The notes under the pieces were generated by a model. The model was not told the origin of the DNA. It searched no databases and saw nothing but the letters and a program-made list of their open reading frames with translations. A stretch of 64,000 bases of DNA from Clostridia bacterium. Lineage in GTDB: Bacteria > Bacillota > Clostridia > TANB77 > CAG-508. Positions 1 to 64,000 of this stretch are shown one piece after another (within the stretch, counting starts at the first letter, position 1; each line of letters opens with the position of its first letter). The stretch spans positions 150,516 through 214,515 of the forward strand of contig JAZUKI010000003.1 of the NCBI GenBank assembly GCA_045643205.1. The letters are read 5' to 3'. Made by a program: the position numbers and the translations under genes.

Positions 1-1405
1 CGAAGTTGCTATTATTTCTTGTGAGAATACAACAGAGAATGTTACTAAAGATGATGGAGTTAAGTATTATCCAGTATATTTCACATCACCTGAAGAAGGT
101 GCTGAAAAAATAGAGGGAGCTTTCCCATTTAACTTCCCAATGTTCACAGGTAGTACTGTTTCTACAGAAAACTTCTGGAGCATAGATATTGAAAAAATAA
201 AAGCTATTATGGAAAAGTATCAAGCTACAGTTCATCAAGCTATTGAAGAATTCAAACCAGATGTTATCTTCGGACAACATTTATGGATTCATTCATATTT
301 AGCAATGAAAGAAGCTAATGGAAAAATTCCAGTTGTTACAACAATTCACGGAACAGACCTTAAAGGTTATGGAGAAAAGATTCCTGAATTCATGAAAACA
401 GCTTCAGAAACAGATAAAAAGAAATTTGAAATTTATAAAAAGTGTGCAGAAGATGCAGCAAAGATGGGTGATAAGTTTATCGTTATATCAAATGCACAAG
501 AAAAAAGATTTAAAGAACTTTATCCTGATCAAGCAAGCAAAGCTGAACTTGTTAGAAACAGTTATAATGCAAATAAATTCTTTAGAATTAAAGACAAATC
601 TAGAGAAGAAATTATTGATGAAGTATTTAGCAAAATTCAAGGACATAACAATCCTGAAACATTCGATCTAGATAATGATCCTAATGCAGTAGAATTACCA
701 AGAGATTTCGATAAGCTAGCAATGTTTGTTGGAAAATTTGTTGAATTCAAAGGTGTTGATTCATTAATTCACGGATGGAAAGAGGTTGAAGAAAAAGAAA
801 TGGCTAAAGGAAAGAAACCATTATGTATTGTAATTGGTGCAGGTCCTTTAGGAAAATCATTAAGAGAAGAAGCAGCTAGAGTTGGTACTCAAACTTTATA
901 CTTTGTTGGAAGACAAGGTCCTGAAATTATTAACCCACTTCACAATGTTTCTAATGTTGCTATGGTTCCATCAATTCATGAACCAGATGGATTAGTTGTT
1001 AAGGAAGCTTTAGCCGGAGGAGATCCTGTAATTGGTGGAAACTCAGGTGGTATTCCAGAAACATTAGCTCCAAATCCAGGCGAGAACTTTGTTGTTGATC
1101 AAGAACATGGCGTAATTTGCACACGTTTAGGAATGTTATTCCCAAATGAAATAACAAGAGAAATTAAGCCTGATGCAACAGATGAAGAATTAGAATTAAC
1201 AAAAATTGAAGCTGGAAAAGCAATTGCTATTGCAACAGAATACATTTTTGATGAAAAGGTTAAATTTGATAAAGATGTTTTAGCTCAAGATAATATGGTT
1301 TATAGTCCAGATAACAACTACAAAGATTTATGCAAAGTATTTGAAGCAGCAGGTGTTAAAATAGATAAAAAAAAACCAGTAGATAAAACACCAGACGAAA
1401 AATAG
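1..1405 (+). CDS. Glycosyltransferase family 4 (GT-B fold) protein, 5'-truncated at window edge
   Basis: Open frame runs from base 2 with no stop until 1405. The C-terminal half has the GT1/GT4 motif EALAGGDPVIGGNSGGIPE and FVGR..GPE. A terminator hairpin with a T-run follows at about 1424-1466. Confidence 0.55.
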   Translation, partial: EVAIISCENTTENVTKDDGVKYYPVYFTSPEEGAEKIEGAFPFNFPMFTGSTVSTENFWSIDIEKIKAIMEKYQATVHQAIEEFKPDVIFGQHLWIHSYLAMKEANGKIPVVTTIHGTDLKGYGEKIPEFMKTASETDKKKFEIYKKCAEDAAKMGDKFIVISNAQEKRFKELYPDQASKAELVRNSYNANKFFRIKDKSREEIIDEVFSKIQGHNNPETFDLDNDPNAVELPRDFDKLAMFVGKFVEFKGVDSLIHGWKEVEEKEMAKGKKPLCIVIGAGPLGKSLREEAARVGTQTLYFVGRQGPEIINPLHNVSNVAMVPSIHEPDGLVVKEALAGGDPVIGGNSGGIPETLAPNPGENFVVDQEHGVICTRLGMLFPNEITREIKPDATDEELELTKIEAGKAIAIATEYIFDEKVKFDKDVLAQDNMVYSPDNNYKDLCKVFEAAGVKIDKKKPVDKTPDEK

Positions 1406-1542
1406 AAAACAAAAAATAAAATAAAAAAGGCGGTACAATGTTTAATTCATTTAAGCCGTCTTTTTTGTGCTATTAAAGGTTGAAGAAAAAAAATTGAAAT
1501 AGTATAATATTAAACAGCATTTATAATAAAGTGGAGGATTTT

Positions 1543-3507
1543 GTGAAAAAGGAATTAGATAAGACTCAGATTCATGCTAGAGAGAAAAAATCAAAAAGAA
1601 TGAAAAGAATTAGACGACTATGTATAATAGCCGCTATTATTGTGATTATAATTATTATAAATATAGTTAATTCAGCCAAACAAAAACATTATGCAACAAC
1701 AGAATTAACCCAAATTCAAAAAAGAGATATGGCAACATCAATTGGTGCAACAGGAACAATTTCTACAGAAAGCACAAAAAATGTTACATCAACATTAACA
1801 GGTTTTGAAGTTAAATCAGTATTTGTTTCTGAAGGACAACAAGTTACTAAGGGCGAAACAATCGCAACATTTAATGTGGATGAAGTTAAGAAAAACTTAT
1901 CAAAAATTAAGTCAGCAACAAGTTCACAAAATGTTTCTAAAAAAGATGATAAAACAGCTGAAACATTAACAAACAGAGCAAATGAAGAAAAAGAGGAAGT
2001 AGAAAAACAAATTACTGAAACTAAGAAAAAATTAGAAGAAGTAAGAACAAAAAGAGATGCAAGTACAACAAAATTAAATGAATATAAACCTACATACGAT
2101 AAAGCAAAAGCTAAATATGACCCAATTAAAAATGATTATGATGAAAAAGTTAAAGCAAGAGATGCAGCAAAGAAAAAATATGACGAGCAAAAAGCAATTG
2201 TTGAGGCTATAAAAATAAATCAAAAGCTTCCAGAAGGAACTACAAATACAATTACAAACACAATTGCAAATAATGTTTCAAACGAAATTGCAAACAAGAT
2301 TGAAACAGTAGTTAATGGAAATTTAGATGAAGAAGAAGCTAAATTACCAGCATTAGAAAAAGCATATAAAGAAAAAGACACAGCAGTTAAAAATGCAAAA
2401 TCAAAATATGATAGTGAAACAAAAACATTTAAAGAGATAGAAAAAAAGTACATTGAATTGCAAGGAGAAAAAACACTTACAGATGCAGCTGTTACTACAG
2501 AAGAAGCAATATTAAAACAACAAGAAAAGACTGTAGAAAATTTAGACATGGTAATTGATACAATTCAAAAAGGAAGCAGTGCACTTGATACAAGTAGCAT
2601 ACAAAGTATGTTATCAGGAGCTGATTCATTAAGCTCAATTACATCAAGCATGAGCGGATTAACAGGCTTAACAAATATTGCAGTTACTCCTGAGCAAATG
2701 CAAAAACAAATTGACAGTGCATCAATTAAAGCACCAGTTAGTGGAACAATAACCTATGTTGGTGTTAAACCTGGTGATACATATATGGGATCTACAATTG
2801 TTACAATAGATAACACAGAAGCCTTTGTAATAGATGCAGAAGTTAGCGAATATGATATTCCAGACATTAAAGTTGGAATGGATGTTAAGATAAAAACAGA
2901 TGCAACAAGAGATGAAATACTAGAAGGAAAAGTTACATATGTAGCACTTTCATCAACAAACACAGAAAAAGCAAGTGGTGTAGGTTCAGCAGCAGGATAT
3001 GGTTCGCTTTCATCTTTAGCTTCAACATTTTCATCAATGACTGCAGGAGTAAGTTCAACAAATGCAAAATATAAAATCAAAATTGATATAAACACTCCAA
3101 GCGATAGATTAAGAGTTGGAATGAATGCTAAAGCAAGCATTATTACAGATAAGAAAGAAAAAGTTTTAACAGTACCATATGAAGCAGTAATAAAGAGAGA
3201 AGACAATACTCACTATATTAAAGTAGTAAAAGATGGCTATGATATAGATGAAGCTGTTAGAAAATTAAAAGAATTATTAAATCAACAAGAAGATACAGAA
3301 AAAAGAGAGACAACAACTGTTCAAACAGAAACATTAGAAAACATGATTGAAGAAATTGATGTAGAGATTGGTATTGAAGGATCATACTATACAGAAATCT
3401 CTTCAGATAAAATCAAAGAGAACATGTATATTATTGTTCCTGAAATAGAAACAAACAACACCATCAAAGAATTAATTCAAATGATGGGTGCAGGCGCAGG
3501 TGTTTAA
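1543..3507 (+). CDS. HlyD-family efflux periplasmic adaptor (membrane fusion protein) with long coiled-coil
   Basis: RBS GGAGG at 1533-1537, then GTG at 1543 (the track's 1531 start lacks an RBS). N-terminal TM helix and a K/E-rich coiled coil. Lipoyl/beta-barrel signature SIKAPVSGTITYVGVKPGD ... LTVPYEAVIK. A MacB-type ATPase and permease follow. Confidence 0.75.
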   Translation: MKKELDKTQIHAREKKSKRMKRIRRLCIIAAIIVIIIIINIVNSAKQKHYATTELTQIQKRDMATSIGATGTISTESTKNVTSTLTGFEVKSVFVSEGQQVTKGETIATFNVDEVKKNLSKIKSATSSQNVSKKDDKTAETLTNRANEEKEEVEKQITETKKKLEEVRTKRDASTTKLNEYKPTYDKAKAKYDPIKNDYDEKVKARDAAKKKYDEQKAIVEAIKINQKLPEGTTNTITNTIANNVSNEIANKIETVVNGNLDEEEAKLPALEKAYKEKDTAVKNAKSKYDSETKTFKEIEKKYIELQGEKTLTDAAVTTEEAILKQQEKTVENLDMVIDTIQKGSSALDTSSIQSMLSGADSLSSITSSMSGLTGLTNIAVTPEQMQKQIDSASIKAPVSGTITYVGVKPGDTYMGSTIVTIDNTEAFVIDAEVSEYDIPDIKVGMDVKIKTDATRDEILEGKVTYVALSSTNTEKASGVGSAAGYGSLSSLASTFSSMTAGVSSTNAKYKIKIDINTPSDRLRVGMNAKASIITDKKEKVLTVPYEAVIKREDNTHYIKVVKDGYDIDEAVRKLKELLNQQEDTEKRETTTVQTETLENMIEEIDVEIGIEGSYYTEISSDKIKENMYIIVPEIETNNTIKELIQMMGAGAGV

Positions 3508-3600
3508 TTAAGTAAGAACATTAGAAATTTAATTTTAAATAAGAGAAACTTAATTTTCGACAGCCGTTGTAGATTACTTTAATTTTAAGAGGACGAAATT

Positions 3601-4467
3601 TTGAAAGAAATAATAAGTTTAAAAAACATTGTTAAGAAATTTTATATTGATCAACCTAATGAACTTGAAATTCTTCACGGAATTTCGCTAAAAGTTTATG
3701 ATGGTGAATTTGTTTCAATCGTTGGACCATCTGGTTCAGGAAAATCAACTTTGATGAATGTTATTGGAGCATTAGATAGACCAACATCAGGAGAATATAT
3801 ACTGGATGGAATTGATGTAGAAGAATCAGATGACCTTGAAATTTCAGCAATAAGAAACCAAGAAATAGGATTTGTTTTTCAAACATACAACTTGATTTCA
3901 AAATCTAATGCTTTAAAAAACGTTGAATTACCAATGCTTTACGCAGGGGTAAAAGCAGAAGAACGTAAAAAGAGAGCAATGGAATTATTAAAGCTTGTTG
4001 AAATGGAAGAAAGAGCAAAACATTTACCTGAAGAATTATCAGGAGGTCAAAAACAAAGAGTCGCAATAGCTAGAGCAATGGCAAACGATCCAGCAATAAT
4101 ACTTGCAGATGAGCCAACCGGTGCACTAGATAGTAAAACAGGAAGATTAGTTATGGACTTGTTCCATAAATTAAATGAGCAAGAAGGGAAAACAATTATT
4201 TTAATAACACACTCAAATGAACTTGCAAGAGAAACAGATAGAATAATTTCGATTCGTGATGGCAACATCGAAAGCGAAGAAATTTTAAAACCTGAAAAAT
4301 ACAAAGACATAGAGATTGATAAAAGCAATCTTAACAATAAAATAGAAACAAATAATATAAAACCAAAGAAAACTAGAACAAGAAAAAACAAAAAAGAAAT
4401 AATTAATAAAAAAACAGACGATGAAATAATAAAAAACAATGAAGAAACAGATAATGAGGAGAAGTAA
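3601..4467 (+). CDS. ABC transporter ATP-binding protein (MacB/LolD-type ATPase)
   Basis: Walker A GPSGSGKST, signature LSGGQKQRVAIARA, Walker B ILADEPTGALD. K/N-rich C-terminal tail. TTG start after an AAGAGGA RBS. Confidence 0.85.
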   Translation: MKEIISLKNIVKKFYIDQPNELEILHGISLKVYDGEFVSIVGPSGSGKSTLMNVIGALDRPTSGEYILDGIDVEESDDLEISAIRNQEIGFVFQTYNLISKSNALKNVELPMLYAGVKAEERKKRAMELLKLVEMEERAKHLPEELSGGQKQRVAIARAMANDPAIILADEPTGALDSKTGRLVMDLFHKLNEQEGKTIILITHSNELARETDRIISIRDGNIESEEILKPEKYKDIEIDKSNLNNKIETNNIKPKKTRTRKNKKEIINKKTDDEIIKNNEETDNEEK

Positions 4468-5774
4468 TGCTAATTTGGGAAAATATTAGTATGGCCTTAG
4501 GAAGCCTAAAAGCTAATAAAATGCGTGCATTTCTAACAATGTTAGGAATAATAATTGGTATAGCAGCAGTAATAACAATTTACACTGTTGGAAATTCTTT
4601 AACTATATCTATTTCAGAAAGTATGCAAACACTTGGAGCAAATGATATTTATGCAATGGTTTCTCCAAAAAAATCAGAGGAAGGAGAGAAATCATTAAAA
4701 GATCAACTTGATGGAGTAAAGTTTCCAAAAGTCACATCTACAAGTGAATTGCAATCTTCTGATTTAATAAGCAAAGATATGATTGACCAAGTTTGTGAAA
4801 AATTTAAAGATGATATTTTTGCTGTTAATGTAGAAAGGATGGTTGGAATAGTTAACGCTACTGCTAATAACAATAAAACATCAATAAATATAGTTGGCGC
4901 AAGTGCAGGATATTTCTTAACCGCAAATTTAAATGTTGTAGCAGGAAATATGTTTAACGAAAACAATATTCAAGACAAATCAAGAGTAGTAATGATTTCA
5001 GATGAAACAGTAGATGAGTTATTTGCTGGAGAAGTAGACAAAGCAGTAGGTTCAGATATTGTTTTAACAATAAACAATCAAGACATAGATTTTACAATCA
5101 TAGGTGTATATGAATTTTCAAGTTCAAATGGTATGGGTGGAGCAGGAATGCTTTCAACAATGGTAAACAGTTATGCTTATATACCAATGCCAACAGCAAA
5201 TGATATTTTACATCAAGAAAATTCATATCAATACATTGAAATTATTCCAAAGACAGGAGTAAATTCTGAAAAACTTTCAAATAGTATTGGTGAATTTTTT
5301 AAACAATTTTACAAAAATAATTCAAGCTATGAAGTAAGTGTTTTCACAATGTCAGGAATGGTTTCAATATTTACAAATTTATTGAATACATTAACAACAG
5401 CAATTGCAATTATTGCAAGTATTGCATTACTTGTTGGTGGAATTGGCGTTATGAATATAATGTTGGTTTCAGTAACAGAAAGAACAAGAGAGATTGGAAT
5501 TAGAAAAGCGTTAGGTGCAAAAAACTCATCTATTAGAGAACAATTTATTGTTGAGGCAATGATAATTTGTTTAATAGGTGGAATAATAGGTGTAACACTT
5601 GGTATAGTTTGCGGAAGTTATTTAACAAATCTTTTAGGATATCCAGCAGCACCTTCAATTCCAGGAATTATAATTGCATTGTTATTCTCAATGGGTATAG
5701 GAATATTCTTTGGATATTATCCTGCAAACAAAGCAGCAAAGATGAATCCAATAGATGCATTAAGATACGAATAA
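4467..5774 (+). CDS. ABC transporter permease, FtsX/MacB-like
   Basis: N-terminal TM, large extracytoplasmic domain, C-terminal FtsX four-helix bundle (ERTREIGIRKALGA motif). Start overlaps the stop of the ATPase gene. Confidence 0.8.
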   Translation: MLIWENISMALGSLKANKMRAFLTMLGIIIGIAAVITIYTVGNSLTISISESMQTLGANDIYAMVSPKKSEEGEKSLKDQLDGVKFPKVTSTSELQSSDLISKDMIDQVCEKFKDDIFAVNVERMVGIVNATANNNKTSINIVGASAGYFLTANLNVVAGNMFNENNIQDKSRVVMISDETVDELFAGEVDKAVGSDIVLTINNQDIDFTIIGVYEFSSSNGMGGAGMLSTMVNSYAYIPMPTANDILHQENSYQYIEIIPKTGVNSEKLSNSIGEFFKQFYKNNSSYEVSVFTMSGMVSIFTNLLNTLTTAIAIIASIALLVGGIGVMNIMLVSVTERTREIGIRKALGAKNSSIREQFIVEAMIICLIGGIIGVTLGIVCGSYLTNLLGYPAAPSIPGIIIALLFSMGIGIFFGYYPANKAAKMNPIDALRYE

Positions 5775-5805
5775 AATACTATAAAATAACAAAGGAGGAA
5801 AATAT

Positions 5806-7185
5806 ATGAGTGATTTATTATCAAAAAACAAATCAGGATGGTTAACAGCTTCTGATGATGATAGAGGAGCAATCTATGATTTCGCAAGAGGTTACATGGA
5901 TTTTATTGGATCATCAAAAACAGAAAGATTAGTAGTTGAACACGCTGAACAAATGGCAAGAGAACATGGATTTAGACATATTGATGAATATGGTGAACTA
6001 CATGCAGGTGATAAAGTTTATTTTAATAATAGAGGAAAAAATTTATATCTAGCTATTATTGGAAATAGAAGTGTTGAAGAAGGTTTAAACATTATAGGAT
6101 CACATGCAGATTCTCCAAGACTTGATTTAAAACCACAACCACTTTATCAAGATGGTGACTTTGCATTCATGAATACACATTACTATGGTGGAATTAAGAA
6201 ATATCAATGGACAACAATTCCATTAGCAATTCATGGTGTAATTATCAGAGCAGATGGAGAAAAAATTCAAGTTCATATAGGAGAAGATGATAGCGACCCT
6301 GTATTTGTTGTTTCTGACTTATTACCACACTTAGGCAAAAAACAAGCACAAGAAAAATTATCAGATGCAATCAAAGGCGAAAAACTTGATATCATGGTTG
6401 GAAGCATACCAGCTGATGAAAGCGACAAACAATCAATCAAAGAAAATGTAATGAGAATTTTAAATAGCAGATATGGCATCACAGAAGACGACTTCACAAG
6501 TGCGGAACTCGAACTTGTTCCAGCTTTTAAAGCACGTTCATCTGGATTTGATGAGAGTTTAGTTGCAGCTTATGGACAAGATGACAAAGTTTGTGCTTAT
6601 GCTTCACTAAGAGCAATGATGGAAATTGAAAATCCAGAAAGAACTGCAGTATGCATGCTTTCAGATAAAGAAGAAATTGGAAGTATGGGTAATACAGGAA
6701 TGGAATCACATGTTTTTGATACATTCATTTCTGATTTATTAAACAAATTAAACGTAAATAGACCAAACTTATTAGATAAAGTATTTTGCAATTCAAGAAT
6801 GTTATCAGCTGATGTTGATGCAGGTGTTGATCCACTTTATGCAGAAGTTAATGATATGACAAATGCAGGATTTGTAGGACATGGATTAGTATTAAATAAA
6901 TATACTGGATCTGGTGGAAAATACAATGCTTCTGATGCTAATGCAGAATATGTTGGATTTGTAAAGAAAATTTTTAGAGATAACAACATTAAATATCAAT
7001 TCTCTGAACTTGGAAAAGTTGATGAGGGTGGCGGAGGAACAATCGCATACATCTTAGCAAACAAAGGTGTAGATGTAATTGATTGTGGTGTTCCTGTAAT
7101 TTCAATGCACTCACCATACGAAATCACAAGTAAATTTGATATTTATGAAGCATATAAAGGATACAGAACATTCTTTAGAAGCTAA
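5806..7185 (+). CDS. apeA: M18-family aminopeptidase (aminopeptidase 1-like)
   Basis: GSHADSPRLDLKP ... HYYGGIKKYQW motifs typical of M18 aspartyl aminopeptidase. 459 aa. RBS AGGAGG. Confidence 0.8.
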   Translation: MSDLLSKNKSGWLTASDDDRGAIYDFARGYMDFIGSSKTERLVVEHAEQMAREHGFRHIDEYGELHAGDKVYFNNRGKNLYLAIIGNRSVEEGLNIIGSHADSPRLDLKPQPLYQDGDFAFMNTHYYGGIKKYQWTTIPLAIHGVIIRADGEKIQVHIGEDDSDPVFVVSDLLPHLGKKQAQEKLSDAIKGEKLDIMVGSIPADESDKQSIKENVMRILNSRYGITEDDFTSAELELVPAFKARSSGFDESLVAAYGQDDKVCAYASLRAMMEIENPERTAVCMLSDKEEIGSMGNTGMESHVFDTFISDLLNKLNVNRPNLLDKVFCNSRMLSADVDAGVDPLYAEVNDMTNAGFVGHGLVLNKYTGSGGKYNASDANAEYVGFVKKIFRDNNIKYQFSELGKVDEGGGGTIAYILANKGVDVIDCGVPVISMHSPYEITSKFDIYEAYKGYRTFFRS

Positions 7186-7407
7186 AAAATACAGTCCTAA
7201 GGTTTGGAACTATACTTAAAAATAAATTTATATAGAAACTATTTTAAAATTAGAAATAATAAAAAAGAGCAAGATTCGAAAGTACTCGAAAATTGCTCTT
7301 TTTTGCTGGTAAAAATCTATTAAAAGCCTTGATAATTCTTGCTTTATAAAGTTAAAAATGATAGTATAAAGAAGCAGTAAAACACTGATTTTAGAGAGGG
7401 GTTTATC

Positions 7408-8580
7408 ATGATAGAAATAAAAAATGTGACTAAAAAATATGGCACATTCGCAGCAGTAGATGATATTAGTTTTGAAGTTAATGATCGTGAGATTGTAGGA
7501 TTTTTAGGACCAAACGGTGCTGGAAAATCAACAACAATGAACATGATCACAGGTTTTATCGAGCCTACAAGCGGAAAAATTATTGTTAATGGATATGATG
7601 TTTCAAAATCATCAAATAAAGCTAAGAAACAAATAGGTTATATGCCAGAAAATGTTCCACTTTACAATGATTTAACAGTAAAAGAATTTGTTTCATATAT
7701 GTGCGAACTTAGAAAAGTTCCAAAGAAAGATAGAGATCTTCAAATCAGAAAAATCATTAAAAGAGCAGGATTAACAGATGTTCAAGACAAACTAATTAAA
7801 CATATATCAAAAGGCTACAAACAAAGAACAAGTCTTGCAGGAGCACTAGTTGGTGAGCCTGATGTTTTAATTCTTGATGAACCTACAGTTGGTTTAGATC
7901 CTAAACAAATAACTGAAATCAGAAATTTGATAAAGAAACTTGGCGAGAACCATACTGTTATTTTAAGTTCACACATTCTATCAGAGGTTAGCCAAATTTG
8001 TTCAAAGGTTGTTATTATTAATCATGGAAAAATTGTTGCAATTGATACACCTGAAAACCTTGAATCAAAACTATTAGAATCAGATGTAATCATACTTACA
8101 GTTGAAGATCCAGAAAACAATATGGCAACAATAAAATCAAAAATTAAATCATGCAAAGAAATTCACAAAATAAAAACTTTACCAGACGGAACAATTCAAT
8201 ACAAAATTATTTCTGATAAAAATGCAGAAACTAATAAAGAATTATTTGAGATTTTACCAAAAGAAAACATTACAATTTGTGAATTAAGAAAAGAGCAAAG
8301 TAGCTTAGAGGATGCATATTTAAAGATTATAAATGAAAAAGATGAAGAATTAGCTAAGGTTGAAAGACGTGAAAAGAGAGAAAAACTTGCTAGACAACGT
8401 AAGTTAGATTCACTTGATTTATTAGAAAGAAGAAAATTAATTCGCGAAGAGAAACGTAAGAAACAAGATGAGATTGATAAAGAATTCTTCGACAACTTAA
8501 TGGAAGAAAATAAAGTAAGAGAAGCTAAAAAGAAGAGAAAACAATTAGAAAAAAAGAACAGAAAGGAGGATAAAAAATAA
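7408..8580 (+). CDS. ABC-2 type transporter ATP-binding protein with K/E-rich coiled-coil tail
   Basis: Walker A GPNGAGKST, signature SKGYKQRTSLAGA, Walker B ILDEPTVGLD. RBS GAGGGG. Confidence 0.8.
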   Translation: MIEIKNVTKKYGTFAAVDDISFEVNDREIVGFLGPNGAGKSTTMNMITGFIEPTSGKIIVNGYDVSKSSNKAKKQIGYMPENVPLYNDLTVKEFVSYMCELRKVPKKDRDLQIRKIIKRAGLTDVQDKLIKHISKGYKQRTSLAGALVGEPDVLILDEPTVGLDPKQITEIRNLIKKLGENHTVILSSHILSEVSQICSKVVIINHGKIVAIDTPENLESKLLESDVIILTVEDPENNMATIKSKIKSCKEIHKIKTLPDGTIQYKIISDKNAETNKELFEILPKENITICELRKEQSSLEDAYLKIINEKDEELAKVERREKREKLARQRKLDSLDLLERRKLIREEKRKKQDEIDKEFFDNLMEENKVREAKKKRKQLEKKNRKEDKK

Positions 8581-9260
8581 TGTGGGCAGTAGCAAAAAAA
8601 GAATTTAAGCAATATTTTTTATCTCCTATTGGATACATTTATATTGGTGTATTTTTATTAATGTGTAGTATAACTTTCTATTCAAACATATTCTTAGGCC
8701 AAAGCACAGATTTTGCATCTATATTTAGTTTAGGAGTAACAGCATTAACATTTTTAGTGCCAGTTTTAACAATGAGAACTTTTTCTGAAGAAAGAAAAAA
8801 TTCAACAGAAGTTTTAATTTTAACTTCACCAACAAGTGTTAAATCAATGGTTCTAGGAAAATTTTTAGCTGCAGGAATGGTTGTATTAGTTTCAATAGCA
8901 TGCACATTTATGTATTATATAATTTTATCATTCTTTGGAGAACCAGCTTTTTCAACAAGCTTTGTTGCTATGATAGGATTTGCACTATTATCATTAGCTT
9001 ATATTGCATGCGGAATGTTCATTTCAAGCATGACAGAAAATCAAGTAGTTAGTGCAATTATTTCTATGATAGTATTTTTAATATTATCATTTTTAGGAGA
9101 TGTATGGGTAGCATTTGATCCATTTTCAATCATAGATGCCTTTACAACATTTGAAACAGGACTAGTTTCACTACATGATGTTGTTTTATTAATATCATTT
9201 ATAACATTCTTCCTAAGCATGACAATATTAGTAATGAATAGAAGAAAGTATGTTAAATAG
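8580..9260 (+). CDS. ABC-2 family transporter permease
   Basis: Six predicted TM helices. Start overlaps the ATPase stop (ATAATG). Confidence 0.7.
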   Translation: MWAVAKKEFKQYFLSPIGYIYIGVFLLMCSITFYSNIFLGQSTDFASIFSLGVTALTFLVPVLTMRTFSEERKNSTEVLILTSPTSVKSMVLGKFLAAGMVVLVSIACTFMYYIILSFFGEPAFSTSFVAMIGFALLSLAYIACGMFISSMTENQVVSAIISMIVFLILSFLGDVWVAFDPFSIIDAFTTFETGLVSLHDVVLLISFITFFLSMTILVMNRRKYVK

Positions 9261-9268
9261 GAGGGGCC

Positions 9269-10747
9269 ATGGTAAACTTTTTGAAATTATTAAAAAATAA
9301 AGTCTTTAAAGAAACAGCATGGACAATAGCTCTTATTATATTCATGCTTATGATTTTTATAATCATCAACAAAGCATTGGATGTTGCTAACATTGATGCT
9401 ATAGATGTTACAACAGAACAAATATATAGTTTGACAGATGAATCAAAAGAATTAGTTTCAAAAGTTAAACTTAATGTAAAAATCTTATTACTAAATTATG
9501 ATAAAGACGACAGAGCAGCAATAATTGCTAAAAAATATAAAGATGCAAATGAAAAAATTGAAGCCATATGCATTAACTATTGGGAAAACCCAGTTGAACT
9601 TGCAGAGTATGGAATAACAGATGATACAACACAAGTTATTATCGTGTATAGCCCATTGAGACAAAAACAAATTTATGCTTCAGATTTAACAACATACAAT
9701 GCAATTAATTCTCAAGAAATGGATGTTACAGAACAAAAATTAACAAACAGTATTATGGATGTTGTTAAAGAACAAGTTCAAGAAGTTTATTTCGTAACAG
9801 GAAATGGTGAGTACGGAATAAAAACAGAACAAGAAGGTTTTCTAAAGTTAGCAAAGAATATAGAAAACGAAGCATACAAAGTTGATTCAATTAATCTGGA
9901 ATATGAAAACATTCCAAATACATGTAAAGTTCTTGTTTTTGCAAACCCAACAGTAGATTTTTCAGATAAAGAAACAGAAAAAATACAAAAATATATTAAC
10001 AATGGTGGAAACATTTTATGGATGCAAGATCCATACAAACAAGCAAATGAAGATTATTCACCAGAAAAAATGAAGAATGTAAAAAAGATTTTAGCTAATT
10101 ATGGAATAGATTTTTCTGAAGGAGTAGTCTTAGAAGAATCAGATGAATATATGTATTATGGAGACAGAAGATATATAGTTCCAATGCTTTCATACAATGA
10201 TATAATTAATGAAATTTATTCTGATGGTGGAGTAGTAGCATACTTATCAGGAAGAATAGAAAATGTTTCAAACGAAAAAATGAAAGAACTTGGCGTTACA
10301 TATGAAGCATTTATGAAATCAAGCGAAGAAAGCTATTACAAGAGTAATTATAATGGACTAGACACAAAATTAAATGAAGATGAAACAGGATCATATAGAA
10401 TTGGCGAAATTCTAACAAAGAAAATGGGAGAAAAGAAGTCTGTTATGATTGCATATTCTAGTGCATATTCATTCTCAAATTATTCAACAAAAATAGTTGT
10501 AAACGAAAATGAAAGAGCAGTAATGCCATTAGGATTAAAAAATAACAAAGAGTTAATTCTAAATTCAGTTGCATTTTTAACAGGAGAACAAGACGAAATC
10601 AGAACAAGAAAAGCAACAACAGGCATTATGTTTGATAAAGTACCAGATTCTTCTATAAATTTAGTATTTACTATATGTATGGGAGCTCCAGTTTTAATTG
10701 TTATAGCCGGAATAGTTGTAACAATAGTTAGAAAAAAGAGAAGATAA
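9269..10747 (+). CDS. GldG-like ABC transporter auxiliary component
   Basis: N-terminal and C-terminal TM anchors flank a large extracytoplasmic domain. Sits directly after the ABC-2 ATPase/permease pair, as in GldA/GldF/GldG-type systems. Confidence 0.5.
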   Translation: MVNFLKLLKNKVFKETAWTIALIIFMLMIFIIINKALDVANIDAIDVTTEQIYSLTDESKELVSKVKLNVKILLLNYDKDDRAAIIAKKYKDANEKIEAICINYWENPVELAEYGITDDTTQVIIVYSPLRQKQIYASDLTTYNAINSQEMDVTEQKLTNSIMDVVKEQVQEVYFVTGNGEYGIKTEQEGFLKLAKNIENEAYKVDSINLEYENIPNTCKVLVFANPTVDFSDKETEKIQKYINNGGNILWMQDPYKQANEDYSPEKMKNVKKILANYGIDFSEGVVLEESDEYMYYGDRRYIVPMLSYNDIINEIYSDGGVVAYLSGRIENVSNEKMKELGVTYEAFMKSSEESYYKSNYNGLDTKLNEDETGSYRIGEILTKKMGEKKSVMIAYSSAYSFSNYSTKIVVNENERAVMPLGLKNNKELILNSVAFLTGEQDEIRTRKATTGIMFDKVPDSSINLVFTICMGAPVLIVIAGIVVTIVRKKRR

Positions 10748-10907
10748 CTAAGTGAAATAAGTGGATTAAGCACTGCTCATTTCACAAAACACAGAAAAAA
10801 TCATATTGAAAAGCAAATATATTTATACTAAAATATTAATGATGAAAATATTAATAATAAAAATATAAATACAAATAATGAAAACGTAAAGATAATAAAG
10901 GATAATA

Positions 10908-12038
10908 ATGAAGGATTTTAAGCAATTTAAGAAAAATTTAATAATTGCCGTAATAATTGTAGTTGTAGCTGTTGTTTCAGGTATATACATTGGAAACCAA
11001 GATTCTAGAAATGCTATAAATAAAGCAATTTTTAGAAATGAAACATCACAAGAAGAATGTCCTGAAATTGTTTTAGAAAATGCTAAAAACTCTGCTATTT
11101 ATGCTTATGGAAACAAAATAGCTATAATAGAAGAAAACAATTTAAACATATACAATCAAGAAGGAAAAAAAGAAAAATCAATTGAAGTAGCATTAAATCA
11201 ACCAAAAGCTTCAACTGCTGGAAACTATCTTCTTCTTGGAGATTCAAACGGATCAAATATTTATTTAATTCAAAATACAGATTTAAAATGGACAAAGACA
11301 ATTGAAGGACATGTTTCTATTGCTTCAGTTAATTCATCTGGAATGGTAGGAATTTCAATGTCAGAGACAACTTACAAATCTGTAATTATAATGTACGACA
11401 ATAATGGAAAAGAATTGTTTAGAAACTTCTTATCTAAAACAACAGTAACAAGTTTAGACATTTCAAACGATGGAAAATATTTAAGTTTCATTGATGTTGA
11501 AACGCCAGGTATGTCTGTTGTTTCAAGAGTAAAAACAATCTCAGTAGATAAAGCAAAAAAAGAACCTGAAAATGCAATAATTCATACTTACGAAACAAAA
11601 GATAATGTTTTAGTTATTGAAATAAAGCATGATGAAGAAAAAGTAATTGTTTTCAAAGACAATGGAATATACATTTGCAAGAATGGTAACGAAGAAAAAT
11701 TAACAGAGTTACCTGAAAATTCAGGATTTGCAGGAATTAATTTGAAAGATCACTGCTACAAGTTAGATGAAAATTCAAATGGAAGAAACAGCATTATAAC
11801 AGTTTTCAATACTGATAATAAATCAGGTAGAACTTATGAAATCGAGGATGCTGTAATCAATATAGCTACTAGCAAAGATATGTTTGCGATAAACGTAGGT
11901 AGTAAAGTTTTATTTATAAACACAAGTACAAGACCAATAAAAAAATATATAACAAACAAAAACATTAGCAAAGTATTGTTAGGTGACAACATTGCAGCGA
12001 TAGTATACAAAGATACTATTTCAATAGTAAAAATATAG
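10908..12038 (+). CDS. Hypothetical membrane-anchored protein (N-terminal TM, repeat-rich extracytoplasmic domain)
   Basis: ORF with an RBS and a single N-terminal TM helix. No recognisable catalytic motif. Confidence 0.4.
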   Translation: MKDFKQFKKNLIIAVIIVVVAVVSGIYIGNQDSRNAINKAIFRNETSQEECPEIVLENAKNSAIYAYGNKIAIIEENNLNIYNQEGKKEKSIEVALNQPKASTAGNYLLLGDSNGSNIYLIQNTDLKWTKTIEGHVSIASVNSSGMVGISMSETTYKSVIIMYDNNGKELFRNFLSKTTVTSLDISNDGKYLSFIDVETPGMSVVSRVKTISVDKAKKEPENAIIHTYETKDNVLVIEIKHDEEKVIVFKDNGIYICKNGNEEKLTELPENSGFAGINLKDHCYKLDENSNGRNSIITVFNTDNKSGRTYEIEDAVINIATSKDMFAINVGSKVLFINTSTRPIKKYITNKNISKVLLGDNIAAIVYKDTISIVKI

Positions 12039-12048
12039 GGGATAAAGA

Positions 12049-12885
12049 ATGATAGTTGATCTTATAATTGGAATAATCGTAATATTATTTTTAATTATCG
12101 GCTACAAAAAAGGTTTGATATATTGCTTGATAAATCTTGCAACATTCATTGTTGCGATTGTTCTAGCATTTGTGCTATGCACACCTACAGCCGAATTAGT
12201 AAAGAACACTACTGACATTGATGAAAATATGAAATCATTTATAGTTTCACATATGCCAGGCGGTGAAGAAATTGATTTAAAAGCTAATGATCAATTACCA
12301 GATCCAATTAAAAATACAATAGATAGTTCAGTTACATCAATTAATGAAGCAAAAGAAAAAGCAATTGATGCAACAGCAACAGAAATTACAAACAATGTTA
12401 TAAAAGCAATATGCTTTGTTATAATATTTATAGTAGTAAAACTTTTAATGTGGATTTTAAAATTAGTATCAAAGATTTTTACAAAGATTCCAGTAATAGG
12501 ACAAATAAACAGCTTAGGTGGAATGATTGTAGGAACTCTAGAAGGTTTAATAATAGTATATGTTATATTTGGAGTTATCTCACTTATTTCACCAATGTTA
12601 ACAAACACAGCTATAGTTGATAATATAAATAGTTCATTTTTTGGAAAAATGATGTATAATAACAATGTTGTTGTAAAATATATATACAATGGAACAAAGT
12701 TAGAAGATTCTTCAGAAGATAAAACTAATGAAAACAAAACTGAAGAAAATAATACTAATGAAAATAATGCGGAACAAAATAACATCGATGAAACTAATAA
12801 AGTTAATGAAACATTAAACAAAACAAACAACGAAGAAAATAAAACAAATGAAAACAACGAAACAGATAACACTACTAAAGAGTAG
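12049..12885 (+). CDS. cvpA: CvpA-family membrane protein with N/E/T-rich low-complexity tail
   Basis: N-terminus MIVDLIIGIIVILFLIIGYKKGLI and a 4-TM layout typical of colicin V production protein. C-terminal 90 aa are low complexity. Confidence 0.6.
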   Translation: MIVDLIIGIIVILFLIIGYKKGLIYCLINLATFIVAIVLAFVLCTPTAELVKNTTDIDENMKSFIVSHMPGGEEIDLKANDQLPDPIKNTIDSSVTSINEAKEKAIDATATEITNNVIKAICFVIIFIVVKLLMWILKLVSKIFTKIPVIGQINSLGGMIVGTLEGLIIVYVIFGVISLISPMLTNTAIVDNINSSFFGKMMYNNNVVVKYIYNGTKLEDSSEDKTNENKTEENNTNENNAEQNNIDETNKVNETLNKTNNEENKTNENNETDNTTKE

Positions 12886-12924
12886 TATTGAATCTGAAAA
12901 AATAAATAATAGTAGGAGAATACT

Positions 12925-14553
12925 TTGGAAAAACAAGATAACGATTATGAAGAACTTCTTCATAAAATGGAAAATAAAATAAATAGAAAATCTAAGGGAG
13001 CAAGAAGATTCAAAGAAGACGAAGCTCTTAGAGATGTGAACACAGAAGTAAGAACAAGCGAAGACTATGAAGAATATTCTACTAATTCAACTACTGAAGA
13101 TGAAAAAGGATATCATAAATCTAGTAAAAAAGAAAAAAAGAGAAAACAAAAAGAAGAGAAAAAACTAGAAAAAGCAGAAAGAAAAGGCAAGAAAAAGAAA
13201 AGACATATAATAAGAAAAATCTTTTTAACACTTTTTATATTATTACTAATAGCAATCATAGTATTTGTAATATTCATAATTAAAAATGGTGGTGGATTAA
13301 AAGGAATTTTAACAACCATAGTTGGAAGTGATGCAGAACAAGTTAAAAATCTTGAAGACTTAACATTTTTGGCAGTAGGAAAAAGCCAAGAAATGACAGA
13401 TACAATTATGATTATGAAATATAGTCCTAAGAAACAAACACTTTCTATGGTATCAGTACAAAGAGATACATATACAGGAAGTAATGATGCAACAGCAACA
13501 CCAAGTGACAAAATTAATGCAAAATATCCAATAGGTGGAATACAAGCATTAATTAGATCAGTTAATAGTTTAACAGGACTAAACTTAAAGAAATATGTAG
13601 TAGTTGATACAAAAGCTTTAAGAGACTTAGTTGATGCAATCGGTGGAGTTGATTTTGATGTACCAATTGATATGGACTATGATGATTGCACACAAAATCT
13701 TGCAATACACGTAAAAGCAGGAATGCAACATTTAAATGGAGAACAAGCTGAAGGTGTAGTTAGATTTAGACATAATAATAACGGAACATCTTATCCAATA
13801 TCATATGGAGACAATGATTTTGGTAGAATGAAAACACAAAGAGCATTCATTATGGCAACAATTAAACAAACAGCAAATCTTAAAAATGCATTTAAAATTG
13901 GTGACATTATGAAGATAATAGAAGAACAAGTTGAAACAAACATGGAATGGGATGAAATTAAAAATTATTTAGTTGCAGCTTTAGACTTTAATACAGAAAA
14001 TATTAGATCAACAACATTACCTGGTTCAACAGGTTCAAGAAATGGTTATTCATTCTTCTTTGCATACAAAAGTGAAGCAAAGAAAGTTATCCAAGAATAT
14101 TTCTTAGAAAGCGTTGTAGTAAATGAAAAAACAGAAAACACTGATGGAAATAACGTAGATGAAAATACAATCAATGAAACTAATACAACTAATGTAACAA
14201 ACACAACTAGTAAAACAGGCAAAAATAACATAGTAGATGTTGAAAAAAATCAAACAGCAGTATCTACAATAGAAACATCAAAACCAAATTCTCAAGTTAA
14301 AATTAACTTAGTAAATGGAACAGGGGAAACAACAAGATTTAATGCTGCAGTTAATCAATTAGTTAATGCAGGATACAAAGTTACTAGAGGTGGAAAAACA
14401 AACTTCACAGAGAAGACAATAATAATAGATAGAAACAATAATGCAGATGACGTAGATAATCATTTAAGTTCAACTCTATGTACAGGAATAATTCAAAATT
14501 CACCAAAAGATAACGGATATGATTATACAATAATAATAGGAAATGATTATTAA
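12925..14553 (+). CDS. LytR-CpsA-Psr (LCP) family cell-wall glycopolymer transferase with LytR_C domain
   Basis: TM anchor, LCP core (DTIMIMKYSPK..., GGVDFDVPIDMDYDD, FRHNNNGTSYP..DFGRMKTQRAF) and a C-terminal LytR_C-like domain. TTG start after an AGGAGAA RBS. Confidence 0.8.
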   Translation: MEKQDNDYEELLHKMENKINRKSKGARRFKEDEALRDVNTEVRTSEDYEEYSTNSTTEDEKGYHKSSKKEKKRKQKEEKKLEKAERKGKKKKRHIIRKIFLTLFILLLIAIIVFVIFIIKNGGGLKGILTTIVGSDAEQVKNLEDLTFLAVGKSQEMTDTIMIMKYSPKKQTLSMVSVQRDTYTGSNDATATPSDKINAKYPIGGIQALIRSVNSLTGLNLKKYVVVDTKALRDLVDAIGGVDFDVPIDMDYDDCTQNLAIHVKAGMQHLNGEQAEGVVRFRHNNNGTSYPISYGDNDFGRMKTQRAFIMATIKQTANLKNAFKIGDIMKIIEEQVETNMEWDEIKNYLVAALDFNTENIRSTTLPGSTGSRNGYSFFFAYKSEAKKVIQEYFLESVVVNEKTENTDGNNVDENTINETNTTNVTNTTSKTGKNNIVDVEKNQTAVSTIETSKPNSQVKINLVNGTGETTRFNAAVNQLVNAGYKVTRGGKTNFTEKTIIIDRNNNADDVDNHLSSTLCTGIIQNSPKDNGYDYTIIIGNDY

Positions 14554-14556
14554 TAT

Positions 14557-14585
14557 AAAAAAGTGGGGAACAATCCCCACTTTTG
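14557..14585. terminator. Bidirectional intrinsic terminator between the convergent LCP and dac genes
   Basis: AAGTGGGGA-ACAA-TCCCCACTT hairpin flanked by an A-run and a T-run. Confidence 0.7.
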
Positions 14586-14598
14586 TTTTTATATAAAT

Positions 14599-16002
14599 TT
14601 ATTCTTTTTTAAACTTCTTTTTCTCATGATGCGTAAATAATGAAATCAATCCAATTAGCAAAACACCAAAAACAACTGCAATTAAAACTAAATTAGAATT
14701 ATCAACTTCAGTCACATCTTGATCAGCAATTAAATCAACTTTATAGCTTTGCCCATCAATAGTATAAGTAGCGTAACCGCAAACCTCACCTTTTTTTATT
14801 GGAGCAAATGATTTGTTAATAGTAACGTTTGGAGTAACATCTAAAACTTGATTATCTTTTAACAAAACAGAAACAGTATACTTAGCAATTAAGTTTAATG
14901 AGTTTTTACCAGTAGGCGCATTCATGACAAACAAGTTTCTAACAAATCCACCTTCTTTTACAAGAGGCATTGAATTAAAATGAGAAAAGCCATATTCAAA
15001 CAATTTTTTGCAATCAGCTTCTCTACAAATATCAGCATCTTTCTTACTATATTTTATTCCGTGTAAAATAACACAAATTAAATTTCTATCATCTTTTTGA
15101 GCAGTAGCAACAATACAATTTCCAGCTGCGTTTGTAAATCCTGTTTTCAAACCATTAGCATATTCATAATATGTAGGAAGATCAGGCATCATCAAAAGAT
15201 TTGTTCTTTCCATGACTCTTTTACTTCCTTTATATAATGAAGAATTTTCAAGAGTATAAGACTCTTTTGCAGCAAGAGATCTAATATAACTATCTCTATA
15301 AGCTACTTGTCCGATTATAGCAAGGTCTAAAGCAGTAGAATAATGATTTTCATCGTGAATACCATTTGGATTTATAAAATGAGTTCCAGTACAACCTAAT
15401 GACTTAGCACGTTCATTCATCAATTCTGAAAACTTAGCTATATTTAATTTAAATTCTATTTCTGCCTCAGAAGAACTATCTGTTTTAAAATCATTACCAC
15501 CAGCACCAACATATTGCGCCAAAACAAAAGCAGCATCATTAGCTGAAGCGACCAACAACATATTCATAAGTTGTTCAACAGTAAAAACTTCACCGGGAAC
15601 AATTTTAGCTACTTGATATGAATATGGAACTGATTTTACAGCAAAATGACTTACTGTAACTTCAGCAGACAAATCTTTGCAAGTTTCTAATACAACAATT
15701 GCTGTTAACAATTTAGTTGTACTTGCAGGAAACATTTTTTGTGTTGAATTCTTTTCATACAAAATCTTTGAAGCATCAGCATCAATTAAAATTGCAGCAT
15801 CAGAATTAATTTTCGGAACATCAACATTTTGCGTTACTTGCGCAACTGAAAAAGGATTAGAACTTTGCTCTAGTTTCGAATAACTAGAAACATCAACAAC
15901 ATTTGCTGTTTCTTCTGCATAAGAATTTATTGGAACTGCTAGGGAATAAATATTAAAAACAAAAACAAAAGACAGTAATAATGTAAATATTTTATTTTTC
16001 AA
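14599..16002 (-). CDS. D-alanyl-D-alanine carboxypeptidase (PBP5-type, S11 peptidase)
   Basis: Signal peptide, SxxK motif ASTTK, SGN and KTG motifs. C-terminal TM anchor. Confidence 0.85.
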   Translation of the reverse strand: MKNKIFTLLLSFVFVFNIYSLAVPINSYAEETANVVDVSSYSKLEQSSNPFSVAQVTQNVDVPKINSDAAILIDADASKILYEKNSTQKMFPASTTKLLTAIVVLETCKDLSAEVTVSHFAVKSVPYSYQVAKIVPGEVFTVEQLMNMLLVASANDAAFVLAQYVGAGGNDFKTDSSSEAEIEFKLNIAKFSELMNERAKSLGCTGTHFINPNGIHDENHYSTALDLAIIGQVAYRDSYIRSLAAKESYTLENSSLYKGSKRVMERTNLLMMPDLPTYYEYANGLKTGFTNAAGNCIVATAQKDDRNLICVILHGIKYSKKDADICREADCKKLFEYGFSHFNSMPLVKEGGFVRNLFVMNAPTGKNSLNLIAKYTVSVLLKDNQVLDVTPNVTINKSFAPIKKGEVCGYATYTIDGQSYKVDLIADQDVTEVDNSNLVLIAVVFGVLLIGLISLFTHHEKKKFKKE

Positions 16003-16080
16003 ATTTATCTCCTAAAATAGTCTGTTAACACAAACAATATTTTAACAAGGATGCATAAATAAATCAAGAAAGGACTTTAT

Positions 16081-16917
16081 ATGATACAAAAAATCAACTC
16101 ATTTATAAAAAAACTAAATAAAACACAAAAGATAATTTTAATTATTATTGCAATAATAATTATTGGAGCGGCATTATTTTTATTTTACCAATATTTAAGC
16201 AACGAAGAAATAGAAAGTTCAAACCAAATTCAACAAAACAACAATTCAATTTCTAATAAGGAAAACAAACAAAACGATAAAGAAAATTCAGAAATGACAG
16301 AAAGTTCAAACAATAAACAAAACTCAAATACAATAGAAAACAAAGAGACAAAAAATAAAGAAGCAGAAAATGAAATTGAAGACTACAATACACAAGATGA
16401 TTTTATAGATGAAAATTCGTCATCATTGTTTGGAACAAAACAATTAAGTAATATTGTTGTGCATGTAATAGGCGAAGTAAAGAAACCTGGAGTTATTAAA
16501 TTGAAAGAAGGATCAAGAATAATAGATGCAATTAATAAATGCGGAGGACAAACTGAAGATGCAGATTTATCAAAAATAAATTTAGCATATGTATTAGATG
16601 ATGGTTCACAAATTTATATTCCATGCGTTAAAGATGATGTACAAAACACAACTATAATGAAAACAGAAGCAGGAAATAATATTGTGGTAAATAATGTAAT
16701 ACAAAGTGACGATGAAAAAAGTATTAAAGTAAATTTAAATACTGCAACATTAGAGAAACTTATAACACTTCCAGGAGTAGGAGAATCAACAGCACAAAAA
16801 ATAATTGAATATAGAAATAAAAATAAAAAATTTAAAACGATTGATGAATTAAAAAATATATCAGGCATAGGTGAAGAAAAATTTAATTCATTGAAAGAGT
16901 ATGTGTATATAAAATAA
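16081..16917 (+). CDS. comEA: Competence protein ComEA (SLBB domain plus tandem helix-hairpin-helix DNA-binding domain)
   Basis: N-terminal TM helix, low-complexity linker, SLBB segment VVHVIGEVKKPGVIKL, and HhH motifs LPGVGESTAQKII...ISGIGEEKF. Confidence 0.8.
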   Translation: MIQKINSFIKKLNKTQKIILIIIAIIIIGAALFLFYQYLSNEEIESSNQIQQNNNSISNKENKQNDKENSEMTESSNNKQNSNTIENKETKNKEAENEIEDYNTQDDFIDENSSSLFGTKQLSNIVVHVIGEVKKPGVIKLKEGSRIIDAINKCGGQTEDADLSKINLAYVLDDGSQIYIPCVKDDVQNTTIMKTEAGNNIVVNNVIQSDDEKSIKVNLNTATLEKLITLPGVGESTAQKIIEYRNKNKKFKTIDELKNISGIGEEKFNSLKEYVYIK

Positions 16918-17200
16918 AAAAGTATTGAAAAAATAATTTAATTAGATTATAATTTTATTATAGTTGAAAAGAACAAAAGAAAAATTAAAAACACAAAAGA
17001 AGTCAAAAAATGAGAAATACTCGAAACGGCTGAAAATAGTACGTTAGAAGAAATCATATTTGATTAGTTAGTGGGCTAACTATTTTGTAAAAACTATTTT
17101 GTTCTTTACAAGATTTTAAATTTCAAATATGAATTTAAAAGCAAAAGATACAGCAGAGACTTACACCATGAAAAACTGTTCGGGAAAGGAGGATCTGAAA

Positions 17201-17491
17201 ATGGCAATCAAGAAAACTGTAAAGAAAGTAGCAGCTAAGAAACCAGCTGCAAAGAAAGTAGCAGCTAAGAAACCAGTTGCAAAGAAAGCAGTAGCTAAGA
17301 AACCAGCAGCTAAGAAAGTTGTTAAGAAAGCAGTAGCTAAGAAACCAGCTGCAAAGAAACCAGCAGCTAAGAAAGTTGTTAAAAAAGTAGCAGCTAAGAA
17401 ACCAGTTGCAAAGAAAGTAGCAGCTAAGAAACCTGTTAAAAAGGTAGCAGCTAAGAAACCAGCAGCTAAAAAAGTAGCTAAAAAGAAATAA
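17201..17491 (+). CDS. Histone H1-like lysine/alanine-rich nucleoid-associated protein built of AKKPAAKKV repeats
   Basis: GGAGG RBS, then ATG at 17201 (the track's 17129 start has no RBS). The protein is almost entirely KKPAAKKVAAKKP repeats, encoded by tandem DNA repeats of about 30 bp. Confidence 0.6.
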   Translation: MAIKKTVKKVAAKKPAAKKVAAKKPVAKKAVAKKPAAKKVVKKAVAKKPAAKKPAAKKVVKKVAAKKPVAKKVAAKKPVKKVAAKKPAAKKVAKKK

Positions 17492-17520
17492 TTAATTTAA
17501 TAAGTAAATTATTAATTAGA

Positions 17521-17556
17521 ATATAGTTAGTCGCTTGACTAACTATATTTTTTTGC
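17521..17556 (+). terminator. Intrinsic terminator of the H1-like gene; its right arm supplies the -35 of the marR promoter
   Basis: ATATAGTTAGTC-GCTT-GACTAACTATAT, a perfect 12-bp stem, followed by TTTTTTT. Confidence 0.7.
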
Positions 17557-17580
17557 GTATAATAGTTAGCATGCTAACAA
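17535..17580 (+). promoter_or_regulatory. marR promoter (TTGACT-17-TATAAT) with near-palindromic operator TAGTTAGCATGCTAACAA at +1
   Basis: -35 at 17535-17540, -10 at 17558-17563, palindrome at 17563-17580. The same TAGTTAG/CTAACTA half-sites recur at 17065-17082 and 17524-17545. Confidence 0.55.
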
Positions 17581-17604
17581 TACGGAAAGAGAGGAAAATA
17601 ACAG

Positions 17605-18069
17605 ATGAAGAACAGTGAAAAATCTATATCAGTCGAAATTAAGAAATTTGATGTAGAAATAGGAAGATACCTATTTGAATTAAACAAAGACAGTAAACAA
17701 CCAAGTCCACTTCAAGGAAGAATAATTCAATATCTAAGCAAACATGATGGTGAAGATGTTTATCAAAAAGACTTGGAAGAACATTGTGAAGTAAGTAAAG
17801 CTACAATGTCACAAACTTTAGATGCTCTAGAGTATGAAAAAATGATTATTAGAAAAGCTGACAAGAATGACGCAAGAAGAAAAAGAATTGTTTTAACAAA
17901 GAAGAGCAAAGATAAAGTTAAAGAGATTAGCAAAGTATTTGCTTCATTAGATAAAAAAATCACAGAAGGAATTAGTGAAAAAGAAGCAACAGCATTTTTA
18001 AATACAATTGAAAAAATGAAAGCTAATCTTTCAAAAATTCCTAATAAAAAGAAAAACGGAGGTAAATAA
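17605..18069 (+). CDS. MarR-family transcriptional regulator
   Basis: Winged-helix MarR core (ATMSQTLDALEYEKMIIRKADKNDARRKRIVLT). Immediately upstream of an ABC exporter pair. Confidence 0.8.
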   Translation: MKNSEKSISVEIKKFDVEIGRYLFELNKDSKQPSPLQGRIIQYLSKHDGEDVYQKDLEEHCEVSKATMSQTLDALEYEKMIIRKADKNDARRKRIVLTKKSKDKVKEISKVFASLDKKITEGISEKEATAFLNTIEKMKANLSKIPNKKKNGGK

Positions 18070-19814
18070 TGGGCTTAATTAGAAAGCTAGCAAAGTCAGT
18101 TAGAGAGTTCAAAAAATATGCTATTCTTTCGCCTATAGCAATTGCAGGAGAGTCTTTATTAGAAACAGCAATACCATACATAATAGCTATATTACTTAAA
18201 GGTGTCGAAGGCGGCAACATGGAAACAGTATGGAAAATTGCTTTAGTATTATTAGGACTTGCATTCCTATCATTAGCGTGTGCATCTGTAGCAAGTATAT
18301 CAGCTGCCAAAGCTTCTGCAGGTTTTGCAAAAAACTTAAGAAAAGACTTATATTATAAAATTCAATCATTTTCATTTGCAAACATTGATAAATTTTCAAC
18401 AAGTAGTTTAATAACAAGATTAACTACAGACGTTACATATATTCAATCAGCATTCCAAATGATAATTAGAGGTGCAGTAAGAGCACCATTTATGTTTATA
18501 TCAGCTCTTATATTTGCATTACAAATCAATGCAAAATTAGCATTAATATTTGTAGTAGTATTACCACTATTAGTACTTGCATTACTTATAATGGCTAAAT
18601 TTGCACTTCCAATAATACAAAGAGTATTTAAAAGATATGACAAATTAAACAATGTTGTTGAAGAAAATGTTTCATCAATTAGAGTTGTAAAATCATTTGC
18701 TTCTGAAGATCAAGAAAAAAAGAAATTTGCAGATGCATCTCAAGCCATCTTCAAAGATTTTTCAAAAGTAGAAAAAATCACAGCAGGATTATCACCAATT
18801 ATGCAATCAGCAATTTATATTACTATGATATTAATTTGTTGGTTTGGTGCAAACATAATTGTTCAAACAAATGCAACAGAATTAGATGCAACTCAATTAA
18901 TGACAATGCTTACATACTCAATTCAAATCTTAACAAGTTTAATGATGTTCTCATTAATGTTTGTTATGATTATCATGTCAGAAGCATCAGCAAAGAGAGT
19001 TGTTGAAATTTTAGATGAACAACCAGACATTACAGTTCCAGAAAATCCAGTTAAAGAAGTTTTAGATGGATCAATTGATTTTGAAAACGTTTCATTCAGT
19101 TACGTTAAAGATAAGAACAAAGAATGTTTAAAAGATATCGATTTACACATTAAGTCAGGCGAAACAATTGGTATCATTGGCGGCACAGGTACAGGAAAAT
19201 CAACATTAGTAAACTTAATTTCAAGACTATATGATATTACAGAAGGAAGTTTAAAGGTTGGTGGAGTAGAAGTTAAAAATTACAACATAAAAGCATTAAG
19301 AGATGCTGTTTCAGTTGTTCTTCAAAAGAATGTTTTATTCACAGGAACAATCACTGAAAATATTAAATGGGGAGATAAAGATGCAACTCAAGAAGAAGTT
19401 GAAAGAGTCTGTAAATTAGCTCAGGCTGATAGTTTCATCCAAAAATTCCCTGATCAATACAACACATTAATTGAAGAAGGCGGAAGCAATGTTAGTGGTG
19501 GTCAAAAGCAAAGACTATGTATTGCAAGAGCACTTTTAAAGAAACCTAAGATTCTTATTTTAGATGATTCAACAAGTGCAGTTGATACAAAAACTGATAG
19601 ATTGATTCAAGACGCTTTAAAAAATGAAATACCAGAAACAACAAAAATTATTATCGCTCAAAGAATTTCATCAGTTGAAGATTGCGACAGAATTATCGTA
19701 ATGGATGATGGAAAAATTGACGGAATTGGTACTCACGACGAGCTTGTTAAGAACAACAAGATTTATCGTGAAGTATATGAATCTCAAATGAAGGGAAGTG
19801 ATATCGATGAGTAA
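18069..19814 (+). CDS. ABC exporter, fused permease/ATP-binding subunit (heterodimer half 1)
   Basis: Six TM helices, then an NBD with Walker A GGTGTGKST, signature VSGGQKQRLCIARA and Walker B ILDDSTSAVD. Confidence 0.85.
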   Translation: MGLIRKLAKSVREFKKYAILSPIAIAGESLLETAIPYIIAILLKGVEGGNMETVWKIALVLLGLAFLSLACASVASISAAKASAGFAKNLRKDLYYKIQSFSFANIDKFSTSSLITRLTTDVTYIQSAFQMIIRGAVRAPFMFISALIFALQINAKLALIFVVVLPLLVLALLIMAKFALPIIQRVFKRYDKLNNVVEENVSSIRVVKSFASEDQEKKKFADASQAIFKDFSKVEKITAGLSPIMQSAIYITMILICWFGANIIVQTNATELDATQLMTMLTYSIQILTSLMMFSLMFVMIIMSEASAKRVVEILDEQPDITVPENPVKEVLDGSIDFENVSFSYVKDKNKECLKDIDLHIKSGETIGIIGGTGTGKSTLVNLISRLYDITEGSLKVGGVEVKNYNIKALRDAVSVVLQKNVLFTGTITENIKWGDKDATQEEVERVCKLAQADSFIQKFPDQYNTLIEEGGSNVSGGQKQRLCIARALLKKPKILILDDSTSAVDTKTDRLIQDALKNEIPETTKIIIAQRISSVEDCDRIIVMDDGKIDGIGTHDELVKNNKIYREVYESQMKGSDIDE

Positions 19815-21714
19815 GAAACAAAACCCTTCAAACAAAGCAGGAAATCCAATGCAAGGTTCAATGAAAAAAGGAACTTTAAGTAGACTAATAAAAATAATTT
19901 GGAAAGATTACAAAGTAAGATTAATAATTGTAATCGCATGTTTAATTATAAACAGTATAACAATGGCACTATTAACAACAGCATTAAAACCATTAATCGA
20001 TGATTGTATCACACCATTTATAGGACAACAAAGTCCTGATTATGCAAAATTAGTTCAGTACATATTATATATAGGTGCAGTAGGACTAGCAGGAATTATC
20101 GCATCATTCGTTTCAAACATAGTGTTAGTAACAGTTTCACAAGGTACACAAAGAAAAATAAGAAATACATTATTCAACAAAATGCAATCATTCCCAATTA
20201 AATTCTTCGACACACACAAACACGGAGACATCATGTCAGTTTATACAAACGACGTAGATACATTAGAAGAAATGATCGGAAGAAGTTTACCAGAAGCATT
20301 AACATCAATAATAAAAATAATTTCATATTTAATATCAATGATTTCATTAAGTCCACTATTAACATTATTTGTTGTAATATTCTCAATACTAACAATATTA
20401 GTAACAAAAGGATTTGCACAACGTTCAGGAAAATATTTTGTTGGACAACAAAAATCAATCGGTAAAGTTAACGGATTCATTGAAGAAATGCTAAACGGCC
20501 AAAAGGTAGTAAAAGTTTTCACACACGAAGAAATTGCAAAGCAAGAATTCGACAAAGTTAATGAAGAATTATTCGAAAACATGAATCAAGCAAACAAATA
20601 TGCAAACTTAATGATGCCAGTTGCACACAACTTAGGAAATATACAATATGTAGCAATTGCAGCATTAGGAACATTATTAGCATTAGCAGGTCAACTTCCA
20701 TTAACATTAGGAACATTAATTGCATTCCTTCAATTATCAAGACAATTCACACAACCAATTGACCAATCAATGATGCAAATCAACTCAATCATCCGTGCAA
20801 TGGCCGGAACATCAAGAGTTTTCGAGATGATGGACATTGAAGAAGAACAAGACAACGGATATGTTACATTAGTAAATGTAAAAGAAGATAAAAACGGCAA
20901 CCTAATAGAATGTGATAAAAAGACAGGAAGATGGGCATGGAAACATCCTCATCATGATGGAACAACAGAACTCATAGAGCTAAAAGGAAGAATAGATATA
21001 GAAGATATCAACTTCAGTTACGATGGTGAAAAAGAAGTTCTACATCACATTTCATTATACGCAAAGCCAGGACAAAAGATTGCATTCGTTGGTGCAACAG
21101 GTGCTGGAAAAACAACAATCACAAACTTAATCAACAGATTTTACGAAGTAGATGAAGGAAAGATTAGATATGATGGAATTAACATCACAAAAATAAAGAA
21201 AGCCGACCTAAGAAAATCATTAGGAATGGTTCTACAAGATGTTAATTTATTCACAGGAACAATCAAAGAAAATATTAAGTATGGTCGTCCAGATGCAACA
21301 GACGAAGAAGTTATCGAAGCGGCTAAATTAGCAAATGCCGATGGTTTCATCAGACACTTGCCAGAAGGTTACGACACAATGCTTACAGAAAACGGTTCAC
21401 AATTATCACAAGGCCAAAGACAATTGCTATCAATTGCAAGAGCTGCAATCGCAAATCCACCAGTAATGATTTTAGACGAAGCAACATCAAGCATTGACAC
21501 AAGAACAGAAAAGATCATTCAAGACGGTATGGACAAATTAATGGAAGGTAGAACAGTACTAGTAATTGCACATAGACTTTCAACAGTTAAAAATGCAAAA
21601 GCCATAATGGTTATGTCTAACGGCGAAATAATTGAAAGAGGCGACCACGAGCAATTAATAGCTCAAAGAGGCGAGTACTATCAATTATATACAGGAAACC
21701 TAGAACTTGAATAA
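19807..21714 (+). CDS. ABC exporter, fused permease/ATP-binding subunit (heterodimer half 2) with about 50-aa insertion before the NBD
   Basis: ATG at 19807 overlaps the upstream stop. Walker A GATGAGKTT, signature LSQGQRQLLSIARA, Walker B ILDEATSSID. Confidence 0.85.
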   Translation: MSKKQNPSNKAGNPMQGSMKKGTLSRLIKIIWKDYKVRLIIVIACLIINSITMALLTTALKPLIDDCITPFIGQQSPDYAKLVQYILYIGAVGLAGIIASFVSNIVLVTVSQGTQRKIRNTLFNKMQSFPIKFFDTHKHGDIMSVYTNDVDTLEEMIGRSLPEALTSIIKIISYLISMISLSPLLTLFVVIFSILTILVTKGFAQRSGKYFVGQQKSIGKVNGFIEEMLNGQKVVKVFTHEEIAKQEFDKVNEELFENMNQANKYANLMMPVAHNLGNIQYVAIAALGTLLALAGQLPLTLGTLIAFLQLSRQFTQPIDQSMMQINSIIRAMAGTSRVFEMMDIEEEQDNGYVTLVNVKEDKNGNLIECDKKTGRWAWKHPHHDGTTELIELKGRIDIEDINFSYDGEKEVLHHISLYAKPGQKIAFVGATGAGKTTITNLINRFYEVDEGKIRYDGINITKIKKADLRKSLGMVLQDVNLFTGTIKENIKYGRPDATDEEVIEAAKLANADGFIRHLPEGYDTMLTENGSQLSQGQRQLLSIARAAIANPPVMILDEATSSIDTRTEKIIQDGMDKLMEGRTVLVIAHRLSTVKNAKAIMVMSNGEIIERGDHEQLIAQRGEYYQLYTGNLELE

Positions 21715-21923
21715 AAACAATGGGGAGAAGAAATTCTCCTCATTTTTTATGTGGATTTTGTGGAACAAGTCAACACAAAGCCTAATTTTTTGTGAAATTA
21801 GAACTATTACAAAGATTACAAAACTATAAAATCGATACCCAAAATATTGAAAAATATATGTATTTTATGATAATATAAACATTGTAAATAAAATAATCAA
21901 TATTTAAGAAAGAGGTGTTAATT

Positions 21924-23135
21924 ATGGGATTATTACAAGCATTTACAGGAGCAATTGGTGGAACATTTGCTGATCAATGGAAAGATTATTTAGTTCCAGA
22001 AGCAGGTATTCCAGGAACAGCAGGTATTTTCCACGCTGTTAAGGTTGGAACAAATAATGGAAGAGGATCAAATACAAAAGGATCTGAATGCATTATTTCA
22101 GATGGAAGTAAAATCGTAGTTCCAGAAGGAACAGCACTTATCACAATGCAAGATGGTGCAATCACTGGAGTTATTACACAACCAGGTGGATATATTTGGG
22201 CATCAAATGATCCAAACGCAAAATCAATTTTTGCAGGAGATGGAATCATTGATTCATTAGTAAAACAATCTTGGGAAAGATTTAAATTTGGTGGAATGCC
22301 AGGTTCTCAACAAGTTGCTTTATATGTAAACTTAAAAGAAATACCAAACAATAGATTCGGTACACAATCTGAAATTTATTGGGATGATGCATATTTAAAT
22401 GCACAAGTAGGAGCAGTTACAAGAGGAACATATACTCTTCAAATCTGTGACCCAATTCTATTCATCAAGAACTTTGTACCACAACAATACTTATTACCAG
22501 ACGGACCAGTATTTGACTTTGCAGATATGGACAACGATGCTGGAGCACAATTATTCAATGAAGTAGTTGGAAGCTTATCAGCAGGTTTCTCAAACTATAC
22601 AAACGATCCAAGCAAAGGAAATAGAATCACAAAGATTCAAGGTGATCAAATTGGATTCGCACAAAGCTTATCACAAGCTGTAGAAGACGGATATCAATGG
22701 AAAACAAATCGTGGATTACAAATTATCAAAGTTGCAATCCAAGCTATCGAATACGACGCAGATACTAAAGCATTATTATCTGATGTTAAGAAAGCTGACG
22801 CATTATCTGGAGCTAGAGGAAATTCATTCATGCAACAAGCTGCTGCAAGAGGAATTCAAGGCGCTGGAGAAAACGGACAAGGTGGAATGGGAATGGCATT
22901 CATGGGAATGGGTGCAAATGCTGCAGGCTCAATGATGAGTGGTTTACAACAACAACCTGGAGTTCAAACAAACAACTTATTCCAACAACCAGCACAACAA
23001 GCTGCACCAGTAGAACCAGCTGCACCAGCTGAAGATCCATTAGAGAAAATTGGCAAACTTAAACAACTATTAGATATGGGTGCTATTACTCAAGAAGAAT
23101 TTGATGCACAAAAAGCTAAATTATTAGGATTATAA
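21924..23135 (+). CDS. YdjI-like SPFH-domain protein with G/M/Q-rich linker and C-terminal SHOCT domain
   Basis: GAGGTG RBS, then ATG at 21924. C-terminus LEKIGKLKQLLDMGAITQEEFDAQKAKLLGL is a SHOCT motif. Overall resembles Bacillus YdjI. Confidence 0.55.
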   Translation: MGLLQAFTGAIGGTFADQWKDYLVPEAGIPGTAGIFHAVKVGTNNGRGSNTKGSECIISDGSKIVVPEGTALITMQDGAITGVITQPGGYIWASNDPNAKSIFAGDGIIDSLVKQSWERFKFGGMPGSQQVALYVNLKEIPNNRFGTQSEIYWDDAYLNAQVGAVTRGTYTLQICDPILFIKNFVPQQYLLPDGPVFDFADMDNDAGAQLFNEVVGSLSAGFSNYTNDPSKGNRITKIQGDQIGFAQSLSQAVEDGYQWKTNRGLQIIKVAIQAIEYDADTKALLSDVKKADALSGARGNSFMQQAAARGIQGAGENGQGGMGMAFMGMGANAAGSMMSGLQQQPGVQTNNLFQQPAQQAAPVEPAAPAEDPLEKIGKLKQLLDMGAITQEEFDAQKAKLLGL

Positions 23136-23233
23136 TTTAATTTTATAAATCAAGATTAGACTTAAGAGTAATCCGCTAAGGATAAAATTAAGTCTAATTT
23201 ATTGTAAAAAATAAAAAACGAAAGGAAAAAACT

Positions 23234-24805
23234 ATGGCAGACAATATACAAGGTCAACCAGTTCAAGGTCAACCAGTTCAAAATCAACCAGTTCAAAATC
23301 AACCAATTCAAGGTCAACCTATCCAAAGTCAACCAATCCAACCATCATTCGATAATTCAGTTACAACAAAAGAAGATGGACAAACAAAATGTCCTCAATG
23401 TGGATCAACTGATATTTCAGTTAACGCAAAAAAAGGTGTTTTAAGATGTAACTATTGTAGACATGAGTTTCAACCAGAAGTAGCTGCTGGAATGAATGGA
23501 GATATTACAAAATTACAAGGAATCTGGGTTGGAAAAGGCGCATGTGATATTAAAAAAGGTGAACAATCAAAAGAAATGTTAACATTAAAATGTACAAGCT
23601 GTGGAGCAGAAGTTGTTATCGATACAAAAGAATCAACACAAGCAAGATGCCACTGGTGCAGAAACATGTTATCAATTCAAAACCAAATTCCAAATGGCGC
23701 AGTACCAGACGCTGTTTTGCCATTTAAACTTACAAAGCAACAAGCTCAACAAAAAATTGAAGAATTTGTTGGAAAGAGAAAATTCTTTGCACATCCTAAA
23801 TTCAAGGAAGAATTCACAACAGAAAATATTATGGGTGTTTACATGCCTTACATGAGCATTAACGCAAATACACACGTAAGACTTGAAGGTTTAGGAGAAA
23901 TAAAAACAAGACAATACACAGTTAAAAGAGGAGATTCATATCATACTTATTATGATGCAGATGAATATCGTGTTGGAAGAGAATACGACGCTGCAATCAA
24001 AGGTTTGACAATCGAATCAAACTCACAAAGAATGTCAAATGACAAAGGCGAAACAAACAACATCATCAATGCAATCATGCCATTTGATATGGAGAACTGC
24101 GTAACATGGGACGCAAACTATTTACATGGATATACATCAGAAAGACGTGATACAAACGTTAATCAACTTAAAGAATATGGCGATGAAAAAATTAGAGGTG
24201 TTGCTAGATATACAATAAATGACACATTAGCAAAATATGATAGAGGTGTTTCTTGGAAGAGCCAAAACATTGATATTATTGGAGAACAATGGAGTGCAGT
24301 ATATCTACCAGTATGGTTATATAGTTACTATGAGAACAAAGGAAATGGTCAAGGAACAAAGCACTACGTTGCAGTAAACGCACGTACACAAGAAACAATG
24401 GGATCAGTTCCAGTTTATATGCCATTATTATTAGGAATCTCAGCAATTATTGAGATTATAGGTATCATTCTATTCGCTATATTATTAGGAGTAAAGAACG
24501 GATACAAATTCAGCTGGTTATTCTTATTACCAGGAATTATTTATGGACTATCTATCTATGGAAAATACAGAAACAAGAATGCAAAACACGTTTATGAATT
24601 AGAAACATTACAACAAAAGAATAACATTAAAGGATACGATACATTTAATAGACATCGCAAAGGCCTAAGCAATTCAATGATAGAAGGTTATAACAACAAA
24701 GCAATAAGCACATCAACATCAGAAAAAGTATTAAACTCAGTAACTGGAGGAAATGTACTAGGAACAGTTGCAAACATTGGATTAAACAATATATTACATA
24801 GATAA
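23234..24805 (+). CDS. Double zinc-ribbon membrane protein (YdjG/YdjH-like) with N-terminal (GQPxQ)n repeats
   Basis: Two CxxC...CxxC ribbons (CPQCGS..CNYCRH; CTSCGA..CHWCRN). Two C-terminal TM helices. 15-bp DNA tandem repeats at 23246-23335. Confidence 0.5.
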   Translation: MADNIQGQPVQGQPVQNQPVQNQPIQGQPIQSQPIQPSFDNSVTTKEDGQTKCPQCGSTDISVNAKKGVLRCNYCRHEFQPEVAAGMNGDITKLQGIWVGKGACDIKKGEQSKEMLTLKCTSCGAEVVIDTKESTQARCHWCRNMLSIQNQIPNGAVPDAVLPFKLTKQQAQQKIEEFVGKRKFFAHPKFKEEFTTENIMGVYMPYMSINANTHVRLEGLGEIKTRQYTVKRGDSYHTYYDADEYRVGREYDAAIKGLTIESNSQRMSNDKGETNNIINAIMPFDMENCVTWDANYLHGYTSERRDTNVNQLKEYGDEKIRGVARYTINDTLAKYDRGVSWKSQNIDIIGEQWSAVYLPVWLYSYYENKGNGQGTKHYVAVNARTQETMGSVPVYMPLLLGISAIIEIIGIILFAILLGVKNGYKFSWLFLLPGIIYGLSIYGKYRNKNAKHVYELETLQQKNNIKGYDTFNRHRKGLSNSMIEGYNNKAISTSTSEKVLNSVTGGNVLGTVANIGLNNILHR

Positions 24806-24873
24806 ACTATAATAAATAATAAAATAAAAGAAATAAAAATAAAAATAATCTAAAATAAATATAGAGATAAAAC

Positions 24874-24907
24874 AAAAGGTGAGTATTGGAATACTCACCT
24901 TTTTTAT
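24874..24907. terminator. Bidirectional intrinsic terminator
   Basis: GGTGAGTAT-TGGA-ATACTCACC hairpin flanked by an A-run and a T-run, between convergent genes. Confidence 0.7.
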
Positions 24908-24939
24908 ATTTATAAACTTTCAGCTAAACCAGCTAACAT

Positions 24940-25659
24940 TTATTCATTCGAACTCTTATTTGAATTTTCGTTTGAAGCCTCGTTTGCAGTTTCATTTGAA
25001 TTTTCTTCAACAACCTCATTTACAACTTCATTAGAAACCTCATTAGTTGTATTAGTTGTATTTTTCAAAGAAAGAATATGATTAACAATTTCATTTTGAT
25101 CATCACTTTGCAAATAAGAATAGTGAGATTGGATTTGATTCTCAAAAGTTTTATCATCAGTACCAAAGAAGCCTTCTTTTTTAGCTTTATCATACAATTC
25201 GCCAGGCAATAATTCTTTAGTATCAGAATCTGTAATAGCTTCAGTAGAATCTACAACAGAACCATTCTCAAAAGAAACCATAAAAGCATCTGAAAAACTT
25301 GAACTTGAATTTAACTTGAAATCGTTTACATAAAAGCTTTGAACTGTAGCCCAAAGATAAACATTATAATAGTCGCCTTTCTTGTATATCCCTAAGGGTC
25401 TGAAGTTTGAAAAGACTTTAAAATCAACTAAATTTTTGCTTTCCTCAGGAGTAATATCTTTAGCATTAAAAGACATAGGAGTAACTTTAGATAAAATATA
25501 TTTTTCAGCTTTTGCATAAAGTTCATCATCGTCATCAACCTTAGAACCTTTGCCATTAGCTAGATTGTAGAAAATTAACCCTAAAACAGCACAAACAATA
25601 AGAACAATTATTGCAAGTTTGTAATGATCAAAAAACTTAATAAGACCAGATTTTTTCAT
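24940..25659 (-). CDS. Hypothetical membrane-anchored protein with S/N/E low-complexity C-terminus
   Basis: ORF with an N-terminal TM helix. No conserved motifs recognised. Confidence 0.4.
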   Translation of the reverse strand: MKKSGLIKFFDHYKLAIIVLIVCAVLGLIFYNLANGKGSKVDDDDELYAKAEKYILSKVTPMSFNAKDITPEESKNLVDFKVFSNFRPLGIYKKGDYYNVYLWATVQSFYVNDFKLNSSSSFSDAFMVSFENGSVVDSTEAITDSDTKELLPGELYDKAKKEGFFGTDDKTFENQIQSHYSYLQSDDQNEIVNHILSLKNTTNTTNEVSNEVVNEVVEENSNETANEASNENSNKSSNE

Positions 25660-25898
25660 AAAATACTCCTTGAAAAATCAATTTTTTACAAAAAACACTA
25701 GATTTTTATAAAACCAACATTAGATTTTCACAAAATCAACACTGCATTTTTGCAAAAATTTTATTGAAACAAGTATAACATTAAATATAATATAAATGCA
25801 ATAAAATAAAATTTCCGTAACATTTTATTGATTTTCTTAATCATTATTTATATAATAAAAATCGATAAAATAAAAAATAAAAAAGGGGTTTTAAGAAG

Positions 25899-27152
25899 AT
25901 GCGAACAAAATCTAATAAACCTACTAAAAGAGAACTTCAAAAGATACAAAAAGAGGCAGAAGAGAAGCTTTTAGCAGAACTTAAAATTGAATATAATAAG
26001 TCATATGATAGCATTCTAGAAGAACTTAAGACTCAAAAATCTGGCATGGATACAGCCTATCGTGCGATAGTTACAAAAGAAAGATATTTTGCTACGGATG
26101 CGAGCAGTTTAGGAGTTAAATTTGATGCAGATTTAACTGAAGAGTCAATTGAAGGTAAAGTTTTAAATATATATGATAAATATGATGCATTGTTAGAGCA
26201 AATGTATGATGAAAAAATATCTGAAGGTGCTGAACTTAGTGAATATCAAAGCAACATGAACCAATTTGACAGATATAAGATTCCAGCAAAAATTTTAAAA
26301 TTAGCTAACAGATGCACAGAATTATTAGTTGAAAACTTACAAAATCAATGCGAAGAAGAAATTAAGAAGCAAATATATTATAAAGCAGAAACAATCATGA
26401 AAGCAGGCAGAATCGAGCAATACGAGAAAGCTGCAAAATACTATGGCGGACAAAAAGGAAGTATTCTTAAAGCAATAAATGGAACAACTTCATACAATGA
26501 AGCTTTAAGAAACAAATACATCATAATGAAAGCAAGAGAAGAACTTCCAGTAAGCGAACCAAGCAAAGATGAATATGATGAACATGCTATATTAGCTTCA
26601 GTAAGCATATATGCAAACAGCGTAAAAGACTTAGATTCTGAATTACAAGAAATAGTAAACAAGATTTATGCTACATACAAAATAGATCAAGACAGAGTAA
26701 AATCTTTCATAAATCTAAAATGCAAACAAGATGCAGAAGCACTAAAAACTCAAAGCTTAATGCCTGCAGAAGAAAAAGGAGCATTCTGGAGAAAAAGAGT
26801 AGCAAAAATAATGAGAGCAGACAACGAAAGAGCAGTAGAAGAACTATCAAAAGTAAAAGAATCATTAGTAGAATTCAAACAAACATATCACGAAAATGCA
26901 TTAGAAAAATATTTTAACTTATTAGGATATATGGATGCATCAATTGAATATATTTTAAACACAACAGATAAAAAACAAAGAGCAGTAGATAGACAAAAAA
27001 TTGAAAGCGTTTTCAAAAATTTAGCTAGCAAAACTGTTAAAAAAATTGAAAATTCAGAAATTTCACAAGAAGTAGATGATTCAGTAATCGAACCATCAAT
27101 TCAAAATTCAGATGTACAAATCTCTGAAGATATGGCATTAGACACATTATAA
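25899..27152 (+). CDS. Hypothetical soluble alpha-helical protein
   Basis: 417-aa ORF with an RBS. Predicted coiled-coil rich. No recognisable domain. Confidence 0.4.
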   Translation: MRTKSNKPTKRELQKIQKEAEEKLLAELKIEYNKSYDSILEELKTQKSGMDTAYRAIVTKERYFATDASSLGVKFDADLTEESIEGKVLNIYDKYDALLEQMYDEKISEGAELSEYQSNMNQFDRYKIPAKILKLANRCTELLVENLQNQCEEEIKKQIYYKAETIMKAGRIEQYEKAAKYYGGQKGSILKAINGTTSYNEALRNKYIIMKAREELPVSEPSKDEYDEHAILASVSIYANSVKDLDSELQEIVNKIYATYKIDQDRVKSFINLKCKQDAEALKTQSLMPAEEKGAFWRKRVAKIMRADNERAVEELSKVKESLVEFKQTYHENALEKYFNLLGYMDASIEYILNTTDKKQRAVDRQKIESVFKNLASKTVKKIENSEISQEVDDSVIEPSIQNSDVQISEDMALDTL

Positions 27153-27176
27153 GTTATTCTTATTTGTTATAAAACA

Positions 27177-27213
27177 GACCTAGAGAATCCATCTTCTCTA
27201 GGTCACTTTTTTT
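27177..27213 (+). terminator. Intrinsic terminator
   Basis: GACCTAGAGAA-TCCATC-TTCTCTAGGTC, a perfect 11-bp stem, followed by a T7 run. Confidence 0.7.
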
Positions 27214-27224
27214 AAGGAGTATAC

Positions 27225-28658
27225 ATGGAAACACAAAAAACTAATTGGATTGAAAAACTTTTATGTTTAATCATAATACTATGTCCAATTCTAGATTGTG
27301 CAAGTTTCATTTTTAGAAACTTTTTTCAAACAACAATCTCAGTTTCAACAATAATAAGACCAATAATTCCACTTTGCTTATTACTATACATTTTTATCAA
27401 AGGAAACAAAAAAGAAAAAATAATACTAGCACTAATTGCTTTAGCATACATAGGCTACGCAGTTGTGCATTTATTAATATACAATAGTTTTCACACAGGT
27501 TGTTCATTTGGCGACATCAAACTTGAAATGCAATATGTTTTCAATTTCTCATTCATAATGATTTACTTCATCGTATTTGCATTCTTGTTTTTGAAAAAAG
27601 ATTTAGCAACAGACAAGCTCTACAACTCAATTACAATCATGGCAACAATCTATATTGTATCAATTGTTCTTGCAATCATAATGGGACAATCATCACACAC
27701 ATATATAGAAACATCAACAGGCTACAAAGGTTGGATAGAATCAGGCAACAGTCTAAGTGCAATTTTAATCACTTCACTATTTATGATGTTACAACGTGCA
27801 CGAGAAAACAAAATCACAATAGTTGTTATCTTAGCAGTAGGAACATATTTAATAACAACTATCGGAACAAGAACAGGACTATTAGGAACTTTTATTGCAG
27901 TAGGCTTATACATATTACTTGAAATGTTCTTCAGCAGAAACAAAAAAATAATCATCTCAGGACTAACATTAATGTGTGTTGCAATTTTAGTAGTTGTTTT
28001 TGCAGGATCAAAAACAATTCAAAGAAGACAACAAATGGCAGAATCGCAATACACAATAATTGATGAAGCAACAGGCGAAGTAGGAAACATGACAGGAGAC
28101 ATGTTAAGAATCAAAAATAAAATTCTTAATAACGAACTTGAAGAAGACTTTATGTCAGAAGCACAAAAGCAGTCAGTACTTGACCTACACGAATACACTA
28201 AATCAATAAAATTAGCAGGAAATGATACACGAACACAACAATTAATGTACAACATTTACTTAATGAAAAATCAACATAGTTTTACAGGAATAGTATTTGG
28301 AAACGGATACAACAACAACGTTAGAGAAATGAGAATGGAAAACGAATTAGCATCATTGTTCTTAAACTTTGGATTATGTGGATTCATACTATATGCAGGA
28401 CCATTATTAGCAGTTCTTGTTTATGCAATTATTTTTGGAATAAAACGAAGAAAAGAAATTTCATTAAACTATGTAATGAATGTTTGTGCATTAATTTTAG
28501 CAATCAGTTTATCATGGTTATCAGGCTATGTACTATTTGCAACATCAAGCATGACAGTCATAGTTGTAGTTGCAACATTGTTATTGAAAGAAATAAAAAG
28601 AATTAAAGATAATGAAAATAAAGACAAGAAAATTAAAGACAATAAAAGCCTAGATTAG
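27225..28658 (+). CDS. O-antigen ligase / Wzy_C family polytopic membrane protein
   Basis: About 10 TM helices. Large loop with HSFTGIVFGNGY ... ENELASLFLNFGLCGFI, resembling the Wzy_C H...GxGxG...E..G signature. Confidence 0.55.
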   Translation: METQKTNWIEKLLCLIIILCPILDCASFIFRNFFQTTISVSTIIRPIIPLCLLLYIFIKGNKKEKIILALIALAYIGYAVVHLLIYNSFHTGCSFGDIKLEMQYVFNFSFIMIYFIVFAFLFLKKDLATDKLYNSITIMATIYIVSIVLAIIMGQSSHTYIETSTGYKGWIESGNSLSAILITSLFMMLQRARENKITIVVILAVGTYLITTIGTRTGLLGTFIAVGLYILLEMFFSRNKKIIISGLTLMCVAILVVVFAGSKTIQRRQQMAESQYTIIDEATGEVGNMTGDMLRIKNKILNNELEEDFMSEAQKQSVLDLHEYTKSIKLAGNDTRTQQLMYNIYLMKNQHSFTGIVFGNGYNNNVREMRMENELASLFLNFGLCGFILYAGPLLAVLVYAIIFGIKRRKEISLNYVMNVCALILAISLSWLSGYVLFATSSMTVIVVVATLLLKEIKRIKDNENKDKKIKDNKSLD

Positions 28659-28716
28659 GTAGCACATCAAATTTAACTATTCATAAGATATAATTTATTA
28701 AAAGGAATGTGGTTAT

Positions 28717-30000
28717 ATGATTACTGTAATAAAAAATGGAACTGTTATTTCAATGGATGAAAAAAGAAATGAAAAATATGAAGTATTAGATATCGTTTTT
28801 AAAGATGATATCATAATTTCAATGTGCTCAAATTACGACGGACCATATGATAAATTAATTGATGCTAAAAATAAAATTGTAATGCCTGGGCTAGTTAATA
28901 CACATGCACACTTGGGAATGGCAATGTTTAGAGGCATTAATGACTACGAAGACTTCAATGGTTGGTGGGGCAACATGATTTTACCTTATGAAAAGAAATT
29001 CACCGATAAAGAAGTTTATTTAAACACTTTATATTCATGTATAGAGATGATAAAAACCGGAACAACTACTGTATGTGATATGTACTTTAATAAAGATGGC
29101 ATAATGAAAGCTGTAAAAGAAGCAAAGGTTAGAACAATGTTCCCATTATATTTCATTGGTGACTATGATAAAGAAACTTTTGATGATGCAGAAAATTATT
29201 ATTTAAATAATAGAGATAATGATTTAATAAAATTCTATGTTTCTATGCATAGTTTGTATACATGTTCTGAAAGATTAGTTGCTGAATGCAAAAATTTTGC
29301 AGATAAGTACAATCTATTATTTGGAACTCATTTTTGCGAACATGATAGCGAATTAAATACAATAGCTGATAAATATAATATGAAACCAGTTAAAGTTTTA
29401 GATAAATACAAATTATTAGATAATAAACTTAGTTTAGCACATTGCACTCATATAAGCGATGAAGAACTTGAAATGTTTAAGGGGAAAGATGTTTCATTTA
29501 ATCATTGTCCAATTTCAAATTTAAATCTTGGTTGCGGAATTGCTGATATTCCAAAGTATATGAAACATGGAATAAATATATCTTTAGGAACTGATGGACA
29601 AGGTTCTGGTAATAATATGAATATGTTCTATACAATGTCACTTGTAGACTATATTCAAAAAGGAATATATAAAGACACAAACATATTAAAAAGTTATGAC
29701 GTTCTTAAAATGGCAACAATAAATGGTGCTAAAGCTTTAGGAATGGAGCAAGAGATTGGATCATTAGAAGTTGGTAAAAAGGCAGATATTATTATTGTTG
29801 ATTTAAACAAATTTGAAACATATCCTTATAGAGATTTGTTAGTAAGTATTGTTCATAATGTATTACCACAAAACATAGATACAACAATTATTAATGGAGA
29901 AACATTAATGCAAAATCATGAATTACTGCTTAATGTAGATGAAAATAAATTGATGGACAGAATGGATGAGATGGATAAGGAATTGAAGGAAGGAAAGTAG
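28717..30000 (+). CDS. mtaD: Amidohydrolase, 5-methylthioadenosine/S-adenosylhomocysteine deaminase-like
   Basis: MPGLVNTHAHLGMAMFRG metal-binding HxH motif, TGTTTVCDMY, and C-terminal KKADIIIVDL, typical of MtaD-type amidohydrolases. Confidence 0.75.
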   Translation: MITVIKNGTVISMDEKRNEKYEVLDIVFKDDIIISMCSNYDGPYDKLIDAKNKIVMPGLVNTHAHLGMAMFRGINDYEDFNGWWGNMILPYEKKFTDKEVYLNTLYSCIEMIKTGTTTVCDMYFNKDGIMKAVKEAKVRTMFPLYFIGDYDKETFDDAENYYLNNRDNDLIKFYVSMHSLYTCSERLVAECKNFADKYNLLFGTHFCEHDSELNTIADKYNMKPVKVLDKYKLLDNKLSLAHCTHISDEELEMFKGKDVSFNHCPISNLNLGCGIADIPKYMKHGINISLGTDGQGSGNNMNMFYTMSLVDYIQKGIYKDTNILKSYDVLKMATINGAKALGMEQEIGSLEVGKKADIIIVDLNKFETYPYRDLLVSIVHNVLPQNIDTTIINGETLMQNHELLLNVDENKLMDRMDEMDKELKEGK

Positions 30001-30305
30001 AAAGAAAATTAAAACATTTTATTTTGAGCAATGTAATTTTAATTCAAACATAGTAGATACTATAATGCATATAAAGTTTTGTTAAAATATATTTTATTCA
30101 TAATGTGATGGTATAATAAACAATAGAATGCTGTACAGCAAGATTTATCAAGGACTTTCGGGTTCTTGATTTTTTTATGAATTAAAAAAACGGCGAAAAA
30201 ACGGCGGAAGTTTTTTAGATTGAAAAATTGGTAAAAATTACAGTGTAAATTTCGTGCTGTATTTGTAGTAATGGGAGATTTGTTTTTTGAGAAAAAAGTA
30301 GTAAA

Positions 30306-30884
30306 ATGTCCATAGAAAGGACAATTGGGATGCAGAAAAATTTTAAAAATAATTTAGAAACAAAATATAATGATATATTTAAGAACTTATATGCACAATG
30401 GAAGTTACAAAGTAAAAAGAAATATGAAGAATTACAGTCAAATGGATTAGCTAATAGTGGAGTAGGTTCAAAAGCTATGTACATATTAATGGAAGAATTA
30501 ATAAATAAAGCGATATTTGATTTGCAACAGCTATTTAATAAGCTGCCAACAGAATATAATAGAAAGATATCATTTAAAGATTTAGACGAATATAAAAGAA
30601 AAACAATAACTAATGTTGTTGGACATATTAATAATATGGAAAAAGAACTTAAACGTGAGTACAAGGAAAAGTTACTATTTATATCTGAATCAAATGAAAT
30701 ATCTTTAAACAATCTAAGTGAAAATTCTAAAGATAAAATTGAAAAGTTATTTGCTGAAATAGCTAATTTGAGAAAAGGTAAAAAAATAGAAGGGTTAGTA
30801 ATATTTAATATAGTATTTACAATATTAAGTTTTTTGATAGGAATTGCAAGCTTGATCGTAGGAATAATTGGAATTGTACAATAA
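30306..30884 (+). CDS. Hypothetical tail-anchored protein (helical N-domain, C-terminal TM helix)
   Basis: ORF only. The C-terminal 35 aa are hydrophobic. Lies at the proximal edge of the defence island. Confidence 0.35.
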   Translation: MSIERTIGMQKNFKNNLETKYNDIFKNLYAQWKLQSKKKYEELQSNGLANSGVGSKAMYILMEELINKAIFDLQQLFNKLPTEYNRKISFKDLDEYKRKTITNVVGHINNMEKELKREYKEKLLFISESNEISLNNLSENSKDKIEKLFAEIANLRKGKKIEGLVIFNIVFTILSFLIGIASLIVGIIGIVQ

Positions 30885-31010
30885 TTACCAATATTTAAAA
30901 TGCAGAATATTAAACAGGTATGAATATGTAGAAAATAATTAAAAAGAATTGGTCAGTAGAAAATACTGGCTTTTTTGTTGTAAAAAAATAAAGAAATTTA
31001 TTTTGAAGTG

Positions 31011-31070
31011 TTGTAAAAAGTTAAACAAATTGTTAAAATATAAATGTAATATGTAATATTACAAATTACA
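31011..31070 (+). promoter_or_regulatory. Promoter (TTGTAA-17-TAAAAT) plus 26-bp near-perfect palindromic operator upstream of the HTH/hsd operon
   Basis: TGTAAT-a-TGTAAT-ATTACA-a-ATTACA at 31045-31070; 24 of 26 positions are self-complementary. Confidence 0.5.
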
Positions 31071-31089
31071 AAAAAGAAAGGGATTATGA

Positions 31090-31410
31090 ATGAGTGAATT
31101 TAGTAAATTTCTGTCTCAGAAAATAGATGAGCATAATTCAATAAGGAAAAGAAGCATACGAGAATTTTCCAGAGAAATTGGAATATCACATGATTATTTG
31201 AGAAGAATAATTAGCGGAAAAGTTATAGCACCAGAACAGGAAATTCAAGAGAAAATAGCAAGTAAAATTCTTAAAGAAAATGAATATCAAACATTTTTTG
31301 ATTTAGCGGCAAAGGATAGAGGAGAAATTCCTGTAGACATACAGAAAGAATTATCAAAAGAAAGCAATAAATGGAATGAAATAAGAAATATGTTGGAGGT
31401 AGAAAAATGA
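31090..31410 (+). CDS. XRE-family HTH DNA-binding protein (controller-like), co-transcribed with hsdM
   Basis: HTH segment IREFSREIGISHDYLRRIISGK. The stop overlaps the hsdM ATG (ATGA). Confidence 0.6.
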   Translation: MSEFSKFLSQKIDEHNSIRKRSIREFSREIGISHDYLRRIISGKVIAPEQEIQEKIASKILKENEYQTFFDLAAKDRGEIPVDIQKELSKESNKWNEIRNMLEVEK

Positions 31411-33152
31411 GTACAAATATAAATGCAAAGGCAAATTTAATATGGGAAGTGGCAACAAAATTAGTTGGGGTATATAAACCACATGAATATGGTAAAGTAA
31501 TTTTACCTATGACAGTCTTGAAAAGATTTGATGATATATTAAAACCAACTAAACAAGCAGTATTAGATAAATATGAAGAAGTAAAAAATTTTGAAGTAAA
31601 AGAAGCTTTTCTAACTGAAGCTTCAGGTTATAGTTTTTATAATACAAGTAAATACGATTTTGAAAAAATATTATCTGATCCAGATAATATTGAAAGTAAT
31701 TTTAAAAATTATTTAAATGGATTTTCAGATAATGTAATAGATATTTTAAGTAATTTTAAATTCAATAATGAAGTAAAAACAATGGCTGATAATAGACTTT
31801 TATATGTTGTTATAGAAGAATTTAATTCTAAAAAAGCATATATGGGATTAGATGAAATTAAAACAGAAGATATGGGTTACATATTTGAAGAATTAGTTAG
31901 AAAATTTTCAGAAAGTTATGATGAAGAAGCAGGAGCTCACTTTACTGCAAGAGATATTATTTATTTAATGACTGATCTACTAGTTGCAGAAGAACAAGAT
32001 ATTTTAACTAATGATAATAAGGTAAAAACAATATATGATATGGCAATGGGAACATCTCAAATGCTTGCATGTATGACTGATAGATTACATCAATTAAATA
32101 AAAATGTTAAGGTAGATTGTTATGGACAAGAATTAAATCCAGAAACATATGCTATAGCAAAAGCAGATATGCTTATAAAAGGTGGAGATGCAGATAACTT
32201 TAAACAAGGCGATACATTAGATGATGATCAATTTAAAGGATATAAATTCGATTATATAATTTCAAATCCTCCTTTTGGTATCGATTGGAAAAAACAAAAG
32301 AAAGCAGTAGAAGATGAAGTATCAAAAGGAGAACACGGAAGATTTCCAGTAGGAACTCCTAAAATATCAGATGGGCAAATGTTATTTACTTTAAATGGAA
32401 TTGCAAAATTAAAAGATGACGGAAAGATGGCAATAATCCAAAACGGTTCTCCATTATTTTCAGGTAGTGCTGGTTCAGGAGAATCAGAAATTAGAAGATA
32501 TATTATAGAAAATGATTGGTTAGAAGCAATAGTTCAATTACCAACGGATCTATTTTACAACACAGGAATTTCAACATATATTTGGATAATTAATAAAGGT
32601 AAAGAAGGAACGATTAGAGAAGGAAAGGTTCAATTAATAGATGCGTCAAATTGTTACATAAATAGAAGAAAAAATATTGGTAATAAAAGAAAAGATTTAG
32701 ATGAAGAATCAAGAAAGCTAATTTTACAAGCATATTCAGAATTTACAAACAAAGAATATAGTGAAAATGATAAAAAAGTAGAAAGTAAAATTTTTAATAA
32801 TAACGATTTTGGATTTAATAGAATTACTATTGAATCACCAGAAGTTGATGAAAATCAAGTTGCTATATTAGATAAAAAAGGAAATGTAAAAGCTGATTCA
32901 AGTAAAAGAGATTATGAAAATGTACCTTTAAAAGAAGATATAGAAGAATATTTCGAAAAAGAAGTATTACCATATAATGAAAAGGCTTGGATAGATAAAA
33001 AGAAAACACAAGTAGGGTATGAAATACCATTTACAAGATATTTTTATAAATATGTGGCTCCAGAAAATTCAGATGATATATTAGCAAGAATTAGGCAAAA
33101 TGAATCAGATATTATGGATTCTCTAAAAAAAATATTTGAGGAGGATAAATAA
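31407..33152 (+). CDS. hsdM: Type I restriction-modification system methyltransferase subunit HsdM (N6-adenine)
   Basis: HsdM N-terminal domain, motif I DMAMGTSQML, motif IV NPPFG (IISNPPFGIDW). Confidence 0.9.
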   Translation: MSTNINAKANLIWEVATKLVGVYKPHEYGKVILPMTVLKRFDDILKPTKQAVLDKYEEVKNFEVKEAFLTEASGYSFYNTSKYDFEKILSDPDNIESNFKNYLNGFSDNVIDILSNFKFNNEVKTMADNRLLYVVIEEFNSKKAYMGLDEIKTEDMGYIFEELVRKFSESYDEEAGAHFTARDIIYLMTDLLVAEEQDILTNDNKVKTIYDMAMGTSQMLACMTDRLHQLNKNVKVDCYGQELNPETYAIAKADMLIKGGDADNFKQGDTLDDDQFKGYKFDYIISNPPFGIDWKKQKKAVEDEVSKGEHGRFPVGTPKISDGQMLFTLNGIAKLKDDGKMAIIQNGSPLFSGSAGSGESEIRRYIIENDWLEAIVQLPTDLFYNTGISTYIWIINKGKEGTIREGKVQLIDASNCYINRRKNIGNKRKDLDEESRKLILQAYSEFTNKEYSENDKKVESKIFNNNDFGFNRITIESPEVDENQVAILDKKGNVKADSSKRDYENVPLKEDIEEYFEKEVLPYNEKAWIDKKKTQVGYEIPFTRYFYKYVAPENSDDILARIRQNESDIMDSLKKIFEEDK

Positions 33153-33153
33153 T

Positions 33154-34458
33154 ATGAGAGAAATGAAAAAAACTAATTCTATGTGGGTTGGAAATATTCC
33201 TAAAGAGTGGAACTTAATAAAGACAAAAAAAATTATAAATTTTATTAATGGTTATGCTTTTGATAGTAATAGTTTTAGTGATAATGGAATATATCCAGTA
33301 ATAAGAATAGGAGATTTAAGTAATGGAAGGATTAATTATGAAAATGCATGTAAAGTAAATGATAATGAAAATTTAAACAATTATAAAATAATAAAAAATG
33401 ATTTATTAATTGCAATGAGTGGAGCTACAGTTGGAAAATTAGCTATAGAAAATGAAGCAAATATTGAAGCATATATAAATCAGCGTGTAGGAATTTTAAG
33501 ATGTAAATCTAAAATAAATAATAAGTTTCTATATTATTCATTAAATACAGATGAATTTATAAAATATATATTATTTCAGTCAATGGGTTCGGCTCAACCA
33601 AATGTATCTTCAGAAAATATAGGAAATTATTATATTTCTTGCCCGACAATAGAAGAACAAGAAAAAATAGTAAATTTTCTTGATAATAAAATAAAAGAAA
33701 TTGATAATGTAATAGAAAAAACAAAAGAAACAATTGATGATTATAAGAAATACAGACAAACAATTATAACCGAAGCAGTAACTAAAGGGTTAAATAAAAA
33801 TGTTAAATTTAAGGAAACTTTTAATAAAGTAATTGGAATGATACCAGAAAGTTGGAATGTTCAAAAATTAAAAACATTTATCAGTATGCCTGTAATAGAT
33901 GGACCGCATGAAAGTCCTATATTATTAGATGATGGAATTCCATATATATCTGCGACAGCTATAGAAAATGGAAAAATTAATTTTGATTTAATGAGAGGAT
34001 ATATTTCAGAAGAATACTGTGAACAATGTGAGGTTCGATATAAACCTAAAATTAATGATATTCTTGTAATAAAATTAGGAGCGACTACAGGTCAAGTAGC
34101 CATAGTTGATACTGATAAAAGATTTAATATTTGGGTTCCATTAGCTGCGATCAGATGTAATGAAATAGTTAATTCTAAATATATTTATTATAGTTTTCAG
34201 TCACAAAGTCTAATTAAGCAGATGGAGTTAATGTGGACTTTTGGAACACAGCAAACGTTAGGAGTGAAAAATATAGAACAATTATATTTTTCTTTACCAG
34301 ATAAAGAAGAGCAGAATACTATTGTTCAATATTTGGAAAAAAAGTGTTTAGATGTGGACAATTTAATTTCTAACAAAGAAAAAATTGTAGAGAAATTGGA
34401 ACAATACAAAAAATCGCTTATATATGAATATGTAACAGGAAAAAAAGAAGTAATTTAG
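33154..34458 (+). CDS. hsdS: Type I R-M specificity subunit HsdS (two target-recognition domains)
   Basis: ATG at 33154 after a GAGGAGG RBS (the track's 33136 start is TTG). Two TRD repeats, each followed by the conserved coiled-coil spacer. Confidence 0.85.
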   Translation: MREMKKTNSMWVGNIPKEWNLIKTKKIINFINGYAFDSNSFSDNGIYPVIRIGDLSNGRINYENACKVNDNENLNNYKIIKNDLLIAMSGATVGKLAIENEANIEAYINQRVGILRCKSKINNKFLYYSLNTDEFIKYILFQSMGSAQPNVSSENIGNYYISCPTIEEQEKIVNFLDNKIKEIDNVIEKTKETIDDYKKYRQTIITEAVTKGLNKNVKFKETFNKVIGMIPESWNVQKLKTFISMPVIDGPHESPILLDDGIPYISATAIENGKINFDLMRGYISEEYCEQCEVRYKPKINDILVIKLGATTGQVAIVDTDKRFNIWVPLAAIRCNEIVNSKYIYYSFQSQSLIKQMELMWTFGTQQTLGVKNIEQLYFSLPDKEEQNTIVQYLEKKCLDVDNLISNKEKIVEKLEQYKKSLIYEYVTGKKEVI

Positions 34459-34470
34459 GGGGCAAATTAC

Positions 34471-37400
34471 ATGGAAGAAAACGAAAAAAGATTTGAACAA
34501 GATATAGAAACATATCTTTTATCAGAAGATGGTGGATATACTAAAGGAAAGCCAGAAGATTTTGATAGAGAATCTGCATTAAATAAAAAAGATTTATTTA
34601 AATTTATAGAAGATACACAAAATAAAGAATGGAACAGATATAAAACTGCTTTTCCAGATGATTATGAATTAAGATTTATAAAAAGATTTAATGAAGAAGT
34701 TGTAACTCGCGGAATAATTGATGTAATAAGAAATGGAATTACAGATAGAGGGTTTAAATTTAAACTTGCATATTTTATGCCAGAAACAAATTTAGCGCCT
34801 GAAACATGGGATTTATACAATAAGAATATTTTAAATGAAACAAGACAATTAAAATATTCTACACAAAATGAAAACTCTGTGGACATAGTTTTACTATTAA
34901 ATGGAATTCCGGTAGTGGCTCTTGAATTGAAAAATCAAATAACTGGGCAAAATAGTGAAAATGCACAAAAGCAATTTATGTATGATAGAGATCCTAGAGA
35001 AGCCATTTTTAGATTTAATAGCAGAATAATAGCCTATTTTGCAGTAGATCATTATGATGTTAAATATACTACAAAACTTGCAGGAAAAGATACATATTAC
35101 TTACCATTTAATCAAGGTTCAAATGGAGCGGGAAATGTAGGAGGAGCAGGAAATCCGACTAATGAGAATGGATATACAACAGATTATTTATGGAAAAATG
35201 TTTTAAAGAAAGATTCTTTAATGGAAATATTACATAAATTTGTTCATTTACAAGTTAAAGAAGAAGTTTCACATCGTGGTGAAAAAGAAATAATAAAGAA
35301 AAAAGAAAATATTATATTTCCAAGATTTCACCAATTAGATGTTGTAAGAAAGTTAATATGGAATGTAAGAGATTGTGGAGTTGGACAAAAATATTTAATA
35401 CAACATAGTGCGGGATCAGGAAAATCGAATAGTATAGCTTGGCTTGCACATAGACTATCAGGATTACACGATAAAGATAATAACGCGGTATTTAATTCAA
35501 TTATAGTTGTTACAGATAGAAAAGTATTAGATAAACAATTACAAGAAACAATCTATCAATTTGAACATCAAAAAGGTGTAGTTGTAAAAATTGATGATGA
35601 AAAAACATCAAAAGATTTAAAAGATGCTATTAACGATGGAAAAAGAATTATTATAACAACATTGCAAAAGTTCCCTGTAATATATAAAGATGTAGATGAT
35701 ATGGGACATAAAAGATTTGCTGTAATAGTTGATGAAGCTCATTCAAGTCAAACAGGAAATTCTGCAAAAAAATTAAAAATTGCATTAGCAGATAAAGAAG
35801 AAGCATTAAAGAAATATGCGGAAATGGAAGCTCTTGCAGAAGAAAATGAAAAAGATTATGAGGATAAAATAGTAGAAGAATTAGCAACACATGGACCACA
35901 AAATAATATTTCATTCTTTGCTTTTACTGCAACACCTAAATCTAAAACCTTAGAATTATTTGGTACAAAACAATATGATGGAACATTTAGACCATATCAT
36001 GTTTATAGTATGAGACAAGCTATAGAAGAAGGATTTATCTTAGATGTATTAGCAAATTATATGACATATAAATCAATTTACCAAATAGCTAAAAATACAC
36101 CAGATAATCCAGAAGTACCAGAAAATTATGCTACAAAAGCAATAAAGAAATTTGAAAGTTTACATGAGATAAATATAACTCAAAAAACACAAATAATAGT
36201 GGAACAATTTAGAAATGTTACTAAAAATAAAATTGGTGGAAGAGGAAAAGCAATGTTAGTAACAGCATCTAGATTACATGCTGTTAGATATTTCTTTGAA
36301 ATTAAAAGATATATAGAAGAAAAAGGATATGATGATTTAGATGTTTTAGTAGCGTTTTCAGGAGAAGTTCATGATGGTGGACAATCTTTTACAGAAAGTG
36401 GAATGAATAAAACAAAAGATGGAAAGAAAATATCTGAATCACAAACAAAAGAATATTTTAATTCGGATGAATTTAGTATTTTAGTAGTTGCAGAAAAATA
36501 TCAAACAGGATTTGATGAACCACTATTACATACAATGTTTGTAGATAAAAAATTAAAAGGAATAAAAGCAGTACAAACATTATCAAGATTAAATAGAACA
36601 TGTAATGGAAAAGATGATACTTTAGTAATAGATTTTGTTAATGAAGCTCAAGATATACAAGAAGCATTTAAACCATTTTATGATGTTACAGTATTAGAAG
36701 AAGAAACTAATCCAAATGCAATATATGATAAACTAAATATGATAAAAAGTTTTGGATTAATTTATGATGAAAATATAGAAAAATTCTGTAAGATTTATTT
36801 AAAGAATGGAAAACAAAATGAAAATGACTTTGGAAGACTAACAAGTTGCGTTAAAGAAACAGTTGATTTGTATAATAAGCTTGAAATAGAAGATAGAGAA
36901 AGTTTTAGAAAACAAGTAATTAGTTTTAATAAATTCTATTCATATATAACACAAATTACATTTATGGGAGATGAAGAACTTCATAAAACTTATATGTATT
37001 TAAGATATGTTGAAAAATTGTTACCTAAAAATAAAGTAGATACAATAGATTTGGAAGGATCATTAAAATTAACATTTTATAATTTAAAACAAACATTCCA
37101 AGGTAGTGTTTCATTAAGAAAAACGGATGAAGGTGAAGGATTAGTAAAACCTCAAGGATCAGCAATACCAATAGCAGTATTACCAGAGCAAAGATATTTA
37201 GAAGAAGTAATAAGAAAGGTAAATGATTTATATGCTGGACAATTTACAGAATCAGATAATATGCTAGTTAAAAATATTATGGATATAATAATGAAAGATG
37301 ATGATGTAAGACAGAAGGCAAAAGCTAATAGTGAGGATATGTTTGTTCAGTCAGTATTTCCTAAAGTGTTTAGTGAAAAAACAAGTAAAGCATATAAAGA

Positions 37401-37605
37401 AAGTGCAACATCTTATAAAAAATTATTTGAGAGCAAAGAGTTTTATAATGCTATAATGAAGTCATTGGGAAATGTTGTTTATAGATTAATGAAAAGTGAT
37501 GAGACAATTAAGTATAATATTTCAAATGAAGAAGAGGAAAAACTAAAGGTAGCAGAAGATAGTGAAAAATATAATATAAATAACAAGGAGGAGAAAAAAG
37601 GCTAA
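34471..37605 (+). CDS. hsdR: Type I restriction endonuclease subunit HsdR
   Basis: Nuclease motif, then SF2 helicase motifs (QHSAGSGKS, DEAHSSQ, TATPK, QTLSRLNR). 1044 aa. Confidence 0.9.
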   Translation: MEENEKRFEQDIETYLLSEDGGYTKGKPEDFDRESALNKKDLFKFIEDTQNKEWNRYKTAFPDDYELRFIKRFNEEVVTRGIIDVIRNGITDRGFKFKLAYFMPETNLAPETWDLYNKNILNETRQLKYSTQNENSVDIVLLLNGIPVVALELKNQITGQNSENAQKQFMYDRDPREAIFRFNSRIIAYFAVDHYDVKYTTKLAGKDTYYLPFNQGSNGAGNVGGAGNPTNENGYTTDYLWKNVLKKDSLMEILHKFVHLQVKEEVSHRGEKEIIKKKENIIFPRFHQLDVVRKLIWNVRDCGVGQKYLIQHSAGSGKSNSIAWLAHRLSGLHDKDNNAVFNSIIVVTDRKVLDKQLQETIYQFEHQKGVVVKIDDEKTSKDLKDAINDGKRIIITTLQKFPVIYKDVDDMGHKRFAVIVDEAHSSQTGNSAKKLKIALADKEEALKKYAEMEALAEENEKDYEDKIVEELATHGPQNNISFFAFTATPKSKTLELFGTKQYDGTFRPYHVYSMRQAIEEGFILDVLANYMTYKSIYQIAKNTPDNPEVPENYATKAIKKFESLHEINITQKTQIIVEQFRNVTKNKIGGRGKAMLVTASRLHAVRYFFEIKRYIEEKGYDDLDVLVAFSGEVHDGGQSFTESGMNKTKDGKKISESQTKEYFNSDEFSILVVAEKYQTGFDEPLLHTMFVDKKLKGIKAVQTLSRLNRTCNGKDDTLVIDFVNEAQDIQEAFKPFYDVTVLEEETNPNAIYDKLNMIKSFGLIYDENIEKFCKIYLKNGKQNENDFGRLTSCVKETVDLYNKLEIEDRESFRKQVISFNKFYSYITQITFMGDEELHKTYMYLRYVEKLLPKNKVDTIDLEGSLKLTFYNLKQTFQGSVSLRKTDEGEGLVKPQGSAIPIAVLPEQRYLEEVIRKVNDLYAGQFTESDNMLVKNIMDIIMKDDDVRQKAKANSEDMFVQSVFPKVFSEKTSKAYKESATSYKKLFESKEFYNAIMKSLGNVVYRLMKSDETIKYNISNEEEEKLKVAEDSEKYNINNKEEKKG

Positions 37606-37621
37606 AGGAATTATTTATTGC

Positions 37622-38212
37622 ATGACAACAATTGTACCAGGTTTAGTGAAGATAGGAAAAACTGGAAGTGATAATTTTGAACAACGTATGTACAATTTAG
37701 AAAGAAATGGATATGTTAATGTAGTTGGCTTAAAAAGAAGATTTGCAATAGAAGTAGAAGATTATGATGAGAAAGAAGTACTTATACATGAATTATTTTG
37801 TAAAAGTAATGTACAAAACACAGAGTTGTTTGCTATAGATGTCAAACTTGTAGTACAATTATTATCTTCATTAGAAGGAAAGCAAATTTTCCCTAAAACT
37901 ATAACTAAAGAAGAAGTATTTGATATTGCTATAGATGAAAGACAAAAAGATTTTAATAAAAACAATAGAATGTTAATACCAGATGGAAATTATTATATAT
38001 CTGAAAAAAATATTAAAGCTACTATGAAAGTAGAAAATGGCAAATTTATTGTATTAAAAGGAAGCACTTGCCTAGAATGTAATAAAGATTGGATTCCAGA
38101 AGCAAGAAGAATAGCAAAAATTGAAAATGGAATATTAATAGAGGATATAGAATGTAAATCTCCTAGTACAGCAGGTTGGATAGTTTTAGAAAATGCTAAT
38201 AATGATGGTTAA
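37622..38212 (+). CDS. T5orf172 (GIY-YIG-like) plus DUF4357 domain protein, commonly appended to type I R-M operons
   Basis: VKIGKTGSDNFEQRMYNL ... LHELF ... ELFAIDVKLVVQLL matches the T5orf172 pattern. C-terminal tryptophan-containing DUF4357-like segment. Confidence 0.5.
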   Translation: MTTIVPGLVKIGKTGSDNFEQRMYNLERNGYVNVVGLKRRFAIEVEDYDEKEVLIHELFCKSNVQNTELFAIDVKLVVQLLSSLEGKQIFPKTITKEEVFDIAIDERQKDFNKNNRMLIPDGNYYISEKNIKATMKVENGKFIVLKGSTCLECNKDWIPEARRIAKIENGILIEDIECKSPSTAGWIVLENANNDG

Positions 38213-38285
38213 CATGGAAAACTAAAGATGGAAAGAGTATAGATATATTTAGAAATAATAAGTAGTTAAAATAAAGAGCATCATT

Positions 38286-38495
38286 ATGGAAAGAATAATA
38301 TCAAATAAAATTCAATGTAAACATTGTGGTGATATAATTGAATCTAAAAGTATTCATAGTTTTGTAAAATGTAAACGTGGATGTTGTAGTGTTGATGGAG
38401 GACATTATCATTTAAGTCGTTCATATTTTCATAGCCCAGAAGAAGATTTTATAGATTTAAGTGAAGTAGCGGATGATGGTGTAGAAGAAGTTTAA
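38286..38495 (+). CDS. Small cysteine-rich zinc-ribbon protein
   Basis: 69-aa ORF with CKHCG...CKRGCC. Confidence 0.3.
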   Translation: MERIISNKIQCKHCGDIIESKSIHSFVKCKRGCCSVDGGHYHLSRSYFHSPEEDFIDLSEVADDGVEEV

Positions 38496-38640
38496 GTGAA
38501 TAAATTTAAGGTTAAAGATATATTATAATAATTAAAAAAATGTGAGATTTTAGTTATATAAAATCGTAATTGGTACCAAATGTTGTAAAAAACAATAAAA
38601 TAATGTATAATATAATAGGTTTAGTGAAAGTAGGAATAAT

Positions 38641-39261
38641 ATGTTAGCTGAATTGGATATATTATTAGATTCTATAAGGGAACAATATAATCAATTATAT
38701 GCAGAATGGAAAAAAAGTAATTTATATGTTCCATTACACCAAAAAAAGAATCTAGTAAAAGATATAAAAAATAATAATGAAATTCTAAATGCTATATTAG
38801 ACTATAGATTGTTTTTGAATGAAAATCACTTAGATTTAAAAATGACATTTGATAGTTTAAATTTAAAGAGTGAAGTAAATAGTAGAGTAAAAGCACAAAA
38901 CTCAATTGAATTTAAAATAAACAATTATATGACTGCTAAACATGAATATGGTGAAGTTGCAATAAATAAATGTTTTAATGATTTATATGGAATAAGAATA
39001 ATTTTTGAAGATAATGTTGAATATAATGATATAAAGAATTTCATTGATGTAAAATACAAGGGAAAGCTAAAATGTTATGATGCATCTAAAGGAGACTATG
39101 TAGCAACTCATATATATTTTAAAAAAGACAATTATAGTTTTCAGTGGGAACTACAAATATGGGATAAATCACATTATAAATCTAATATTATTTCACATGA
39201 ACAGTATAAACAAGGTTATACAAAATGGGAAGAAGAAAATAAAGGAGGTGAATCATTTTGA
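38641..39261 (+). CDS. RelA/SpoT-like nucleotidyltransferase toxin (toxic small alarmone synthetase, toxSAS-like)
   Basis: Ordered RelA/SpoT synthetase motifs: NSRVKAQNSIEFKI, DLYGIRIIF, DYVATHIYF, FQWELQIWD. Confidence 0.6.
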   Translation: MLAELDILLDSIREQYNQLYAEWKKSNLYVPLHQKKNLVKDIKNNNEILNAILDYRLFLNENHLDLKMTFDSLNLKSEVNSRVKAQNSIEFKINNYMTAKHEYGEVAINKCFNDLYGIRIIFEDNVEYNDIKNFIDVKYKGKLKCYDASKGDYVATHIYFKKDNYSFQWELQIWDKSHYKSNIISHEQYKQGYTKWEEENKGGESF

Positions 39262-40010
39262 CAACACATTATATAATTATGAGTAGTAGTTATTCAAAAG
39301 GAAAGAGGATTGCTTTAAGTAATTTAGTAAAAGAAAAAGATTATCTTGAATTAAGAGAAATAGTCCAAGATATTACTAGTAAATGTGGTAAAGACGTATC
39401 ATTATCTACGCATTTTGTTCAGACTGATTCAGAATCCTGGGAATCAGTTGTTGAAAAAGATCATTTTTTTAAAGGTGTAGAAGTAATAGAAAGTAAAGAA
39501 AAATTTATTGAATTAATTCAAAAAGATAGAACTTTAAAAGGATTGGATGTTGCAAGGTATATACTTTCTAAAGTAAAATGTACACATCTAAAATTAGAAA
39601 AATTAGTATATTTATGTTTTGCAGATTACTTGTGCAAATATGATAAAGAATTATTCGAAGATGAAATTTATGCATATAAGTATGGGCCAGTTGTAGATAG
39701 TGTATATGAAAAATATAAAGGTTCTGGATATAAAGAAATTGAACAAGAAGAAATAGATATAGATATAGATAGTACAGGTATCATGGAAATGCCATCAAGA
39801 AGTAGAATTCTTTTTGTTGAAGATGGTATTGAAAAAATCAAGAGTATAGATGAAACTTTGGAAAAATATGGTGATTTTTCAGCAGGTGATCTTGTAGATT
39901 TAACACATAAGAAACATACTCCTTGGGATATGACAGGAAGAGGAAAAGAGCAATATGGTATTATTAAAAATGATATAATAAAAAAATATCATTCTTATGA
40001 ATGTATTTAA
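39258..40010 (+). CDS. Panacea-domain (DUF4065) antitoxin-like protein, overlapping the toxSAS gene by 4 nt
   Basis: LKLEKLVYLCFADYLCKYDKELFEDEIYAYKYGPVVDSVYEKYKG matches the Panacea core (KLqKLLY...W..GPV...Y). ATGA overlap with the upstream toxin. Confidence 0.6.
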   Translation: MTTHYIIMSSSYSKGKRIALSNLVKEKDYLELREIVQDITSKCGKDVSLSTHFVQTDSESWESVVEKDHFFKGVEVIESKEKFIELIQKDRTLKGLDVARYILSKVKCTHLKLEKLVYLCFADYLCKYDKELFEDEIYAYKYGPVVDSVYEKYKGSGYKEIEQEEIDIDIDSTGIMEMPSRSRILFVEDGIEKIKSIDETLEKYGDFSAGDLVDLTHKKHTPWDMTGRGKEQYGIIKNDIIKKYHSYECI

Positions 40011-40038
40011 AGCCGAGAATTAACTCGGCTTTTACTAT

Positions 40039-40341
40039 TTAATTCAAACTCTCAAAACACCCCATCGCAATTTGGCTTCCATCAACAAACCCATTCCTAT
40101 AATACTTTTCATTCCAATAAGTTATATAATCTAAAAAGTTATCATCAAGTTTATTAAGTTGCTTTTGAACATATTTTTTATTTTCATTAGGTACATTTCT
40201 TAAAATATTTTTAGCTATTTCCTCAAAATAAATCCAATGTTTTTTATCTTCTTCACATGTAAGTGCAGATAAATCTTCCTCTCTATAAGCTATCAATTGG
40301 GCTAATATATCGTTATCATTTACTTCTCTAAAATTACTCAT
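40039..40341 (-). CDS. Hypothetical protein, downstream partner of the TnpV-like gene
   Basis: AGGAGG RBS, then ATG at 40341 (the track's TTG at 40362 lacks an RBS). Confidence 0.4.
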   Translation of the reverse strand: MSNFREVNDNDILAQLIAYREEDLSALTCEEDKKHWIYFEEIAKNILRNVPNENKKYVQKQLNKLDDNFLDYITYWNEKYYRNGFVDGSQIAMGCFESLN

Positions 40342-40355
40342 ATCTAAAATACCTC

Positions 40356-47952: not shown

Positions 47953-48681
47953 ATGAAAGAAGAAGCATGCGGTTTGCATTGCACAAAAATTAAAGACATG
48001 ACAGTCGTTATAGAAGGAAAGAAAATAGTTGATGATGTTAGCTTACATATTCATTGTGGCCAATTAACAATGATCATTGGAAAAAACGGAGCAGGAAAAT
48101 CAACTTTATTAAAAGCAATTCTTAACGAAATTAAGCACACAGGAACTGTGGAATTTGTGGATTTAAAAGAGAAACAACAAAAAAACATCAAGATTGGATA
48201 TGTTCCACAACAACTAAATGTAGAACGCGACATGCCAACAACAGTTTATGATATGTTTGCATCATACATTTCAAACAGTCCAGTTTGTTTTAGAAAAAAT
48301 AAAAAATTATATGAAAAGATAAAAGAAAACTTATCACACTTTGATGCTGATAAATTAATTGATAAAAGAGTTGGAAACTTATCTGGAGGAGAACTTCAAA
48401 GAGTTTTATTAGCAATTGCAACAACACCAATTCCTAACTTATTAATTTTAGATGAACCAGTTTCAGGAATAGATGTAAACGGAATAAAAGATTTCTATGA
48501 AATTCTAGTTAAACTTAAGGATGAGTATGACATGTCGATTGTGCTTGTTTCACACGATTTGAATCTAGTTAGAAAGTTTGCTGACAAAGTAATTTTGTTA
48601 GATAAAAAAGTTTTAAAAGAAGGAAAACCAGAAGAAGTTTTTGAAAGCGAAGAATTTAAAAATATTTTTGGAAACATGTAA
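47953..48681 (+). CDS. znuC: Zinc ABC transporter ATP-binding protein
   Basis: Walker A GKNGAGKST, signature LSGGELQRVLLAIA, Walker B ILDEPVSGID. Confidence 0.85.
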   Translation: MKEEACGLHCTKIKDMTVVIEGKKIVDDVSLHIHCGQLTMIIGKNGAGKSTLLKAILNEIKHTGTVEFVDLKEKQQKNIKIGYVPQQLNVERDMPTTVYDMFASYISNSPVCFRKNKKLYEKIKENLSHFDADKLIDKRVGNLSGGELQRVLLAIATTPIPNLLILDEPVSGIDVNGIKDFYEILVKLKDEYDMSIVLVSHDLNLVRKFADKVILLDKKVLKEGKPEEVFESEEFKNIFGNM

Positions 48682-48693
48682 AGGAGAGAAAAA

Positions 48694-49533
48694 ATGGATG
48701 TAATTTATAATGTTCTTGAAACAATAATGCCGTTTGAATTTATGACATTCACATTTATGAAAAACGCATTTCTAGCAATCATTTTAGTTTCTCCAATTTT
48801 CGCAATATTAGGAACAATGATTGTAAATAAAAAAATGGCTTTCTTTTCAGATGCACTAGGACATTCAGCATTGGCTGGAATTGCAATTGGAATGCTATTA
48901 GGAATAACAAATATAAACATTTCAATGATAATTTTTGCAGTTGTTTTTGCACTATTATTAAATATTATAAAAAGCAAAACAACATATGGTGCTGATACAA
49001 TTATTAGTGTGTTTTCATCAATTGCAATTGCTTTGGGATTAGCAATACTTGCACAAAGCGGAGATTTTAACAAATATTCAAGTTATTTAATTGGCGATAT
49101 TTTAAGTATCAATCAAAGTGAAATTTTATATTTAGTAATAGCATTTGTACTAGTACTAGTTTTCTGGATATTCATGTTCAACAAAATAAATGCAGTTACA
49201 ATTAATCCAGCACTAGCAAAAACAAAGGGAATAAAGACAAAGGTAGTAGATAATATATTTGCAGTTGTAATCGCAATCATGGTTATGATTTCTATTAGAT
49301 GGATTGGAATTTTATTAATTAATTCAATGATGATTCTTCCAGCTGCATCAAGTAGAAATGTTGCAAAGAATATGAGAAGTTACTATGCTTATGCAATTAT
49401 ATTTGGTTTAGTATCAGGAATTGCAGGACTAATAATTTCATACTTTATAAATATACCAACAGGCCCAATGATAGTAATTATACTTGGAATAATTTATTTC
49501 ATTACATTTATTATTAAGAAAGTAAGAAATTAA
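48694..49533 (+). CDS. znuB: Zinc ABC transporter permease
   Basis: 8 TM helices, ABC-3 family permease layout. Confidence 0.8.
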   Translation: MDVIYNVLETIMPFEFMTFTFMKNAFLAIILVSPIFAILGTMIVNKKMAFFSDALGHSALAGIAIGMLLGITNINISMIIFAVVFALLLNIIKSKTTYGADTIISVFSSIAIALGLAILAQSGDFNKYSSYLIGDILSINQSEILYLVIAFVLVLVFWIFMFNKINAVTINPALAKTKGIKTKVVDNIFAVVIAIMVMISIRWIGILLINSMMILPAASSRNVAKNMRSYYAYAIIFGLVSGIAGLIISYFINIPTGPMIVIILGIIYFITFIIKKVRN

Positions 49534-49647
49534 AAATTTGTTGTGATATAATCTTAACAAATAGTAAACTTGGGCAATTAGCTCAAATAATGTTAGTTTA
49601 GGCAAAATTTAAAAGAACAATATAAACAAAAGAAAATGGAGGCACAT

Positions 49648-50466
49648 ATGAAAAATGTTGTAATAACAGGTAGTGCAAGAGGTTTTGGTTACGCAATGTT
49701 AAAATTGTTTCATCAAGATGGTTACAATGTAGTTATGATTGATATGAACGAGGAGGCACTTGAAAAATCAAAGGCGAAAATTAAATCAAGCGAAGGCGAA
49801 GGGAAAGTTTTAGCTTACAAGTGCGACATCACAAATGCTGATGAAGTAAAAGTTTTAATTGATAATGTTGTAGAAACATTAGGCAGCATCGACATTTGGA
49901 TTAACAATGCAGGAGTAAATCAAGAAATGGTTTCAATATGGGAACTTGATGTTGCCGACATAAATAGATTGATAGATATCGATTTAAAAGGAACAATTAA
50001 TTGCTCAAATTTAGTTATGAAACAAATGGAAAAGCAAAATGCAGGACAAATTTATAATGTTGAAGGATTTGGATCTGATGATGCAAAACAATTTGGACTT
50101 TCAATTTATGGAACTGCAAAACGTGCAGTAACATATTTTACGGAAGCACTTGCTTTTGAAGTTGATGAGAAAAAATTAAATATTCAAGTTGGAAAAATTA
50201 CTCCGGGTATAATGATTACAAATTTTATTAATCATTCTTTAGGAGATAAGAAAGAGATTGAATTAAGTGAAAAAGTAAAAATGGTTTATAACATTCTAGG
50301 AGATAGACCAGAAACAATTGCAAAATTTATGGTTGAAAGGATAGAAAAAAATAAAAAGAACAATGCAAAGCTTACATGGCTAACAAAGGGAAGAGCATTT
50401 GGAAGATTTATGAAAGCTCCATTTAAGAAGAACAATTACTTTTTGGAAGCGGGCAAAGGCGAATAG
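49648..50466 (+). CDS. SDR-family short-chain dehydrogenase/reductase
   Basis: GGAGG RBS, then ATG at 49648. Rossmann motif TGSARGFGYA, NNAG, catalytic Y..K (YGTAKRA). Confidence 0.8.
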   Translation: MKNVVITGSARGFGYAMLKLFHQDGYNVVMIDMNEEALEKSKAKIKSSEGEGKVLAYKCDITNADEVKVLIDNVVETLGSIDIWINNAGVNQEMVSIWELDVADINRLIDIDLKGTINCSNLVMKQMEKQNAGQIYNVEGFGSDDAKQFGLSIYGTAKRAVTYFTEALAFEVDEKKLNIQVGKITPGIMITNFINHSLGDKKEIELSEKVKMVYNILGDRPETIAKFMVERIEKNKKNNAKLTWLTKGRAFGRFMKAPFKKNNYFLEAGKGE

Positions 50467-50532
50467 AAATTTAAATATTGATAAAAGACAAATAGAATAT
50501 AGCAAATCAAAAGTAAATAAAAATAGAAATTT

Positions 50533-50562
50533 AAAAGCGTGGATTAGCTCCACGCTTTTTTG
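50533..50562. terminator. Bidirectional intrinsic terminator between the convergent SDR and nuclease genes
   Basis: AAGCGTGGA-TTAGC-TCCACGCTT flanked by an A-run and a T-run. Confidence 0.7.
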
Positions 50563-50570
50563 TATGATTG

Positions 50571-51323
50571 TTATTCAATCAATGAATTTTCTCCAGTCTT
50601 ATAATCTATTTTTACTCTAGGTTGCACATTGTAGCAGTATACATTAAAACAAATTGCCTTACCATTATCTTCAACAGACTTAGCCTCAATCTGCACCCCA
50701 GATGCTATGGGATTGTTTCCCTCATAATGAGGAGTAACACGATATAGCACATGATTATTACTTGATCTAACATAGTTGGCAACTTTGTTTTCAAAAGGCA
50801 ACATTCCCTCTGTATTTAAGTAGCGAGTGCCAGTAATTAAATTTTTCTCATTTGCATTTTCACCAGTCAACTGATATCCAATTAAATGACAACGATTAAA
50901 CAAATACTTTCCATCAATAAAATCATACTTTGAAATTCTCCAACCAGAAGGCTTAATCATACCAATAGATTCACGTTCAGCAGTCGGCATTAAGTTCTTG
51001 CCAATATTAGCAAAAGCAACGCCACATCTTCCAAGAGAATCAAGTTCACTATATTTTTCAAAAGATTCAGTAGTCATCATCGAAGAATCAAAATTTGGAA
51101 CATTATTATTTAATATAACATAAGGTTTATCAGTATATGCTGGTATTAATTTTAAATCAAGAGTTGTTGCATAGTTAACTTTAGTAGCTTCATCGAAAGC
51201 ATTATCTGCTTCAGAAGTCATGGAAGATGGGAAAAATTTCAAACAAATAAACATTACTAAGATTGCAATAACACATTCAAAAAATTGAGTTATTAAACTT
51301 CGTGTTGTACGCTTTCTAGCCAT
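50571..51323 (-). CDS. Membrane-anchored DNA/RNA non-specific endonuclease (EndA/NucA-like, His-Me finger)
   Basis: N-terminal TM helix. NRCHLIGYQL...N matches the DRGH-type active site of the Endonuclease_NS family. Confidence 0.65.
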   Translation of the reverse strand: MARKRTTRSLITQFFECVIAILVMFICLKFFPSSMTSEADNAFDEATKVNYATTLDLKLIPAYTDKPYVILNNNVPNFDSSMMTTESFEKYSELDSLGRCGVAFANIGKNLMPTAERESIGMIKPSGWRISKYDFIDGKYLFNRCHLIGYQLTGENANEKNLITGTRYLNTEGMLPFENKVANYVRSSNNHVLYRVTPHYEGNNPIASGVQIEAKSVEDNGKAICFNVYCYNVQPRVKIDYKTGENSLIE

Positions 51324-51491
51324 AAAATCTCCTTTGTAAAATTAAAAATCAAAGGAATTATACAAAACGAATAATTAAAATTCAACTAAAAACAAAATGT
51401 AGTAAAATTGTAGTGATTTTGTAGAAATGTATTGACATGAAAAAATAAGGGTGTTATTATGTTTTTGAAATAAAATTCGGAGGTAATAAAA

Positions 51492-51818
51492 ATGGTAGAT
51501 TTAAATGAATTACAAAAGCAAGTTTATCAAAACAAAGTAAACAAAGGATTTAATGTTACTGATTTAAAAGAAGAATTTTTATACTTATATGGAGAAGTTG
51601 GCGAAGCTTATGAAGCATGGTTAAAAGGTAAAGAAGACGTAGGAGAAGAACTAGCAGACGTAGCAATCTTCACACTAGGAATTTCAGAAATTTTAGGAAT
51701 AGATTTAGAAAAAGAAATAATACACAAAATATATAAAAATGAAAAAAGAGAGTACAAAATAGTAAATGGAATTGGAATGAGAACAAAAGAATTTGAAGAA
51801 GAGGAAGAAAATAATTAG
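51492..51818 (+). CDS. MazG-like nucleotide pyrophosphohydrolase (YpjD-type)
   Basis: EEFLYLYGEVGEAYEAW ... EELADVAIFTL, the all-alpha NTP-PPase EExxE/D motifs. Confidence 0.7.
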   Translation: MVDLNELQKQVYQNKVNKGFNVTDLKEEFLYLYGEVGEAYEAWLKGKEDVGEELADVAIFTLGISEILGIDLEKEIIHKIYKNEKREYKIVNGIGMRTKEFEEEEENN

Positions 51819-51941
51819 TAAGAAAATAAAAAATGGGGCAGGAGATGTGAAAAAAATGAGATTCGCTTCTCTTGCTTTTTTGTTGAAAAATAGGATTGGC
51901 TGGCATATAATTATAAGCAATATTAAATAGGGTGAATCATT

Positions 51942-52160
51942 ATGAGAATAATTGAAGTTAATTGTAAAAACTGTGGTCAACCAATACAATTTAAAAATGG
52001 AGAAAAATTTTCAACATGTAAATATTGTCGTTCAAATTGGGCAATAGATGAATCAGATGAAATACACTCAGTTACAATAGACAATGCTGAAGATGCTGGA
52101 TATAAATTTGAAAAAGGAAGAATGAAAGCTCAAGAAGAGGCAGAAAAGGAAGCAAAATAA
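51942..52160 (+). CDS. Small zinc-ribbon protein
   Basis: CKNCG...CKYC ribbon, 72 aa. Confidence 0.35.
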   Translation: MRIIEVNCKNCGQPIQFKNGEKFSTCKYCRSNWAIDESDEIHSVTIDNAEDAGYKFEKGRMKAQEEAEKEAK

Positions 52161-52358
52161 ATTAAAGTAGTTGCTAATAGAATCATTTTTTATATGAAAT
52201 CAATCATAAAAAAAGAAACCCTTTCGGGAGAAGAAAGCGGTTAGCTTTTCTTTTTAAATATTGTCACTTTGTTAAATACTCAGCAACAAAATGAAAACAA
52301 AAGAATTTGAAGATTAAAAGCTAAAACAATCAAAATTAAGAATTAAGTGAGGAATACA

Positions 52359-54788
52359 ATGGATAATGATTCTGAATTAAAAGAAGATGAGATTGAATTT
52401 GATAAAAAAATTTCACGTTATACATTTAGTGAAGATAAAGATTTTAGAATTTATAAACAATTAAGAGTTGAAGCAGGAGACAATCCTAGATTAATAGAAA
52501 TACTTTGGAAAAAAATTATTTTAAAATATTATTGTTCTCCTAGTTTTGTAATTGAAAATAGAGATGACGTTACTTTATTTAAAGAATTTTCTGAATTAAT
52601 TAATGATGTTAGTAAAGATGGCTTTATGTATGGATTAAGTAGCAAAATACCATTAGAGGAACTTTTTGAAAAAATATCAGACATACCTGAAACAGCTGTA
52701 ACAATATTTTCCTTGATTTCTCCCAATACTACTATTGTTGAAAAATACAAAGAGTTTCAAGATAAATATATAGATAAATTATTTGAATTAGCTAAAGATA
52801 CAAAAAACTCTAAAGAAAATTTGTGTAGAATGTGGAAATCAATATGTAGTGATGAATTAAAATTAGACAAGTTAAATGAAGTTTTAGCATATACAGGTAT
52901 AGCAAACAGTCCTGAGACAATGAGTAAAATACAACAAACAATACAGGTTAACAAAGATTTCTTATATATGATAACTCCTAAATTTTTAGATGCAAATTAT
53001 ATTAATAGCTTTTCTGTTGAACAATTAATATATATAGTTTCATTTCCTGAGTTCCAAAAAGACTTGGTAAAATTAGATAGTAATGAACTAGGAAATATGA
53101 TGAAGTTAGTAAATGAAATATATCCCGAAAATGAAGAATGGAAGGAACCATTAAATAAAATATTACAAAATGTTAAAGATAAAAAGTTTGGAGATTTATT
53201 AAAAGGCAATGAATTAAGTTATGATAATGAATTAGTTAGTGTTTTATCAAATAAGAATTATTTTGAAATTTACAGAAAAGAAGATTTAGATAGTATAGAT
53301 AACAAAAAGAAAGAGGCAACTTTATTAATAAAAAATGGAAATCAAAAACTTCTTTTAGAAAAATACCCGGAAATTGCTAGATTAGAATTAATAGAACAAA
53401 TGAAATTAATGGCTTGTGAAAATATTCTTGGATTATCATTAGATGAGGCTAAAAACCTAGTATTAAAATATGGAGAAGATATAGATAATATTGGAAATGA
53501 ATATAGCGAATTATTTTTAAAAAATTATGTTAATGCATTGAAAGCAATTATAAATGAAGATAAAAGTGAAAAATTAGCTAAATTACTTGATTATGGAATT
53601 ACACCAAAAGAAAAAATTAAAGATTCATATACGATTGAAAGCATGCTAAAATTTACATATGGGAAAAAATATGATGTGGCAAATGTAGATTTTAATTCCT
53701 TAAGGTCATGTAAAGTTAAAGGCTTAGAAGGAATTGAAGTACTTGATGCAGGAGTGGATTTTTCTATGATTATTTCTAGTGTTGGAGCATACAGAGTAAA
53801 TGAAGATGAAAACTATTATGATAGTTGGAATAGGCCTTCTTTAAGTTCTGATATTATTAGTACATCATTTATTAGAAATGATATGATGGGAAGAGCAAAT
53901 TGCCCAAGACTATATTTTGGATTTAATAATATGAGTGCAAGTGCACTTGATTTATCTGGAAGTGCAGATTTGTTTTCAAAATCAGATAGTATTCAATCTA
54001 AGGCGGTGAGGGCATTAGCATTCTATACTCCTGATACTCAAATTGGTCAAACAGGTAGAAAAAAGTATTCTAATGGTCAAATTATCAGTGCTTATAACGA
54101 AATGGACTATAAGAGAATTCAAGATGGAGAGAGAAAGCAACCTGATTATATTGTTGTTTTTGGAAGCTATGGTAATATTGATGAGAATCAAAGTGGACAA
54201 ATGCTTATGGATGGTAATAAATTACCTGATGTATCTGTTTCTAAAAAAGAAAGAGCTCAAAATATAAAAAAAGCAATATCTGATTTTGAAAGAGCAACAG
54301 GAAAAAAATTACCTGTTGTGTTCGTAGATTTAGGCAAAGTATATAGAAATGAAGAAAAGATAATAGGTCAATTAAGAGAAGAGTATAAAATTAATCCAAG
54401 TGAAGAAAACAAAAGAAAATTAATAAAAAGAATTAAAAATTTTAATTCTTATAAGCATTATAAATTACCAATTGAATTTTCAGAAGAAGAAATTGGGAAA
54501 TTTGATAAAATTGAAGATAATGTTTCTGACTTTGAATTGACTGATAAAACAATAGAAGATATTAAATTGTTTGATTTCGAAGAATTCAGACAAGAAAAGA
54601 ATAATTATAGGATTAAAAGACTAGAAAAAATAAATTCTCAAGAAAATATTTCTAACAAAAAAATTAGCCTTAGAAAACTTATTCCTATTGCATCATCAAG
54701 AGATAATGCATATAGAATAGGTAATAATCCATTTAAAGCAATTAGAGATTTTATAAAGCAAAGAAACTCAAATGATAAGGAAAGATGA
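52359..54788 (+). CDS. Large hypothetical protein (about 810 aa), no recognised domains
   Basis: GAGG RBS, then ATG at 52359. Long uninterrupted ORF. AT-rich even for this genome. Confidence 0.45.
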   Translation: MDNDSELKEDEIEFDKKISRYTFSEDKDFRIYKQLRVEAGDNPRLIEILWKKIILKYYCSPSFVIENRDDVTLFKEFSELINDVSKDGFMYGLSSKIPLEELFEKISDIPETAVTIFSLISPNTTIVEKYKEFQDKYIDKLFELAKDTKNSKENLCRMWKSICSDELKLDKLNEVLAYTGIANSPETMSKIQQTIQVNKDFLYMITPKFLDANYINSFSVEQLIYIVSFPEFQKDLVKLDSNELGNMMKLVNEIYPENEEWKEPLNKILQNVKDKKFGDLLKGNELSYDNELVSVLSNKNYFEIYRKEDLDSIDNKKKEATLLIKNGNQKLLLEKYPEIARLELIEQMKLMACENILGLSLDEAKNLVLKYGEDIDNIGNEYSELFLKNYVNALKAIINEDKSEKLAKLLDYGITPKEKIKDSYTIESMLKFTYGKKYDVANVDFNSLRSCKVKGLEGIEVLDAGVDFSMIISSVGAYRVNEDENYYDSWNRPSLSSDIISTSFIRNDMMGRANCPRLYFGFNNMSASALDLSGSADLFSKSDSIQSKAVRALAFYTPDTQIGQTGRKKYSNGQIISAYNEMDYKRIQDGERKQPDYIVVFGSYGNIDENQSGQMLMDGNKLPDVSVSKKERAQNIKKAISDFERATGKKLPVVFVDLGKVYRNEEKIIGQLREEYKINPSEENKRKLIKRIKNFNSYKHYKLPIEFSEEEIGKFDKIEDNVSDFELTDKTIEDIKLFDFEEFRQEKNNYRIKRLEKINSQENISNKKISLRKLIPIASSRDNAYRIGNNPFKAIRDFIKQRNSNDKER

Positions 54789-55252
54789 TAGAAATTATGA
54801 CATTAAGTAATTATTATAGAAGGGCTATTACAGAAGTACTAGAAATTTTAAAAAATGTTGAAATTGATGAATATAATAAAATACCTCAAAAAATTATTAC
54901 CTTTTTAGAAGAACAGAAAGATCCAAATTATATCTTTACTATAAAGCCGAATCAGAATTTTGAAGATCTTAAAATAATGGATGAAACTAAAGGCTTTTTA
55001 AGTTTAATTTATTATAGCTACTTATGTAATTCCGATGAGGAAAGAAAGTTATATTTACTAACTTTAAACCATAATGAAAAGAAATTCCAAGATGAATTAA
55101 GAAAACAATATGATTATAATAAGCTTTTTAAGGATAAAACCGAAAAAAAAGAGAATTTAATAGTTGATAATACTACACAATTGGTTAAAGATAAAGAAAA
55201 TTTTTTTATAAAATTTATAAATTATATAAAAAAAATATTTAAAAGACACTAA
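54785..55252 (+). CDS. Hypothetical protein, translationally coupled (ATGA overlap) to the 810-aa ORF
   Basis: ORF with a 4-nt overlap. A terminator-like hairpin follows at about 55283-55320. Confidence 0.4.
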   Translation: MIEIMTLSNYYRRAITEVLEILKNVEIDEYNKIPQKIITFLEEQKDPNYIFTIKPNQNFEDLKIMDETKGFLSLIYYSYLCNSDEERKLYLLTLNHNEKKFQDELRKQYDYNKLFKDKTEKKENLIVDNTTQLVKDKENFFIKFINYIKKIFKRH

Positions 55253-55415
55253 GATATTTTAGTAATAAATGTAAATTAAAGTAAAGGGTAAGTAATATTT
55301 AATTTACTCACCCTTTTACTGACTAACAATAGCGTTCTTTTTTTCTAAAGGTTTGTAAAAATCGATTAATTGACATATAATTACAGCCAAATAGAGTGAT
55401 AGTGAAAGGAGCCAT

Positions 55416-56321
55416 ATGGAAAAGTCTAAAGTATATTTTACAAAAATAATTAGCGATGATGCAATTGTAAGAATTTATGATGAGATGATGAAAAATGAAA
55501 ATATCCAATTAGAGGGAAATGTAGCAGTAAAGTTACACTCTGGAGAAAAAGGAAATCAAAATTATATTCATCCTGAGATGGTAAAGAAAATAGTTGAACA
55601 TGTTAATGGTACAGTTGTTGAATGTAACACAGCATACGATGGAGCTAGAAATTCAACTAAAAAGCACAAAGAATTATTAGATGAACATGGATGGACAAAA
55701 TATTTTACGGTAGATTTGATGGATGAGAATCCAGAAGAGGATATTGAATTAGAAATACCAAATGGAAAAGTTATAAAAAAAGATATAGTTGGAGCTCATT
55801 TATTAAATTATGATTCAATGCTTGTATTATCACATTTTAAAGGACATCCAATGGGTGGTTATGGTGGAGCATTAAAGCAATTATCAATTGGTTGTGCATC
55901 AACTGCTGGAAAAGCATATATACATTCAGCAGGGGTAACAGAAGATCAATTTGAAGTATGGAGTAATCTACCTGAGCAAGATTTGTTTCTAGAATCAATG
56001 GCTGACTCTGCATCATGTGTTACTAAACTTTTCAGAGAAAGAAAAGGAATAGTATTTATAAATATTATGATTAACATGAGTGTTGATTGTGATTGTTGTG
56101 AAAATGCTGAAGATCCATGTATAAGAGATATTGGAATAATGGCATCAACTGATCCAGTGGCAATAGATCAAGCATGTATAGATATGATAGAGAATTCAGA
56201 TGATCTAGGCAAAGAGCATTTTATGGAGAGAGTAAATTCATTAAATGGTAAACATACTATAGATACAGCATATGAATTAGGCACTGGAAATAAAGAATAC
56301 GAGTTAATTAAGATAGAATAA
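55416..56321 (+). CDS. DUF362-domain protein (Cys-rich, probable Fe-S binding)
   Basis: KVYFTK...VAVKLHSGEKGN...VECNTAY...LSHFKGHPMGGYGGALKQLSIGCAS...SVDCDCCEN...STDPVAIDQAC, characteristic of DUF362. Confidence 0.75.
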   Translation: MEKSKVYFTKIISDDAIVRIYDEMMKNENIQLEGNVAVKLHSGEKGNQNYIHPEMVKKIVEHVNGTVVECNTAYDGARNSTKKHKELLDEHGWTKYFTVDLMDENPEEDIELEIPNGKVIKKDIVGAHLLNYDSMLVLSHFKGHPMGGYGGALKQLSIGCASTAGKAYIHSAGVTEDQFEVWSNLPEQDLFLESMADSASCVTKLFRERKGIVFINIMINMSVDCDCCENAEDPCIRDIGIMASTDPVAIDQACIDMIENSDDLGKEHFMERVNSLNGKHTIDTAYELGTGNKEYELIKIE

Positions 56322-56358
56322 ACAAACATATTATTTAATTAATAGTTAGGAGTTTGCA

Positions 56359-56637
56359 ATGAGTACATTTGAATCTTTTATTTGGTGTATAATTATTATA
56401 GGATTTATGGCAAAATGGAATAAAGGAAATGATGAATCGAAATATGGATCAAAAAGAAAAAAATATAAATCAAAGGATAATAAGTCAGAATATTCAGATG
56501 AAGAAATAGAAAAATATAAAAAAATTTACGGTTTAGATGATGAAGAAGTAAGAGAGATAAAAAACGGAAATCATGATCCGTGGGACTTTGAAGAAACAGA
56601 TGCAACAGAAGAAAGTGATTATTATAACAAGGATTAA
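56359..56637 (+). CDS. Small membrane protein with acidic C-terminal tail
   Basis: 92-aa ORF with one TM helix. Confidence 0.3.
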   Translation: MSTFESFIWCIIIIGFMAKWNKGNDESKYGSKRKKYKSKDNKSEYSDEEIEKYKKIYGLDDEEVREIKNGNHDPWDFEETDATEESDYYNKD

Positions 56638-56727
56638 AATTGAAAAAATTACATAAATATAATATAATTAATTTATTCAAATGGCATACATCATAGGAAA
56701 AATATTAATTTAGAGAGGTATAAATTT

Positions 56728-58155
56728 ATGAGTGGTGTTTATGAAAATAGAAAGACAATTCGAGATTTAAACAATTTAATTAGAATGTATAAGCCATTAA
56801 AAGATGTTGAATATTATTTTGTTTTAGGATATCCAAGATCTGATATAGGAAAAGGAACTTTAGTAGCTCAATTATTAGCAAATGTAAAAGATTCAGATGC
56901 AATAAAATATGATGGGCTATTAAATACAAATGAAAATGGAAGACATACAGCAGTAGGACATGATGATTTCGGAGTATACGAAAAATTTAATGAAGGAAAA
57001 AGATGGGGAAGAGAACATTATTTATTAGGGGGAGAACTTTATAGAGATTTTATTAATAGTTATGGAGAAAATGAAAATCTTCAAATAAATCCTCATATGT
57101 CTTTATATGTTGAATATGTGATACATAAAATGTGGAATGATATAGGAAAGCCTAAGAAATTATTTATAGAAGTAGGAGGACTAATTTCAGATCCTGAAGT
57201 TGATCCTATAATTACTCCAATAATACAAAGATTAACTTCTGAAGGTTTAGCAAAAGTAATATTACTTACTGAATCATCATATAATGGAGAATATATTAAA
57301 TCTAAAATAGTCCAAGAAGGGGTAAATAAATTCTTAGAAAGAAGAATTGAGCCTTGGATAGTATTTGTAAGAGATGCAAAAGATATGGGAGAAATATCTA
57401 CATCTCAAAGAATAGAGAATGAAAGAATTATAATGAACAAAATTATTGAAAACTTTAATTTTAATTTAAAATTATTAGTTTCAATTCCATACTTTGATGA
57501 ATTAAAACAATATACAGAGTATATTAGAAAAAGATTTTGTCCAATTATTAATGAAGTTGATAAAAAGGAAATAGTTCTTGCAACTAAAAATGAATCAAAA
57601 ATTGCGGATTATAAATTATATCTAGGTGATGAATATAATATTAAAACAACAAAAGATTATGATTACGATATAGATATAGTAGAAGGAACAACTTCAGCAG
57701 AAGAAAATGCAATTGCAAAAGCAAGAGCATGGTGTAAAGTTACTGGAAAAATAACAATTGGAGATGATACAGGATTCTTTATACATGAACTAAATGGAGA
57801 GCCAGGAGTTGCAACAAGAAGATGGGGAGGACAACTTCCAGAAAATGCAACAAATGAAGATTTTTGGCAATTCTTAAAAATAAAGACAAAGAATTTAAAA
57901 GATTATACTTGTCATTTTGAACAAAATATAGCAATTGCTTATCCAAGTGGAAATGTTGAATTGATAAAATCAATTAATCAAGGTATTTTAAATAAAGAGA
58001 ATCTAAAAAAAGAATATAATGGAACAGGTTATCCACTAGGAGCAGTTTTTGAATCTTTAAATAGAAATAAAAATTGGGATGAAATGACGGATGAAGAGAA
58101 AAAAGAATTTGATAAAAATTTAATTAAAGAATTAAAAGAAAAATTATCAAAATAA
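56728..58155 (+). CDS. Fusion protein: CTP-synthase-like synthetase (amidoligase) N-domain without glutaminase domain, joined to a Ham1/ITPase-family non-canonical NTP pyrophosphatase C-domain
   Basis: N-domain aligns to the PyrG N-terminus: YFVLGYPRSDIGKGTLVAQLL...DDFGVYEKF...LFIEVGGLISDPEVDP...PWIVFVRD. C-domain carries the Ham1 motifs: IVLATKNESKIADY, SAEENAIAKA, DDTGFFIHELNGEPGVATRRWGG. Confidence 0.6.
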   Translation: MSGVYENRKTIRDLNNLIRMYKPLKDVEYYFVLGYPRSDIGKGTLVAQLLANVKDSDAIKYDGLLNTNENGRHTAVGHDDFGVYEKFNEGKRWGREHYLLGGELYRDFINSYGENENLQINPHMSLYVEYVIHKMWNDIGKPKKLFIEVGGLISDPEVDPIITPIIQRLTSEGLAKVILLTESSYNGEYIKSKIVQEGVNKFLERRIEPWIVFVRDAKDMGEISTSQRIENERIIMNKIIENFNFNLKLLVSIPYFDELKQYTEYIRKRFCPIINEVDKKEIVLATKNESKIADYKLYLGDEYNIKTTKDYDYDIDIVEGTTSAEENAIAKARAWCKVTGKITIGDDTGFFIHELNGEPGVATRRWGGQLPENATNEDFWQFLKIKTKNLKDYTCHFEQNIAIAYPSGNVELIKSINQGILNKENLKKEYNGTGYPLGAVFESLNRNKNWDEMTDEEKKEFDKNLIKELKEKLSK

Positions 58156-58290
58156 TATGTGAAATATATTAATTATATTAATTATATATTTACTCAAAAT
58201 TTATGACTATATTTTTGAGTTAGGCTGATTGAAGTATTAATGAGAATAATATGTTATACATTTAATAATCACAACAAAGGAGGAAATATC

Positions 58291-64000: not shown

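Follow-up and report, generated by a model that had tools for sequence, protein, structure and literature searches.

The MarR-family repressor MepR of Staphylococcus aureus binds an experimentally defined operator, GTTAGNNNNCTAAC, an inverted GTTAG with a 4-bp linker (Birukou et al. 2014, PMC3936728; PDB 4LLL/4LLN). One operator covers the -10 box and transcription start site (TSS) of mepR, and two abut at mepA, where a MepR half-site overlaps the -35 box (PMC3936728). Thr60-Gly61-Pro62-Thr63 contact TTAG through van der Waals interactions only, Asp85 and Arg87 of the wing enter the AT-rich flanking minor grooves, and binding is lost when the G at position 5 becomes A (PMC3936728). PefR of Streptococcus agalactiae, which senses haem and recognizes a DNA signature that differs from GTTAG, controls both its own marR-ABC-ABC operon (pefRCD) and a second operon (pefAB) (PMC8044140).

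Here we describe a related locus in a 64-kb stretch of a Clostridia genome (hereafter the window), where a gene for a histone H1-like repeat protein precedes marR and two ABC transporter genes (Table 1). The sequence-only reading of this DNA had proposed that the MarR repressor binds three palindromes with shared TAGTTAG/CTAACTA half-sites and thereby links expression of the H1-like protein to that of the exporter.

Table 1. Features of the repeat gene and marR-ABC-ABC units, numbered from the first nucleotide of the window.
Feature	Position	Strand	Details
Repeat-gene promoter	16925..16953	+	TTGAAA-17 nt-TATAAT; 11/12 consensus; invariant in relatives
Repeat-gene non-coding leader	16960..17200	+	~240 nt; ends approximate, as the transcription start is inferred
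Site 1	17065..17082	.	TAGTTAG-TGGG-CTAACTA; core 17067-17080; putative second operator, at ~+105 to +122 in the leader
Lysine/alanine/valine/proline pentapeptide-repeat gene	17201..17491	+	96 aa; RBS AAAGGAGG 7 nt upstream; histone H1 C-terminal-domain-like
Site 2, intrinsic terminator of the repeat gene	17521..17555	+	Palindrome 17521-17548; 12-bp stem ATATAGTTAGTC/GACTAACTATAT, loop GCTT, T7 tail
marR promoter	17535..17563	+	TTGACT (17535-17540)-17 nt-TATAAT (17558-17563); 11/12 consensus
Site 3	17563..17580	.	TAGTTAG-CATG-CTAACAA (TAGTTAGCATGCTAACAA); core 17565-17578; putative autoregulatory operator; best matrix match in the window
marR	17605..18069	+	154-aa MarR-family winged-helix repressor, MepR/PefR-like; Pfam MarR_2 6.8e-10, MarR 3.5e-7
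ABC half-transporter 1 (TMD-NBD)	18069..19814	+	Walker B ILILDDS without catalytic Glu; signature VSGGQ canonical
ABC half-transporter 2 (TMD-NBD)	19798..21714	+	Walker B MILDEAT canonical; signature LSQGQ non-canonical; 17-nt overlap with the first gene
marR-ABC-ABC operon terminator	21719..21744	+	11-bp stem, then T-run

Results

With 39.4 bits for MarR_2 and 30.5 bits for MarR, the marR product passed the thresholds of both families (27 and 24.6, respectively). Its matches to solved structures belong to the MarR family without exception (3jw4, 5.7e-23; MepR, 1.6e-18; PefR, 5.5e-17, with the family profile), which places MepR among its closest solved relatives by profile comparison. The wing sequence D-A-R-R-K aligns with D-T-R-R-K of MepR, retaining Asp85 and Arg87. 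In the recognition helix, S-K-A-T aligns with Thr60-Gly61-Pro62-Thr63 of MepR; because only the last Thr of these contact residues is shared, the MepR rules may not transfer exactly to this protein.

Both half-transporters contain ABC_membrane and ABC_tran domains, and neither reached an equivalog cut-off in NCBIfam. BmrCD, LmrCD, PatAB, EfrCD and TM287/288 are heterodimeric ABC exporters in which one ATP site is degenerate. As in these systems, the two TMD-NBD genes are adjacent and overlapping, one product lacks the Walker B catalytic Glu and its partner has a non-canonical signature, and the exporter is predicted to combine one degenerate with one consensus ATP site. With its domains above threshold, two overlapping half-transporters and one degenerate site, the locus bears out the earlier assignment of a MarR regulator and a heterodimeric ABC exporter. 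BmrCD is under attenuation control and LmrCD under the PadR-type LmrR, whereas the predicted regulator here is a MarR protein. The three genes touch or overlap, a single terminator follows them, and their order is kept in distant loci; marR-ABC-ABC is thus predicted to be an operon that is widespread in Clostridia.

All three palindromes are present at the positions and with the sequences that had been reported for them (Table 1). The TAGTTAG heptamer is not itself enriched in the window (12 copies observed vs 8.1 expected), and 5 of the 12 copies fall within 17065-17569. Full palindromes are another matter: TAGTTAG-N0-12-CTAACTA occurs twice vs 0.00 expected, the 7-N4-7 form with at most one mismatch twice vs 0.01, and the GTTAG-N4-CTAAC core twice, at sites 1 and 3, vs 0.01. 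Spacing is unequal, since sites 1 and 3 are 7-N4-7 while site 2 is 7-N8-7. The three palindromes are therefore far above chance, yet they are not equivalent. Across the 256 kb of loci that were fetched, there were 17 perfect cores vs 0.26 expected, all of them in marR promoters or repeat-gene leaders.

One could argue that such similarities are chance AT-rich palindromes or duplication relics with no present function, in a genome of ~29% GC where the heptamer is unenriched. We regard this as very improbable given the 0.00-0.01 full palindromes expected, their invariance in relatives although neighboring bases vary, the family-wide conservation of the operator position, and the survival of the site 1 core despite flank divergence in L009, the second lineage in which the repeat gene was found.

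Site 3 has the arrangement typical of the MepR subgroup, with an inverted GTTAG and a 4-bp linker over its own -10/TSS region, abutting TATAAT, and it matches the MepR operator. It shares its first base with the end of the -10 box and covers the expected +1, in agreement with the overlap proposed earlier. The promoter hexamers are invariant in relatives, and the 3 nt between the T-tract of site 2 and the -10 box are variable. Furthermore, the GTTAG-N4-CTAAC core directly follows the -10 box in more than 15 distant Clostridia marR-ABC loci, the orthologues of which share 27-37% identity, span 27-51% GC and have ABC exporter genes downstream in nearly all cases. In some of these distant loci the core is doubled, with two abutting copies at a 15-bp period. 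Because the core occupies this position across so many distant loci, site 3 is predicted to be the conserved autoregulatory operator of the clade. The corresponding site of L009 is degenerate (GTTCG-GTAG-CAAAC).

An operator matrix trained solely on the distant marR promoters was used to scan the 64-kb window. Site 3 ranked first with 29.3 bits and site 1 second with 17.8 bits, followed by a third best match of 11.8 bits; only 1% of simulated 64-kb sequences attained 17.8 bits. AT-rich flanks surround both site 1 and site 3.

Site 2 behaves as the terminator of the H1-like gene that it had been taken for, with a hairpin of -16.7 kcal/mol (z -5.6) followed by the T7 tail. Its helix is 12/12 paired in four sequences, and L009, where a terminator scan also found it, carries one compensatory pair, U-A to C-G. 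As also anticipated, the hairpin supplies the marR -35 box, which lies inside its 3' arm. That the terminator of the window's lineage contains perfect heptamers is, as a side observation, a somewhat improbable coincidence.

The proposal that the repressor occupies all three palindromes, with site 2 in the role of an accessory operator at the marR -35 box, fared less well, and we consider it unlikely. It draws some credit from the perfect TAGTTAG/CTAACTA in both arms of site 2 (about 1 in 1000 for a random stem), from the perfection and invariance of these heptamers in the window's lineage, whose terminator adjoins the promoter, and from the overlap with the -35 box, which recalls the MepR half-site at mepA. 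Against it, the half-sites are 8 bp apart instead of 4, and an N4 register would pair GTTAG with GTCAA or GTCGC; MepR loses binding upon the single G-to-A change at position 5 (PMC3936728). The best matrix score at site 2 is -3.4 bits, a value exceeded at 56 positions of the window. Furthermore, the compensatory change in L009 preserves the stem while abolishing the GTTAG half-sites, and the terminator role fully explains both the hairpin and the T7 tail. Given the N8 spacing, the matrix score, the strength of the terminator and the change in L009, repressor binding at site 2 is probably wrong: site 2 would be a terminator whose half-site likeness probably has no operator function.

Site 1 lies within the leader of the repeat gene. 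The sequence immediately 5' of the repeat-gene promoter is unalignable among relatives, and L009 has a homologous promoter, TTGCAA-17-TATAAT. Column identity in the leader reaches ~89% when close relatives are compared, and L009 shares conserved blocks of it. A search of the leader against Rfam gave no match at E<=1, RNAalifold gave no covariation backing a conserved fold, and small ORFs within the leader were not conserved in the relatives compared. Five close relatives (L001, L005-L008) carry site 1 unchanged, and L009 (MarR 57% identical) retains its core despite diverged leader flanks and a different upstream gene. As RNA, site 1 would fold into a hairpin of only -5.7 kcal/mol (z -0.9), no better than that of shuffled sequence. 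The terminator scan was silent at site 1, and L009 has GTTAATG downstream in place of a T-run. A terminator at site 1 was ruled out by the weak hairpin together with the missing T-run in L009.

Because the hairpin is weak, no terminator is present and the core is kept in L009, site 1 most likely serves the MarR/MepR-like repressor as a second operator, although a different MepR-like paralogue encoded elsewhere in the genome could be its binder. An operator ~110 nt past the inferred start and away from the promoter is unusual for MarR-family repressors. This atypical position, far 3' of the promoter, favors another interpretation, in which site 3 is the sole working operator, the repeat gene is merely a neighbor of marR, and site 1 is conserved as the DNA site of another protein or as a leader RNA hairpin acting in stability, processing or protein binding. 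In addition, both lineages have a G-rich loop at site 1 (TGGG here, GGGG in L009) that is more conserved than the variable spacers of promoter sites, the entire leader is conserved so that site 1 is just one constrained block, and the L009 copy scores 10.4 bits on the operator matrix. The stem never varies in the sequences compared, a pattern compatible with a DNA site as well as with a sequence-specific RNA element. We nevertheless find this interpretation doubtful, if possible: site 1 is a 10/10 core match with the right spacing less than 500 bp from the cognate gene, where ~0.01 would be expected per 64 kb, its hairpin lacks an advantage over shuffled sequence as well as covariation support from RNAalifold, and perfect cores in the 256 kb keep to marR promoters and repeat-gene leaders.

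The most likely start codon of the repeat gene is ATG 17201, downstream of AAAGGAGG. A mechanically called ORF start at 17129 was rejected, as the upstream extension has a stop in L009 and is therefore not a conserved ORF. The protein (43% K, 29% A, 17% V, 8% P; net charge +41; pI 11.6) consists of 19 xxxKK units. Instead of the 30-bp DNA repeats described previously, we found a 15-bp unit coding for xxxKK, with a best higher-order period of 57 bp (3.2 copies, 88% matches). Some length variation between strains had been anticipated and does occur, albeit modestly (96, 103, 96, 96, 96 and 93 aa). In its pentapeptide repeats of Lys/Ala/Pro and its very high positive charge, the protein resembles the H1-like family. 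It scored 44 bits against Pfam HC2 (cut-off 40) and stayed under the NCBIfam cut-offs for Hc2 (26.3 vs 135) and hist_H1_lk_Burk (36.9 vs 80), and its database matches were compositional, e.g., tails of SWIB-domain proteins and a MetJ fusion. The gene adjoins marR in both lineages carrying it while its upstream neighbors differ; with two lineages, the comparative evidence on this gene is thin.

Discussion

We favor, with fair confidence, a model in which a MepR/PefR-like repressor governs its own ABC exporter operon and probably also the H1-like gene, site 2 serving as a terminator only. In the marR-ABC-ABC unit, a repressor dimer bound to GTTAG-N4-CTAAC at site 3 would block RNA polymerase, until a ligand, probably a pump substrate, frees it from the site. 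The repeat gene would form a monocistronic unit whose promoter is close to consensus and whose leader spans ~240 nt; its RBS is strong, and it ends at a strong terminator, the 3' arm of which donates the marR -35 box. The same repressor on site 1, ~110 nt past the inferred start, would reduce expression of this unit, and we assume a roadblock to elongation as the simplest mode. One signal would then de-repress the basic protein and the exporter together. Hence, of the link that the sequence-only reading had drawn from the H1-like gene to the exporter, the part that ran through site 2 probably does not stand; the link itself is plausible because site 1 shares its core and spacing with site 3, ranks second to it on the matrix and is kept in L009.

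A close parallel is mepRA, likewise under a MarR-family repressor with an identical operator signature (inverted GTTAG, 4-bp linker, AT-rich flanks), an autoregulatory site over the -10/TSS region and two separate targets, the second one here being predicted. The wing Asp-x-Arg is conserved, and mepA-style abutting double sites occur in many distant Clostridia loci. However, MepR is only a remote homologue (E ~1e-8 pairwise, 1e-18 with the family profile) and contacts DNA through T-G-P-T where this protein has S-K-A-T. Its pump is of the MATE type rather than a heterodimeric ABC exporter that shares an operon with the regulator, and the second site here lies deep in the leader of an H1-like gene, not at a pump promoter. 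PefR, a detectable homologue (5.5e-17 with the profile), resembles our system in gene order, with marR followed by genes for two ABC exporter subunits, and in the control of a second transcription unit by the same MarR protein, again predicted here. It differs in its DNA signature and in its second target, a transporter operon instead of a gene for a basic repeat protein.

The repeat protein shares an extreme K/A/P composition and pentapeptide repeats with Chlamydia Hc2/HctB, Pseudomonas AlgP and the H1-like proteins of Burkholderia and Bordetella. Hc2 length differs between strains via repeat number (PMC2848022), a form of variation also seen here. In contrast to these proteins, the one described here is much shorter (96 aa), valine-rich and devoid of a non-repeat domain. 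Because the match is compositional, common descent is not claimable. AlgP organizes polyphosphate granules (PMC9239181), and the partner of the basic repeat protein could equally be a polyanion other than DNA.

Overall, the system is of a type already known from MepR- and PefR-like repressors, with the H1-like gene as its probable second target.

Organization of the locus and reality of the palindromes

All genes between 16081 and 21744 of the window are encoded on the + strand, in an AT-rich context (~29% GC around the locus). The start of the lysine/alanine-repeat gene was corrected from 17129 to 17201. The in-frame extension from 17129 was rejected as coding, as it contains a stop in L009, a locus whose MarR is 57% identical to that of the window. 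The first ABC subunit carries the motifs ILILDDS and VSGGQ and the second one MILDEAT and LSQGQ; together, these motifs typify heterodimeric exporters in which one ATP site is predicted to be degenerate.

Features of the marR locus and of its surroundings in the window
Feature	Coordinates	Strand	Remarks
ComEA-like gene	16081-16917	+	SLBB and HHH domains
Repeat-gene promoter	16925-16953	+	11/12 consensus match
Repeat-gene leader	about 16960-17200	+	roughly 240 nt
Site 1	17065-17082		TAGTTAG-TGGG-CTAACTA
Lysine/alanine repeat gene	17201-17491	+	96 aa; preceded by AAAGGAGG ribosome-binding site
Site 2 hairpin	17521-17548	+	followed by T7 tail
marR promoter	17535-17563	+	11/12 consensus match; -35 box TTGACT within 3' arm of site 2 hairpin
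Site 3	17563-17580		abuts marR -10 box
marR	17605-18069	+	
ABC half-transporter genes	18069-19814, 19798-21714	+	two, overlapping
Terminator after ABC genes	21719-21744	+	
ORF just ahead of 523-aa ORF	21915-23135		SHOCT domain; weak SPFH-like match
523-aa ORF	23234-24805	+	seven (G/N/S)QP(V/I)Q pentapeptide repeats at its start, followed by zinc-ribbon-like Cys-x2-Cys motifs and by hydrophobic segments at the C-terminus
OLE (ornate large extremophilic) RNA gene	42950-43514	+	full-length; Rfam RF01071, 305.6 bits, E 5e-86; sole non-tRNA Rfam match in window

The three palindromes described in the sequence-only reading lie exactly where it had placed them. By itself, the TAGTTAG heptamer is not enriched in the window (12 found vs 8.1 expected); 5 of the 12 copies cluster inside 505 bp. 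The complete palindromes far exceed chance expectation, be they counted as TAGTTAG-N0-12-CTAACTA (2 found vs 0.00 expected), as 7-N4-7 palindromes with at most one mismatch (2 vs 0.01) or as the core GTTAG-N4-CTAAC (2 vs 0.01). Sites 1 and 3 share the 7-N4-7 geometry, and site 2 is 7-N8-7.

Five close loci, one in a Clostridia MAG (L001) and four in metagenomes (L005-L008), encode MarR proteins 83-89% identical to that of the window. Gene order is identical in all five, and all three palindromes are invariant. Neighboring bases do vary, among them the 3 nt that separate the T-tract from the -10 box, the marR 5'UTR and all sequence preceding the first -35 box. The palindromes are thus under selection, the relatives being too close to reveal of which kind. 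The gap between the comEA stop and the repeat-gene -35 box (16918-16924) is only 7 nt in the window; the same gap is 70-130 nt long, poly-A-rich and unalignable in the five relatives.

A predicted MepR-like operator in Clostridia marR-ABC-ABC operons

Distant homologues were aligned with the window MarR (alignment A3), revealing an invariant YQKDLEEH motif, and a metagenome scan based on this alignment yielded 52 loci. ABC exporter genes are located directly 3' of marR in nearly all loci with enough downstream sequence, and the marR-ABC-ABC operon is hence common across Clostridia. More than 15 of the loci (27-37% identity, GC 27-51%) carry a palindrome of the GTTAG-N4-CTAAC type after the -10 box, as in TAAAAT-AGTTAGCATGATAACTA and TTGTTAG-GTAC-CTAACAA. 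A pair of abutting 5-N4-5 sites, 15 bp in period, is found in many other distant loci, for instance GTTAG-ACGG-AAAAC-A-GTTCG-ATAG-CTAAC in Anaerotignum. Double GTTnG/CnAAC sites after the -10 box, about 20-60 nt upstream of marR, were seen in L002, L013, L019, L021, L030-L033, L039, L045-L047, L049 and L053; other loci, window included, have a single site. Perfect cores occur 17 times in the 256 kb of fetched loci (0.26 expected) and are confined to marR promoters and repeat-gene leaders.

A 22-bp operator matrix was built from 13 distant marR promoter sites, none of which came from the window lineage. The top score of this matrix across the 64-kb window was that of site 3, at 29.3 bits. Site 1 came next with 17.8 bits, a value that falls among those of the training sites; the third match, in a coding region, scored 11.8 bits. 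A match of at least 17.8 bits occurred in 1% of simulated 64-kb sequences.

The nearest solved relatives of the window MarR are the structural-genomics MarR proteins 3jw4 and 3bro, followed in profile comparisons by MepR of S. aureus (1.6e-18) and PefR of S. agalactiae (5.5e-17). MepR operators are inverted GTTAG repeats with a 4-bp linker (GTTAGNNNNCTAAC), one over the mepR -10/TSS and two abutting at mepA, and Asp85 and Arg87 in the wings contact the AT-rich flanks (PMC3936728). Site 3 matches the MepR operator in motif, spacing and placement, the abutting double sites of other Clostridia loci resemble the mepA double site, and the wing Asp-x-Arg motif is kept in the window MarR. In contrast, the T-G-P-T residues with which MepR contacts TTAG are replaced by S-K-A-T. 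PefR, which controls its own marR-ABC-ABC operon plus a second operon (PMC8044140), provides a precedent for the arrangement of the operon. Our literature search found no characterized member of this marR-ABC clade, and a search with the L009 MarR returned only L009 itself and the window protein, hence no further intermediate lineages.

The middle palindrome is a predicted terminator

According to the sequence-only reading, the MarR repressor would bind all three palindromes, thereby linking the H1-like gene to the ABC exporter. Site 2 forms a stem of 12-15 bp (-16.7 kcal/mol, z -5.6) ahead of its T-tract. The homologous hairpin of L009, ATAGCTAGTC-ATAA-GACTAGCTAT followed by T5, was called by a terminator scan. 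It differs from that of the window by one pair changed on both sides, from U-A to C-G, which leaves the stem 100% paired and converts GTTAG to GCTAG. Furthermore, the half-sites of site 2 are 8 bp apart, and the region scores no better than -3.4 bits on the operator matrix, less than 56 positions of the window. We also considered, and rejected, a reading of site 2 as two overlapping canonical sites. With N4 spacing, GTCAA or GTCGC would serve as the partner half-sites, and the two sites contain 2 and 3 core mismatches, including a disallowed change at position 5; such a change, as in GTCAA, abolishes MepR binding (PMC3936728).

Together, the hairpin, its compensation in L009, the spacing and the low score argue that site 2 is the terminator of the repeat gene, which also donates the marR -35 box, as had been proposed. 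The same N8 spacing and score, along with the loss of GTTAG in L009, speak against repressor binding at this palindrome. The perfect heptamers of the window lineage differ from the L009 state by a single compensatory change, and we treated them as a coincidence or, at most, a weak auxiliary feature.

A putative second operator in the repeat-gene leader

Site 1 combines a perfect core with the spacing of site 3, and as RNA, its hairpin is weak (-5.7 kcal/mol, z -0.9). L009 is the sole locus with a lysine/alanine repeat gene outside the close relatives. Its upstream neighbor differs from that of the window, the repeat-gene promoter is homologous (TTGCAA-17-TATAAT), and the leader has diverged. 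Nevertheless, L009 keeps the core of site 1 (AAGTTAG-GGGG-CTAACTA) and lacks a T-run after it. Hence, site 1 is not a terminator, and its sequence is conserved beyond the needs of a stem. Therefore, site 1 is most likely a second operator of the same repressor. As it lies at about +105 to +122 of the leader, a roadblock would be its simplest mode of action.

Other explanations for the conserved leader were considered. A promoter overlapping site 1 or located between site 1 and the gene was rejected because the adjacent hexamers are poor; by eye, the spacing of the candidate TTTACA...TATGAA shifts from 16 to 19 nt in the close relatives, and the candidate is absent from L009. A leader peptide, MRNTRNG, was rejected as the small ORF is down to 4 codons in L006. 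A permissive Rfam search (E<=1) of 15800-22400 gave no match; thus, the leader is not explained by a known riboswitch, leader or sRNA. RNAalifold on a shallow set of 5 leader sequences, in which all pairs of the site 1 hairpin are invariant, gave an unfavorable covariation term (+4.68) and no support for a conserved fold.

By eye, a pairing is possible at about 17160-17200 between the leader stretch CAGAGACUU and the Shine-Dalgarno sequence of the repeat gene, within GGAGGAUCUG. In L009 (about 950-994), where the stretch reads CAGAUUUAUCU, this pairing is longer; it may provide translational control. L009 also contains, between the marR promoter and marR, about 310 nt (1575-1889) of A-rich, repeat-filled sequence (a 56-bp unit x2.1 at 96% identity, further periods of 17-47 bp), with nothing comparable in the window lineage.

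The repeat protein resembles a histone H1 tail

The 96 residues of the repeat protein comprise 19 xxxKK units (43% K, 29% A, 17% V, 8% P) with no acidic residues and a net charge of +41. The DNA repeat unit, previously read as 30 bp, measured 15 bp with a higher-order period of 57 bp, and the anticipated length variation is present, albeit modest (96, 103, 96, 96, 96 and 93 aa). In L005, single-base homopolymer changes split the comEA-like gene (3603-4190) and cut the repeat gene to 75 aa (4576-4803), which are probably assembly or sequencing errors rather than real pseudogenes.

Pfam HC2 matches the protein slightly over its cut-off (44 bits vs 40), and scores against the NCBIfam H1-like models are far under theirs. 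A large database search returned compositional matches only, as the candidate list was saturated, and it missed even the true orthologues. The protein would behave as a polycation of the Hc2/AlgP type or like a histone H1 tail; membership in the H1/Hc2 family by descent cannot be claimed. No clostridial H1-like protein was found described in the literature, and to our knowledge proteins of this sort have hardly been studied in Firmicutes.

Discussion

On balance, we favor a model in which the locus is a MepR/PefR-like repressor-exporter operon with a canonical operator, a putative second operator in the leader of the H1-like gene and a terminator in the middle. The initial interpretation is thereby retained in part: the middle palindrome is reassigned as a terminator, and the putative second operator, with its perfect core ahead of the neighboring H1-like gene, suggests co-regulation of this gene with the exporter operon. 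Two traits are uncommon: the putative operator is located far inside a leader, and it would control a histone-like polycation.

A 'pump and shield' response, in which one toxin-sensing MepR-like repressor co-induces the efflux pump and the H1-like polycation, is a speculative extension that we regard as rather unlikely. It would be triggered by entry of a DNA-binding cationic or intercalating compound, the class that induces MepR. The exporter would clear the compound, while the +41-charged repeat protein would coat the chromosome or another polyanion and compete with the toxin. Repression of the repeat gene would rely on an unusual operator, a roadblock some 110 nt into its leader.

The locus also offers a caution on method: palindromes that look alike, three in this case, proved to belong to two classes of element, told apart by spacing and one compensatory substitution. 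A large, uncharacterized clade of Clostridia marR-ABC-ABC operons gains a concrete candidate operator, GTTAG-N4-CTAAC, single or as two abutting sites, which connects it to the structurally understood mechanism of MepR. Furthermore, our analysis puts forward a minimal protein of 96 aa, similar to a histone H1 tail, as an unexpected candidate for the regulon. If co-regulation is true, it would link efflux-type stress responses to nucleoid or polyanion coating and provide an example of a MarR operator working from deep inside a leader.

Follow-up and report, generated by a model that had tools for sequence, protein, structure and literature searches.

A PhRel2-like toxSAS gene paired with a PAD1-PanA antitoxin gene in a strain-specific insertion of a Clostridia bacterium

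Two overlapping open reading frames (ORFs) adjoin a type I restriction-modification (R-M) operon in the window, i.e. the whole 64,000-nucleotide stretch of Clostridia bacterium DNA analysed here. The original prediction viewed them as a RelA/SpoT-like toxin (toxSAS) and a Panacea-domain antitoxin within a defence island, and left the subfamily and substrate of the toxin open. To which toxSAS system does this pair belong, what would its toxin modify and does it serve defence or its own maintenance? The pair is an intact two-gene module and a real but ordinary addition to a described and experimentally validated class: it very probably forms a type II toxin-antitoxin operon of the PhRel2:ATphRel2 (PAD1-PanA) class (probability of about 0.85). 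The features on which this reading is built are the following.

38583..38611, + strand: sigma-70-like promoter candidate (TTGTAA-17 nt-TATAAT), in the 145-nt AT-rich spacer 5' of the toxin gene
38641..39261, + strand: toxin gene, predicted PhRel2-type toxSAS; ORF, ATG start, 206 aa
39241..39250, + strand: Shine-Dalgarno of the antitoxin gene (AAAGGAGGTG), read from the sequence, within the 3' end of the toxin gene
39258..40010, + strand: antitoxin gene, predicted ATphRel2 / PanA; ORF, TTG start, 250 aa, two domains
39258..39482, + strand: PAD1 domain, about residues 1-75; beta-hairpin, helix, strand, helix; pseudo-Zn-finger-like; predicted neutralising element
39594..39926, + strand: Panacea (DUF4065 / SocA_Panacea) domain, residues 113-223; includes the conserved G143-P144-V145 motif
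40009..40032, + strand: intrinsic-terminator-like hairpin (AAAGCCGAG-AATTAA-CTCGGCTTT), overlapping the antitoxin stop by two bases; end of the bicistron

Both ORFs contain the strings by which they had been recognized. In the toxin, these are NSRVKAQNSIEFKI (residues 80-93), DLYGIRIIF (114-122), DYVATHIYF (152-160) and FQWELQIWD (167-175) and, in the antitoxin, the Panacea-core strings LKLEKLVYLCF (residues 111-121) and YAYKYGPVVDSVYEKYK (residues 138-154). The 4-nt overlap between the ORFs was also found, although it reads TTGA and not ATGA as first described: the TTG start of the antitoxin is at 39258 and the TGA stop of the toxin at 39259-39261. This start is supported by the Shine-Dalgarno located 7 nt 5' of the TTG and by related loci, 76/77 of which have a start codon at the aligned position (ATG 64, TTG 9, GTG 3). 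The distance between the two genes is mostly -8 to +5 nt in related loci, and the location of the antitoxin Shine-Dalgarno inside the toxin gene implies translational coupling. The promoter candidate matches at 10/12 positions and is the best of the + strand scan; it is tentative, as promoter-like sites at the locus are not above shuffled expectation (17 found versus 19.9 expected). The hairpin is the sole terminator-like site in 38200-40450, where shuffles expect 0.3, and the T-run 3' of it is weak.

The toxin consists of an N-terminal helical extension (residues 1-71) and a toxSYNTH core (about residues 78-200). Compared with Pfam, as had been proposed, the two proteins behave differently: the antitoxin matches PF13274 well above threshold (70.3 bits for a cut-off of 25.7, E 3.4e-19, profile positions 1-112 of 113), whereas the toxin aligns with positions 1-110 of 113 of PF04607 (RelA_SpoT) at 21.6 bits (E 2.7e-4), below the GA of 27. 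Many toxin homologues at 50-84% identity have a precomputed PF04607 match. A single-sequence PDB search with the toxin gave nothing relevant and NCBIfam gave no match, while the profile of the toxin family matched the FaRel2 structures 8pu1/8pu3/8pu4 (E 8e-8) and the toxin matched phrog_4012 (3e-34). Its AlphaFold model (pLDDT 91.1, pTM 0.86) retrieved FaRel2 first in a Foldseek search against the PDB (E 1e-7), followed by RelQ, RelP and Rel, and all 24 PDB matches with E <= 1e-3 are RSH synthetases. The RSH site residues are all present (R/K/S/K of beta1-alpha4, catalytic D, G-x-R, G-loop Y and E-x-Q). Residues R82, K84, S88, K92, D114, G117, R119, Y153, E170 and Q172 are invariant in 37 homologues and align, in order, to R64, K66, S70, K74, D90, G93, R95, Y128, E145 and Q147 of FaRel2, the set of donor- and acceptor-site residues being taken from PMC11782079. 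FaRel2 R77, which contacts the triphosphate, corresponds to N95.

The antitoxin (model pLDDT 87.6) matches phrog_10390 (1.4e-44); a single-sequence PDB search with it found nothing relevant. Its Panacea domain carries a GPV motif that is functionally important in Panacea (PMC8832971); across 35 homologues, G143 and P144 of this motif never vary and V145 is nearly invariant. The N-terminal PAD1 domain has numerous invariant residues (H4, S9-S11, Y12, G15, R17, C43, G44, D46-S48, T51, H52 and W61). It fits the pseudo-Zn-finger (pZFD) fold of ATfaRel2 and of the CapRel C-terminus; the linear YXXY motif of the ATfaRel2/CapRel type is not evident in it. The general identification of a toxSAS toxin with a Panacea-domain antitoxin is thus borne out by the FaRel2 profile match, the PF13274 score and the homology to phage PhRel2 proteins, all of which greatly exceed what chance would give.

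This last homology leads to the class. A tblastn search of a 2.3-Gb database with the toxin retrieved phage PhRel2 proteins (E 5e-21 to 3e-18), and the best annotated matches are those of GBSV1 (gp12, 34% identity over the full length, 5e-21), Bacillus phage 1 and Paenibacillus phage Lily ('GTP pyrophosphokinase-like', 32% over the full length, 3e-18), the last being named PhRel2 in PMC11782079. In a comparison for which only four reference sequences were assembled, profile scores were 136.6 bits for GBSV1 gp12, 117.8 for Lily PhRel2 and 37 for FaRel2. The antitoxin aligns from residue 1 with GBSV1 gp13 (YP_764469; 39%, E 4e-56) and Lily gp32 (YP_009202238; 36%, E 2e-43), both of which are listed as PAD1 in Dataset S1 of PMC8832971. 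The same dataset places the GBSV1, Bacillus phage 1 and Lily pairs in toxin group T11, with PAD1-PanA and T|A order; T11 (Kurata et al. 2022) also holds the validated PhRel2 pairs of B. subtilis Ia1a and L. animalis (PMC8832971). Best-hit logic and the shared antitoxin architecture therefore suggest that the toxin of the window is PhRel2-like. Nearly all partners of PAD1-PanAs are toxSAS toxins, the toxin being always upstream (PMC8832971), and the toxin of the window is indeed upstream and of toxSAS type. The toxin-first order and the ~95-aa N-terminal extension of the antitoxin, presented at first as oddities, are both real; as the toxin always comes first and the extension is PAD1 in T11, they are hallmarks of the PhRel2:PAD1-PanA class (PMC8832971).

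The pairing holds well beyond this strain. A full-length PAD1-PanA is encoded immediately downstream of the toxin in 80/80 genome loci inspected out of 379 species-level matches, mostly from gut Clostridia; these 379 species-representative loci indicate that the family is common in gut Clostridia, and the toxin of the window belongs to a gut-Clostridia clade. In other genomes, the toxin-PanA pair is an autonomous two-gene unit with unrelated neighbours. Distant relatives are carried on plasmids, where NCBI labels them 'GTP pyrophosphokinase', and others on temperate phages (GBSV1, Lily and other Paenibacillus phages); no plasmid sequence matched 38200-41000 by megablast. None of DUF7695, PDC-S57, HsdMSR, TnpV, the 107-aa ORF and the 606-aa protein qualifies as a third conserved component: none co-occurs with the pair in the 80 loci, where the sole signal is one weak match to the 107-aa ORF. 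DUF7695 is unrelated to the 74-aa ORF located upstream of the pair in a close relative. In Streptococcus phage Javan53, a shorter PhRel2-like gene precedes an 88-aa ORF, which was considered as a standalone PAD1 and discarded, having no BLAST similarity.

Published work on relatives allows a model to be drawn for such a module. The toxin would be a RelA/SpoT-fold pyrophosphokinase (toxSYNTH) that pyrophosphorylates tRNA ends; this would block aminoacylation and stop translation. The antitoxin, whose synthesis is probably coupled to that of the toxin, would bind it by its N-terminal PAD1 and occlude the ATP (pyrophosphate-donor) site, and the C-terminal Panacea may be an accessory, possibly sensory domain. 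The role of the module is the most speculative step: it could be abortive-infection/superinfection defence or plain addiction. Toxicity, tRNA substrate, neutralization by PAD1 and any trigger are all extrapolated from these relatives, whereas what is established for the pair itself is that both ORFs exist, which domains they encode, their fold, the conserved catalytic residues, the strict pairing and the PhRel2:PanA homology.

Regarding the substrate, B. subtilis PhRel2 was seen to pyrophosphorylate the tRNA 3'-CCA end (bioRxiv 10.1101/2024.07.05.602228) and is toxic, its Y173A mutant being non-toxic (PMC7229694). The predicted substrate of the toxin of the window, being that of a PhRel2-like protein (137 and 118 bits versus 37 for FaRel2), is therefore the tRNA 3'-CCA end and not ppGpp or ppApp, so that subfamily and substrate can now both be proposed. 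That the toxin would instead be, as are FaRel of C. marina and Tas1 of P. aeruginosa, a (pp)pApp synthetase that kills by ATP depletion is very improbable. The RelA/SpoT toxSYNTH fold is identical, and the adenine-specifying Glu (E170, i.e. FaRel2 E145) and the G-loop Tyr are common to both activities, but the nearest named relatives, PhRel2 and FaRel2, both pyrophosphorylate tRNA, and neither the tblastn search with the toxin nor the PDB profile search with its family retrieved Tas1 or FaRel. In addition, the N-terminal helical extension carries a conserved basic N-x-K/R-K loop as in the tRNA-binding region of FaRel2, and pZFD-type PAD1 domains go with toxSASs that target tRNA, Tis1-like domains being the neutralizers of (pp)pApp producers (PMC11782079). 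Membership of the FaRel/Tas1 type was rejected on the missing Tas1 match in the PDB profile search and on an antitoxin that is PAD1+Panacea and not Tis1-like/SAH. Even harder to credit is a non-toxic housekeeping SAS of the RelQ/RelP type that would make (p)ppGpp next to a functionally unrelated ORF2: RelQ and RelP are among the structural matches and plasmid relatives bear the NCBI label cited above, yet the RelQ/RelP matches are far weaker than that of FaRel2 (E 4e-5 or worse and TM about 0.4, versus 1e-7), the coupling to PAD1-PanA is strict (80/80) with overlapping or nearly overlapping genes, and the homology to the validated toxic PhRel2 is clear.

The original prediction attributed the antitoxin function to Panacea. 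The Panacea domain is present, but the neutralizing element of the class is the N-terminal PAD1 (PMC10440598, PMC11782079). PAD1 alone neutralizes B. subtilis PhRel2 (PMC10440598; PMC11782079), H52P abolishes its neutralizing activity (PMC10440598) and, in toxSASs that target tRNA, it is the donor site that pZFD/PAD1 antitoxins block (PMC11782079). The reverse arrangement, with Panacea as direct neutralizer as in standalone PanAs and the N-terminal region as a DNA-binding/autoregulatory domain, a function at first proposed speculatively for PAD1 by Kurata et al. (2022), is improbable. It can invoke the many toxins directly neutralized by standalone Panacea domains (PMC8832971), the conserved histidines (H4, H52) and cysteines of PAD1, the lack of HTH in the antitoxin and the conservation of Panacea, the best-conserved part of the pair (median identity of 58.9%, versus 52.5% for PAD1 and 49.1% for the toxin). 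A sensor function is proposed for Panacea in published work on relatives. In 67/70 loci, conservation is higher for the entire antitoxin than for the toxin.

The function of the module for its host is best discussed with its surroundings. The pair is part of a ~12-kb strain-specific insertion, missing from related genomes, which also contains the R-M system and a TnpV remnant; the reading of its location as a variable/defence region next to a type I R-M system is upheld. The R-M operon comprises the following genes.

31090-31410: HTH gene of the type I R-M operon
31407-33152: type I R-M HsdM
33136-34458: type I R-M HsdS
34471-37605: type I R-M HsdR

None of the defence neighbours co-occurs with the pair in the 80 loci from other genomes. 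The 606-aa neighbour gave nothing in a PDB profile search, and its hhalign comparison with the toxin family aligned the donor-site motif alone, with a probability of 11%.

It is possible, if somewhat doubtful, that the module is mainly a selfish addiction/stabilisation cassette for the inserted island and has no phage-defence role. The absence of the insertion from related genomes, its TnpV remnant, the mobility of the pair as an autonomous two-gene unit among unrelated neighbours, the distant relatives on plasmids and the lack of any PADLOC model covering the pair would all be in line with it. Conversely, relatives reside on temperate phages, the related toxSAS systems CapRelSJ46 and Phrann gp29/gp30 defend against phages and the adjacent genes are defence genes (the type I R-M system and PDC-S57). 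An abortive-infection role of the module in the window is nevertheless something that we infer, and phage defence by any PhRel2:PanA pair was not found in the literature searched. A more elaborate proposal, rather unlikely as it stands, is that the whole Clostridial PhRel2:PAD1-PanA clade might be an abortive-infection system in which Panacea senses a phage or host cue and frees the toxin, and in which a divergent N-terminal tRNA-recognition region gives a tRNA specificity unlike that of B. subtilis PhRel2. It relies on Panacea being more conserved than PAD1 and the toxin; if true, it would be the first assignment of a trigger and a sensor function for Panacea.

The locus thus provides one further member, from a low-GC Clostridia-like chromosome, of a toxin-antitoxin class defined in 2020-2024 and dissected genetically and structurally. 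Its practical value lies in annotation, as both genes are usually labelled 'hypothetical', 'GTP pyrophosphokinase' or 'Panacea domain-containing' and PADLOC is silent on both toxin and antitoxin; the locus alone does not advance the questions of the field, i.e. the trigger of PanA-type antitoxins and phage defence by PhRel2.

Among known systems, SocAB, a type VI toxin-antitoxin system in which SocA is a Panacea-domain ClpXP adaptor, shares only the Panacea fold with the antitoxin of the window (NF047745, E 6e-22). Identity with SocA was rejected (78.1 bits, where the equivalog level requires 190); nor is the toxin related to SocB, and there is therefore no basis for a proteolytic-adaptor mechanism. 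CapRelSJ46 and Phrann PhRel (gp29/gp30) are, as predicted for the pair of the window, translation-targeting toxSASs neutralized by a pZFD-type element, and phage defence is proven for both; neither CapRel nor Phrann PhRel was recovered by sequence search with the toxin of the window. CapRelSJ46 is one fused toxSAS-pZFD polypeptide without Panacea, whereas the system of the window has two genes and a Panacea domain. Coprobacillus sp. D7 FaRel2 (PDB 8PU1-8PU4) reaches only 37 profile bits versus 118-137 for PhRel2s; its antitoxin ATfaRel2 is a standalone 74-aa pZFD without Panacea and not a PAD1+Panacea protein, and the specificity of FaRel2, for tRNA-Gly and tRNA-Thr, is narrower than that of PhRel2 (bioRxiv 10.1101/2024.07.05.602228).

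The pairs of GBSV1 (gp12/gp13), Bacillus phage 1 (gp12/gp13) and Paenibacillus phage Lily (gp31/gp32) show end-to-end homology with that of the window (32-34% identity for the toxin and 36-39% for the antitoxin), the same gene order and a spacing of 2-14 nt. They are phage-borne, whereas the copy of the window is chromosomal, in an island without nearby phage structural genes. At 206 aa, its toxin is also shorter than the phage PhRel2s (224-241 aa), lacking a ~20-aa N-terminal tail and a ~10-aa insertion. It is by homology to these phage members of the same T11 group that the pair can be likened to the PhRel2:ATphRel2 of B. subtilis Ia1a and the PhRel2:PanA of L. animalis, in which, as in the window, a toxSAS of ~200-240 aa is encoded upstream of a ~250-aa PAD1+Panacea antitoxin by coupled or overlapping genes.

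As originally predicted, the two genes encode a toxSAS (toxic small alarmone synthetase) toxin and a Panacea antitoxin, a core reading that proved essentially right. Both genes lie on the same strand at the predicted positions, and every peptide string quoted in support was found:

38641..39261, + strand: ORF1, toxin gene (ATG start, 206 aa)
39241-39250, + strand: strong Shine-Dalgarno sequence, AAAGGAGGTG, 7 nt before the TTG of ORF2
39258..40010, + strand: ORF2, antitoxin gene (250 aa)

The overlap, described as ATGA, is actually TTGA: TTG starts ORF2 and TGA (39259-39261) ends ORF1. This TTG start is supported by the Shine-Dalgarno sequence and by the codon aligned with residue 1, which is a start codon in 76 of 77 related loci (ATG 64, TTG 9, GTG 3). 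Most toxin-antitoxin spacings in related loci fall between -8 and +5 nt. At the end of the pair lies a terminator-like hairpin (40009-40032), the sole such site in the region (0.3 expected); a promoter-like match upstream of the toxin gene (38583-38611) is not above chance.

Taken singly, the toxin sequence covers the whole Pfam RelA_SpoT profile (PF04607) but, with 21.6 bits, scores slightly below its threshold of 27 (E 2.7e-4). Database searching identified 228 relatives, nearly all of about 205 aa and many with a precomputed PF04607 match. A family profile built from 37 of them matched only the crystal structures of the toxSAS FaRel2 in the PDB (E 8e-8). The AlphaFold model obtained from the same alignment (pLDDT 91.1) has FaRel2 as its best structural match (E 1e-7), followed solely by the synthetase domains of RelQ, RelP and Rel. 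The residues of FaRel2 that contact ATP, Mg2+ and the acceptor base (R64, K66, S70, K74, D90, G93, R95, Y128, E145 and Q147; PMC11782079) correspond, in order, to R82, K84, S88, K92, D114, G117, R119, Y153, E170 and Q172, none of which varies within the family; the sole difference among the contacts compared is R77, replaced by N95. The toxin therefore looks catalytically competent. Its N-terminal helices are linked by a conserved basic N-x-K/R-K loop (residues 33-36), which recurs in the relatives from phages GBSV1 and Lily and partly in that of Javan53; we suggest that it may correspond to the tRNA-binding K28/R29 of FaRel2.

The Panacea domain of ORF2 was confirmed by Pfam SocA_Panacea (PF13274, residues 113-223, 70.3 bits for a cut-off of 25.7, E 3.4e-19). 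As PHROG 10390 matches residues 31-246 (1.4e-44), the antitoxin family, N-terminal part included, is known from phages. From residue 1 to about 245, the protein aligns with GBSV1 gp13 (39% identity, E 4e-56) and Lily gp32 (36% identity, E 2e-43). Its N-terminal domain is PAD1, a subtype of the pZFD fold (Dominguez-Molina et al. 2024, PMC11782079).

A tblastn search of 50,697 phage genomes with the toxin retrieved full-length matches in Geobacillus phage GBSV1 (gp12, 34%, 5e-21), Bacillus phage 1 (gp12) and Paenibacillus phage Lily (a 'GTP pyrophosphokinase-like' protein, 32%, 3e-18), the next gene in each of the three encoding a 249-aa DUF4065 protein. These three pairs belong to toxin group T11, with PAD1 antitoxins and the toxin gene first (Kurata et al. 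2022, Dataset S1, PMC8832971); T11 also includes the validated PhRel2:PanA pairs of B. subtilis Ia1a and L. animalis and members from C. perfringens and C. sulfidigenes (PMC8832971). The Lily toxin has been explicitly named PhRel2 (Dominguez-Molina et al. 2024, PMC11782079). The family profile scores GBSV1 gp12 (136.6 bits) and Lily PhRel2 (117.8 bits) well above the FaRel2 core (37 bits), and by this sequence comparison the toxin is PhRel2-like rather than FaRel2-, PhRel-, CapRel- or FaRel-like.

PhRel2 of B. subtilis is highly toxic, a property lost in the G-loop mutant Y173A (PMC7229694); Y153 is the counterpart of this tyrosine in the toxin described here. [quoted passage not shown] PAD1 alone neutralises PhRel2; H52P abolishes this neutralisation, whereas a Panacea-interface mutation does not, and a sensory role is hypothesised for Panacea (PMC10440598). 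Where a toxSAS targets tRNA, its pZFD/PAD1 antitoxin occludes the ATP donor site (PMC11782079). T51-H52 is invariant in the PAD1 studied here, and this histidine may correspond to the published H52. For the two proteins identified here, we infer toxicity, tRNA chemistry and neutralisation from these relatives. The following model can be drawn: the toxin would pyrophosphorylate tRNA 3'-CCA ends in an ATP-dependent manner and so inhibit translation, PAD1 would neutralise it by blocking the ATP donor site, and the Panacea domain might act as a sensor.

The pair is an autonomous, mobile two-gene unit. When one genome per GTDB species was scanned, toxin relatives were found at 379 loci, mostly in MAGs of uncultured gut Clostridia, Lachnospiraceae, Oscillospiraceae and Bacilli. 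A full-length PAD1-Panacea protein directly follows the toxin in all 80 loci examined, and no other window neighbour travels with the pair in these 80; in a 76%-identical relative, it sits amid unrelated genes. Run against 1.84 billion representatives clustered at 50% identity, the profile matched 594 proteins with E <= 1e-3, of which 157 reached E <= 1e-30; the scores of the best 150 of the 594 run continuously from 339 to 128 bits, spanning those of phage PhRel2. Plasmids of Bacillus, Streptococcus and Lactococcus carry distant relatives annotated as GTP pyrophosphokinase. In comparison with the window pair, 67 of 70 loci show stronger conservation of the antitoxin than of the toxin (median identity 56.7% vs 49.1%), the opposite of the usual toxin-antitoxin pattern; within the antitoxin, the Panacea half (median 58.9%) exceeds the neutralising PAD1 half (52.5%).

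The surrounding region includes the following genes:

37622..38212, + strand: T5orf172 (GIY-YIG-like) protein, 196 aa, beginning 17 nt past hsdR
38286..38495, + strand: small Cys/His-rich DUF7695 protein, 69 aa (E 6.8e-22), between the T5orf172 gene and the pair
40039..40362, - strand: 107-aa ORF, overlapping the TnpV gene by 7 nt
40356..40727, - strand: TnpV (PF14198, E 2.5e-37)
41047..42867, - strand: RelA/SpoT-like protein, 606 aa, 1 kb from the pair on the opposite strand

The T5orf172 protein very strongly matches PDC-S57, a candidate defence family of PADLOC (E 2.4e-80), and PDC-S14 more weakly; its gene may be an accessory of the R-M operon. The DUF7695 gene was not found beside the pair in the 80 related loci. 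As no transposase or resolvase accompanies it, the TnpV gene is probably a transposon remnant.

The region has ordinary chromosomal flanks, with genes for an O-antigen ligase (27225-28658) and for an amidohydrolase (28717-30000) to its left and zur and znuABC (46562-49533) to its right. In related genomes, homologues of the 606-aa protein lie in the same neighbourhood, at most ~1.2 kb from the O-antigen ligase gene, versus ~12.4 kb in the window (~28700..41047). This gap, where GC content is slightly lower, contains the amidohydrolase, a 192-aa ORF, an HTH gene, hsdMSR, the T5orf172, DUF7695 and toxin-antitoxin genes, the 107-aa ORF and the TnpV gene; neither an integrase nor a transposase was recognised within it. 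It resembles a strain-specific insertion or a variable hot spot. The difference in spacing and the gene content thus uphold the proposed setting in a variable or defence island, but the association of the pair with the R-M operon is not conserved elsewhere.

The SYNTH domain of the 606-aa protein appears to be split: the donor-site motif SARIKSQFSFLGK...NDLFGMKL (residues ~200-235) aligns with the toxin family, the G-loop/E-x-Q part GYRARFIV...EIQLQ (residues ~412-433) matches PF04607 (26.4 bits), and the ~170 aa between them give a weak CARF-like PADLOC match (E 2e-4). This family is rare (15 clusters among 5.8 billion proteins), and no PDB relative was found by sequence. In the three related loci compared, the gene is syntenic but fast-diverging (48-57% identical), its flanks (O-antigen ligase, 417-aa and 199-aa ORFs) being 87-90% identical. 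The neighbouring 407-aa ORF (44716..45939) is just 56% identical to its counterpart, and the HD-domain gene located in these relatives between the 199-aa and 409-aa genes has no match in the window.

Since relatives are carried by phages, and since CapRelSJ46 and Phrann gp29/gp30 are proven phage defence systems, a similar role is plausible for the pair by analogy; a role in addiction is equally compatible with the data.

A stretch of Streptococcus phage Javan53 (1875..2766 of its locus) holds a PhRel2-like gene that differs in being shorter (185 aa) and scores 80.7 bits with the family profile. This gene lies directly 3' of a CI-like repressor gene and is followed, in place of PAD1-PanA, by an 88-aa ORF that has no BLAST similarity to PAD1 and may be a different antitoxin partner. 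As for the window pair, the toxin-first order and the N-terminal extension are both present but are not the peculiarities they had been taken for: the toxin is always upstream at PAD1-PanA loci, and PAD1-PanA partners are almost exclusively toxSAS toxins (PMC8832971). The pair is one more PhRel2:PAD1-PanA system, a class already published, of which every feature regarded as unusual is a hallmark.
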